Origin: Mixta intestinalis
GTDB lineage: Bacteria > Pseudomonadota > Gammaproteobacteria > Enterobacterales > Enterobacteriaceae
Direction of reading: 5' to 3'
Assembly (NCBI RefSeq): GCF_009914055.1
Contig: NZ_CP028271.1
Span: 3,614,402 to 3,654,401 of the forward strand
Length of the DNA: 40,000 bases
Shown here: positions 1 to 40,000 of the stretch, in pieces
Numbering within the stretch: the stretch's first letter is position 1
How the letters are laid out: every line of letters begins with the position of its first letter
The notes under the pieces: model-generated
What the model was told of the DNA's origin: nothing
Databases searched by the model: none
The model's input: only the letters and a program-made list of their open reading frames with translations
Program-made: the position numbers and the translations under genes

Positions 1-279
1 GTGCAACTGTTGCCGTTCAGCCAGATATCGGCAAAGGATGAGTTTCTTAACATCAAATCAGCAACGCGCAACGATTTGCGCGATGCTCACCGCACCCCTC
101 CGCAGCTGATGGGCGCAATGCCGGAAGGCAACGGCTCACTCGGTGATGTTGAGAAATCCGCGCGCGTATTCTTCATCAACGAAATGTTGCCTGTGATGGA
201 AGCCATGAAAGGCGTCAATGACTGGCTCGGCCAAGAAGTGATCCGCTTTAATCCTTACGCTCTGCTCAAAGACGAATAA
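1..279 (+). CDS. Phage portal protein, C-terminal fragment (P2 gpQ-like position). The 5' end is outside the window.
   Basis: The ORF is open from base 1, ends at 279 and converges on the cos-like region, as Q does in P2. I did not recognise a specific motif, so the call rests mainly on context. Confidence 0.5.
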   Translation: MQLLPFSQISAKDEFLNIKSATRNDLRDAHRTPPQLMGAMPEGNGSLGDVEKSARVFFINEMLPVMEAMKGVNDWLGQEVIRFNPYALLKDE

Positions 280-290
280 CCCGACCTACC

Positions 291-317
291 CGCCGCACAT
301 CCTGCGGCGATTCTCCT
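291..317 (+). terminator. Possible intrinsic terminator after the portal gene
   Basis: Stem CGCCGCA (291-297) / TGCGGCG (303-309) with a 5-nt loop, followed by ATTCTCCTT, which is a weak U-tract. Confidence 0.35.
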
Positions 318-647
318 TCAGTAATTTTCAATCCTCGTATGACCGGCCACCACCTTAGCACCACTCAGCACAACCTTTAACGCCCCTCACTCAAAGCGCA
401 TGAGCGCCATTCTGACAGGCGCAATCTGCAATTTACCCCGCACAAACCCGGAAGCGAGAAAACGCGCTGAGAAGGCGGAAAAGGCCGAATAATGGCAATT
501 AAAGGCACCCCCCTCCCTACCCCCTGTCGCGTGGGCTGTTCCCCCGTCACCTGCGCGCGACATTTGCTTCGTTTTTTGTGCATTTGCCGATCCTGAGCCA
601 GACCGCACCACCACAGGGCGGAAGGGGCATAAATAGCATCAAAAAAA

Positions 648-674
648 TTGTGCAAATTTGTGCACTATTGTGCA
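648..674. repeat. Three direct TTGTGCA repeats at exact 10-bp spacing, with a fourth copy at 576-582. Candidate protein-binding array.
   Basis: TTGTGCA occurs at 648-654, 658-664 and 668-674, one helical turn apart, immediately upstream of the -35 at 695. Confidence 0.6.
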
Positions 675-694
675 GCCAAAAAATGCCCATATAT

Positions 695-723
695 TTGACT
701 CCAGATTACCTTTGAGGTAATTT
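695..723 (+). promoter_or_regulatory. Sigma70-like promoter
   Basis: TTGACT (695-700), a 17-nt spacer, then TAATTT (718-723). Confidence 0.5.
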
Positions 724-778
724 TCAGCTACGCATGACTACAAAGCGTAGTCACCTCGGTACACCTAAGGGGGTTAAT

Positions 779-814
779 ATGAAAAGAGCATTTGACGAGT
801 TTGACGGCTTCTAA
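779..814 (+). CDS. 11-codon mini-ORF (MKRAFDEFDGF), a possible leader peptide or part of a small RNA
   Basis: Strong SD AAGGGGG (767-773) lies 5 nt before the ATG at 779. The stop is at 812-814, 20 nt before the terminator stem. It is too short to call as a gene on coding grounds. Confidence 0.25.
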   Translation: MKRAFDEFDGF

Positions 815-828
815 GCCGCACTAACCTC

Positions 829-847
829 TACGAGGCGGGGAAATTTA
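829..847. other. cos-like sequence, a candidate cohesive-end site
   Basis: CGAGGCGGGGAAA (831-843) matches 13 contiguous nt of the P2 19-nt cohesive end as I recall it (GGCGAGGCGGGGAAAGCAC). It sits between the converging portal and gpA genes, where cos is expected. Confidence 0.35.
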
Positions 848-860
848 CCCCGCCTTTTTT
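834..860 (+). terminator. Rho-independent terminator or attenuator
   Basis: Stem GGCGGGG (834-840) / CCCCGCC (848-854), a 7-nt loop, then T6 (855-860). Confidence 0.7.
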
Positions 861-864
861 ATGG

Positions 865-1377
865 ATGAAAAACATGACATTAGACGCCAACACCCTGCAA
901 ATCATAAGTAACGCTATTGTGCTACTCGGCGTTATCGTTGCCATCTGGACGATCGTCTACAACGTCCGTACCGCGAAGAAAACGCAAACCGCTAATTTTC
1001 TTTTCGAAAGCCGCCAGGATACGCAGTACATAGAGTCGCTACATGTCCTTAAGCAAGTGCATCGTTCAGGAAAATCTTTCCGCTCTTACGTCTTTCCATG
1101 CGACGGCAACAAGATCACCGAAGAGGAAATGATCGAACGCCGCAAGTTTCAGTACATCCTGAACTTTTACGAAAGGGTTGCCGTAAGTATCCGCGAAGGT
1201 ATTTATAACGAGCAGATGATCAAGCGGACGTCATACACCACCGTGATAGAAACCTACGATATTGCCGAACCCCTGATCAAAGCCATCAGGGAACACATCA
1301 AATCAGAGACCACCTATCAAGAGTTCGAATGGCTGGTGAAGCGGTGGAAAGCTAAACCGCTTAAGAAAAATAAATAA
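865..1377 (+). CDS. Membrane-anchored protein of unknown function, DUF4760-like. Candidate prophage cargo or exclusion gene.
   Basis: 170-aa ORF with one N-terminal hydrophobic helix (IISNAIVLLGVIVAIWTIVY) and a soluble helical domain containing LNFYERVAVSIREGIYNEQMI, which I recall as DUF4760-like. An alternative start at 874 has a weak GGATGA SD. The ORF is followed by a strong terminator. Confidence 0.75.
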   Translation: MKNMTLDANTLQIISNAIVLLGVIVAIWTIVYNVRTAKKTQTANFLFESRQDTQYIESLHVLKQVHRSGKSFRSYVFPCDGNKITEEEMIERRKFQYILNFYERVAVSIREGIYNEQMIKRTSYTTVIETYDIAEPLIKAIREHIKSETTYQEFEWLVKRWKAKPLKKNK

Positions 1378-1393
1378 CCATCGTCATTGAAGA

Positions 1394-1419
1394 AGCCGCC
1401 AGCCAGGCGGCTTTTTTTT
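1394..1419. terminator. Bidirectional intrinsic terminator shared by convergent genes
   Basis: Stem AGCCGCC (1394-1400) / GGCGGCT (1406-1412), then a T-run to 1419. The stop of the minus-strand methylase is at 1418-1420. Confidence 0.8.
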
Positions 1420-2116
1420 ACTGCCCTGCATCGACCTCGTTAAGCGCCACCATGATCGCCAGCCGTTCAGCAGGTGGAAGAGCTGCATATTTCGCGCGCC
1501 AGCGCTCAACCTTGCGCTTTATCCGGTGCCTGTCGTTGTAATCTTTTCCGGCAAACGCGTGGGAATACGCGCGTCCCTCTGGGTAATTCATCCAGATTTT
1601 TTCTGTTCGCACCCCGCCGCGCGTCATGGCCTGAAATTCTTTGCTGCGCCACCCCGCTAACGTTTCGTCATAAAGCTGCGACGGGTAGCCAGACAGGATA
1701 ACGCTGACATTTTCCGGTAGGCTCATAAGGCAGGCCAAAAGACGCTCATGATCGGCAACGGTATATTCATGACGGTAGCGGGCGCGACTGGTGCGCGTTT
1801 CAGGCAGATAGGGAGGATCGGAATAAACCAGCACGCGGCCATGTTGAGTAAAGTCTTCTCTTTCCAGAAAGCCTACCGCATCACCGTGATATAGATTCCA
1901 CCGAGGCGGCGTTTTCCCCATCTTTGACCAGCGATCCCGCGTTAATTTGAAAGCATTTTCATCCACATCAATTCCAATCGTCCTGGCTGCAAGCGGCTTG
2001 AAATACATCACCGCACCGCTGCCCAAGTGTGTTTCAATGTAGGTATCATGCGGGGGCATTTCAGCAATGATTTTCTGATAAACACCGCTACCGCCTTTAC
2101 TCCCTAAATAACTCAT
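1418..2116 (-). CDS. Orphan N6-adenine DNA methyltransferase (D12/Dam-class fold)
   Basis: YLGSKGG...IIAEMPPHDTYIETHLGSGAV (AdoMet-binding region) and SDPPYLP (catalytic DPPY). I chose the start at the ATG at 2116 (MSYLGSK), which has GAGG 8 nt upstream. The longer ORF to 2218 lacks an SD. Confidence 0.85.
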   Translation of the reverse strand: MSYLGSKGGSGVYQKIIAEMPPHDTYIETHLGSGAVMYFKPLAARTIGIDVDENAFKLTRDRWSKMGKTPPRWNLYHGDAVGFLEREDFTQHGRVLVYSDPPYLPETRTSRARYRHEYTVADHERLLACLMSLPENVSVILSGYPSQLYDETLAGWRSKEFQAMTRGGVRTEKIWMNYPEGRAYSHAFAGKDYNDRHRIKRKVERWRAKYAALPPAERLAIMVALNEVDAGQ

Positions 2117-2303
2117 CCGTAAAACCTCACGTTGCAGCTGCACTGCTAAAAATGACTGTGCTCGATGTGTATGGCCAACATTGCCAAATCTGACAGTGCG
2201 GTACCCAATGAGCGCCACTTAGTGGCGCTAGCGGACTCTTTGCCGCCCGCGCCCGCAGAATCGCCACTCCCCGCGCAACAAGTTGCGCAGGTCATAACGA
2301 TTG

Positions 2304-2489
2304 TCACCAAACCCATTGGATCAGCACCTCAAATAGCGCCTCACCAACGGCCCGAACACAGATCCAGGCGAATAAAGTCACCGCTGCCGCAATCCATGCC
2401 GCCCGGCGCTTTGCTGGTACGTTTGTCCGCATCCAGTCATAGGCCGAAACCGCCAGCAAAAAGCCGATAACATCCAGAATCGTTTTCAT
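2304..2489 (-). CDS. Small two-helix membrane protein (61 aa)
   Basis: MKTILDVIGFLLAVSAYDW...AAWIAAAVTLFAWICV. SD AGAGAGGAAAAATG. It starts 10 nt after the gpA stop. Confidence 0.6.
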   Translation of the reverse strand: MKTILDVIGFLLAVSAYDWMRTNVPAKRRAAWIAAAVTLFAWICVRAVGEALFEVLIQWVW

Positions 2490-2499
2490 TTTTCCTCTC

Positions 2500-5190
2500 T
2501 TACCCCTCGTTATCTTCTGACTTAACCGCTGCTTTCCATCGGTCAACCAGCTCACCAACCTTGTGTTTGGATATGGATTTACGCCACGGCTGATCGGTAC
2601 CGGCGATAATCAACTCACCTGTAACCGGATGCGCGCGATACACGGTATCGAGTACCGTCACTTCATTACCGCGCGCCAGTTGAATGGCCTGCGGTTTACT
2701 GATCTGTACCTTCTTAACCTGCGCCCATGACTGAACCAGCCCAGCCAGACCAGCAATTGCCGGTGATAAAACTTGCTCTTGCTGCCTGATCGCATGGGCT
2801 GCTTTGAGGTAACTTTCCGCCCGCTGGGTGTCATATTCGGAACAGTCGCCGCTGGTAATGCTGCGCGCCAGCTCCTCAAACTCATCAGCAGGCGATTTCT
2901 GCCGCCTCGGTTTGTGGTTATGAAGGCTTTCACGTACCTGTTTTCGCTGTTCCTGGGTCAACTTACCGATCTCAAACTGTTCCGGCCCTTCCCGCTCAGC
3001 TGGCACTGTCATTAATGACGGTGATCCGGGCGGTGAATTTGTTCGTTTTTTGACCTCAGTACAGTTATTGACACGAGTCCTAGAGGGCGCGGACGCGCCC
3101 CGAAGGTCAAAATCAAAGTCAACGGCCTGCCCGGAGTCGTCCAGAATCTCCGGTTTCTTACGCACGATGCGGTAGGAATGCAGACGGGTTTCAATCGGTG
3201 GCAGGAAGGTGTGGGGCATCACCAGCCCTTTGATAAGGTTCTGATACTCGCCGTGGTCGTTTGGTTGGTCTTTCTGTTGATACCAGATGCGAAGCGGTAA
3301 CTTACGCCGGGCAACCAACGCCCCGCCCTGCAATTGGGTATATTGCTGCCAGTCGCCAGCATCCGCTGCGCGGTGCAGCTCAGCAAACAGCGGGTTTATC
3401 TTGTCGGCCTGCTCCTGATTGCGGAACCGGCGCAGCTCACGCCAGACAGATACCGGCGCACCGCCCAAAAACTGAAACTGACGGATGCCCCAGCACGATG
3501 CCCAGGCGGTAGCGTGTTTTGATGTTTCTTTCAGCGGCCTGCCGCTCTCGTCGTCGGTTTCACCGTCGAGCGCGTAGCCGTCAATATTCTTACTGATGTA
3601 CTTCACCACGTAACCGGTGGCGCTGCCGATTTCCTGATCGATCGGCTTCATATCAAAACGAGGCTGATTGCCGTGCTTACCCTGTAACTCTTCCGCATCC
3701 TCGCGGGTGGCATAGTCTTCCATCACTTCCAGCAGTTCGGCGGAATGTTCCGGCAGGGAGAACAGCAGGCCGTGCCAGTGCGGCGTACCATCGTGGTGAG
3801 ACTCAGCCACCCGCAAACCAAAGACCGGAATTTCACGGCGGGCCAGCTCAGCGCGGATCTGTTGCCATACCCGATTAAGATAACGCTGCGTGGTTCTTGG
3901 GCTGGCACCATTCCATTTGGCATTACGATGACCGAATACGGTATATGCGTGGTATTTGGATGGTGCTGTCAGAGTAAAAAATTGGCCCGCGTAGCCGCTT
4001 TCGGTGGCAACTTTCTCAAAGCCGCCGATACGGGTCATAAGTTCAACGCGGCGCAATGCCGGGTTAGATATGCTCTTATCGATCTGCTCAATAAGCGAAA
4101 TACGCTCTTTGGTGTCCTGGTCTTCCAGCTCAAGACGGGCCATGATCGCGCGGCTGCGCTTGCGTCTGGCATCCCACTCATCAACGTGGTGCTTACTGCA
4201 ATACGGCGCAGCACCTCGCTTTACATCACCAAAGGCAATATGCAGGTGCTCACGCCAGCGCGCGGCGTACTTTTTCAGGTTACGGTGCCAGTAGCGATCA
4301 TCCAGCATTTTGCTAATGCCAGTAGTTGCCTCATCAATAAACAGCGCACCCCGGCAATACTTTGCCCAGCTCGGAGGCGTCAGGAAGAAAAGCCGCGCGA
4401 GGATAGCCGCTTCGGTGTAAAGGTATCCGGCATATTTCCTATCACTCTGAGTCTCTACCGTTTCGTGAACTTCACTCAGCACAGACCGCATATAGATAGC
4501 GATATCCTGCGCCAGCAGCTCAACATCTTCCGGCGTGAAGTCCGGCAGGTGGTTAAAGCGCTCAACCAATCCATGCAGAGTGTTAAACGTGTGGTAAAGC
4601 GGGTTTAACCCTTTGAATGCTGTATCAGCCTGAGATTTAGCCTCATCGGTCATCGCAATAGCGTATTGCTCATTCACCATGTTGATAGGTGGCAGATCCC
4701 TGCGGATGATATCGCGCAGCGCCAAACGGGCTATGTGCCTGCCCTTCATGGTGTGAATGCTATCAATGCGGGAAGCCAGACGCAGGCGAATAAAGCGAGG
4801 TAGCGGCGCAAGGGTGACTTTCACCCACGCCAAAAACTCCTGTTCTTGACCCAGCTCGACTAGATCAACAACGGGAGTTTTATCAACACAAATAGCGGGA
4901 TGGGGCTTGCTCCAATCGCAGCAATCAACCGCGCTTTGGTAGTCTAAAGTGACTTTATCCCCAGCCCTTACTGCATTGGCTTCGCATTCTGAATAACGCA
5001 CCAAATAAGTTGGTGCAGCGCCTGCTTTTCCGACCAGCTCAACGCCGATTAGCCACGACTGCCCAACCTTTTTTTTATTCAGTACACGCCGAATCACAAA
5101 GCATGATGATTTCCGGGCGGCGTCTGGCGCGCTACCCGGAAACGCAGGGGGATATGAAGGTGAGCAGCGCCCACTTGCTGCGGTGGTCAT
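2500..5190 (-). CDS. Replication initiation endonuclease, P2 gpA family (rolling-circle nickase)
   Basis: APSKYH, ESHHDGTPHWHGLLF (HUH-type metal motif), YVVKYISKNIDGYALDG (active-site Tyr pair) and RPLKETSKHATAWAS. The N-terminus ASGRCSPSYPPAF resembles the P2 A N-terminus. ATGA overlap with the upstream gene. At 896 aa it is longer than P2 A as I recall it. Confidence 0.92.
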   Translation of the reverse strand: MTTAASGRCSPSYPPAFPGSAPDAARKSSCFVIRRVLNKKKVGQSWLIGVELVGKAGAAPTYLVRYSECEANAVRAGDKVTLDYQSAVDCCDWSKPHPAICVDKTPVVDLVELGQEQEFLAWVKVTLAPLPRFIRLRLASRIDSIHTMKGRHIARLALRDIIRRDLPPINMVNEQYAIAMTDEAKSQADTAFKGLNPLYHTFNTLHGLVERFNHLPDFTPEDVELLAQDIAIYMRSVLSEVHETVETQSDRKYAGYLYTEAAILARLFFLTPPSWAKYCRGALFIDEATTGISKMLDDRYWHRNLKKYAARWREHLHIAFGDVKRGAAPYCSKHHVDEWDARRKRSRAIMARLELEDQDTKERISLIEQIDKSISNPALRRVELMTRIGGFEKVATESGYAGQFFTLTAPSKYHAYTVFGHRNAKWNGASPRTTQRYLNRVWQQIRAELARREIPVFGLRVAESHHDGTPHWHGLLFSLPEHSAELLEVMEDYATREDAEELQGKHGNQPRFDMKPIDQEIGSATGYVVKYISKNIDGYALDGETDDESGRPLKETSKHATAWASCWGIRQFQFLGGAPVSVWRELRRFRNQEQADKINPLFAELHRAADAGDWQQYTQLQGGALVARRKLPLRIWYQQKDQPNDHGEYQNLIKGLVMPHTFLPPIETRLHSYRIVRKKPEILDDSGQAVDFDFDLRGASAPSRTRVNNCTEVKKRTNSPPGSPSLMTVPAEREGPEQFEIGKLTQEQRKQVRESLHNHKPRRQKSPADEFEELARSITSGDCSEYDTQRAESYLKAAHAIRQQEQVLSPAIAGLAGLVQSWAQVKKVQISKPQAIQLARGNEVTVLDTVYRAHPVTGELIIAGTDQPWRKSISKHKVGELVDRWKAAVKSEDNEG

Positions 5191-6192
5191 CGAGCACTAT
5201 CCAGATATGCAGCTATGAACGCTTCCGCGACCGGCGCAACGATGGCATTACCGTAGGCGCGCAACTGGCCCACTCTTCCGGCAACCCCATCAACCAGCGG
5301 CTTAAGTCCGGGTTTAACTGGCCTCCACTTTCCATCCCGGCAGAAAACCCAGTCAGAACCTGCCCAGAATCCACCAACCGCATTGGTGAGGCCATCCGTG
5401 CCGCACCGCCCAGAGTTGTGCCCCTCGATGGGTGGTTTGCCGCCGCCCCCCATCCCTGCAACCTGATTGTTGCCTATCGTTGTCGGTGTAGGCCAGCCCG
5501 CTAATTGTGCTGTCACATCCAACCGATCCGTTGACAGTTTCCCGTTGCGAATCCTGCCACCCAGATAACCGCCCTTCCCGTCCGTCGCTGTTGGTGTCGG
5601 CCACCCGGCTAATACAACTGCCGTTTGCAAATTCAATCCGCCCTTCCTCCCCGCATTCGACGGGTGTTTCCATGAATTGGCTGTCGGCGTCGGCCACCCA
5701 GAAGAGGCGCTGTCTGATGTGCGGGGCACCGAAGCCCGCAGCGCAGAGATCGAAACCTGCAAAGGCGTAAGCCGCGTTTTCCAGCTTAGCTTGTACATCG
5801 TCGAGCCAATCAAGGCCGTCTTTGCTCGCAACCTGTTCGCCAAAGATAGCGTTAGGCTGGCACTCCGAAATAAGACGAAACCATGCGGGGAAAAGGTGGC
5901 GTTTATCGCTTTTTCCTTTTTTTGATCCACAGACACTGAAAGGCTGGCATGGGCATGAGCCTGTCCAAACTGGTCGATCATCGGGCCATCCTGCCCGGCG
6001 CAAGGCGTAAGACCAGACGCCGATACCGGCAAAGAAGTGGCATTGTGTGAATCCTTTAAGGTCATTTGCGGTTACTTCCTCAATAGAACGAGTGTCAACG
6101 ACGCCGGGGGCAATATGTCCCGCGTCGATCAGGTTGCGCAGCCACTGCGCAGCGAAGGGATCGATCTCGTTGTAATAAGCCGTCACAATCAC
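5187..6192 (-). pseudogene. C5-cytosine DNA methyltransferase split across two reading frames. This could be a frameshift, a sequencing error, or a naturally two-part enzyme.
   Basis: The frame starting at GTG 6192 carries FAGIGV (motif I), SCPCQPFS (motif IV), FGEQV (motif VI-like) and APHIRQRLFWVA (motif VIII). The +1 frame carries 3x GWPTPT, FWAGSDWVFCRDGKWRPV and YGNAIV (motif X), ending at 5187. Both frames stay open over about 5353-6065. Confidence 0.8.
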
Positions 6193-7079
6193 GCCCCCTC
6201 AGCACACTGCCCGCAGCTCTCACAGTTCCCGCAACCACCTGCCGGGCATCCTTCAACGATGCCCAAAGTGCCGATCACCTCTTTGGCCTTCTGGCGGTTG
6301 CTGGCGTCAGTGCTAACGGAGCGTTGCACATCGATTTCATGCAGGCGGAAGCGGTGGTAAATCTCGCGGGTGGTTTCGGTGTCGCTATTGGAAATGACAA
6401 CCGGCGCGCCATATTTGCGGTTCACTTCCAGCAACTCCGCCGCTAACTGGCGGTGGTTCTTCTCGGTGAATGGCTCGGTGTGGTATTGGGTGAAATTGGC
6501 GGTTTCGCTGGCAGGCAGGTACGGCGGATCGCAGTAGATGGCTTCATCCGTTCCAACCATCACTTTGAGGGTGTTTTGAAACGAGCTGCACAGAAAAATA
6601 GCTTTGGTGTCGTTGGCCTTCTCAGCAAACTGGCGGATCTCCGCCTCCGGGAAGTAAGGCGCGCTTTTGTGCTGACCAAACGGCACGTTATAACCGCCGC
6701 TCTGGTTGTAACGCACCACGCCGTTGTAGCCGTGGCGGTTGAGGTAGAGAAACAGGGCCGCGCGGGCCACATCAAGCAAACCTTTTGTACCGTTGAAAAT
6801 GCGGCGATTCTGTAAATATTCCTCTTTGGAATTGCCGGTCGCAAAGAGCGGGCGCGCAAGATCAATCACCAGCTCAGGATTGCTTTTGACCTCACGATAA
6901 AGGCGGATCAGATCTGGGTTGATATCCGCAAGGATGTAGCGGCGATAATCGGTATTGAGGAAAACGGAAGCGCCGCCAACAAAAGGCTCAACGAGGCAAC
7001 CAGCCTTTGGTAAATGCGGGAGTAATTCAGGCATCACGCGGCTTTTGCCACCTGGCCATTTGAGGAGGGAACGGATCAT
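6189..7079 (-). CDS. dam: DNA adenine methyltransferase, close Dam (GATC-type) homologue with a Cys-rich C-terminal tail
   Basis: LKWPGGK, CLVEPFVGGASVFLNTDYRRYILADIN, LYLNRHGYNGVVRYN and YCDPPYLP are near-collinear with E. coli Dam as I recall it. GTGA overlap with the downstream gene and ATGA overlap with the upstream gene. Confidence 0.9.
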   Translation of the reverse strand: MIRSLLKWPGGKSRVMPELLPHLPKAGCLVEPFVGGASVFLNTDYRRYILADINPDLIRLYREVKSNPELVIDLARPLFATGNSKEEYLQNRRIFNGTKGLLDVARAALFLYLNRHGYNGVVRYNQSGGYNVPFGQHKSAPYFPEAEIRQFAEKANDTKAIFLCSSFQNTLKVMVGTDEAIYCDPPYLPASETANFTQYHTEPFTEKNHRQLAAELLEVNRKYGAPVVISNSDTETTREIYHRFRLHEIDVQRSVSTDASNRQKAKEVIGTLGIVEGCPAGGCGNCESCGQCAEGA

Positions 7080-7648
7080 AATGCCGCCCCCGTAGCGTCT
7101 TTTGCTGCGAGGCTTTTTAGATTGTCTGAGAGCTGGGCGATCTGATTCAACACATCGGCGGCAGCATTGTGCTTTGCACAGTCAACAATGCGTTTTGAAG
7201 AATATCCGCAGACAGTTAGAGCTACCTCTTCAACCGTTCGAACGTCGCGGACATTCCAGAAATTCCAGACCGGGCTTAAATCTACACCGCGCAGGGCGTT
7301 GTAGATGATCGGCATATCGTAATCAGTACCGCGCGCCCAAACTTTCGCGCTCGCCTGATCACAATTTCTCAGGATAAACATATTTAATTCACTGAGAGCT
7401 ACAGGGAGGGAGTCAGCCCCTTCTTTCGTTACCTCCGCTCGTACTTCTCCCGACTGCTTAAACCACCATTTAATTGTTTCAGCGCCCAGCGTTCCGCCGA
7501 ATGCTTCACTACTTTCAATAGCAATGCGCCGGTACATTGAGGCGAAAACTTCACCTGACATAGGGTCAAAGATTGCCGCAGCAATAGACGCAATCGCCGC
7601 AGTCGGCTTGTTATCCATGGCTTCAATATCAATCATTACGTGCTTCAT
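7076..7648 (-). CDS. 3'-5' exonuclease, DEDD (DnaQ-like) fold
   Basis: MIDIEAMD (ExoI D-x-E), a central GTDYD and the C-terminal HNAAADV (ExoIII H-x4-D). SD AGGAG lies 9 nt upstream. Confidence 0.7.
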   Translation of the reverse strand: MKHVMIDIEAMDNKPTAAIASIAAAIFDPMSGEVFASMYRRIAIESSEAFGGTLGAETIKWWFKQSGEVRAEVTKEGADSLPVALSELNMFILRNCDQASAKVWARGTDYDMPIIYNALRGVDLSPVWNFWNVRDVRTVEEVALTVCGYSSKRIVDCAKHNAAADVLNQIAQLSDNLKSLAAKDATGAAL

Positions 7649-7717
7649 CTTGCTTTCTCCTGGGTGCAGGAAGCCCGGCGCGGTGATGCGCCTGACTACT
7701 GGTTAATCATTCAGTGG

Positions 7718-8110
7718 TTAATTGACTGCGCCATCCGGCGCGGGTGGTGGTGATTCGCGTAACGCCTGCATTTCAAGACGCGGCGCAGCATGATCGGGGA
7801 ACTCCCACGGCAACGCCGCAGCCAGCTCGGCAAGGCGTTTAATGCCCAACATCAGGCTCACTTTGTCCTGAGAGCTGAACTGTTCGAAAGGCATGGTGAG
7901 ATGGGAGTGAGTCAGCGACGGCAGATCTTTAAACCGCTGGGCGGCTTCGTTTGCCAGCAGGATGATCGCCTTTTTCTGAGTCTCGCCCAGGCGGTTGAAA
8001 CGGCTCGCCGTGTCATTGGTGCGGGAAACTGAAATGCTCGACTGCAAGCGGGCGCGCTGCTCAAGGAACATCTGACGCCCGGATACTGGTTTTTCTTGTC
8101 CGATACTCAT
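7718..8110 (-). CDS. Hypothetical early-operon protein at the position of P2 B/orf80-83
   Basis: ORF with a plausible start at 8110 (MSIGQEKP). The longest ORF reaches 8128. No motif recognised. Confidence 0.5.
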   Translation of the reverse strand: MSIGQEKPVSGRQMFLEQRARLQSSISVSRTNDTASRFNRLGETQKKAIILLANEAAQRFKDLPSLTHSHLTMPFEQFSSQDKVSLMLGIKRLAELAAALPWEFPDHAAPRLEMQALRESPPPAPDGAVN

Positions 8111-8172
8111 AATCCTATCCCCCATCACTACCGCTTATCAGGCGCGCTACTCGGAAGTAACGCCCCGGATAA

Positions 8173-8190
8173 GCACCGGTTTCCCGGTGC
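8173..8190 (-). terminator. Hairpin downstream of the TerB/membrane pair, a weak terminator candidate
   Basis: GCACCGG / CCGGTGC 7-bp stem with a 4-nt loop. On the minus strand it is followed by TTATCC only. Confidence 0.3.
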
Positions 8191-8195
8191 CTCTC

Positions 8196-8378
8196 TTACT
8201 CGTCGCCCTGCCGCTCTTTGGCTGGCTTAATCGCAGGCCATACCAGAACAACGAGCGCCCCCACGAAGAACAGATCGCCAACTGCTGAGAGCAGATAACT
8301 GGTGAAGTCCACAGCTACCACCATGAAAGCCAGCAGCAGAACCAACGCAGGCCGCAACATGCTCAGCATCTGGCTCAT
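8196..8378 (-). CDS. Small membrane protein (60 aa)
   Basis: Two hydrophobic helices (ALVLLLAFMVVAVDF, LFFVGALVVLVWPAI). ATGA overlap with the TerB gene stop. Confidence 0.6.
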   Translation of the reverse strand: MSQMLSMLRPALVLLLAFMVVAVDFTSYLLSAVGDLFFVGALVVLVWPAIKPAKERQGDE

Positions 8379-8809
8379 CAGATGTAATCCTCAACGCGCA
8401 GACCCAGAAGACGCCCAACCTCTTCCAGCACCTTCTGCTCTTCCGGCTCGATCTCGCCGTCAGCTTCGGCAATGGTCAGCATGTTGACGAAGACCTCCTC
8501 CGCCTCTTTCGGGTCGTTTTTGATATCTTCGATTTCACGCAGGATATTCATGCGACCAATGCGAAAACCTGCCTCAAGCTGTTCAGTGAAGCGGGTGATC
8601 AGCGAGGTGATTTCGTTGCCGTAATGACTCAGGCGGGGATTAGAGCGCAGCAGCTGATCGAGCTTTGCGGTTTCCTCTTTTTCAATTTCACCATCAGCAG
8701 CAGCAACCAGCAGACAGCCACCGACAATGGCCTCCATCAGATCGCGGTTTTCAACTTTCTTTAATTCAACTTTTACAGCAGCGGTTTTTTTCTTGAACAT
8801 GCCAAACAT
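8378..8809 (-). CDS. TerB-family (tellurite-resistance TerB-like) protein
   Basis: Duplicated acidic helical motif AAADGEIEKEE ... AEADGEIEPEE, typical of the TerB fold. SD AGGGG lies upstream. Confidence 0.7.
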   Translation of the reverse strand: MFGMFKKKTAAVKVELKKVENRDLMEAIVGGCLLVAAADGEIEKEETAKLDQLLRSNPRLSHYGNEITSLITRFTEQLEAGFRIGRMNILREIEDIKNDPKEAEEVFVNMLTIAEADGEIEPEEQKVLEEVGRLLGLRVEDYI

Positions 8810-8843
8810 AATTAACCCCTTTTTTGGGTGAGTGAATGCGCCA

Positions 8844-8858
8844 TCACTTAATAAGTGA
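8844..8858. promoter_or_regulatory. Perfect palindrome TCACTTA-A-TAAGTGA upstream of the TerB gene, a candidate operator
   Basis: 7-bp arms sit in the 85-nt gap that interrupts the otherwise tightly packed early operon. Confidence 0.35.
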
Positions 8859-8894
8859 CGACAGGTAGAAAAAGTTTTATCTGTTACTTAATTA

Positions 8895-9122
8895 CTAAAG
8901 CAGCTTTCTAAATAACCCTACTAAGGCACTAAATAAACCTTTGTTTATCTTCTTCGTATAAACAAAAGGCTTACTCATACCTTTAATAAAACGCACCTTA
9001 TTCGGTTCCGGCTTAAAGAAACGCCCGTCCGGGCATTCAATCCAGCCGCGTGTATTGCGGTAATGCGTGACCTGGCAACCGTGCTTTAACAGGCTGGCAA
9101 GTGATGGGGCGTTATCGTTCAT
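8895..9122 (-). CDS. Hypothetical protein (75 aa)
   Basis: ORF in operon register. No motif recognised. Confidence 0.45.
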   Translation of the reverse strand: MNDNAPSLASLLKHGCQVTHYRNTRGWIECPDGRFFKPEPNKVRFIKGMSKPFVYTKKINKGLFSALVGLFRKLL

Positions 9123-9134
9123 ATAGTATACCTG

Positions 9135-9308
9135 CTACAGTTGTCTACGGGCCTTGCGCTCTACTTCTGCGCGGCGAGCTTTAAATTCAGCAAACGCTTT
9201 AGCTCTCTGCTGTTTTACTTTTTCGCTTCGCTGCCGGATCAGGAATTGAATTAAATACAAAACCAGCACAGCAAAAATAGAAAGGCCGATAATCATTTCA
9301 GCTTTCAT
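9135..9308 (-). CDS. Small single-pass membrane protein with a basic tail
   Basis: IIGLSIFAVLVLYLIQFLI followed by a K/R-rich helix. The ATG at 9308 has GGTGA upstream. The longest ORF starts at GTG 9317. Confidence 0.5.
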   Translation of the reverse strand: MKAEMIIGLSIFAVLVLYLIQFLIRQRSEKVKQQRAKAFAEFKARRAEVERKARRQL

Positions 9309-9501
9309 AACTTTCACCGCTCTTTAACTTATCAATGGTTTTCATTGCTTCGGCTAAAGCAAAATCACGCCCTAAATAGTTCCCATTATTTAAAACGCTA
9401 TATGCCGTTTTCATCGTAATGGCATTGCGCGGGCATTTATGAATTGTGAAGCCACGATAAATATAACTATGGCGACTTAATTGTATTAACTGGCCCGTCA
9501 T
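9298..9501 (-). CDS. Hypothetical early protein (67 aa)
   Basis: ORF directly downstream of cox. No motif recognised. Confidence 0.45.
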   Translation of the reverse strand: MTGQLIQLSRHSYIYRGFTIHKCPRNAITMKTAYSVLNNGNYLGRDFALAEAMKTIDKLKSGESYES

Positions 9502-9513
9502 ATCATCGACTCC

Positions 9514-9795
9514 TTACAAACCAATCCATAGCAGCCAGGCATCACGTTGCTCTTTCGGGCGGTTGAAATAGGCGTCGCGCATCGCGCGGTTGAATTCTGG
9601 AATGTAGATCCAGTTCTCTGAACGACCTGTCAATGCCTCTGGGTTCTTCTTCTGAACTACTGGCAGCTTGCCATCACGAACCATGTCACCCACTGCGTTG
9701 GCGGTTTTACCAATCATTTCAGCAAATTTTGGGGTAGGCACTGCATCTACCGGGTGGCGCAATTCGATGTAGCCCTCTGGGTATTTGTCTTTCAT
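9514..9795 (-). CDS. cox: Cox-like regulator/excisionase (P2 Cox family)
   Basis: FAEMIGKTANAVGDMVRDGKLPV, WIYIPEFN and the C-terminal RPKEQRDAWLLWIGL parallel P2 Cox. It is divergent from the C repressor. Confidence 0.85.
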   Translation of the reverse strand: MKDKYPEGYIELRHPVDAVPTPKFAEMIGKTANAVGDMVRDGKLPVVQKKNPEALTGRSENWIYIPEFNRAMRDAYFNRPKEQRDAWLLWIGL

Positions 9796-9836
9796 GTGTA
9801 ATAATCCTCTTCAATGTTCAGCCGCCTCTAGCTGGC

Positions 9837-9854
9837 TGTAGCCGCTTCTGGCGG
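9837..9854. repeat. 18-nt element TGTAGCCGCTTCTGGCGG, copy 1, in the cox/C switch region
   Basis: Identical to 11308-11325. It contains a short GCCGC/GCGGC hairpin. Confidence 0.8.
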
Positions 9855-9871
9855 CTGTTCATTTGGCTCAG

Positions 9872-9892
9872 GAAGTTCCACATACGAACTTC
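9872..9892. promoter_or_regulatory. Inverted repeat GAAGTTC-N7-GAACTTC in the switch region, a candidate operator
   Basis: Perfect 7-bp arms lie 32 nt upstream of the C repressor ATG. Confidence 0.35.
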
Positions 9893-9923
9893 TTGGTTGT
9901 GAATCTAGTTCGAAAACGGAACC

Positions 9924-10223
9924 ATGTCAATGACCTTTGAAGAGAAACTAAAGCTAATTCGTAGCGCCGAAGGGCTGAATCAGTCACAGCTATCTGATAT
10001 CTCAGGGATCCCATTAAGCACCCTCAAAAAGATAGAGGCCGGGTATCAAGACCCCGGCTGGAATGTTCTTAGCAAGATCACTGAACACCCCCGATTTCAG
10101 AAATACACACTTTGGCTAATGACTGGAACTACCGCACCACAGGCCGGGCAAATAGCCCCGACTCTCTCCCCTGATGGGCAAGGGAGAACAACATCACGCC
10201 AATCAAGGCCGAAGGCTGGCTAA
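9924..10223 (+). CDS. Immunity repressor, P2 C family (HTH)
   Basis: LNQSQLSDISGIPLSTLKKIE (HTH) and PRFQKYTLWLMTG...QAGQIAPTL match the P2 C tail QFTKYTLWFMT...SGQIAPAL. Confidence 0.88.
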   Translation: MSMTFEEKLKLIRSAEGLNQSQLSDISGIPLSTLKKIEAGYQDPGWNVLSKITEHPRFQKYTLWLMTGTTAPQAGQIAPTLSPDGQGRTTSRQSRPKAG

Positions 10224-10289
10224 AAATCTGGTTTTTCTTTGCGCTAGAACAATCAGCGCAAAATGACAATTGCACTGGAGGGCTTCGCT

Positions 10290-11270
10290 ATGTCGATTAA
10301 GAAGCTCGAAGGTGGTCAATACGAAGTAGACGTTTACCCGCGTGGGCGTAATGGAAAACGCATCCGCAGGCGGTTCGATAAGAAACAAGAAGCTGTACTT
10401 TTTGAGCGTTATGTATTGGTAAACGCCGACAAAAAAGAATGGCTGGGGGCAAGCGTAGATCGCCGCACTTTAAGCGAGTTATTAGAGGCTTGGTGGTTGC
10501 TGTACGGGCAGACGCTGGAAAATGGCGAAATAGAGAAACGGCACCTGAACAAAACGATCAGGGCGCTGGGAGATCCAGCCGTTAACCGTTTGAGCAAACG
10601 CACAATAGCGCAGCACCGCAGCCAGCGCCTGGATGATGGGATCAGCGCGGCAACGATAAATCGTGATATATACCGACTTTCTGGCATGTTCAGCGCACTG
10701 ATCAAACTGGAAGAATTCAGGAAGGAAAACCCCTGCAAGGGGCTGGAACCACTGAAAGAAACACCGCCAGCAATGACCTATCTCACGAAGTCAGAGATCA
10801 GCAAACTGCTGGAAACCTTATCCGGTGACGATCGGCGCGTAGCGTTGGTATGCCTTAGCACTGGCGCACGTTGGGGCGAAGGCAGTGCCCTGCGAGGTGA
10901 GCAGGTTAACCATGGGCGCGTGACGTTCCTTAAAACCAAAAATGGGAAAAAGCGAACGGTTCCAATATCGGCAGAGCTGGAGGAAGAGATCAAGACCAGT
11001 GACACCGGGCCATTGTTCAAAGTTGATTATGAAAACTTCTGCGAACAGCTCAGGCAGGTTAAACCAGACTTGCCACGCGGGCAGGCTACGCATGTGCTTC
11101 GGCACACGTTCGCGAGCTGGTTCATGATGAACGGCGGCAACATTATCGCGTTACAGCAGATTCTGGGTCATGCGAGCATACAACAAACGATGGTTTATGC
11201 TCATCTTGCCCCTGATTACCTAAAGCACGCGGTAACGTTAAACCCGCTTGGTGGAGGGTTGGCAATTTGA
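10290..11270 (+). CDS. int: Tyrosine integrase, P2 Int family
   Basis: MSIKKLEGGQYEVDVYPRGRNGKRIRRRFDKK is near-identical to the P2 Int N-terminus. Also LSTGARWGE, HVLRHTFASWF and LGHASIQQTMVYAHL (R..HxxR..Y catalytic set). The longest ORF starts at 10263. Confidence 0.93.
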   Translation: MSIKKLEGGQYEVDVYPRGRNGKRIRRRFDKKQEAVLFERYVLVNADKKEWLGASVDRRTLSELLEAWWLLYGQTLENGEIEKRHLNKTIRALGDPAVNRLSKRTIAQHRSQRLDDGISAATINRDIYRLSGMFSALIKLEEFRKENPCKGLEPLKETPPAMTYLTKSEISKLLETLSGDDRRVALVCLSTGARWGEGSALRGEQVNHGRVTFLKTKNGKKRTVPISAELEEEIKTSDTGPLFKVDYENFCEQLRQVKPDLPRGQATHVLRHTFASWFMMNGGNIIALQQILGHASIQQTMVYAHLAPDYLKHAVTLNPLGGGLAI

Positions 11271-11307
11271 CTACACGTTGACTACGCCGACAAACACTAT
11301 AACCCGT

Positions 11308-11325
11308 TGTAGCCGCTTCTGGCGG
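11308..11325. repeat. 18-nt element TGTAGCCGCTTCTGGCGG, copy 2, downstream of int in the att region
   Basis: Identical to 9837-9854. Confidence 0.8.
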
Positions 11326-11371
11326 TTACACGGTAGCTTGATTTAAAAGGGATTTTTTCTAAGTACCTGAT

Positions 11372-11398
11372 AAAAAAAACCCCCTCATCATGAGGGGG
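11372..11398 (-). terminator. cpxP rho-independent terminator
   Basis: On the minus strand, CCCCCTCAT / ATGAGGGGG hairpin (11380-11398) followed by T8 (11372-11379). Confidence 0.85.
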
Positions 11399-11442
11399 AA
11401 GACAGGGATGGTGTCTATGGCAAGGAAAACAGGGATACTATG

Positions 11443-11958
11443 TTACTGGTTACTGCCGGTACTACTCGCTTCATGCAGCAAGGGAACCCGCTGCTGATTC
11501 GTCAGCCTGCGCAACTCGTTCATACGTTGCTCATGCCGTGTTTGTAAAACAGCCTGCTGCTGCGGCGTTAGCAGGTGATACATCTGGTTGCGGATGCGGG
11601 ACATTTCGACCTGCCGCATAACCTGTTCCTGTGCTAACTTTTCTGCCTGCGCCCTGACGGCTGCTTCATTAAATTCATCTGCAATGATTAAATTATGCAG
11701 GTTTTCAATGTCATTAACGTTTACGAGCGGACGCGCATATTGCGTTTGCTGCATCAGATCTCGCATCTGCTGACGCTGCTGCTCCGAAAGCTTGATGCCA
11801 TCGAACATATGGCTTTGCAGATTTTGCGCTATGCTGCCAAACATCGCTTCGCCTGGCTGTTGCATTACGCTGACCGTTGTAACATCTGCCGCCCATGCGC
11901 TGGAGTAACTTAAAACCACCGAGGCTGAAGCTAAAACGGCGGCGGTCACTTTGCGCAT
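11443..11958 (-). CDS. cpxP: Periplasmic Cpx pathway inhibitor/chaperone CpxP
   Basis: Signal peptide ending AWA, two LTxxQ-type motifs (LSEQQRQQM, LTPQQQAVL), divergent from cpxRA. Confidence 0.9.
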   Translation of the reverse strand: MRKVTAAVLASASVVLSYSSAWAADVTTVSVMQQPGEAMFGSIAQNLQSHMFDGIKLSEQQRQQMRDLMQQTQYARPLVNVNDIENLHNLIIADEFNEAAVRAQAEKLAQEQVMRQVEMSRIRNQMYHLLTPQQQAVLQTRHEQRMNELRRLTNQQRVPLLHEASSTGSNQ

Positions 11959-12040
11959 CGTTCACTCCCACTTTCGTCTACGTCATTTGATTCAACGAGG
12001 TTCAGACTACAGGGATGGCTGCAAACTAGCGTCAGGGGGT

Positions 12041-12055
12041 GTAAAACTACGTAAA
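12041..12055. promoter_or_regulatory. CpxR-P binding box
   Basis: GTAAA-ACTAC-GTAAA is a perfect match to the GTAAA-N5-GTAAA consensus, in the cpxP-cpxR intergenic region. Confidence 0.8.
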
Positions 12056-12109
12056 GCGATGGAATGGGGTGTGCGATCACGCTATTTTGCCTGCGGAGGG
12101 CTTAAGAAA

Positions 12110-12808
12110 ATGAATAAAATCCTGTTGGTAGATGATGACCGCGAATTGACTTCGCTGCTGAAAGAACTGCTTGAAATGGAAGGGTTTGATATCGTCGTTG
12201 CCGCCGATGGCGAGCAGGCACTGAACCTGCTTGATGACACCATCGACCTGCTATTACTCGATGTTATGATGCCGAAAAAGAACGGTATCGATACGCTGAA
12301 GGAGCTACGTCAGCAATATCAAACGCCGGTTATTATGTTAACCGCACGCGGCAGCGAGCTGGACCGTGTGCTGGGCCTGGAACTGGGCGCTGATGATTAT
12401 CTGCCGAAGCCTTTTAACGATCGCGAACTCGTGGCGCGTATCCGGGCAATTTTGCGTCGTTCCAGCTGGAGCGAGCAGCAACAACTGCATGACAACAGCT
12501 CTCCTACGCTGGAGGTGGACTGCCTGCGCCTGAACCCAGGACGTCAGGAAGCCAGTTTTGATAACGTCACGCTGGATTTGACCGGCACCGAATTCACCCT
12601 GCTTTATCTGCTGGCGCAGCACCTGGGCCAGGTAGTATCACGCGAACATTTAAGTCAGGAAGTGTTGGGCAAACGCCTGACCCCGTTCGATCGCGCTATC
12701 GATATGCACATCTCTAATCTGCGCCGCAAGCTGCCGGAACGTCGCGACGGTCACCCCTGGTTTAAAACGCTGCGCGGGCGCGGATATCTGATGGTTTCCG
12801 CATCATGA
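12110..12808 (+). CDS. cpxR: Response regulator CpxR (OmpR family)
   Basis: MNKILLVDDDRELTSLL..., receiver domain plus winged-helix domain. The upstream extension of the ORF was rejected. Confidence 0.95.
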   Translation: MNKILLVDDDRELTSLLKELLEMEGFDIVVAADGEQALNLLDDTIDLLLLDVMMPKKNGIDTLKELRQQYQTPVIMLTARGSELDRVLGLELGADDYLPKPFNDRELVARIRAILRRSSWSEQQQLHDNSSPTLEVDCLRLNPGRQEASFDNVTLDLTGTEFTLLYLLAQHLGQVVSREHLSQEVLGKRLTPFDRAIDMHISNLRRKLPERRDGHPWFKTLRGRGYLMVSAS

Positions 12809-14178
12809 TAAGCAGTTTGACCACCCGCATCTTTGCCATTTTCTGGTTAACTCTGGCGCTGGTTTTGATGCTGGTATTGCTGCTTCCCAAGCTCGACTCA
12901 CGTCAGCTTACCTCACTGATGGAAAGCGAGCAGCGTCAGGGCACCATGATCGAGCAGCACGTTGAGGCAGAGCTGATGCAAGATCCGCCCAACGATCTGA
13001 TGTGGTGGCGCAGGCTATTCCGCGCTATTGATAAGTGGGCGCCACCGGGCCAACGTCTGCTGCTGGTTACCAGCGAAGGTCGAGTGATCGGCGCGCAGCA
13101 TAATGAAATGCAGATTATCCGTAACTTTATCGGGCAATCTGACAATGCCGACCATCCGCAGAAGAAGAAATATGGTCGTGTCGAACTGGTGGGACCATTT
13201 GCGGTACGCGACGGTGAGGATAATTATCAGCTCTATCTGATGCGCCCAGCCAGCAGTTCACAGCTCGATTTTATTAACCTGCTGTTTGATCGCCCGCTGC
13301 TATTGTTGATTGTTACTATGCTGATCAGTTCGCCGTTGCTGCTCTGGCTGGCATGGAGCCTGGCGAAGCCAGCCCGTAAGTTAAAACATGCGGCGGATGA
13401 GGTGGCGAGCGGTAATTTGCGCCAGCATCCCGAACTGGAAGCAGGCCCGCAGGAGTTTCTTGCCGCCGGTTCCAGCTTCAACCAGATGGTGAGCGCGCTG
13501 GAACGGATGATGTCGGCACAGCAGCGTCTGCTATCCGACATCTCACACGAGCTCCGCACGCCGCTGACGCGTCTGCAGCTGGCAACGGCGCTAATGCGCC
13601 GTCGCTACGGCGAGGGTAAGGAGTTAGGACGTATTGAACTGGAAGCGCAGCGTCTCGACGGCATGATTAATGATCTGCTGGTCCTGTCGCGCACCCAGCA
13701 TAAAAATGCACTGATCAGTGAAGCGATGAAAGCGAACCATCTCTGGAATGGCGTACTGGAGGATGCCGTTTTCGAAGCAGAACAGATGGGTAAAAAGCTG
13801 GAAGTGCCCTATCCACCTGGCCCCTGGCCGCTGTATGGCAACCCTCATGCGCTGGAAAGCGCGCTGGAAAATATTGTTCGCAACGCACTGCGCTACTCAC
13901 ATTCGCATATCTGCGTCAGTTTCTCAGTGGATAAGCAGGGCCTGACGGTGCATGTGGATGATGATGGTCCCGGCGTTAGTCCGGAAGATCGTGAACAGAT
14001 ATTCCGTCCCTTCTATCGCACCGATGAAGCACGCGACCGCGAATCCGGCGGCACAGGCCTTGGTCTTGCCATCGTGGAAACAGCGATACAGCAGCATCGG
14101 GGCTGGGTAAAAGCCGATGACAGTCCGCTTGGCGGCCTGCGTCTGACGATCTGGCTACCGCTGTACTCTGCGCGTTAA
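12805..14178 (+). CDS. cpxA: Sensor histidine kinase CpxA
   Basis: Two TM segments, HAMP, H-box [10 protein letters not shown], and N/G boxes DDDGPGV and [14 protein letters not shown] overlap with cpxR. Confidence 0.95.
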
Positions 14179-14213
14179 TTTGTTATGCTTCGGCCCTCGT
14201 TATCGGGGGCCTT

Positions 14214-14687
14214 ATGCTAAACATCGTCTTATTTGAACCTGAGATTCCGCCGAATACCGGCAATATCATCCGTCTGTGCGCCAATACCGGCTTCCAGCTG
14301 CATCTGATCGAGCCACTGGGTTTTGCCTGGGATGATAAACGTCTACGCCGCGCCGGGCTTGATTATCATGAATTTACCGCTATTAAGCGCCATGCTAATT
14401 TTGATGCCTTCTGCGCCAGCGAGCAGCCGGAGCGCCTGTTTGCGCTCACTACCAAAGGAACACCTGCTCACAGCGCGGTAAGCTATCAGGTTGGCGACTA
14501 TTTGCTGTTTGGCCCGGAAAGCCGTGGATTACCGGCGTCAATTCTCGATGCGCTGCCGCCGCAACAGAAGATCCGCATTCCGATGCTGGCACAAAGCCGC
14601 AGCATGAACCTCTCTAATGCCGTTTCCGTTGTGGTATATGAAGCGTGGCGTCAGCTGGAGTATGTCGGCGCCCTGCTGAAAAGCTGA
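14214..14687 (+). CDS. trmL: tRNA (cytidine/uridine-34 2'-O)-methyltransferase TrmL (YibK)
   Basis: SPOUT family: [47 protein letters not shown]. Confidence 0.9.
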
Positions 14688-14707
14688 CGCCGATAGCGTG
14701 ATACTGA

Positions 14708-15529
14708 TTAGATGCCATCACCGAACTCGAAGCCCGGCACCATGCCATTGAAGTGCTGATCCATATCCATCGAAGGTTTATCGCTGGCAGGCTTACCCAC
14801 GATACGCGCCGGGACGCCAGCGGCGGTAGTATGCGGCGGCACCGGTTGTAGCACCACTGAACCCGCGCCAATTTTTGCACCGCGTCCAACTTCGATATTG
14901 CCGAGAATTTTCGCGCCAGCGCCAATCATTACGCCTTCGCGAATCTTCGGATGGCGATCGCCGCTGGTTTTGCCGGTACCGCCCAACGTGACCGACTGCA
15001 AAATAGAAACGTCATTTTCTACTACCGCCGTCTCGCCAATTACGATGCCGGTGGCATGGTCAAGCATGATGCCATTGCCGATACGGGCCGCCGGATGGAT
15101 ATCAACAGCGAACGAGACAGAGATTTCATTTTGCAGATACACAGCCAGCGCGCGTCGCCCCTGCATCCATAGCCAGTGACCAATGCGGTAAGCCTGGAGC
15201 GCGTGAAAACCTTTCAGATAGAGCAGCGGCGTGGAATATTTATCGATGGCCGGGTCGCGCAACAATACAGCCTGAATATCACGGGCGGCGGCAGCAATCA
15301 TAGAGGGGTCCTGACGATAGGCCTCTTCCACAATCTCACGGATGGCGATAGCAGGCATGATCGCATTAGCCAGCTTATTAGCCAGCATATAGCTCAGCGC
15401 GCCCCCCAGGTTTTCATGCTTGAGCAGCGTCGCATGGAAAAAACTGGCCAGCATTGGTTCACAATCTGCAAGGGCGCGCCCTTCCGCTTTGATGTTATTC
15501 CAGACCAGACTTAACTCTTCATCCGACAT
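14708..15529 (-). CDS. cysE: Serine O-acetyltransferase CysE
   Basis: Near-collinear with E. coli CysE from MS.EEL..VWNNIKAE to GDGI, with hexapeptide repeats. The start is at 15529, not at the ORF maximum 15577. Confidence 0.95.
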   Translation of the reverse strand: MSDEELSLVWNNIKAEGRALADCEPMLASFFHATLLKHENLGGALSYMLANKLANAIMPAIAIREIVEEAYRQDPSMIAAAARDIQAVLLRDPAIDKYSTPLLYLKGFHALQAYRIGHWLWMQGRRALAVYLQNEISVSFAVDIHPAARIGNGIMLDHATGIVIGETAVVENDVSILQSVTLGGTGKTSGDRHPKIREGVMIGAGAKILGNIEVGRGAKIGAGSVVLQPVPPHTTAAGVPARIVGKPASDKPSMDMDQHFNGMVPGFEFGDGI

Positions 15530-15600
15530 TGCTCTCTCCCGATAAAAAAATAGCGTCCGGTTAACCCGGAACGCCACAGGTATGACAGCCGGGCACCGCC

Positions 15601-16620
15601 TCAGCGACTGCTGTTTTCATCCTTACGGGTACGCCCCAGCAGCGTTAATGCTGCCTCGCGCGCCGATTTTTCGCAATACAATACCTGATAAATTTGCTCG
15701 GTTATCGGCATTTCCACACCGTAGCGGGCCGCCAGCGCTTTTACCTCTTTGGTATTGCGATAGCCTTCCACCACCTGTCCAATCTGAGTTTGCGCACTTT
15801 CTACATCAACGCCCTGCCCCAGCATCATGCCGAAACGACGGTTACGTGACTGATTATCGGTACAGGTCAGCACCAGATCGCCCAGCCCCGCCATCCCCAT
15901 AAAGGTAGTGGGATCGGCACCCAGCGCGGCCCCAAGACGGCTCATCTCCGCCAGGCCACGGGTAATCAGCGCGGTACGTGCGTTAGCGCCGAAGCCGATA
16001 CCGTCAGAAATACCGGCACCGATGGCAATCACGTTTTTTACCGCTCCACCCAGCTGTACACCGATAAAGTCCGGGTTGTTATAGACGCGAAAGCTTTTGC
16101 CACAGTGCAGCAACAGCTGTAAATCGTCAGCAAACTGTGGATCGGTAGCGGCCAGTGCAATAGCAGTCGGCAGACCCGCCGCCAGCTCTTTGGCGAAAGT
16201 GGGCCCGGAAATGACCGCCAGCGGCAGCGCGTCACCGACAATTTCACGCGCCACATCCTGCAACAAACGTCCGGTTTCTCGCTCCAGACCTTTGGTTGCC
16301 CAGACGATGCGCGAATCGGGACGCAAATGCGGCTTAACCTGGGTCAGCACGTCGCCAAAAACATGGCTTGGCACTACGATCAGCAGATCGCGGCTGGCAG
16401 CAACGGCTTCCGCCAGGTCTGGCTCGGTTGAGAGGGTATCGGGAAAGGAAACATCGGGCAGGAAAGCGCTATTGCAGCGATCGGCTTCCAGCTGCGCCAG
16501 ATGCTGCGGATTATGGCCCCACAACAGCACGGAATGGCCGTTGCGAGCCAGGGTAATCGCCAATGCGGTGCCGTAAGATCCGGCACCCAGCACGGTAACT
16601 GAAGCGTTACGCTTATTCAT
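15601..16620 (-). CDS. gpsA: NAD(P)H-dependent glycerol-3-phosphate dehydrogenase GpsA
   Basis: [12 protein letters not shown]ossmann motif and full-length similarity. ATGA overlap with secB. Confidence 0.95.
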
Positions 16621-17081
16621 CAGGCATCCTGACGAGGTTCGCCGCCTTCTTGCTGCTGCAGATAGTTCATAAACAGCGCATCGAAGTTAACCGGCGCAAG
16701 GTTAAGTTGCGGGAAGGTGCCGCGCGAAACCAGGCTGGTGATGCACTCACGGGCATACGGGAACAGAATATTCGGGCAGTAAGCACCAAGACAGTGGGCC
16801 ATCTGGGTGCCTTCGATACCGGCAATGGTAAAGATACCCGCCTGCTGTACTTCACACAGGAAAGCCGTTTCTGTACCCACGGACGCCGTTACGGTTACAC
16901 GCAGTACCACTTCGTAAACCCCATCCGCCAGCGGGCTGGAAGCGGTATCCAGATCCAGTTTAACTTCCGGCTCCCACTCTTTCTGGAAAACCTGCGGCGC
17001 GTTAGGCGCTTCAAAAGAAATATCTTTGGTATAGATACGCTGGATCTGGAATGACATCTCGCTGGTGTTCTGTTCTGACAT
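16620..17081 (-). CDS. secB: Protein-export chaperone SecB
   Basis: [19 protein letters not shown]... is near-identical to E. coli SecB. Confidence 0.95.
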
Positions 17082-17131
17082 TATTATTTGGTCCTGTTAG
17101 TTAAAAAAATCCATCGTTACGCCAGTTGCCG

Positions 17132-17383
17132 TTATTTCAGCAGAGGATCGAGCCCTTCACGACTATCCAGCGCGTAAAGATCGTCGCAGCCGCCAATGTG
17201 CTGCGCATCAATAAAAATCTGCGGCACGGTGGTGCGTCCGCTGCGCTTAATCATCTCTTCGCGCTTGTTCGCATCGCCATCAATAGGAATTTCCTGGAAA
17301 GCAACACCCTTCTGCGCCAGCAGCGCTTTTGCCCGATGGCAATAAGGACAGGTTGCTTTGGTATAAATCTCTACGTTAGCCAT
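17132..17383 (-). CDS. grxC: Glutaredoxin 3
   Basis: CPYC active site, 83 aa, conserved neighbourhood. Confidence 0.93.
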   Translation of the reverse strand: MANVEIYTKATCPYCHRAKALLAQKGVAFQEIPIDGDANKREEMIKRSGRTTVPQIFIDAQHIGGCDDLYALDSREGLDPLLK

Positions 17384-17400
17384 ATTCAGTACCTTTACGG

Positions 17401-17832
17401 TTATTTACCACGCACCAGCGGCAGATTTTCGCTGCTCCATCCGGCGACGCCATCTTTCAGCACGCTGACATGCTCGAAACCAGCCGCGTTCAGCTGAGCT
17501 GCCGATTCAAACGCAGAATTACCCGTCGCGCAAACTACAATTATGGGCTGTGCCTTATGCTTTTCCAGCTCGCCAAAGGTGCCCTTTTTAATATCTGCCG
17601 CCAGAATATTATGGGCGCCAGAAATATGACCTTTACGGAAATCGTCGCGGGAGCGGATATCCACAACAACCGCATCTTCCTTGTTAATCAGACGGGTGGC
17701 TTCTCCACGGCTGATGGCTTTAACTTTGGAAAACATGCCCTTAAATGTGGTCATGATTACCAAAACCAGCAACACGACCCATGCCAGACACAGAATGGGG
17801 TGATTGCTTGCGAATTGCATAAATTCTTGCAT
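17401..17832 (-). CDS. yibN: Rhodanese-domain inner-membrane protein YibN
   Basis: MQEFMQF... N-terminal TM helix, a rhodanese domain, and the C-terminus [16 protein letters not shown] as in E. coli YibN. An alternative TTG start lies at 17844. Confidence 0.85.
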
Positions 17833-18213
17833 GAGGGGTAACAACTCCCGACAGGGTTAATAAGCGAAAATAAGGTTTCTGAGTATACCTGCGCCACCTC
17901 GCATGTACAGACGTGAAGCGGTCAGAGTTTCGTTTTCTGCCGCAGAAAAAGGAAAAAAATTGCCGCAGCGCAAACAAGACGGGAACGAAAGCCGAAAAAG
18001 GCACGGCAGAGGCCGCAATTATCCGCTAATGTCCTTTCAGGACAGAATTCAACCCACTCCCGGTATAACCATTGTGTTATTACAGCGCCTTTTGACATGA
18101 ACAGAAACGGAAAAGCGTCGTTGTTAACTGGCAAGCCGCTATTCATCGTGGAATAATCGGTTCTTATGAGGGAAAAAGCATCAATTTCATATTCATGGAC
18201 TTCAGGTAATTTT

Positions 18214-19473
18214 ATGGACAGTTACGCGCCATTACGCAGCAGCCTCTCTGCGCTTTCCGTCAGCCTGTTATGCGCTGGCGCGTTGCTGTTGCCGCTGTAT
18301 ACGCACGCAGCGGAAGATAATAAATCCCAGCTTAAGTCTATTCAGCAGAGTATTGCGGAAAAAGAGAAAAGCGTCCGCCTACAGAAAATTCAGCGCAGCA
18401 AGCTGCTGGATCAGCTGCAAAGCCAGGAGAAAATCATTGCCGAGGCGAGCCGTAAACTGCGGCAGACAGAGCAGTTACTGAGCCGCCTGAATAAAGAGAT
18501 CGCCACGCTAAACCGTTCTATCACCCAGCTGCAAAAGCGACAGAAACAGCAGGAAAGCCTGCTGGCCCAGCAGTTGGATGCCGCGTTTCGCCAGGGCAAG
18601 CACAGCGGACTGCAACTGTTGCTGAGCGGCGAAGAGAGCCAGCGCAACGAACGCATCCTGTCCTATTTCGGCTACCTCAACGAGGCACGCCAGAAAACCA
18701 TCGGTGAGCTACAGCAAACGCGGCACGATCTGGCAGCGCAAAAAGCCGACCTGCTGAATAAACAAAATCAGCAAAAATCCCTGTTAACAGAGCAGCAAAC
18801 CCAGCAGAAACGGCTGGAGCAGGCGCGCACGGCACGGAAAAAAACGCTGACATCTCTGGAAAACGCGCTGGAGAAAGATCAGGCCGATCTGGTAGAGATG
18901 CGTCAGAACGAAAGCCGCTTGCAGGATAAGATTGCACGCGCCGAACGCGAAGCAAAAGCCCGTGCCGAACGCGAAGCACGAGAAGCCGAGCAGGTGCGCA
19001 AGCGCCAGGCGCAGGCGAAAGCCAAAGGCTCTACTTATAAACCTACCGAAAGCGAACGCTCTCTGATGTCACGAACCGGCGGCCTGGGTCGTCCGGGTGG
19101 GCAGGCATTCTGGCCGGTACGTGGGCGGATTGAGCATCGTTTTGGCGAAACGCTACAGGGCGAGCTGCGCTGGAAAGGGCTGGTTATTAACGCCCCGGAA
19201 GGTGCAGAAGTGAAGGCCATAGCCGACGGACGCGTCCTGATGGCCGACTGGCTACAGGGATATGGTCTGGTAGTCGTGGTTGAACACGGTAAAGGTGACA
19301 TGAGTCTGTATGGCTATAATCAGAGCGCGCTGGTTCGCACCGGCGATCAGGTCAGAGCCGGACAACCTATTGCGCTGGTCGGTACCAGCGGCGGGCGCGG
19401 TACACCGTCGCTCTATTTTGAAATTCGTCGCCAGGGACAGGCGGTCAACCCACTCCCGTGGTTAGGAAAATAA
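18214..19473 (+). CDS. envC: Murein hydrolase activator EnvC (coiled coil plus degenerate LytM domain)
   Basis: QLKSIQ...coiled coil...TYKPTESE.SLMSRTGGLG, WPVRG, GYGLVVVVEHGKGDMSLYGYNQS. The start at 18214 gives 419 aa. The longest ORF starts at 18166. Confidence 0.9.
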   Translation: MDSYAPLRSSLSALSVSLLCAGALLLPLYTHAAEDNKSQLKSIQQSIAEKEKSVRLQKIQRSKLLDQLQSQEKIIAEASRKLRQTEQLLSRLNKEIATLNRSITQLQKRQKQQESLLAQQLDAAFRQGKHSGLQLLLSGEESQRNERILSYFGYLNEARQKTIGELQQTRHDLAAQKADLLNKQNQQKSLLTEQQTQQKRLEQARTARKKTLTSLENALEKDQADLVEMRQNESRLQDKIARAEREAKARAEREAREAEQVRKRQAQAKAKGSTYKPTESERSLMSRTGGLGRPGGQAFWPVRGRIEHRFGETLQGELRWKGLVINAPEGAEVKAIADGRVLMADWLQGYGLVVVVEHGKGDMSLYGYNQSALVRTGDQVRAGQPIALVGTSGGRGTPSLYFEIRRQGQAVNPLPWLGK

Positions 19474-20394
19474 GTGTTGTTTTCAGTAAAAAAAATCGCG
19501 GTGCTGCTGAGCGGCCTTCTGCTGGCTGCCTCGGTACATGCCGCAAAACTCGCTATCGTTATCGACGATTTCGGCTATCGCCCGCAGCAGGAAAATCAGG
19601 TATTACAAATGCCGAACGCGATATCGGTTGCGGTGCTGCCAAATGCTCCCCACGCACATGAGATGGCGACTAAAGCCCACCAGCGCGGTCACGAAGTGTT
19701 GATCCATCTTCCTATGGCACCGCTCAGCAAACAGCCGCTGGAGCGTGACACCCTGCAACCAGAGATGAGCGCCGAAGAAATTGCGCGCATCATCCGTAAT
19801 GCGGTGAATAACGTGCCCGGGGCCGTTGGTATGAACAACCATATGGGCAGTAAAATGACCTCCAGCCTGCCGGGTATGCTGAAGGTGATGCAGGTACTGG
19901 ATCACTACAATCTCTACTTTCTCGACAGCGTGACCATCGGTAACAGTCAGGCAACGCGCGCCGCCGCAGGTACGCGGGTAAAAGTAATTAAGCGCCGCGT
20001 ATTTCTTGATGATAACCAGAACGAGGCGGAGATTCGTAAGCAGTTTAACCGTGCGGTGCAGCTGGCACAGCGTAACGGCTCTGCTATCGCCATCGGTCAT
20101 CCGCATCCCACTACCGTACGCGTATTGCAACAGATGCTACCTGCCCTACCAGCTAACGTCACGCTGGTACGTCCCAGCCAGTTACTGAACGAGCCGCAAA
20201 TCGATCGGCCTGCGCCAATACCGGCACAGCCAGCGTCAAAGCCGCAACCAAAACCGCATAATCCGTTCCGCGGTATCGGCGTGTGTCGTGTAACGCAGCC
20301 GCTGGCACCGGTTCCGGCAACGCGCGCGATCGCCGTAGTGGCTGAGAGCATCCAACAGAGCCCACTGGTACAAAAAATAAGCAATCTGTTCTGA
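19474..20394 (+). CDS. yibQ: Divergent polysaccharide deacetylase family protein YibQ
   Basis: Signal peptide, LAIVIDDFGYR, HLPMAP, GMNNHMGS. GTG start immediately after the envC stop. Confidence 0.85.
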   Translation: MLFSVKKIAVLLSGLLLAASVHAAKLAIVIDDFGYRPQQENQVLQMPNAISVAVLPNAPHAHEMATKAHQRGHEVLIHLPMAPLSKQPLERDTLQPEMSAEEIARIIRNAVNNVPGAVGMNNHMGSKMTSSLPGMLKVMQVLDHYNLYFLDSVTIGNSQATRAAAGTRVKVIKRRVFLDDNQNEAEIRKQFNRAVQLAQRNGSAIAIGHPHPTTVRVLQQMLPALPANVTLVRPSQLLNEPQIDRPAPIPAQPASKPQPKPHNPFRGIGVCRVTQPLAPVPATRAIAVVAESIQQSPLVQKISNLF

Positions 20395-20479
20395 ACGGTT
20401 CAGCATCGTCAGGGCGACAGTTAATCTCTATAATGTTGCCCTGATCACTCCACCTTCGTGGGCGTAAGGATATCGCGCG

Positions 20480-21712
20480 ATGACGCAACCTCGACAAAAG
20501 ATCCTGTTGCTGGATAACGGTAGAGAATGGGGCGGTGGCACCAATAGTATGCTGGAGCTGCTTAAGCGAATCGATCGCGCTCGTTTTGATGTTACCTGCT
20601 GTTTTTATTACAACTACCAGCGTGGTGAAGGTGAAACTATTCAATCGGTGCTGAACAAACTTGGCATTCCGGTCATCTTTATTCCGCAGCCCACGCAGCC
20701 GCGCTCTGCCAAATTGCAAAAAGAGCTGCTGCGTTCGCTGCTGTTTTTCAGCCGTGCGTTGAAAAAGCGCGTTGTTGATAAGGTCGATCGCCACTGGCGC
20801 GTTGAACCAAACGCGCGCAGACTGCGTGAGCTTTTGCAACAGGGCGGCTATGATACGCTTTATATGAATAACCAGCCCAGTACCAATGTCGAAGGCTATC
20901 TGGCCGTGCAGGATCTGCCGGTTGGCCTGGTACAGCACTGCCGTATTGAGCCGCAGCTGGATAAACGGCTGGTCAAAATGATTAATCAGCGCGCTGATGT
21001 GGTTATCGCCGTCTCCCACGGCGTTAACCAGACGCTACGCGCCCACGGCGTGGATGCGGCACGCTGTTTTACCGTTTCTAACGCCATTGATATCCACCAG
21101 CCGCTGCCCGATCGCAGTACGGTACGTGCTCGCCTCAATCTGCCGTCAGACAGCTTTTTGTTTGGCAGTATCGGCTCGCTGATCCCGCGTAAGGCCACGC
21201 ATCATACTCTCCAGGCACTGAGCGCCTTTCGTCGCGCCTGTCCGCAGGTCAACTGGCATATGGTGATCGTTGGCGCTGGCCCGCAGCTGGAGGACCTGCA
21301 ACGGCTGGCAGCGCGTGAAGGTATTGCCGATCGCGTGATTTTCACCGGCTTTCGCAATAATGCGCTCGATTATCTGGCGGCGATGGATGTCTTCGTCCTT
21401 GCCTCACGCAGTGAGGGCCTGCCGCGCGTGGTGCTGGAAGCAATGCTGGTCAATACGGCAGTGATCGGCTCAAAGGTGGTCGGTACCACCGAACTGGTCG
21501 ATGATGGGCGCACCGGGCTATTGTTTAACTATGGCGATACGGCACAGCTCTGCACCCATATGCAGGCGCTCAGTCAGAATCACCAGCTGCGCCAGCGGTT
21601 GATTGCCCAGGCTAACGCCAATGTCAAAGAACACTATGCTATTGAGCATTATGTCGCAGGGGTTGAAGCCCTGCTGCACAGCGTAACCAGGAAAACTGAA
21701 CCGCATGCTTAA
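20480..21712 (+). CDS. Family 4 (GT-B) glycosyltransferase
   Basis: N-terminal GGG..NSMLEL and a C-terminal E-x7-E region (SRSEGLPRVVLEAM). Confidence 0.8.
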   Translation: MTQPRQKILLLDNGREWGGGTNSMLELLKRIDRARFDVTCCFYYNYQRGEGETIQSVLNKLGIPVIFIPQPTQPRSAKLQKELLRSLLFFSRALKKRVVDKVDRHWRVEPNARRLRELLQQGGYDTLYMNNQPSTNVEGYLAVQDLPVGLVQHCRIEPQLDKRLVKMINQRADVVIAVSHGVNQTLRAHGVDAARCFTVSNAIDIHQPLPDRSTVRARLNLPSDSFLFGSIGSLIPRKATHHTLQALSAFRRACPQVNWHMVIVGAGPQLEDLQRLAAREGIADRVIFTGFRNNALDYLAAMDVFVLASRSEGLPRVVLEAMLVNTAVIGSKVVGTTELVDDGRTGLLFNYGDTAQLCTHMQALSQNHQLRQRLIAQANANVKEHYAIEHYVAGVEALLHSVTRKTEPHA

Positions 21713-22613
21713 CTTCCTTAATCCACGATACCGTTATATTCAGTCGCGCCATAATATTCCCTATACCAGGCCAGAGTCGCAGGGCGACGTGCCGGTAACT
21801 TCGGTAGTTATTCCCTGTACCGGCACCGATTTTATCGAAGAGGCCGAGCTAAGCGCGCAGTTTGCCGCACGTTATACCGATCGTGTCGAAGAGATTGTTA
21901 TCGTCAGCGATCAGCCCGCCGAACGGTTTTGTCATCTGCCGGAAAAAGCGCGCGTGGTGACATTGCAGGTCGCGGAACGGGAAGAAAGCTATCGCTACAA
22001 GCAGATTTACCGCAGCCGCCTGATTAAACTTCAGGCACCGTTGCAGGCTCGTACCGAAGGGATTTTGATGATCGATTCCGATCTCAACCTGTTAAAAATG
22101 CCGGATATCCGGATGAACAATGACCACATTTACTCCAGCTTCCGTCAGGGGAAAATGATTGCCAAGCTGGATAACGCCCCGGCGGAAAACCGTCCCGCCT
22201 ACTATTCCGGTACGGTGCGTCCTTACCTGATCGATCATGTGAACGGCGCATTTCTGGCCGCGACGCGCCAGACATGGAAGCGTATCTGCCCGCTCTGGCT
22301 GACGCTGTTTCAGGATACCTGGGAATTAATGGATGATTCACAACCGCCAACCGATCAGCTACCGCTGGCCGCCCTGCTGGATCTGCTGGATCTCAAAACC
22401 ATCAACCTCGGTGAGTGGATGAACTGGCCGGTTTCCAAGCGGATCGGCGGTCATGAAGCGGTTATTCCCAAAGAAGTGATCGGCGCGCACGGCGGTTTCC
22501 CGCTGTCCGAGTGGCAGAAATACCTGCAATCCCCCGACACGCCGCTGCTGTTTAAAGGCCAGGATTACACGCGCAAAGTGCGCTATCTGACCGACGCGGA
22601 GAAAAAGCAGTAA
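21705..22613 (+). CDS. Uncharacterised protein, possibly a GT-A-like nucleotide-sugar transferase
   Basis: 302-aa ORF overlapping the GT4 stop by 8 nt. VVIPCTG...IVIVSD and MIDSDL (DxD-like) hint at a GT-A fold. No confident family match. Confidence 0.55.
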   Translation: MLNFLNPRYRYIQSRHNIPYTRPESQGDVPVTSVVIPCTGTDFIEEAELSAQFAARYTDRVEEIVIVSDQPAERFCHLPEKARVVTLQVAEREESYRYKQIYRSRLIKLQAPLQARTEGILMIDSDLNLLKMPDIRMNNDHIYSSFRQGKMIAKLDNAPAENRPAYYSGTVRPYLIDHVNGAFLAATRQTWKRICPLWLTLFQDTWELMDDSQPPTDQLPLAALLDLLDLKTINLGEWMNWPVSKRIGGHEAVIPKEVIGAHGGFPLSEWQKYLQSPDTPLLFKGQDYTRKVRYLTDAEKKQ

Positions 22614-22618
22614 TTATC

Positions 22619-22648
22619 CGGTAGCCCGCTATGAACAGCGGGCTACCG
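22619..22648. terminator. 12-bp hairpin between convergent genes
   Basis: CGGTAGCCCGCT / AGCGGGCTACCG with a 6-nt loop. There is no clear U-tract on either strand. Confidence 0.45.
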
Positions 22649-22657
22649 CTACAGGGA

Positions 22658-23686
22658 TTAATCCCAGCTCAGCACGACCTTGCCGGAACGCCCGGAACGC
22701 ATCTCATCAAAGCCTTGCTGGAACTCATCAATATGGTAGCGATGGGTAATCATCGGCGTCAGATCCAGCCCCGACTGAATTAATGCAGCCATCTTGTACC
22801 AGGTTTCAAACATTTCCCGTCCATATATTCCTTTGATAAACAACCCCTTGAAAATAACCTGATTCCAGTCAATCGCCATATCCGACGGCGGTATTCCCAG
22901 CAGCGCGATACGCCCGCCGTGATTCATCGCCTCCAGCATTGAACGGAATGCGGACGGCACGCCAGACATCTCCAGCCCCACATCGAAGCCCTCCGTCATG
23001 CCCAGCTCATTCATCACCTGCGACAGCGATTCCTTGCTGACATCAACCGCACGCGTAACGCCCATTTTCCGCGCCAGCTCCAGACGCCAGGCATTGACAT
23101 CGGTAATAACGACATGACGTGCGCCAACATGCTTACACACCGCTGCCGCCATAATACCGATCGGCCCGGCACCGGTAATCAGGACATCTTCACCCACCAG
23201 ATCGAACGAGAGCGCGGTATGTACCGCATTGCCGAAGGGATCGAAAATGGCCGCCAGCTCATCGGGAATATTGTCGGGAATTTTGAACGCGTTAAATGCC
23301 GGGATTACCAGATACTCAGCGAAGCAGCCCTGACGATTGACGCCAACGCCTACGGTGTTACGGCAAAGATGGGTACGTCCGGCGCGACAGTTGCGGCAGT
23401 GCCCGCAGGTAATATGGCCTTCACCAGAAACGCGATCGCCAATGGAAAATCCTTTCACTTCCTGACCAATCGCCACAACTTCACCAACATATTCATGCCC
23501 AACGATCATCGGCACCGGAATCGTTTTTTGTGACCATTCATCCCAGTTATAGATATGAATATCGGTGCCGCAGATAGCGGTTTTGCGAATTTTAATCAGC
23601 AGATCGTTATGGCCAGGTTCCGGAATGGGCGCATCGGTCACCATCCAAATCCCTTCTGCCGCCTTGAGTTTTGCCAGTGCTTTCAT
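22658..23686 (-). CDS. tdh: L-threonine 3-dehydrogenase
   Basis: Near-collinear with E. coli Tdh (MKALAKLKA...GHEYVGEVV...GKVVLSWD). Confidence 0.95.
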
Positions 23687-23697
23687 AACCGTTCTCC

Positions 23698-24894
23698 TCA
23701 GGCGATAACGCCCAGCTGTTTGCCGATGCGCGTGAACGCTTCTACCGCACGCTCAAGTTGCTGATGCGTATGGCCCGCTGAAATCTGCGTACGGATACGC
23801 GCCTGCCCTTTGGGCACCACCGGATAGAAGAAGCCGGTTACGTAAATACCTTCATCCTGCAACAGGCGGGCAAACTCCTGCGCTACTTTTGCCTCGCCCA
23901 GCATCACCGGAATAATGGCGTGATCGGCACCCGCCAGGGTAAAGCCCGCGTTGGTCATCGCCTCGCGGAAATAGCGTGCGTTTTCCCATAGCCGCTGGCG
24001 TAACCCGTCACCCTCGCTCAACATTGTCAGCACGCGCAGCGATGCGTTGACAATCGCCGGGGCCAGCGAGTTAGAGAACAGATAGGGGCGGGAGCGCTGC
24101 CGCAGCCATTCCACCACCTCTTTTTTCGCTGCGGTATAGCCGCCGGAAGCGCCGCCCAGCGCCTTGCCCAGCGTACCGGTAATAATATCGACGCGCCCCA
24201 TAACCCCGCAGTACTCATGGGTACCGCGTCCGTTGTCGCCAACAAAGCCCACCGCGTGGGAATCATCCACCATCACCAGCGCATCAAACTCATCGGCCAG
24301 ATCGCAAATGCCACGCAGGTTGGCGATAACGCCATCCATAGAGAAAACGCCGTCGGTAGCAATAAGAATATGGCGGGCACCGGCACGGCGCGCCTCTTCC
24401 AGCCGCTCGCGCAGCTCTTTCATATCGTTATTGGCGTAGCGATAGCGCTGCGCCTTACACAGACGTACGCCATCGATAATCGAGGCATGATTCAATGCAT
24501 CGGAGATCACCGCATCTTCCGGCCCCAACAGCGTTTCAAACAGGCCTCCGTTGGCATCGAAACAGGAAGAGTAAAGAATGGCATCTTCCATTCCAAGAAA
24601 CTCGGCCAGCTGCTGCTCCAGCTGTTTATGGATATCCTGCGTGCCGCAGATAAAGCGCACCGACGCCATGCCAAAACCGTGGCTGTCCATGCCTTCCTTT
24701 GCCGCCAGCACCAGCGCCGGATGGTTCGCCAGCCCCAGATAGTTATTGGCGCAGAAGTTAACCACTTCCTGTCCTTCGCCGATGCGGATATCGGCCTGCT
24801 GGGCCGAGGTAATAATTCGTTCCTGTTTAAACAGCCCTTCCTGTTGCGTCACCGCAAGCTGTTCATTAATTTGACGATAAAAATCTGCAGGCAT
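23698..24894 (-). CDS. kbl: 2-amino-3-ketobutyrate CoA ligase (glycine C-acetyltransferase)
   Basis: PLP enzyme with the TLGKALGG lysine motif. tdh lies immediately downstream, as in the kbl-tdh operon. Confidence 0.95.
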
Positions 24895-25120
24895 TTTTAT
24901 TCTCCGTTACCGGCTTACTGTCGGCACATCATACTGAACACCCGCCTTTCACACGATAATCTGCACAACAGAATGTGAATTTTGCAGCAGATATCACGGC
25001 TGACCAGAAGTTACATTCCGTAACGGACACCTCTGGCTGCCTGCACGCCAATGAAATGTTATGATAATGCTTATTTAGGCGTGGAGCCCTTCGCTCCGCC
25101 TCACTGTTAAGGTTAAACAC

Positions 25121-26053
25121 ATGATTATTGTGACTGGCGGCGCCGGTATGATCGGCAGCAATATTGTTAAAGCGCTGAATGATGAAGGCATTACCGATAT
25201 CCTGGTGGTGGATAACCTGAAAGACGGCACCAAGTTCGTCAATCTGGTCGATCTCGACATCATCGATTACATGGATAAAGAGGATTTCATCGCCAGTATT
25301 ATGGCCGGTGACGATCTGGGCGATATCGATGCGGTATTCCATGAAGGTGCCTGCTCCGCCACTACCGAGTGGGACGGCAAGTACATGATGGATAACAACT
25401 ATCAGTACTCAAAAGAACTGCTGCATTTCTGCCTGGAACGCGAAATTCCGTTCCTCTACGCTTCCTCCGCTGCAACGTACGGCGGGCGTAACGATAATTT
25501 TATTGAAGAGCGTCGCTATGAGCAGCCGCTGAATGTTTACGGCTACTCTAAAATGCTGTTTGACCACTACGTGCGCCAGATCCTACCGGAAGCGAATTCC
25601 CAGGTTTGCGGCTTCCGCTATTTCAACGTTTACGGGCCGCGCGAAGGTCACAAAGGCAGCATGGCAAGCGTTGCTTTCCATCTCAATACCCAGCTCAATA
25701 ACGGTGAAAATCCCAAGCTGTTTGAAGGCAGCGACGGCTTCAAACGTGATTTTATTCACGTTAGCGATGTGGCAGCAGTGAACCTGTGGTTCTGGAAAAA
25801 CGGTGTTTCCGGTATTTTCAACTGCGGTACCGGGCGTGCCGAATCTTTCCAGGCGGTAGCGGACGCCGCGCTCGCCTTCCATCAGAAAGGTGCTATCGAA
25901 TACATTCCTTTCCCGGAAAAACTGAAAGGACGCTATCAGGCCTTCACCAAAGCGGATCTCACCAAGCTGCGTGCGGCGGGCTACGATAAACCGTTCAAAA
26001 CCGTAGCTGAAGGCGTGGCTGACTATATGGCCTGGCTCAACCGCGACGCATAA
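25121..26053 (+). CDS. hldD: ADP-L-glycero-D-manno-heptose 6-epimerase
   Basis: [16 protein letters not shown]ossmann motif, YGYSK catalytic motif, 310 aa. Confidence 0.95.
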
Positions 26054-26074
26054 TCACAAGGAAGGCGCACCGGC

Positions 26075-27124
26075 ATGAAAATACTGGTAATCGGCCCCTC
26101 ATGGGTCGGCGATATGATGATGTCGCAAAGTCTCTATCGCACGCTAAAGGCCGAACATCCTGATGCCGTAATCGATGTGATGGCACCGGCGTGGTGCCGT
26201 CCGTTGCTGTCGCGTATGCCGGAAGTTAACGATGCGCTGGCGATGCCGCTGGGCCATGGCGCACTGGCGCTGGGCGAGCGCTATCGTTTAGGCAAGGCGC
26301 TGCGCGATAAGCATTATCAGCGTGCTTTTGTGCTGCCCGGCTCGTTTAAATCAGCGCTGGTGCCCTTCTTCGCCGGTATTCCACGGCGCACCGGCTGGCG
26401 TGGCGAGATGCGTTACGGCCTGTTAAACGACCTGCGCAAGCTGGACAAACCGGCGTTTCCTCTGATGGTGGAGCGTTACGTTGCGCTGGCCTATGACAAA
26501 ACCCGCATTAACAGCGCGCGTGATTTACCGCAGCCCCTACTGTGGCCGCGCCTGCGCGTTGAGCAGTATGAGATGCTGGATACCGCCGCGCAGTTTGCGC
26601 TCTTATCCGAGCGTCCCATTATTGGTTTCTGTCCGGGGGCAGAATTTGGCCCGGCTAAGCGCTGGCCGCACTATCACTACGCTACGCTGGCGCAGCAGCT
26701 GATTAGCGCTGGCTATCAGATAGTGCTGTTCGGCTCCGCAAAAGATAATGAAACTGGCGAGCAGATTCGCCAGACGCTGAGCGAAGCCGATCGTTCCCAC
26801 TGCCGTAATCTGGCAGGCAAAACGCAGCTGGAGCAGGCAGTGATCTTACTGGCGCATTGTGCAGCAGTGGTCACGAATGATTCAGGTTTGATGCATGTCG
26901 CCGCCGCGCTTAACCGCCCGCTGGTAGCACTGTACGGCCCCAGCAGCCCAGATTTTACTCCGCCGCTGTCACAGCAGGCACGCGTGATCCGCCTGATTAC
27001 CGGCTATCACAAAGTACGCAAAGGTGATGCGGAGCAGGGCTACCATCAAAGCCTGATCGATATCCAGCCCGAACGTGTTATGGAAGAGCTGCAAACTTTA
27101 CTGAGCCAGCAGGAGCACGCATGA
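26075..27124 (+). CDS. waaF: ADP-heptose:LPS heptosyltransferase II
   Basis: GT9: MKILVIGPSWVGDMMMSQ..., NDSGLMHVAAAL. Position follows hldD. Confidence 0.92.
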   Translation: MKILVIGPSWVGDMMMSQSLYRTLKAEHPDAVIDVMAPAWCRPLLSRMPEVNDALAMPLGHGALALGERYRLGKALRDKHYQRAFVLPGSFKSALVPFFAGIPRRTGWRGEMRYGLLNDLRKLDKPAFPLMVERYVALAYDKTRINSARDLPQPLLWPRLRVEQYEMLDTAAQFALLSERPIIGFCPGAEFGPAKRWPHYHYATLAQQLISAGYQIVLFGSAKDNETGEQIRQTLSEADRSHCRNLAGKTQLEQAVILLAHCAAVVTNDSGLMHVAAALNRPLVALYGPSSPDFTPPLSQQARVIRLITGYHKVRKGDAEQGYHQSLIDIQPERVMEELQTLLSQQEHA

Positions 27125-28101
27125 AGGTGCTGATTGTAAAAACCTCCTCAATGGGGGACGTGCTTCATACGTTACCTGCACTCACCGACGCGATGCAGGC
27201 AATACCCACGGTGCGTTTTGACTGGGTTGTGGAGGAAAATTTCGCGCAAATTCCTTCCTGGCATCCGGCCGTCGATCGCGTCTTACCCGTTGCTATACGT
27301 CGCTGGCGTAAGCACTGGTTTGGCAACCAGCAGCGAGAAGAGCGTGTACGTTTCAGGCAGGCATTGCAGTCACATGAATATGATGTGGTCATTGATGCAC
27401 AGGGGCTGATAAAAAGCGCGGCGCTGGTAACGCGTCTGGCAAAAGGCATTAAGCACGGGCAGGACAGCCGCAGCGCGCGCGAGCCATTCGCCAGCTGGTG
27501 GTATGACAAGCGTCATGAAATCAGTAAACAACAGCATGCGGTAGAGCGTACCCGCGAGCTGTTTGCTAAAAGCCTCGGTTATGAAAAACCGCAGACGCCG
27601 GGCGACTACGCCATCGCTTCCCATTTTCTGGCGAACCCGCCAGCCGACGCTAATCGCTATCTGGTTTTTTTACACGCTACCACGCGTGAAAATAAACACT
27701 GGCCGGAAGATCACTGGCGCAGGTTGATTGAACTACTGGCACCGAGCGGATTGCAGATTAAACTTCCCTGGGGAGCCGAGCACGAACACCAAAGGGCTCA
27801 GCGCCTGGCGGCAGGCTTTAATCATGTAGAAGTCTTGCCTAAGCTAACGCTGGAGCAGGTTGCACGCACGCTGGCGGGTGCAAAAGCTGTCGTCTCGGTA
27901 GATACCGGGCTGAGCCATCTTACCGCCGCGCTCGATCGCCCAAACATTACCCTATATGGCCCAACAGACCCGGGGCTGATCGGTGGTTATGGCTTGAATC
28001 AGCAAGCGCTTCGCGCCCCTGAGAACGGCAATATGGCCACGATAAGTGCTGATATGGTGCAGCAGGCGCTACAGCCTTTATTACATGCGGAAATTTTATG
28101 A
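27121..28101 (+). CDS. waaC: ADP-heptose:LPS heptosyltransferase I
   Basis: GT9: MKVLIVKTSSMGDVLHTLPALTD, VDTGLSHLTAAL. ATGA overlap with waaF. Confidence 0.92.
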   Translation: MKVLIVKTSSMGDVLHTLPALTDAMQAIPTVRFDWVVEENFAQIPSWHPAVDRVLPVAIRRWRKHWFGNQQREERVRFRQALQSHEYDVVIDAQGLIKSAALVTRLAKGIKHGQDSRSAREPFASWWYDKRHEISKQQHAVERTRELFAKSLGYEKPQTPGDYAIASHFLANPPADANRYLVFLHATTRENKHWPEDHWRRLIELLAPSGLQIKLPWGAEHEHQRAQRLAAGFNHVEVLPKLTLEQVARTLAGAKAVVSVDTGLSHLTAALDRPNITLYGPTDPGLIGGYGLNQQALRAPENGNMATISADMVQQALQPLLHAEIL

Positions 28102-29018
28102 ACTCCCCCCGCCTGAGTATTATTGTTACTGCTCATAACTGTGAAAAATGGCTGCAAGGAACACTTAACAGCATTGTCGCCTCAGCAGGCGACGCTCTGC
28201 CGCGTTGTGAGATTCTTATTATTAATGATGCTTCAGAAGATAATACACAAAGCATTATTGAAAGCTTTGCCGCGGTCTATCCTCAAATTCGTCATCAACA
28301 AACCCAGCTACGTAATATTGGTAAAGTTCGCAATTATGCTGTCGAACAGGCTCACGGCGACTATATACTTATGGTTGACGGTGATGATAAGTTACTTTCT
28401 GGTGCCATTTGTACACACTTGTCGATATTAGAAGAGACAACGCCTGATATTTTTTTAAGCAGACTGATTGAAGACAGGGGCAGTAAAGCAAGCCGCACCG
28501 TTGTATGGCATAATTGCCTTCCCGAAATGCTGAGCCATGATGAGGCGATCGCTCGATTTTTGGTACATCGAGATATTCAGGCTCATTTTATCGGCCAGTA
28601 CTTTCTTCGCAGCTTATTGCTGGATTATCCTTTTCCTCCTTTTATTTGCTATGAGGATGCCTGGCTTTTTCCTTTACTGTTAACTAAAAGTCGGAAAACT
28701 TTATATTCTAAAGATGGATTTTATCTTTACAATAAACATGCTTCCAGCCTGTCAACAACTGTCCATCCTGACAAAATTTCCTGTTTGCTAACGGCTACCG
28801 GGCATATGGATGAAGTCCTTCCGTCTCATTTTAACTCGCTTATCACTTGCCACTGGATAGATATTGCTAACCGATATAAGGAAATATTAAAGTCGACCGG
28901 TGAGTGGGAAAAAGTAATAAGAAGAATTAATCAGCAAAACTTATTTTCTTTTCTCTTTAGTAATAAAATAAGGTGGAGTTATAAGCGTAAGATGTTAAAA
29001 GTAAGGCGGCTGAAGTAG
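28098..29018 (+). CDS. Family 2 glycosyltransferase (core or outer-core)
   Basis: LSIIVTAHNCEKWL, INDASEDNT, MVDGDD (DxD). Visibly AT-richer than its neighbours. Confidence 0.8.
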   Translation: MNSPRLSIIVTAHNCEKWLQGTLNSIVASAGDALPRCEILIINDASEDNTQSIIESFAAVYPQIRHQQTQLRNIGKVRNYAVEQAHGDYILMVDGDDKLLSGAICTHLSILEETTPDIFLSRLIEDRGSKASRTVVWHNCLPEMLSHDEAIARFLVHRDIQAHFIGQYFLRSLLLDYPFPPFICYEDAWLFPLLLTKSRKTLYSKDGFYLYNKHASSLSTTVHPDKISCLLTATGHMDEVLPSHFNSLITCHWIDIANRYKEILKSTGEWEKVIRRINQQNLFSFLFSNKIRWSYKRKMLKVRRLK

Positions 29019-29037
29019 CCGCCCATTGATACGATAG

Positions 29038-30312
29038 CTATCGCTTCTGCTGTATAGTAATTAGGTCTTTCCATATAACGCTCAGGATAAGCAGAAGCGA
29101 AGTACAAACCGTCAACTCGCGGCTGATAAAAACAACGTCCGTCAGGCCACTTATTATTACTATGGCTATCACAGAAAGTAGCAAAGCGTTTTTTCTACGC
29201 AGCGCGTTAATCAAAATTATCATGTAAAACAAAAGTATCGTCAAAGCACCAAGTATACCTTGCAGGGTCGCGCTATCGATTAATTCATTATGCAAGTGCA
29301 CGGAGACATAGGGCAGCGCGCTGGCATCACGATGATGTTCTTTAACATAGCGCTTAAACCACGTTTCCCTTTGTTCCATATTCATTCCCAGCGGATATGC
29401 TCTGAAACAGGCTATACCTATATTCCACATAGCAAACCGGCTGGTTAACGATCCCATTTTGTTTCCCTGATCCTGACTATAGCGATCAATTTCAGTAATC
29501 GTTTTGTCCAGTCTGGGTTTAATCATCGGCTGGTAGCATGCTGCGCCAAGCAAAAGTATAGCGATAAAGCTTCCCACAGCAGCTCTCCAGCCTAAATACT
29601 TAAACTGGAGCAAGCCAATAAAAAATATAACAACCGGAAACGCTGCCATCATATTACGTGTACCGGTCTGAATAATAATAAACCATGAGATAATAAATAA
29701 AGCCAGGCACCATAAAATCTGGTGTTTTTTACTTTTTTTTGCCGCTACTATAAAAATAGTAATCGCTGATAACATCGCATAGCCATAAGCTGAAACCGTA
29801 GCGCGATCCAGACTAAATTCCACTCGCTGAGAACCACTTAAAAATTGATAGAAGCCATAACCCGTCGCGCTAATAAAAGCAATAAACAATCCCCACTCTA
29901 CAATACGCTGACTGAGTAAAGGAAAATGTGCATACTCTTTAAACAGATAGTAACCTATAACGGCAGCTATCAATAAACGTTTCCCGGCATTAAGATAGTC
30001 ATTAAAAGGATTTAACTCTGGCTGCCCCAAATAGTGCCAGTAGAACCAGATCACTTTACTGGCACCGAGTAAAACCAGCGCTCCTACCAACCAAATATGG
30101 CTGCGGTTAATTTGTCGCCAGCTTACGATAATTCCTGGGATTGAAAAATAAAATGCCCAGTAAAAAGCTACCTTTGCTGATTTTTCATCAATAAAGGTGC
30201 ATATAACGGAAAGCATAACGGTTGACAACGCAAAAAAATATAACAGTTCTCGCCAGTTTAATTTCATTTTTGAAATCTTTATCCAGCCTGTAAAAGGTTG
30301 TCCCTTAATCAT
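29038..30312 (-). CDS. waaL: O-antigen ligase (WaaL-type, Wzy_C domain), polytopic membrane protein
   Basis: About 10-12 hydrophobic segments with a large loop containing a conserved His region (SVHLHNELID). The start is uncertain: ATG 30312, ATG 30267 or GTG 30321. Confidence 0.75.
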   Translation of the reverse strand: MIKGQPFTGWIKISKMKLNWRELLYFFALSTVMLSVICTFIDEKSAKVAFYWAFYFSIPGIIVSWRQINRSHIWLVGALVLLGASKVIWFYWHYLGQPELNPFNDYLNAGKRLLIAAVIGYYLFKEYAHFPLLSQRIVEWGLFIAFISATGYGFYQFLSGSQRVEFSLDRATVSAYGYAMLSAITIFIVAAKKSKKHQILWCLALFIISWFIIIQTGTRNMMAAFPVVIFFIGLLQFKYLGWRAAVGSFIAILLLGAACYQPMIKPRLDKTITEIDRYSQDQGNKMGSLTSRFAMWNIGIACFRAYPLGMNMEQRETWFKRYVKEHHRDASALPYVSVHLHNELIDSATLQGILGALTILLFYMIILINALRRKNALLLSVIAIVIISGLTDVVFISRELTVCTSLLLILSVIWKDLITIQQKR

Positions 30313-31273
30313 TCTTACCACACCTAAAATATTGATAATATTCCGCCAGCGTCATGCCGCGCGTACGCGCCTGTAGCCAACTAAATAGCCCTTCTAAATC
30401 CTCATACAGCCGTTCAATATCCGCTTCGTTTTTAAAGGTTGGGCTGCCATCCGGCATAAATTCTGACGAGTGCAGCATAAACTCCACATAATCATTTCCC
30501 TCCGCCAGACTTGCCTCCACAACCTGTTGCATCGCGACCAGATTGCCGCCTGATGGACGCAGCCAGTTAACCGAAGGGCCACGTGTTTTGCCGCGCAGTC
30601 GATGGTAACCCTGCTTCAGGCGGTTCACCAGGGCGGAGTGCTTATATTGAGTGCTCATCGGTACCTCCAGCAGGGTTGATGCGCCGCTGCGTGAGATATC
30701 GTCCGGATCGAGAAAATAAGCGTGATGGGGAAAATGAGTATAATCCGTACCGCCCTGTCCCTGCGGTACACCCGGTGAATTACGCCAGCTTACGCGCGGC
30801 GTCACCGAACAGTCCACCTGATAGCCAAGCTCACGCAGCACAGCGGCATAACGCTCATCAAACGCCCATCGACCAGCACGATGACTTACCATTTTCGTCT
30901 GGAATTTCTCCTCCAGCAGATCGGTCATAAATTTGACCTTAGCGCGCAGCACGTTATCCGGGTACTCAATAAGATAAGGCTGCCAGCGCCAGTCATCATC
31001 CGTTAACGCTACTTCTGGTGGGCTGTTCCAGGCATGCAGATGCATACCAACCTCTGCCTGACCGCGTGTAATGGCATCACGTGCAAACTCTACGTAGGCG
31101 GGATCGCCAGCCATTTCATAGTTAGTCAGCCACGTTGGCTTAAAACCATATTTTTCACAGAGCGCCTGAAAACGCGGTAAAAAAAGCGTATTCCGCGTTG
31201 TAATGGTTCGATGATTGCGCCAGAGATTGTCGCCTTCGGTATCAATTGTGATGAGAAAAGCTGGTTTATTCAT
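30305..31273 (-). CDS. Polysaccharide deacetylase-like protein (WalW/WabN-like)
   Basis: FLITIDTEGDNLW N-terminal motif and HLHAWN His cluster, sitting inside the core cluster next to waaL. The family assignment is from memory. Confidence 0.65.
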   Translation of the reverse strand: MNKPAFLITIDTEGDNLWRNHRTITTRNTLFLPRFQALCEKYGFKPTWLTNYEMAGDPAYVEFARDAITRGQAEVGMHLHAWNSPPEVALTDDDWRWQPYLIEYPDNVLRAKVKFMTDLLEEKFQTKMVSHRAGRWAFDERYAAVLRELGYQVDCSVTPRVSWRNSPGVPQGQGGTDYTHFPHHAYFLDPDDISRSGASTLLEVPMSTQYKHSALVNRLKQGYHRLRGKTRGPSVNWLRPSGGNLVAMQQVVEASLAEGNDYVEFMLHSSEFMPDGSPTFKNEADIERLYEDLEGLFSWLQARTRGMTLAEYYQYFRCGKND

Positions 31274-31612
31274 CTTGCGTCTAACGCTCCACAGGTTAAG
31301 CCGCCATGTTACGCAGCCCGTTTCTTAAGGGCAAAATTATTTCATCCTCAGGATTTTATCCTGTGCAGTTAACAACTAATTAAATGTGTATTAATTAAGC
31401 CTTTATGAACGCATCTCTGGGTTTGTTTAGCGGATACGATGGAGTAATCTTCACCGACAATGTAGCGCTATGCCAGTAAGCTTACAGGAACATATTCCCA
31501 CTTACATTTGCTTATCGACGTTAAAAAACGAATAACTTAACTAACGACAAGATTGCTTTTACACTTTTATCAGTGCGTAGTTGTTGTTGTTACACACAGA
31601 AGGATTGGAAAA

Positions 31613-32725
31613 TTGTCCAGGCGTATTTTGATGATCATTGATGGCTTACCTGGCGGGGGCGCAGAAAAAGTCGTGCTTACGCTGGCTAAGGGCCTCCTGT
31701 CGCTAGGACATCACGTTTCGCTGTTTTCGTTGCGCAGCGTATGTGATTATCCCCTACCGACAGGGCTGGATTATCAAGTGATTCAGGATAGTTGCGATAA
31801 GCCATGGCGTAAGCTTACCGAATTGCACCGGCGAGCTCATTTGTTAGACCGGGCGATTATCGATGCTGAGCAACGTAACGGCGCTTTTGATCTGGTGATC
31901 TCTCATCTGCATAAAACAGATCGTATTGTCAGCCGCTGTCGCCATCTCGACGCAGCCAAAACCTGGTACTGCCTGCACGGCGTTTTTTCTGCCTCTTATC
32001 TGGCTCGACGCAAAGGTTTTTCCCGCTGGCTTAAAATTTACAAAACTCGTCGCGTCTACCAGCATCGCAACATTATTGGCGTATCGCCATTCGTTATTGA
32101 CGATCTAAAGCAGCATTACGGCATCCAGCCCGCACGGGAAGCGGTAATATTTAATCCGTTCGATGTCCAGCTGATTGTTCAACAGTCCAGAGAACCGTGC
32201 GAACTCTCCGGTCAGGATTATCTGCTGCACGTTGGGCGTTTTCATCCAACCAAACGTCACGATCGATTATTAGAAGCTTACGCTCAGAGTGGATTACAGG
32301 CACCGCTGGTATTGATTGGTCAGGGCAATCCAGCGCGTATCGCGACACTAAAACAGCTGGCCGAGCGATTAAATATTGCCGAACGTGTCATTTTCAAAGG
32401 TTTCACCCATAATCCCTATGCATGGATAAAACATGCACGTATGCTGATTGTCAGTTCAGATAGCGAAGGGTTTGGCAATGTATTGGTTGAGGCACTCCTT
32501 TGCCAGACGCCGGTGGTCAGTACCCGTTGTCCAGGCGGCCCGGAAACTATTTTGCAAGGCGAGCTGGCGCGAGGCCTGGCAGAAATGACCAGTGAATCGC
32601 TGGCGGAAAGAATGCGAGATATCTATCATCGACCGCCTGAACTTCAGCAGCTTGATCTTTCAGCCTATTCTCTTGAGGTCATTTGTCAGCGTTACCTCAC
32701 ACTGATTGAGCATGAAAAACACTAA
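31613..32725 (+). CDS. Family 4 glycosyltransferase
   Basis: ILMIIDGLPGGGAEKV and the SSDSEGFGNVLVEAL E-x7-E region. The TTG at 31613 has GAAGGA 8 nt upstream. An alternative ATG lies at 31631. The ORF maximum is 31553. Confidence 0.8.
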   Translation: MSRRILMIIDGLPGGGAEKVVLTLAKGLLSLGHHVSLFSLRSVCDYPLPTGLDYQVIQDSCDKPWRKLTELHRRAHLLDRAIIDAEQRNGAFDLVISHLHKTDRIVSRCRHLDAAKTWYCLHGVFSASYLARRKGFSRWLKIYKTRRVYQHRNIIGVSPFVIDDLKQHYGIQPAREAVIFNPFDVQLIVQQSREPCELSGQDYLLHVGRFHPTKRHDRLLEAYAQSGLQAPLVLIGQGNPARIATLKQLAERLNIAERVIFKGFTHNPYAWIKHARMLIVSSDSEGFGNVLVEALLCQTPVVSTRCPGGPETILQGELARGLAEMTSESLAERMRDIYHRPPELQQLDLSAYSLEVICQRYLTLIEHEKH

Positions 32726-32792
32726 TGGAATATATTTTTTAACAGGGGATTGTTATGTTTTGCCTCGTTGCCAGTACCGCTGAGGAAACGGT

Positions 32793-33893
32793 GTGAATTA
32801 TATTTTTATTTTTATTTTACTACTGCCGATCAAATGGATAAGAAAGCTTTTCCATAAAAAAACCGGGCGTAATCTGGTCATTCAGACCGCCAAGATTGGT
32901 GACTTCATTAATATTACACCGCTATTGGCCTACCTGCAGCGCAGCGATGCACTGCTTAGCCGTACCGTCGCTCCCCTCGCACAAAACGACGATACGCTGC
33001 AAAAAATTTGGTATATCGAAGATTACAAAAGCAGCCTGTTCGCTAAGATTCGTCTGGCGCTGCTGCTGATGAATCGTTATGACAATGTTTATCTGTTGCA
33101 TCCCAACAATATCAACCTTTTTTATGCTGCCTGTTGTAATGCCAGAAATAAGCGTTTCCTGTCGAGTTACCGTCGCAAATGGTATCAGGCAGTGTTCTAC
33201 TGGACGGCCAGCGGCACCGTAAAACATGAAAAAAATACGCTTACGCTAGAAAACTACCTGAAGCTGGGTAATCCACAGCTTACTAAGGATAGCTATCCAA
33301 AACATGCCACCCGTCCGCTCCGTCCGCTTGCTACTATCCCCACGGCGTTGCAGCGTCAGGACGGTATTAAAATTGGCCTGAGCATCTCCGCAGGTAATCA
33401 GGCAAAAACCATTCCCCCTGTTATCTGGAAACATTTTTTTGATCGGCTGGCCGACCTGCCCTGTCTGTTTTATGTATTCGGCTCGCCTTCTGAAACCGAG
33501 CGGCTACAGGCGCTTTATCAGGAGGTGGGAGAGCGTGATAATATTATTAGCCTGATCGGTGATATTCCGCTGGAGGGGCTGCCGCATGCCATCAGCATGA
33601 TGGACTTTTACGTTGCCTCAGATTCGGGTAATGTTTACATCGCTGATGCCGTTGGTGTGCCGGTGATTTTGATCTACGGTCCCTGCTGCGTAGAAGAACA
33701 GCGTCCTTTAGGCGATGTCCTGTTGATTGGCCCCGATAATATCGCACCTTCCTCGTTTGTTTTCGCCGCGCAGTACCGCTTTCCTTACCCGGCAGAACAG
33801 CTTTACGCGCTTGATCGGCACAGGCTCGACGATATCCATGACTTTATTGCCACACGCCAGCCGCACCGGCTGCGCCAAACCAAATTCCATTAA
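32793..33893 (+). CDS. Divergent family 9 (heptosyltransferase-like) glycosyltransferase
   Basis: VIQTAKIGDFINITPLL and the C-terminal SDSGNVYIADAVGVPVILIYGP resemble the GT9 signature. GTG start. Hydrophobic N-terminus. Confidence 0.65.
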   Translation: MNYIFIFILLLPIKWIRKLFHKKTGRNLVIQTAKIGDFINITPLLAYLQRSDALLSRTVAPLAQNDDTLQKIWYIEDYKSSLFAKIRLALLLMNRYDNVYLLHPNNINLFYAACCNARNKRFLSSYRRKWYQAVFYWTASGTVKHEKNTLTLENYLKLGNPQLTKDSYPKHATRPLRPLATIPTALQRQDGIKIGLSISAGNQAKTIPPVIWKHFFDRLADLPCLFYVFGSPSETERLQALYQEVGERDNIISLIGDIPLEGLPHAISMMDFYVASDSGNVYIADAVGVPVILIYGPCCVEEQRPLGDVLLIGPDNIAPSSFVFAAQYRFPYPAEQLYALDRHRLDDIHDFIATRQPHRLRQTKFH

Positions 33894-33895
33894 AC

Positions 33896-34897
33896 ATGAC
33901 TCAACATTCTGACACCGCTTCTCCTTTACTGAGCGTTATCGTCCCAATGTATAACGCTGGCGATCTGTTCGACAATTTCATGGCGTCACTGCTGGCGCAA
34001 ACCTTTACCCGCCTCGAAGTTATCATCGTTAATGATGGCTCAACAGACGGCAGCGGCGAACGGGCAGCGGCGTATGCTGCACGCTATGAGCATATCAGCG
34101 TAATCGATCAACAGAATGGCGGCGTTTCTCTGGCGCGTAACGCTGGTCTGGCTGTCGCGCGGGGTAAATATGTGACGTTCCCGGATGCTGACGATACGCT
34201 ATCGCCGACGCTCTATCAGACGCTGGTAGAGATGGCCGAGCAGGATGAGCTGGACGCCGCCCAGTGCAACGCAGAGTGTTTTTATACCGGCAGCCAGCGC
34301 GTCAGAACGCTGATTCCCCACGATCGGCTTACCTCAACCGGCGTGCTGGATGGCGCGGCATGGTTAAGCAAGGCGCTGGCAACCCATCGCTATTTACACG
34401 TGGTCTGGATGGGCATCTATCGTTTATCGTTGATCAAATCCTGTAATCTGCTGTTTGAGCCGGGACTGCATCATCAGGATATTCCCTGGACAACAGAATT
34501 TATGCTTAATGCGCGCCGGGTACGTTATACCGACATTGCTTTATATCGCTATCACGTACATGACCAGTCAATCAGTAACCGCAAACGCACCGGTCAGCGC
34601 AACGTAGAGTACCAGCGCCATTATCTGAAAATTGCACGCATGCTGGAGGAGATAAACCAACGCTATCGTGGGAAGGTAAAAATCTATCCAGAGTTTCACT
34701 ATCAGATTACCCATGAAGCTCTGAGCGTTTGCCACTCAGCGCGTCGTGAGCCGGAGGCCGCTGCGCGTCAGGCTATTATTGCTGATATCTTTGCCACCCA
34801 AACTCACCGCCGAATGTTACGCAATGCGCGTGGTCTGAAGCAGTGGTATCAGCTACTGCTCTGGCTCTGCCGACTTTATCGCTGGCGCCAACGTTAA
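33896..34897 (+). CDS. Family 2 glycosyltransferase
   Basis: LSVIVPMYNAG, VNDGSTDGS, FPDADD (DxD). Confidence 0.85.
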   Translation: MTQHSDTASPLLSVIVPMYNAGDLFDNFMASLLAQTFTRLEVIIVNDGSTDGSGERAAAYAARYEHISVIDQQNGGVSLARNAGLAVARGKYVTFPDADDTLSPTLYQTLVEMAEQDELDAAQCNAECFYTGSQRVRTLIPHDRLTSTGVLDGAAWLSKALATHRYLHVVWMGIYRLSLIKSCNLLFEPGLHHQDIPWTTEFMLNARRVRYTDIALYRYHVHDQSISNRKRTGQRNVEYQRHYLKIARMLEEINQRYRGKVKIYPEFHYQITHEALSVCHSARREPEAAARQAIIADIFATQTHRRMLRNARGLKQWYQLLLWLCRLYRWRQR

Positions 34898-34992
34898 ACG
34901 GGCAAGACCTGGGGAAAGAAGCATGTGCGGTGCTTTTCCCCCCGCCAGCTTTCCCCTAGAATCGGCTCACTTGATCCTGAGACAGGTTTTGT

Positions 34993-36066
34993 ATGGCAAC
35001 TATCCCTGCATCCTTTACACCGCGTAATATTCTGGTGATTAAACTACGTCATCATGGCGATATGCTGCTAACGACGCCGGTCATTAATGCGCTGCATCAG
35101 CGTTATCCCGACGCCTCGATTGATGTACTGCTCTATCAGGAAACACGTCCGATGTTACAGGCGCATCCCGCCATACGCCATCTGCATCTGATTGACCGTA
35201 AATGGAAAAAACTGGGTGTCTGGCAACAGCTGAAACATGAACTGGCGCTGGTCAATGCCGTCCGAAACAGCCGCTACGATCTGGTTATCAACCTGGCCGA
35301 TCAGTGGCGTAGCGCGTTGATTACGTTAATTTCTGGCGCGCCGGAACGTATTGGTTTCGCCTACAGCAAGCGCGATACCTGTTTCTGGCGCGTCTGCCAC
35401 AATTGGCTGGTGCCCACGGCAAGCTTTAATCAGCTGCATACCGTCGAACAAAATCTACTGGCGCTTTCCCCACTTGATATCCCGGTAAAGCATATTCCCG
35501 TCTCCATGCATTATGACAAAGAAGACTGGCTGGCAGCCGAGCAGCTACTGCTCCAGCAGGGCGTTGATGGCCCCTATGTGGTGATTCAGCCGACGTCACG
35601 CTGGGTATTCAAATGTTGGGACGATGAGAAAGTGGCAGCACTGATCGACCGACTAAATCAGCCAGGCCTGAATATTGTCTTAACGGCCGCGCCAGATGCG
35701 AAAGAAATGGCGATGATCGAGCATATCCTCTCGCTCTGCCATAACCCACATATCACCACCATTGCCGGTCAGCTTAGCCTGACACAGCTGGCAGCATTGA
35801 TCGATCATGCGCGACTGTTTATCGGCGTCGATTCCGCACCGATGCATATGGCGGCCGCGCTACAGACCCCTTGCGTAGCGCTGTTTGGCCCGACCAAGCT
35901 TCAGCACTGGCGTCCCTGGGGCGAAAACAATCGGGTCATCTGGGCTGGTGATTACGGCCCGCTGCCCTCGCCAGACTCCATCAATACGCAAACCGAGCAA
36001 CGCTATCTGAGCGCAATTCCGGTTGATGATGTAGTTGCAGCCGCAAGGAGTTTTCTGGATGCGTAA
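34993..36066 (+). CDS. waaQ: LPS heptosyltransferase III
   Basis: GT9: ILVIKLRHHGDMLLTTPVI, GVDSAPMHMAAAL. Its position precedes the WaaG-like gene. Confidence 0.8.
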   Translation: MATIPASFTPRNILVIKLRHHGDMLLTTPVINALHQRYPDASIDVLLYQETRPMLQAHPAIRHLHLIDRKWKKLGVWQQLKHELALVNAVRNSRYDLVINLADQWRSALITLISGAPERIGFAYSKRDTCFWRVCHNWLVPTASFNQLHTVEQNLLALSPLDIPVKHIPVSMHYDKEDWLAAEQLLLQQGVDGPYVVIQPTSRWVFKCWDDEKVAALIDRLNQPGLNIVLTAAPDAKEMAMIEHILSLCHNPHITTIAGQLSLTQLAALIDHARLFIGVDSAPMHMAAALQTPCVALFGPTKLQHWRPWGENNRVIWAGDYGPLPSPDSINTQTEQRYLSAIPVDDVVAAARSFLDA

Positions 36067-37205
36067 CATTCGTCTGGCAATCGTCCGCCAAAAATATCGC
36101 CCTGATGGCGGTGCCGAGCGTTTTATTTCACGCGCGCTGGAAGCCCTGAACCATGAACAGCTCGATCTGAACATCATCACGCGCAGCTGGCAAGGCACGC
36201 CAAATCCAGACTGGCACCTGCATATTTGCAACCCGCCTAAATGGGGACGCGATATCACGCGAGCGCGGTTTTGCCGCCGCAGCCCGTGCCTGCTGGCTGC
36301 GTGAACACTTTGATATCGTACAGAGCCACGAACGGATCGCTGGCTGCGATATTTTTCGCGCCGGAGACGGCGTGCATCGTGTTTGGCTGGAGCAGCGGGC
36401 TCGCATCGTCTCACCGCTGCAACGCCTGAGCGCCACACTCAGCCCCTATCATCGCTATGTATTGCGTGCAGAAGAGGAGATGTTTCACTCTTCGGCGTTG
36501 AAAAAGGTAATCTGCAACTCGGAGATGGTGAAGCAGGACATCATCCGCTGCTTTAACCTGCCTGACGATCGCATCACAGTAATCTATAACGCTATCGATG
36601 CAGAACGTTTTCAGCCTGCGACTGAGGCTACCCGTCACGCAACACGCCAGCAGCTTTCTATCCCTCAGCAGGCCGTCGCGCTGATCTACGTTGGCTCAGG
36701 CTTCGAACGTAAGGGATTAAAAGCGGCGATCGAGGCAATAGCCAATAGCGATCGCTATCTGATCGTTGTCGGACAAGATAAGCACCAGTCACGCTATCAG
36801 CAGCTGGCTAATCAGCTTAACTGCCTGGATAGGCTACGTTTTGTTGGTGTCCAACAGGACGTGCAGCCTTTTTACCATGCGGCTGATGGTCTGATTCTGC
36901 CCACGCTTTATGACCCTTTTCCGAATGTCATTCTGGAGGCGATGGCCTGTGGCCTGCCGGTTATTACCAGTACCGGCTGCGGCGGTGCGGAATTTATCGT
37001 ACAGGGCGAGCAGGGTTTTGTCTGTGATGCATTAGATATCAATGCATTGCACCAGGCAGCAATGGCGATTCCCGCTAAAGTAGAGAATTCAACGATGGGA
37101 GACGCGGCACGCGCCAGAATTTTGCCTTATACACCACAGCGGCTGGGCGCTGAGTTAAATTCGCTTTATCAGCAGCTACTGGCGACCACGGCGGAAGATA
37201 GATGA
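36059..37205 (+). pseudogene. WaaG/WabG-like family 4 core glycosyltransferase, frame-disrupted near 36250-36258
   Basis: The N-terminal part, MRNIRLAIVRQKYRPDGGAERF...KWGRD, runs in one frame and stops at 36302-36304. The continuation ISRERGFAAAARACWLREHFDIVQSHERIAGCDIFRAGDGVHRVWLEQR...LYDPFPNVILEAMACGLPVITS is in the +1 frame through 37205. Confidence 0.8.
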
Positions 37206-37284
37206 GCGCAGGCGCGTTATCTGCTAACATGCACATTCCGCATATTTTGCCCAGGTTTGACGCATAAGTGTCGTAAAGATCGGT

Positions 37285-38559
37285 ATGACGACGATTTACA
37301 CCACCCTGCTTTACCTTATACAGCCTCTGATTTGGCTGCGCCTTTGGCTGCGCGGTCGTAAAGCGCCTGCCTATCGTAAACGCTGGGCGGAACGCTACGG
37401 TTTCTGCGCAGGCAAAGTCAGTCCTGGCGGCATCTTGCTGCATTCGGTTTCCGTAGGGGAGACGCTGGCGGCGGTGCCGCTGGTGCGAGCGCTACGTCAT
37501 CGATACCCGACGTTGCCGATTACCGTTACTACGATGACGCCAACCGGATCGGAACGCGCGCAGTCAGCTTTCGGTAAAGATGTCCATCATGTCTATCTGC
37601 CCTATGACCTGCCTGGTGCCGTTCATCGTTTTCTTAATACCGTCGATCCCCGGCTGGTAATTATTATGGAAACCGAGCTGTGGCCGAATCTGATTAAGGC
37701 TCTGCACGATCGCCAAATACCGCTGGTTATTGCTAATGCGCGTCTGTCGGCACGCTCGGCTGCAGGTTATAAAAAGCTGGGTAAATTTATGCGTCGCCTG
37801 CTGCAACGCATTACGCTGATTGCTGCGCAGAATGAAGAAGATGGTGCGCGTTTTATTGAACTGGGTCTGAAACGTTCTCAACTGGCTATCACCGGCAGCC
37901 TGAAATTTGATATTTCCGTGACGCCAGAGCTGGCGGCGCGTGCAGTAACGCTACGTCGTCAATGGGCGCCTCGTCGTCCGGTCTGGATCGCCACCAGCAC
38001 CCATGAAGGGGAAGAAAGCATGATGCTGGAGGCGCATCGTCGTCTGCTATCGCACTTTCCCGATCTGTTGCTGATTCTGGTACCGCGCCATCCGGAACGC
38101 TTCGAAAGCGCGCGCGAAATGACGCAAAAAAGCGGCTTCAGCTATACCTTACGCAGCAGCGGTGAAATTCCCTCCAGCGGTACTCAGGTTGTGATTGGCG
38201 ATACCATGGGCGAACTGATGCTGCTGTATGGCATTGCCGATCTCGCTTTTGTCGGCGGTAGCCTGGTAGAGCGTGGCGGCCATAATCCGCTGGAGCCAGC
38301 CGCCCATGCGATTCCCGTGCTGATGGGGCCTCACACCTTCAATTTTAAAGATATTTGCAGCAAGCTGAAGCAGGCAGATGGCTTGATCACCGTAACGGAT
38401 ACCGCCTCGCTGGTACATGAAATTGGCAACCTGCTGGTTGATGATGACTATCGGCGCTATCACGGACGCCATGCGGTTGAGGTACTGCATCAAAACCAGG
38501 GCGCATTACAGCGTCTGCTTCAGTTGCTCGAACCTTATCTGCCGCCACGGAACCATTAA
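37285..38559 (+). CDS. waaA: Kdo transferase WaaA (KdtA)
   Basis: Near-collinear with E. coli WaaA (LLYLIQPLIWLRLWLRGRKAPAYRKRW...HSVSVGETLAA...). Confidence 0.95.
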   Translation: MTTIYTTLLYLIQPLIWLRLWLRGRKAPAYRKRWAERYGFCAGKVSPGGILLHSVSVGETLAAVPLVRALRHRYPTLPITVTTMTPTGSERAQSAFGKDVHHVYLPYDLPGAVHRFLNTVDPRLVIIMETELWPNLIKALHDRQIPLVIANARLSARSAAGYKKLGKFMRRLLQRITLIAAQNEEDGARFIELGLKRSQLAITGSLKFDISVTPELAARAVTLRRQWAPRRPVWIATSTHEGEESMMLEAHRRLLSHFPDLLLILVPRHPERFESAREMTQKSGFSYTLRSSGEIPSSGTQVVIGDTMGELMLLYGIADLAFVGGSLVERGGHNPLEPAAHAIPVLMGPHTFNFKDICSKLKQADGLITVTDTASLVHEIGNLLVDDDYRRYHGRHAVEVLHQNQGALQRLLQLLEPYLPPRNH

Positions 38560-39815
<1,256 letters not shown>

Positions 39816-39827
39816 TTAGCATTCTGT

Positions 39828-39860
39828 CGGCGCGCCGAAACCGCGCCGTTATTCCCTTTT
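39828..39860 (+). terminator. Possible coaD terminator
   Basis: CGGCGCG / CGCGCCG stem with a 7-nt loop, followed by TTATTCCCTTTT. Confidence 0.4.
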
Positions 39861-40000
39861 CCCTACTGCTTTATTATTTCCCGACAAAAGTGCTCTCCGT
39901 TTATCGCTATATAAATTACTATATTTCGATTTTAGTTAATAAATAATAATCAATGGCTTCTTAACATGATGAAAGCACGATAGTACATATGGTAAGGCAT

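Follow-up and report, generated by a model that had tools for sequence, protein, structure and literature searches.

The interval between the portal gene and the replication gene of P2-like phages, the gpQ/cos-gpA site, was defined as a defence hotspot by Rousset et al. 2022 (PMC9122126). In P2 it holds the cargo genes old and tin; the same study reports that the hotspot also carries partition systems and non-defence toxins and lists 'DUF4760 + StbA + Plasmid_stab_B' for it in Table S5, the DUF4760 gene being absent from the systems tested there. The locus described here shares with the old/tin cargo its portal/cos-gpA position and its hypervariability, with IetAS and RmrTA in sister phages, but Old, Tin and the validated systems of Rousset et al. 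bear no sequence relation to DUF4760, and the present cassette has a peptide-and-terminator leader of its own. DUF4760 at the P2 slot is therefore already catalogued, and the new result is the leader upstream of it, at positions 695-862.

The window (the whole stretch of DNA that was analysed, 40 kb) holds the following features.

1-279, + strand: P2-type portal gene (gpQ), 3' end, bounding the hotspot on the left (Pfam Phage_portal)
695-723, + strand: promoter-like region read from the sequence, with -35 TTGACT at 695-700, a 17-nt spacer and -10 TAATTT at 718-723
705-721, + strand: perfect palindrome ATTACC-TTTGA-GGTAAT in the sequence of the promoter-like region
735-753, + strand: 5' leader hairpin UGACUAC-AAAGC-GUAGUCA, predicted in both the MFE fold and the centroid fold
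767-814, + strand: strong Shine-Dalgarno (SD) sequence AAGGGGG (767-773) and 11-codon micro-ORF (779-814), MKRAFDEFDGF-stop, conserved with DUF4760
805-818, + strand: hairpin CGGCU-UCUA-AGCCG with the micro-ORF stop codon in its loop (RNAalifold)
821-829, + strand: conserved box CUAACCUCU, a candidate anti-SD complementary to the micro-ORF SD region (alignment)
832-862, + strand: intrinsic terminator GAGGCGGGG-AAAUUUA-CCCCGCCUU followed by a U run (terminator scan)
865-1377, + strand: DUF4760 protein (Pfam and PHROG matches, homologues, AlphaFold, hydropathy)
1389-1417, either strand: bidirectional terminator of the DUF4760 cassette and the gpA-side operon (folds on both strands)
1418-2116, - strand: divergent methyltransferase of the D12/Dam-like N6-adenine type, an orphan that closes the gpA operon (family matches, DPPY)
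2304-2489, - strand: 61-aa hydrophobic ORF directly downstream of gpA (no family match)
2500-5190, - strand: replication endonuclease gpA, right border of the hotspot (Phage_GPA, E=8.3e-100)

A first-pass annotation of this DNA had placed three cargo genes (DUF4760, methylase and 61-aa ORF) between a portal C-terminus at 1-279 and gpA at 2500-5190, and all of these are present. It had treated DUF4760 as a single gene, a view that needs revision in light of the micro-ORF, terminator and operator-bearing promoter upstream, which it missed.

Its expectation that the slot would be hypervariable is borne out. Portal C-termini 76-97% identical occur in 80 IMG/VR P2-like contigs, and among 76 P2-like contigs chosen solely by a portal C-terminus 76-97% identical to that of the window, the slot ranges from 1.4 to 5.5 kb and contains DUF4760 in seven. 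Like other cargo of this hotspot, DUF4760 lies between portal and gpA; related P2-like contigs carry toxin-antitoxin-like genes there in addition to IetAS and RmrTA, in many gene arrangements. DUF4760 does not belong among the core proteins, nor is it a structural or lysis protein.

The assignment of the 865-1377 product to DUF4760 is correct (Pfam profile search, 123.6 bits where the cut-off is 25, E=8.7e-36). Residues 17-161 align with positions 2-141 of the 141 in the PF15956 profile, PHROG 2284 matches at E=5e-69, and PF15956 is the precomputed assignment of all but one of 110 homologues. The protein has the size and architecture of the family (about 150-190 aa, an N-terminal hydrophobic helix and a helical domain). 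It is 170 aa long from ATG 865 and 167 aa from ATG 874; since homologues are mostly 165-175 aa and commonly 167 aa, the start codon may be ATG 874. The single N-terminal transmembrane helix and helical domain proposed earlier are matched by one hydrophobic segment (residues 8-37, by hydropathy) and an all-helical AlphaFold fold (pLDDT 91.1; helices 5-48, 50-65, 83-107, 113-142 and 149-160). The helical domain, of about 135 aa, probably sits at the cytoplasmic face of the inner membrane, and five Arg/Lys residues (R47, R70, R101, K117, R139) are invariant in homologues.

The first-pass annotation could not link this protein to a named defence family, and this holds, although a DUF4760 arrangement for this hotspot stands in Table S5 of Rousset et al. 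2022. PADLOC-DB v2 profiles gave nothing significant, the sole match being PDC-S35 (E=0.0054) over 70 residues. We found no functional description of DUF4760 in the literature searched and no solved structure related to the protein by sequence; a viral structure library returned one anonymous match only. The best and only recurrent PDB matches to the model are to the EP domain of plant EDS1/PAD4/SAG101, which rank 1, 2, 7, 15, 16, 23 and 26 among the Foldseek PDB matches and are not significant (E 0.3-3, probability at most 0.98, TM 0.53-0.58 over 140-155 columns, identity 9-13%; helical bundles match easily). A TIR partner is absent.

The leader begins with the promoter-like region, at which a consensus promoter scan made no call. 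The palindrome within it is the sole perfect match in the window. Across DUF4760 leaders it is perfect or one base off in 20 of 49 distinct sequences, lying 70-92 nt upstream of the micro-ORF with conserved half-sites and a variable spacer, a pattern matched by fewer than 1% of background windows. The record of phage epsilon15 has sites with identical half-sites and spacing, labelled 'repressor' in its annotation. The repressor of the resident prophage was considered as the factor acting on this operator and rejected, its immunity region (9795-9924) containing no ATTACC-N5-GGTAAT. At the position of the 735-753 hairpin, other DUF4760 loci have, by eye, a hairpin of other sequence.

Two structures, the stop-codon hairpin and the terminator, are the only ones that RNAalifold predicts on the leaders. 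In the former, 89.9% of cells are paired and three of five pairs change on both sides, against at most 59% paired for slid controls; in the latter, 96.6% of cells are paired across 30 leaders. With hairpin and terminator scored together as one structure, the observed covariation was reached by none of 500 shuffles. The terminator is strong (dG -17.6 kcal/mol, z=-4.1) and ends 3-12 nt upstream of the DUF4760 start. Rfam yielded no family for the leader at E<=1. The box CUAACCUCU pairs with GGGGGUUA in the fold with a ribosome modelled on codons 6-10, and by eye the box is altered in three divergent leaders (L070, L065, L012) yet complementary to their own initiation regions. A classical antiterminator is rejected because the terminator is predicted to persist in constrained folds with the ribosome at each of eight positions. 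We also discarded a gene-60-like translational bypass from the last micro-ORF codon into DUF4760, as the frame relation of U-tract and start differs among loci and one of them (L004) has an in-frame TGA between the two; the appeal of a bypass had lain in the stop codon held in a hairpin, a gap of about 45 nt and the U-tract as a possible landing site.

The leader travels with the gene. It accompanies DUF4760 in 69 of 73 loci and is retained in homologues down to 38% identity and in four remote cluster representatives. The pair is found in P2-like slots, in one lambda-like tail region, in the immunity region of a prophage and between chromosomal genes at no fewer than six different sites, and such single-gene insertions at many chromosomal sites suggest that the DUF4760 gene is mobile. 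The window contains the motif [DE][DE][FYW][DE][GW][FLIVCM]-stop a single time. In control loci totalling 910 kb there are seven occurrences, and these mark precisely the seven loci with DUF4760. Conservation is confined to the C-terminal six residues of the micro-ORF, the N-terminus varying in length and sequence; within the hexapeptide codons, third positions vary at six of six and first positions at two of six, a pattern which, read at the level of codons, shows selection acting on the peptide.

Among 5426 complete E. coli genomes, 292 (about 5%) have a version of the cassette, ST131 and O157 strains among them. This version has a DUF4760 protein 87% identical to that of the window and a leader micro-ORF reading MKKMYDEFDGF, in the same orientation and also as first gene after cos. 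In both genomes whose annotation was inspected, it occupies a P88-like prophage slot. It differs from the window in that its operator palindrome is degenerate and that a 280-aa Csx27-like membrane protein and ParM/ParR follow DUF4760, whereas in the window the methylase does.

We read positions 695-1417 as a self-contained, horizontally mobile cassette of two parts, inserted next to cos, a peptide-gated DUF4760 phage-exclusion module of the abortive-infection or toxin-antidote type, and give this reading a probability of about 0.4. Transcription would start at the promoter with the epsilon15-type operator palindrome and give an RNA with the 5' hairpin, a strongly translatable 11-codon micro-ORF with its stop codon in the conserved hairpin, and then the strong intrinsic terminator. 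Most transcripts would be short RNAs of about 130 nt with the micropeptide as sole product, and DUF4760 synthesis would depend on read-through and on a ribosome-binding site that is weak; much peptide and very little DUF4760 would therefore be expected in the cell. DUF4760 would be a harmful membrane effector restrained by the micropeptide, either through read-through control in cis or, slightly more likely, because the peptide, acting as an antidote with a short lifetime, binds its helical domain. The balance between peptide and DUF4760 would then be upset when a phage infects or the element is lost. The case for a role in defence or abortive infection is one of context: a terminator that limits expression, a mobile gene and a place in the hotspot.

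Short peptides act through helical receptors in the Rap-Phr and AimR-AimP pairs, and type II toxin-antitoxin systems are toxin-antidote modules. The cassette resembles these in placing a peptide with six conserved residues beside an all-helical protein, in its predicted peptide excess, and in being mobile and in a defence context. Unlike Rap-Phr and AimR-AimP, its micropeptide has no signal sequence, and the putative receptor is membrane-anchored and matches TPR receptors neither in sequence nor, at a significant level, in fold. To our knowledge, an antidote of 8-11 aa is without precedent. One locus (L008) has a mutated micro-ORF stop that adds four residues while DUF4760 is intact, which is awkward if a free C-terminal Phe is essential for neutralisation. 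Column S105 of the protein (to T/N) tracks a Gly-to-Trp change at peptide position -2, but because just two independent lineages support this, it is not counted as evidence.

The conservation of the peptide is equally explained by ribosome arrest in cis, and the alternative that weighs most heavily against the peptide-gated module is a leader-peptide attenuator, which we consider a serious contender, if a somewhat less likely one. Here the DEFDGF chain would stall the ribosome at the stop or close to it and set read-through or DUF4760 initiation in answer to some signal, translational or metabolic. The peptide, once released, would have no function, and DUF4760 might or might not serve defence. 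The attenuators trpL, pheL and tnaC have the same layout, a short ORF with a strong SD and an intrinsic terminator just before the gene, and arrest peptides likewise combine a conserved C-terminus, here of six residues, with a variable N-terminus. The covarying hairpin holds the stop codon, and the anti-SD box could close the initiation region of the micro-ORF itself. In several stand-alone copies of the micro-ORF the hairpin begins 0-6 nt past the stop, so that a ribosome paused there would block it, but in DUF4760 leaders it begins 17-18 nt past the stop, outside the ribosome footprint. Neither the constrained folds nor RNAalifold show a mutually exclusive antiterminator, the leader has no regulatory codon run, and the conserved C-terminal hexapeptide and the occurrence of the ORF as a terminal cistron elsewhere set it further apart from trpL, pheL and tnaC. 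The substitutions found in the peptide (Gly to Trp at -2; Phe, Leu, Ile, Val or Cys at -1) are large changes for an interaction with a conserved ribosome.

The terminal cistron is that of epsilon15, where the micro-ORF overlaps the gp50 stop (ATGA) and converges on terL and so cannot be a leader, there being nothing downstream to regulate. This arrangement and the predicted persistence of the terminator are evidence for the peptide as a product in its own right. Stand-alone DEFDGF-stop micro-ORFs occur in many unrelated phages, among them epsilon15-like, P88-like and T4-like ones, in the last adjoining primase and SbcD-like genes. A speculative extension, to which we give low odds, is that micropeptides of the DEFDGF type (8-14 aa, with [DE][DE]x[DE][GW] and then one hydrophobic residue as their C-terminus) are unrecognised, widespread phage effectors with DUF4760 proteins as their membrane receptors. 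If so, the cassette peptide would be the short-lived antidote of a DUF4760 abortive-infection effector, and stand-alone copies would either disarm DUF4760 as antidote mimics or act on a host hub whose ligands are acidic C-terminal tails, the SSB tip being one example of such a tail; the ATTACC-N5-GGTAAT operator would link the cassette to an epsilon15-like regulatory circuit. The RB69 polymerase clamp-binding tail, which we presume to resemble the micropeptide, is not used as evidence here. The C-terminal hexapeptide of bacterial SSB, DDDIPF, is a protein-interaction tip (PMC5872125); like DEFDGF it has six residues, is acidic and ends in Phe with a free carboxylate, but only two of six positions are identical, Asp-Gly stands in place of Ile-Pro, and the likeness is one of resemblance only.

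A literature search for the peptide strings returned nothing relevant. The stand-alone micropeptide gene, present in temperate and virulent enterobacterial phages alike, is missed by genome annotation, and its copies point either to peptide-level interaction of phages with hosts or with one another, or to a regulatory device that is new and portable; we found neither in the literature searched. Few uncharacterised cargo genes in the P2 defence hotspot are as common as DUF4760 itself. With the micro-ORF and terminator, what was an anonymous 'hypothetical membrane protein' becomes a module of two parts that can be put to the test, and the leader explains why cloning the DUF4760 ORF alone could mislead.

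It is also conceivable, at rather long odds, that DUF4760 is a non-defence accessory (moron) gene, a membrane-associated stress or housekeeping factor of benefit to the host or a lytic-cycle function of the phage, at a site that merely tolerates insertions. The partition systems and non-defence toxins of the hotspot (Rousset et al. 2022) would fit, as would a very large family (at least 2000 clusters at 50% identity) that is often chromosomal and matches no defence model. However, defence or addiction genes typically show such a patchy, mobile, single-gene spread with a promoter and a terminator of their own, the tight transcriptional block suggests a harmful product, and the occurrence of the gene in E. 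coli (about 5% of genomes, both of those inspected having it in a P88-like prophage slot) also counts against this reading.

Constitutive superinfection exclusion of the Sie/Imm type, in which a low-level inner-membrane protein blocks incoming DNA and the leader merely limits the dose, seems to us improbable to a still greater degree. The protein is small and membrane-anchored, and its gene comes directly after cos, where P2 has its exclusion genes, which invites this reading; homologues stand at moron positions elsewhere, between lambda-like tail genes (L019) and beside a CI-like repressor (L283). Yet neither Pfam nor PHROGs shows a likeness to Sie, Imm or Cor, the bulk of the protein is cytoplasmic by the positive-inside rule, many copies are chromosomal single genes outside any prophage, and the elaborate conserved micro-ORF would be left unexplained.

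The two remaining genes of the slot are read from the other strand. As had been described, DUF4760 and the methylase converge on a bidirectional terminator; the hairpin at 1389-1417 has a dG of -18.7 kcal/mol on the + strand, followed by U8, and of -16.5 on the - strand, with a weaker U-rich tail. The D12-class call for the methylase is upheld by a narrow pass (PF02086, 24.4 bits against a cut-off of 22), together with PADLOC MTase_II (2.9e-25), PHROG 'DNA methyltransferase' (1.6e-35), two GSG motifs (residues 9 and 32) and a DPPY motif (residue 100); because it scores under the NCBIfam Dam cut-off, we regard it as a divergent member. Among the other ORFs between portal and gpA, including its neighbours DUF4760 and the 61-aa ORF, none has a nuclease-family match in Pfam, PADLOC or PHROGs, in keeping with the earlier statement that the methylase has no partner nuclease and at variance with a restriction-modification pair.

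That the three genes form one cargo unit, as first proposed, is not borne out. A single system in which the methylase protects self DNA and DUF4760 and the 61-aa peptide are effectors, as in restriction-modification or BREX, is hardly credible: the genes are adjacent, DUF4760 and methylase co-occur above expectation (5/7 versus 16/69, Fisher p=0.015, in portal-selected loci and uncorrected for shared ancestry) and their pair is seen again beside divergent gpA genes, but in the same portal-selected loci the methylase occupies 21 of 76 slots, 16 of these without DUF4760, and DUF4760 twice lacks the methylase, as it also does in E. coli, in Kluyvera, in Xenorhabdus and at every chromosomal locus, the convergent genes are terminated separately, and the 61-aa ORF tracks gpA type. 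A three-gene system is thus rejected because methylase and DUF4760 largely assort independently; the methylase and the 61-aa ORF belong to the phage gpA operon, with functions separate from the DUF4760 cassette.

The 61-aa ORF has no family match in Pfam, PADLOC, PHROGs or NCBIfam. Of the two membrane helices once ascribed to it, only the one at residues 30-57 passes a standard hydropathy threshold, and the N-terminal stretch 3-17 is shorter, so that a second helix is plausible only. It has a good SD and starts 10 nt past the gpA stop. Copies (100% and 93% identical) occur only in two contigs (L091 and L097) that share its gpA type at 97% identity and have no DUF4760; by this distribution, the ORF is backbone-linked and effectively a gpA-operon gene, not variable cargo.

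The DUF4760 gene of this prophage lies in the old/tin position of P2, between portal and replication gene A (gpA), behind a compact leader that combines a promoter and operator-like palindrome with a micro-ORF and an intrinsic terminator. This conserved unit, together with micro-ORFs ending in DEFDGF that are scattered over unrelated phages, is what the present analysis adds. Both appear undescribed in the literature searched, where no paper mentioning DEFDGF-type peptides was found and the sole paper naming DUF4760 was unrelated to its function.

Features of the slot and its surroundings (window coordinates)
1-279: 3' end of the P2-type portal gene
Portal 3' end to 170-aa ORF: cos-proximal non-coding stretch
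695-700 (+): promoter-like -35, TTGACT
705-721: perfect palindrome ATTACC-TTTGA-GGTAAT, flanked by -35 and -10
718-723 (+): promoter-like -10, TAATTT
735-753 (+): 5' hairpin
767-773 (+): strong Shine-Dalgarno (SD) sequence, AAGGGGG
779-814 (+): 11-codon micro-ORF, MKRAFDEFDGF
805-818 (+): small hairpin CGGCU-UCUA-AGCCG, stop codon in loop
821-829 (+): box CUAACCUCU, complementary to the micro-ORF SD region
832-862 (+): intrinsic terminator, dG -17.6 kcal/mol, z = -4.1
865-1377 (+): DUF4760 protein, 170 aa
1389-1417: strong bidirectional terminator
1418-2116 (-): divergent D12/Dam-like adenine methylase, 232 aa
2304-2489 (-): 61-aa ORF
2500-5190 (-): gpA
10263-11270: integrase

The remainder of the prophage comprises further methylases, early genes, a repressor and the integrase, and extends to about 11.3 kb, with chromosomal genes beyond.

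The first-pass annotation had called the 170-aa product DUF4760-like, with one N-terminal membrane helix and a helical domain, and both points hold. The Pfam match spans the entire profile (E = 8.7e-36), PHROG 2284 is matched at E = 5e-69, and a single hydrophobic segment (residues 8-37) is followed by Arg/Lys residues. Under the established positive-inside rule, the C-terminal domain would lie in the cytoplasm. In an AlphaFold model (32-sequence alignment; pLDDT 91.1, pTM 0.78) an extended helix over residues 5-48 comes first and four more follow; R47, R70, R101, K117 and R139 are invariant in the helical domain. In a Foldseek comparison the best resemblance was to plant EDS1/PAD4/SAG101, in their EP domain; it is suggestive only and non-significant (E about 0.3, with probabilities reaching 0.98 and a TM score near 0.55). 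Because close homologues (n = 110) are mostly 165-175 aa and commonly 167 aa, ATG 874 is suggested as the start.

Variability of the slot among related P2-like prophages, also proposed at first pass, is borne out by 80 IMG/VR contigs whose only selection criterion was similarity to the C-terminal 92 portal residues (76-97% identity). In the 76 that reach far enough beyond the portal to be informative, the portal-gpA distance is 1.4-5.5 kb; DUF4760 occupies seven slots, and others carry IetA/IetS (E = 8e-78 and 2e-41), RmrT/RmrA (E = 8e-92 and 5e-204) or, judged by eye, HicAB/HigBA-type toxin-antitoxin-like pairs and a KAP NTPase-like gene. The hotspot reading is therefore correct, and DUF4760 counts as candidate defence cargo. 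Exactly this locus was defined as a defence hotspot by Rousset et al. 2022 (PMC9122126), whose table of tested systems does not include DUF4760. The placement is already catalogued for E. coli: of 5426 complete genomes, 292 have a match over 80% or more of the gene's length, and in the P88-like prophage (two E. coli genomes inspected, and phage Shae_phiSM) DUF4760 is the first gene past portal/cos. As at first pass, it could be linked to no named defence family; PADLOC has no DUF4760 model, and PDC-S35 (E = 0.005) is the best match there. Next downstream of DUF4760 in P88-like prophages of E. coli lies a 280-aa hypothetical protein (L025:6526-7365 in an ST131 prophage) that weakly matches Csx27 (E = 1e-5); its ORF overlaps that of DUF4760 in an O157 strain. 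Csx27 is a membrane protein that accompanies type VI-B CRISPR systems.

What does not survive is the grouping of DUF4760, the methylase and the 61-aa ORF as one cargo unit. The methylase gene, which does share the bidirectional terminator with DUF4760, clears the Pfam cut-off only narrowly; by its GSG and DPPY motifs and PADLOC MTase_II match (2.9e-25) the product is classed as a divergent D12/Dam-like adenine methylase, and it lacks a partner nuclease, as had been stated, with no nuclease-family match among the other ORFs of the slot. It occurs (above about 59% identity) in 21 of the 76 slots, 16 of them without DUF4760, and is absent beside DUF4760 in E. coli, Kluyvera, Xenorhabdus and every chromosomal copy; co-occurrence of the two is above chance at Fisher p = 0.015, uncorrected for shared ancestry. 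The 61-aa ORF was found among the 76 contigs only in L091 and L097, which have the window's gpA type (97% identity) and no DUF4760, and it starts 10 nt past the gpA stop, so it is effectively a gpA-operon gene rather than swappable cargo. The prophage holds three methylase genes in all, the other two being a Dam gene at 6189-7079 and, at 5187-6192 (-), two overlapping ORFs that resemble a single C5-cytosine methyltransferase gene broken by a frameshift, with a PCQPFS motif and weak dcm match in the N-terminal part and a C-terminal part ending GNAIVAPVAEAF.

A scan of one genome per species gave 24 DUF4760 loci, only four or five of which sit in the P2 slot. The rest are either chromosomal single-gene insertions between unrelated genes, at sites that, from reading neighbour proteins, include nrdAB-yfaE/glpT, downstream of astE, by cysG and near guaA, or lie in other prophages, with a Photorhabdus copy in a lambda-like tail region and a Morganella copy in a baseplate region. 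Siphophages of Pseudomonas, Acinetobacter and Alteromonas carry remote homologues, which are also seen next to a CI-like repressor. Since an exhaustive profile search also returned at least 2000 clusters at 50% identity, nearly all stand-alone proteins of 150-200 aa, DUF4760 is a widespread, mobile, single-domain family.

Alignment of the regions upstream of DUF4760 loci revealed the leader, without which DUF4760 never travels. A micro-ORF ending [DE][DE][FYW][DE][GW][FLIVCM]-stop is present in 69 of the 73 loci with enough upstream sequence. The exceptions are L008, in which the stop is mutated to a sense codon; L023, with DUF4760 reduced to a 3' fragment; L051 (~4950), where foreign DNA, apparently an insertion sequence, in the terminator loop parts promoter and micro-ORF from an intact DUF4760; and L029, an Acinetobacter phage protein whose N-terminus differs. 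The 40-kb window has a single instance of the motif; a 910 kb control (six frames) has seven, exactly at the seven DUF4760-bearing loci. When the 28 different forms of the last six codons are compared, third positions vary in six of six and first positions in two of six, so selection evidently acts on the peptide rather than the DNA; all three stop codons are in use. In the stop-codon hairpin, C-to-U changes that leave the encoded Asp and Gly unaltered are offset by G-to-A past the stop: 89.9% of cells are paired (slid controls, at most 59%), three of five pairs have changed on both sides, and the covariation score of the whole scored structure was reached by none of 500 shuffles. Four remote family representatives fetched at random each have SD, micro-ORF and terminator (peptide ends DENDGF, DEHDDL, EEYDGL and DGDDGN), and in a Pseudomonas phage leader the peptide ends EEYEGI; DUF4760 and its micropeptide gene are therefore an old pair, found family-wide.

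The terminator U-run finishes 3 nt upstream of ATG 865. A conserved AUGGAUGAA follows it (861-876, same place in other loci) and in many loci starts a 4-6-codon ORF (MDEK/R...). Its stop codon and the start of DUF4760 overlap (ATGA, TAATG or TGATG), an arrangement suggestive of translational coupling; the window's version of the ORF is out of frame and extends over 16 codons.

The palindrome has the half-sites and spacing of sites that the epsilon15 record labels 'repressor' (TTACC-AAAAC-GGTAA and ATTACC-TAAAA-GGTAAT; L278 4712-4727 and 1792-1808). It is perfect or one base off, with variable spacer, in 20 of 49 distinct DUF4760 leaders, chromosomal ones included, and in under 1% of background windows; ATTACC-N5-GGTAAT was not found in the resident prophage's immunity region.

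The micro-ORF also occurs by itself. Scanning IMG/VR for back-translated DEFDGF-stop gave at least 121 matches in at least 120 stretches. At least 116 of the 121 matches listed lie in ORFs of up to 40 codons; among these, at least 16 precede a DUF4760 gene and at least 91 have none downstream despite at least 500 nt available. The listed matches represent at least 40 distinct contexts (45 are near-identical copies from one context), the majority of peptides being plain M-x-DEFDGF, and at least 29 contexts are without DUF4760 (loci L157-L275 among others). These stand-alone micro-ORFs appear mostly missed by existing annotation. Tandem forms exist (MKDEFEWCDEFDGF, MLDEFEGFDEFDGF), of types DEFEGF-DEFDGF and DEFEW[CS]-DEFDGF.

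Epsilon15/phiV10-like phages have two copies. MHDEFDGF (TL-2011b, L276 ~3555-3581) sits past the early operon, with a terminator hairpin beginning 5 nt after its stop, then two ATTACC-N5-GGTAAT-type sites and terS. MKDEFDGF (epsilon15, L278:2555-2581) overlaps the stop of gp50 (Pfam Phage_gp49_66) as ATGA and is followed by a terminator common with convergent terL, so it would have nothing downstream to regulate. The two bracket the terminase operon, and a perfect palindrome GTGACATGTCAC lies directly before MHDEFDGF (L276 ~3530-3545) or after MKDEFDGF (L278 ~2585-2600). Further copies lie upstream of an SbcD-like gene in T4-like Enterobacter phage PG7 (L190:10723) and of the primase gene in T4-like Morganella phage MP1 (L274). 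On the hotspot's gpA side, P88-like phages carry MKKKRMNDEFDGF (L176:1474), then a hairpin, then an orphan protein of 174 aa (MKKYEYMLMKE...; L176 ~1516-2040, with 17 more loci alike) that matches neither Pfam nor PHROGs, a layout parallel to that of DUF4760.

We consider a peptide-gated membrane effector acting in phage exclusion the leading explanation, at a probability of about 0.4. Most transcripts would end at the leader terminator, so that the cell would produce a surplus of micropeptide, with DUF4760 arising only from read-through; such a tight limit on expression suggests that DUF4760 is harmful in quantity. Within this reading we slightly favour a trans-acting antidote, which may bind the helical domain and its invariant basic residues. 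Such binding would explain why the two genes are so strictly linked and why motif and protein have drifted in parallel, and a trans-acting product would account for the stand-alone copies and their terminal-cistron arrangement, although L008, with its mutated stop, is awkward. The micropeptide also resembles the acidic C-terminal interaction tail of SSB (tip DDDIPF; PMC5872125), a lead rather than a result. A pure cis attenuator, with an arrest peptide and unassigned output, would fit the attenuator-like layout but is rated somewhat less likely: no antiterminator was found, the terminator is predicted to form with the ribosome at any position, the hairpin in DUF4760 leaders begins 17-18 nt beyond the stop, outside the ribosome footprint, and the epsilon15 copy terminates a transcription unit. 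Sie-type exclusion and a non-defence moron carry smaller weight than either. The finding as a whole has a modest chance of leading to something new in kind, either a micropeptide-based system of antidote and counter-defence or a portable regulatory device.

Elsewhere in the window, Rfam Hrs1 (Hfq-regulated sRNA 1) is matched at 11372-11445 (+) with 69 bits, above its gathering score of 56.4, between the integrase end and a 171-aa ORF, taken as cpxP-like, near the likely attachment site. In the prophage, a 143-aa early-region protein (8378-8809, -) has weak similarity to a DjlA/TerB-like N-terminal domain (E = 9e-6), which is unusual cargo within a P2-like early operon.
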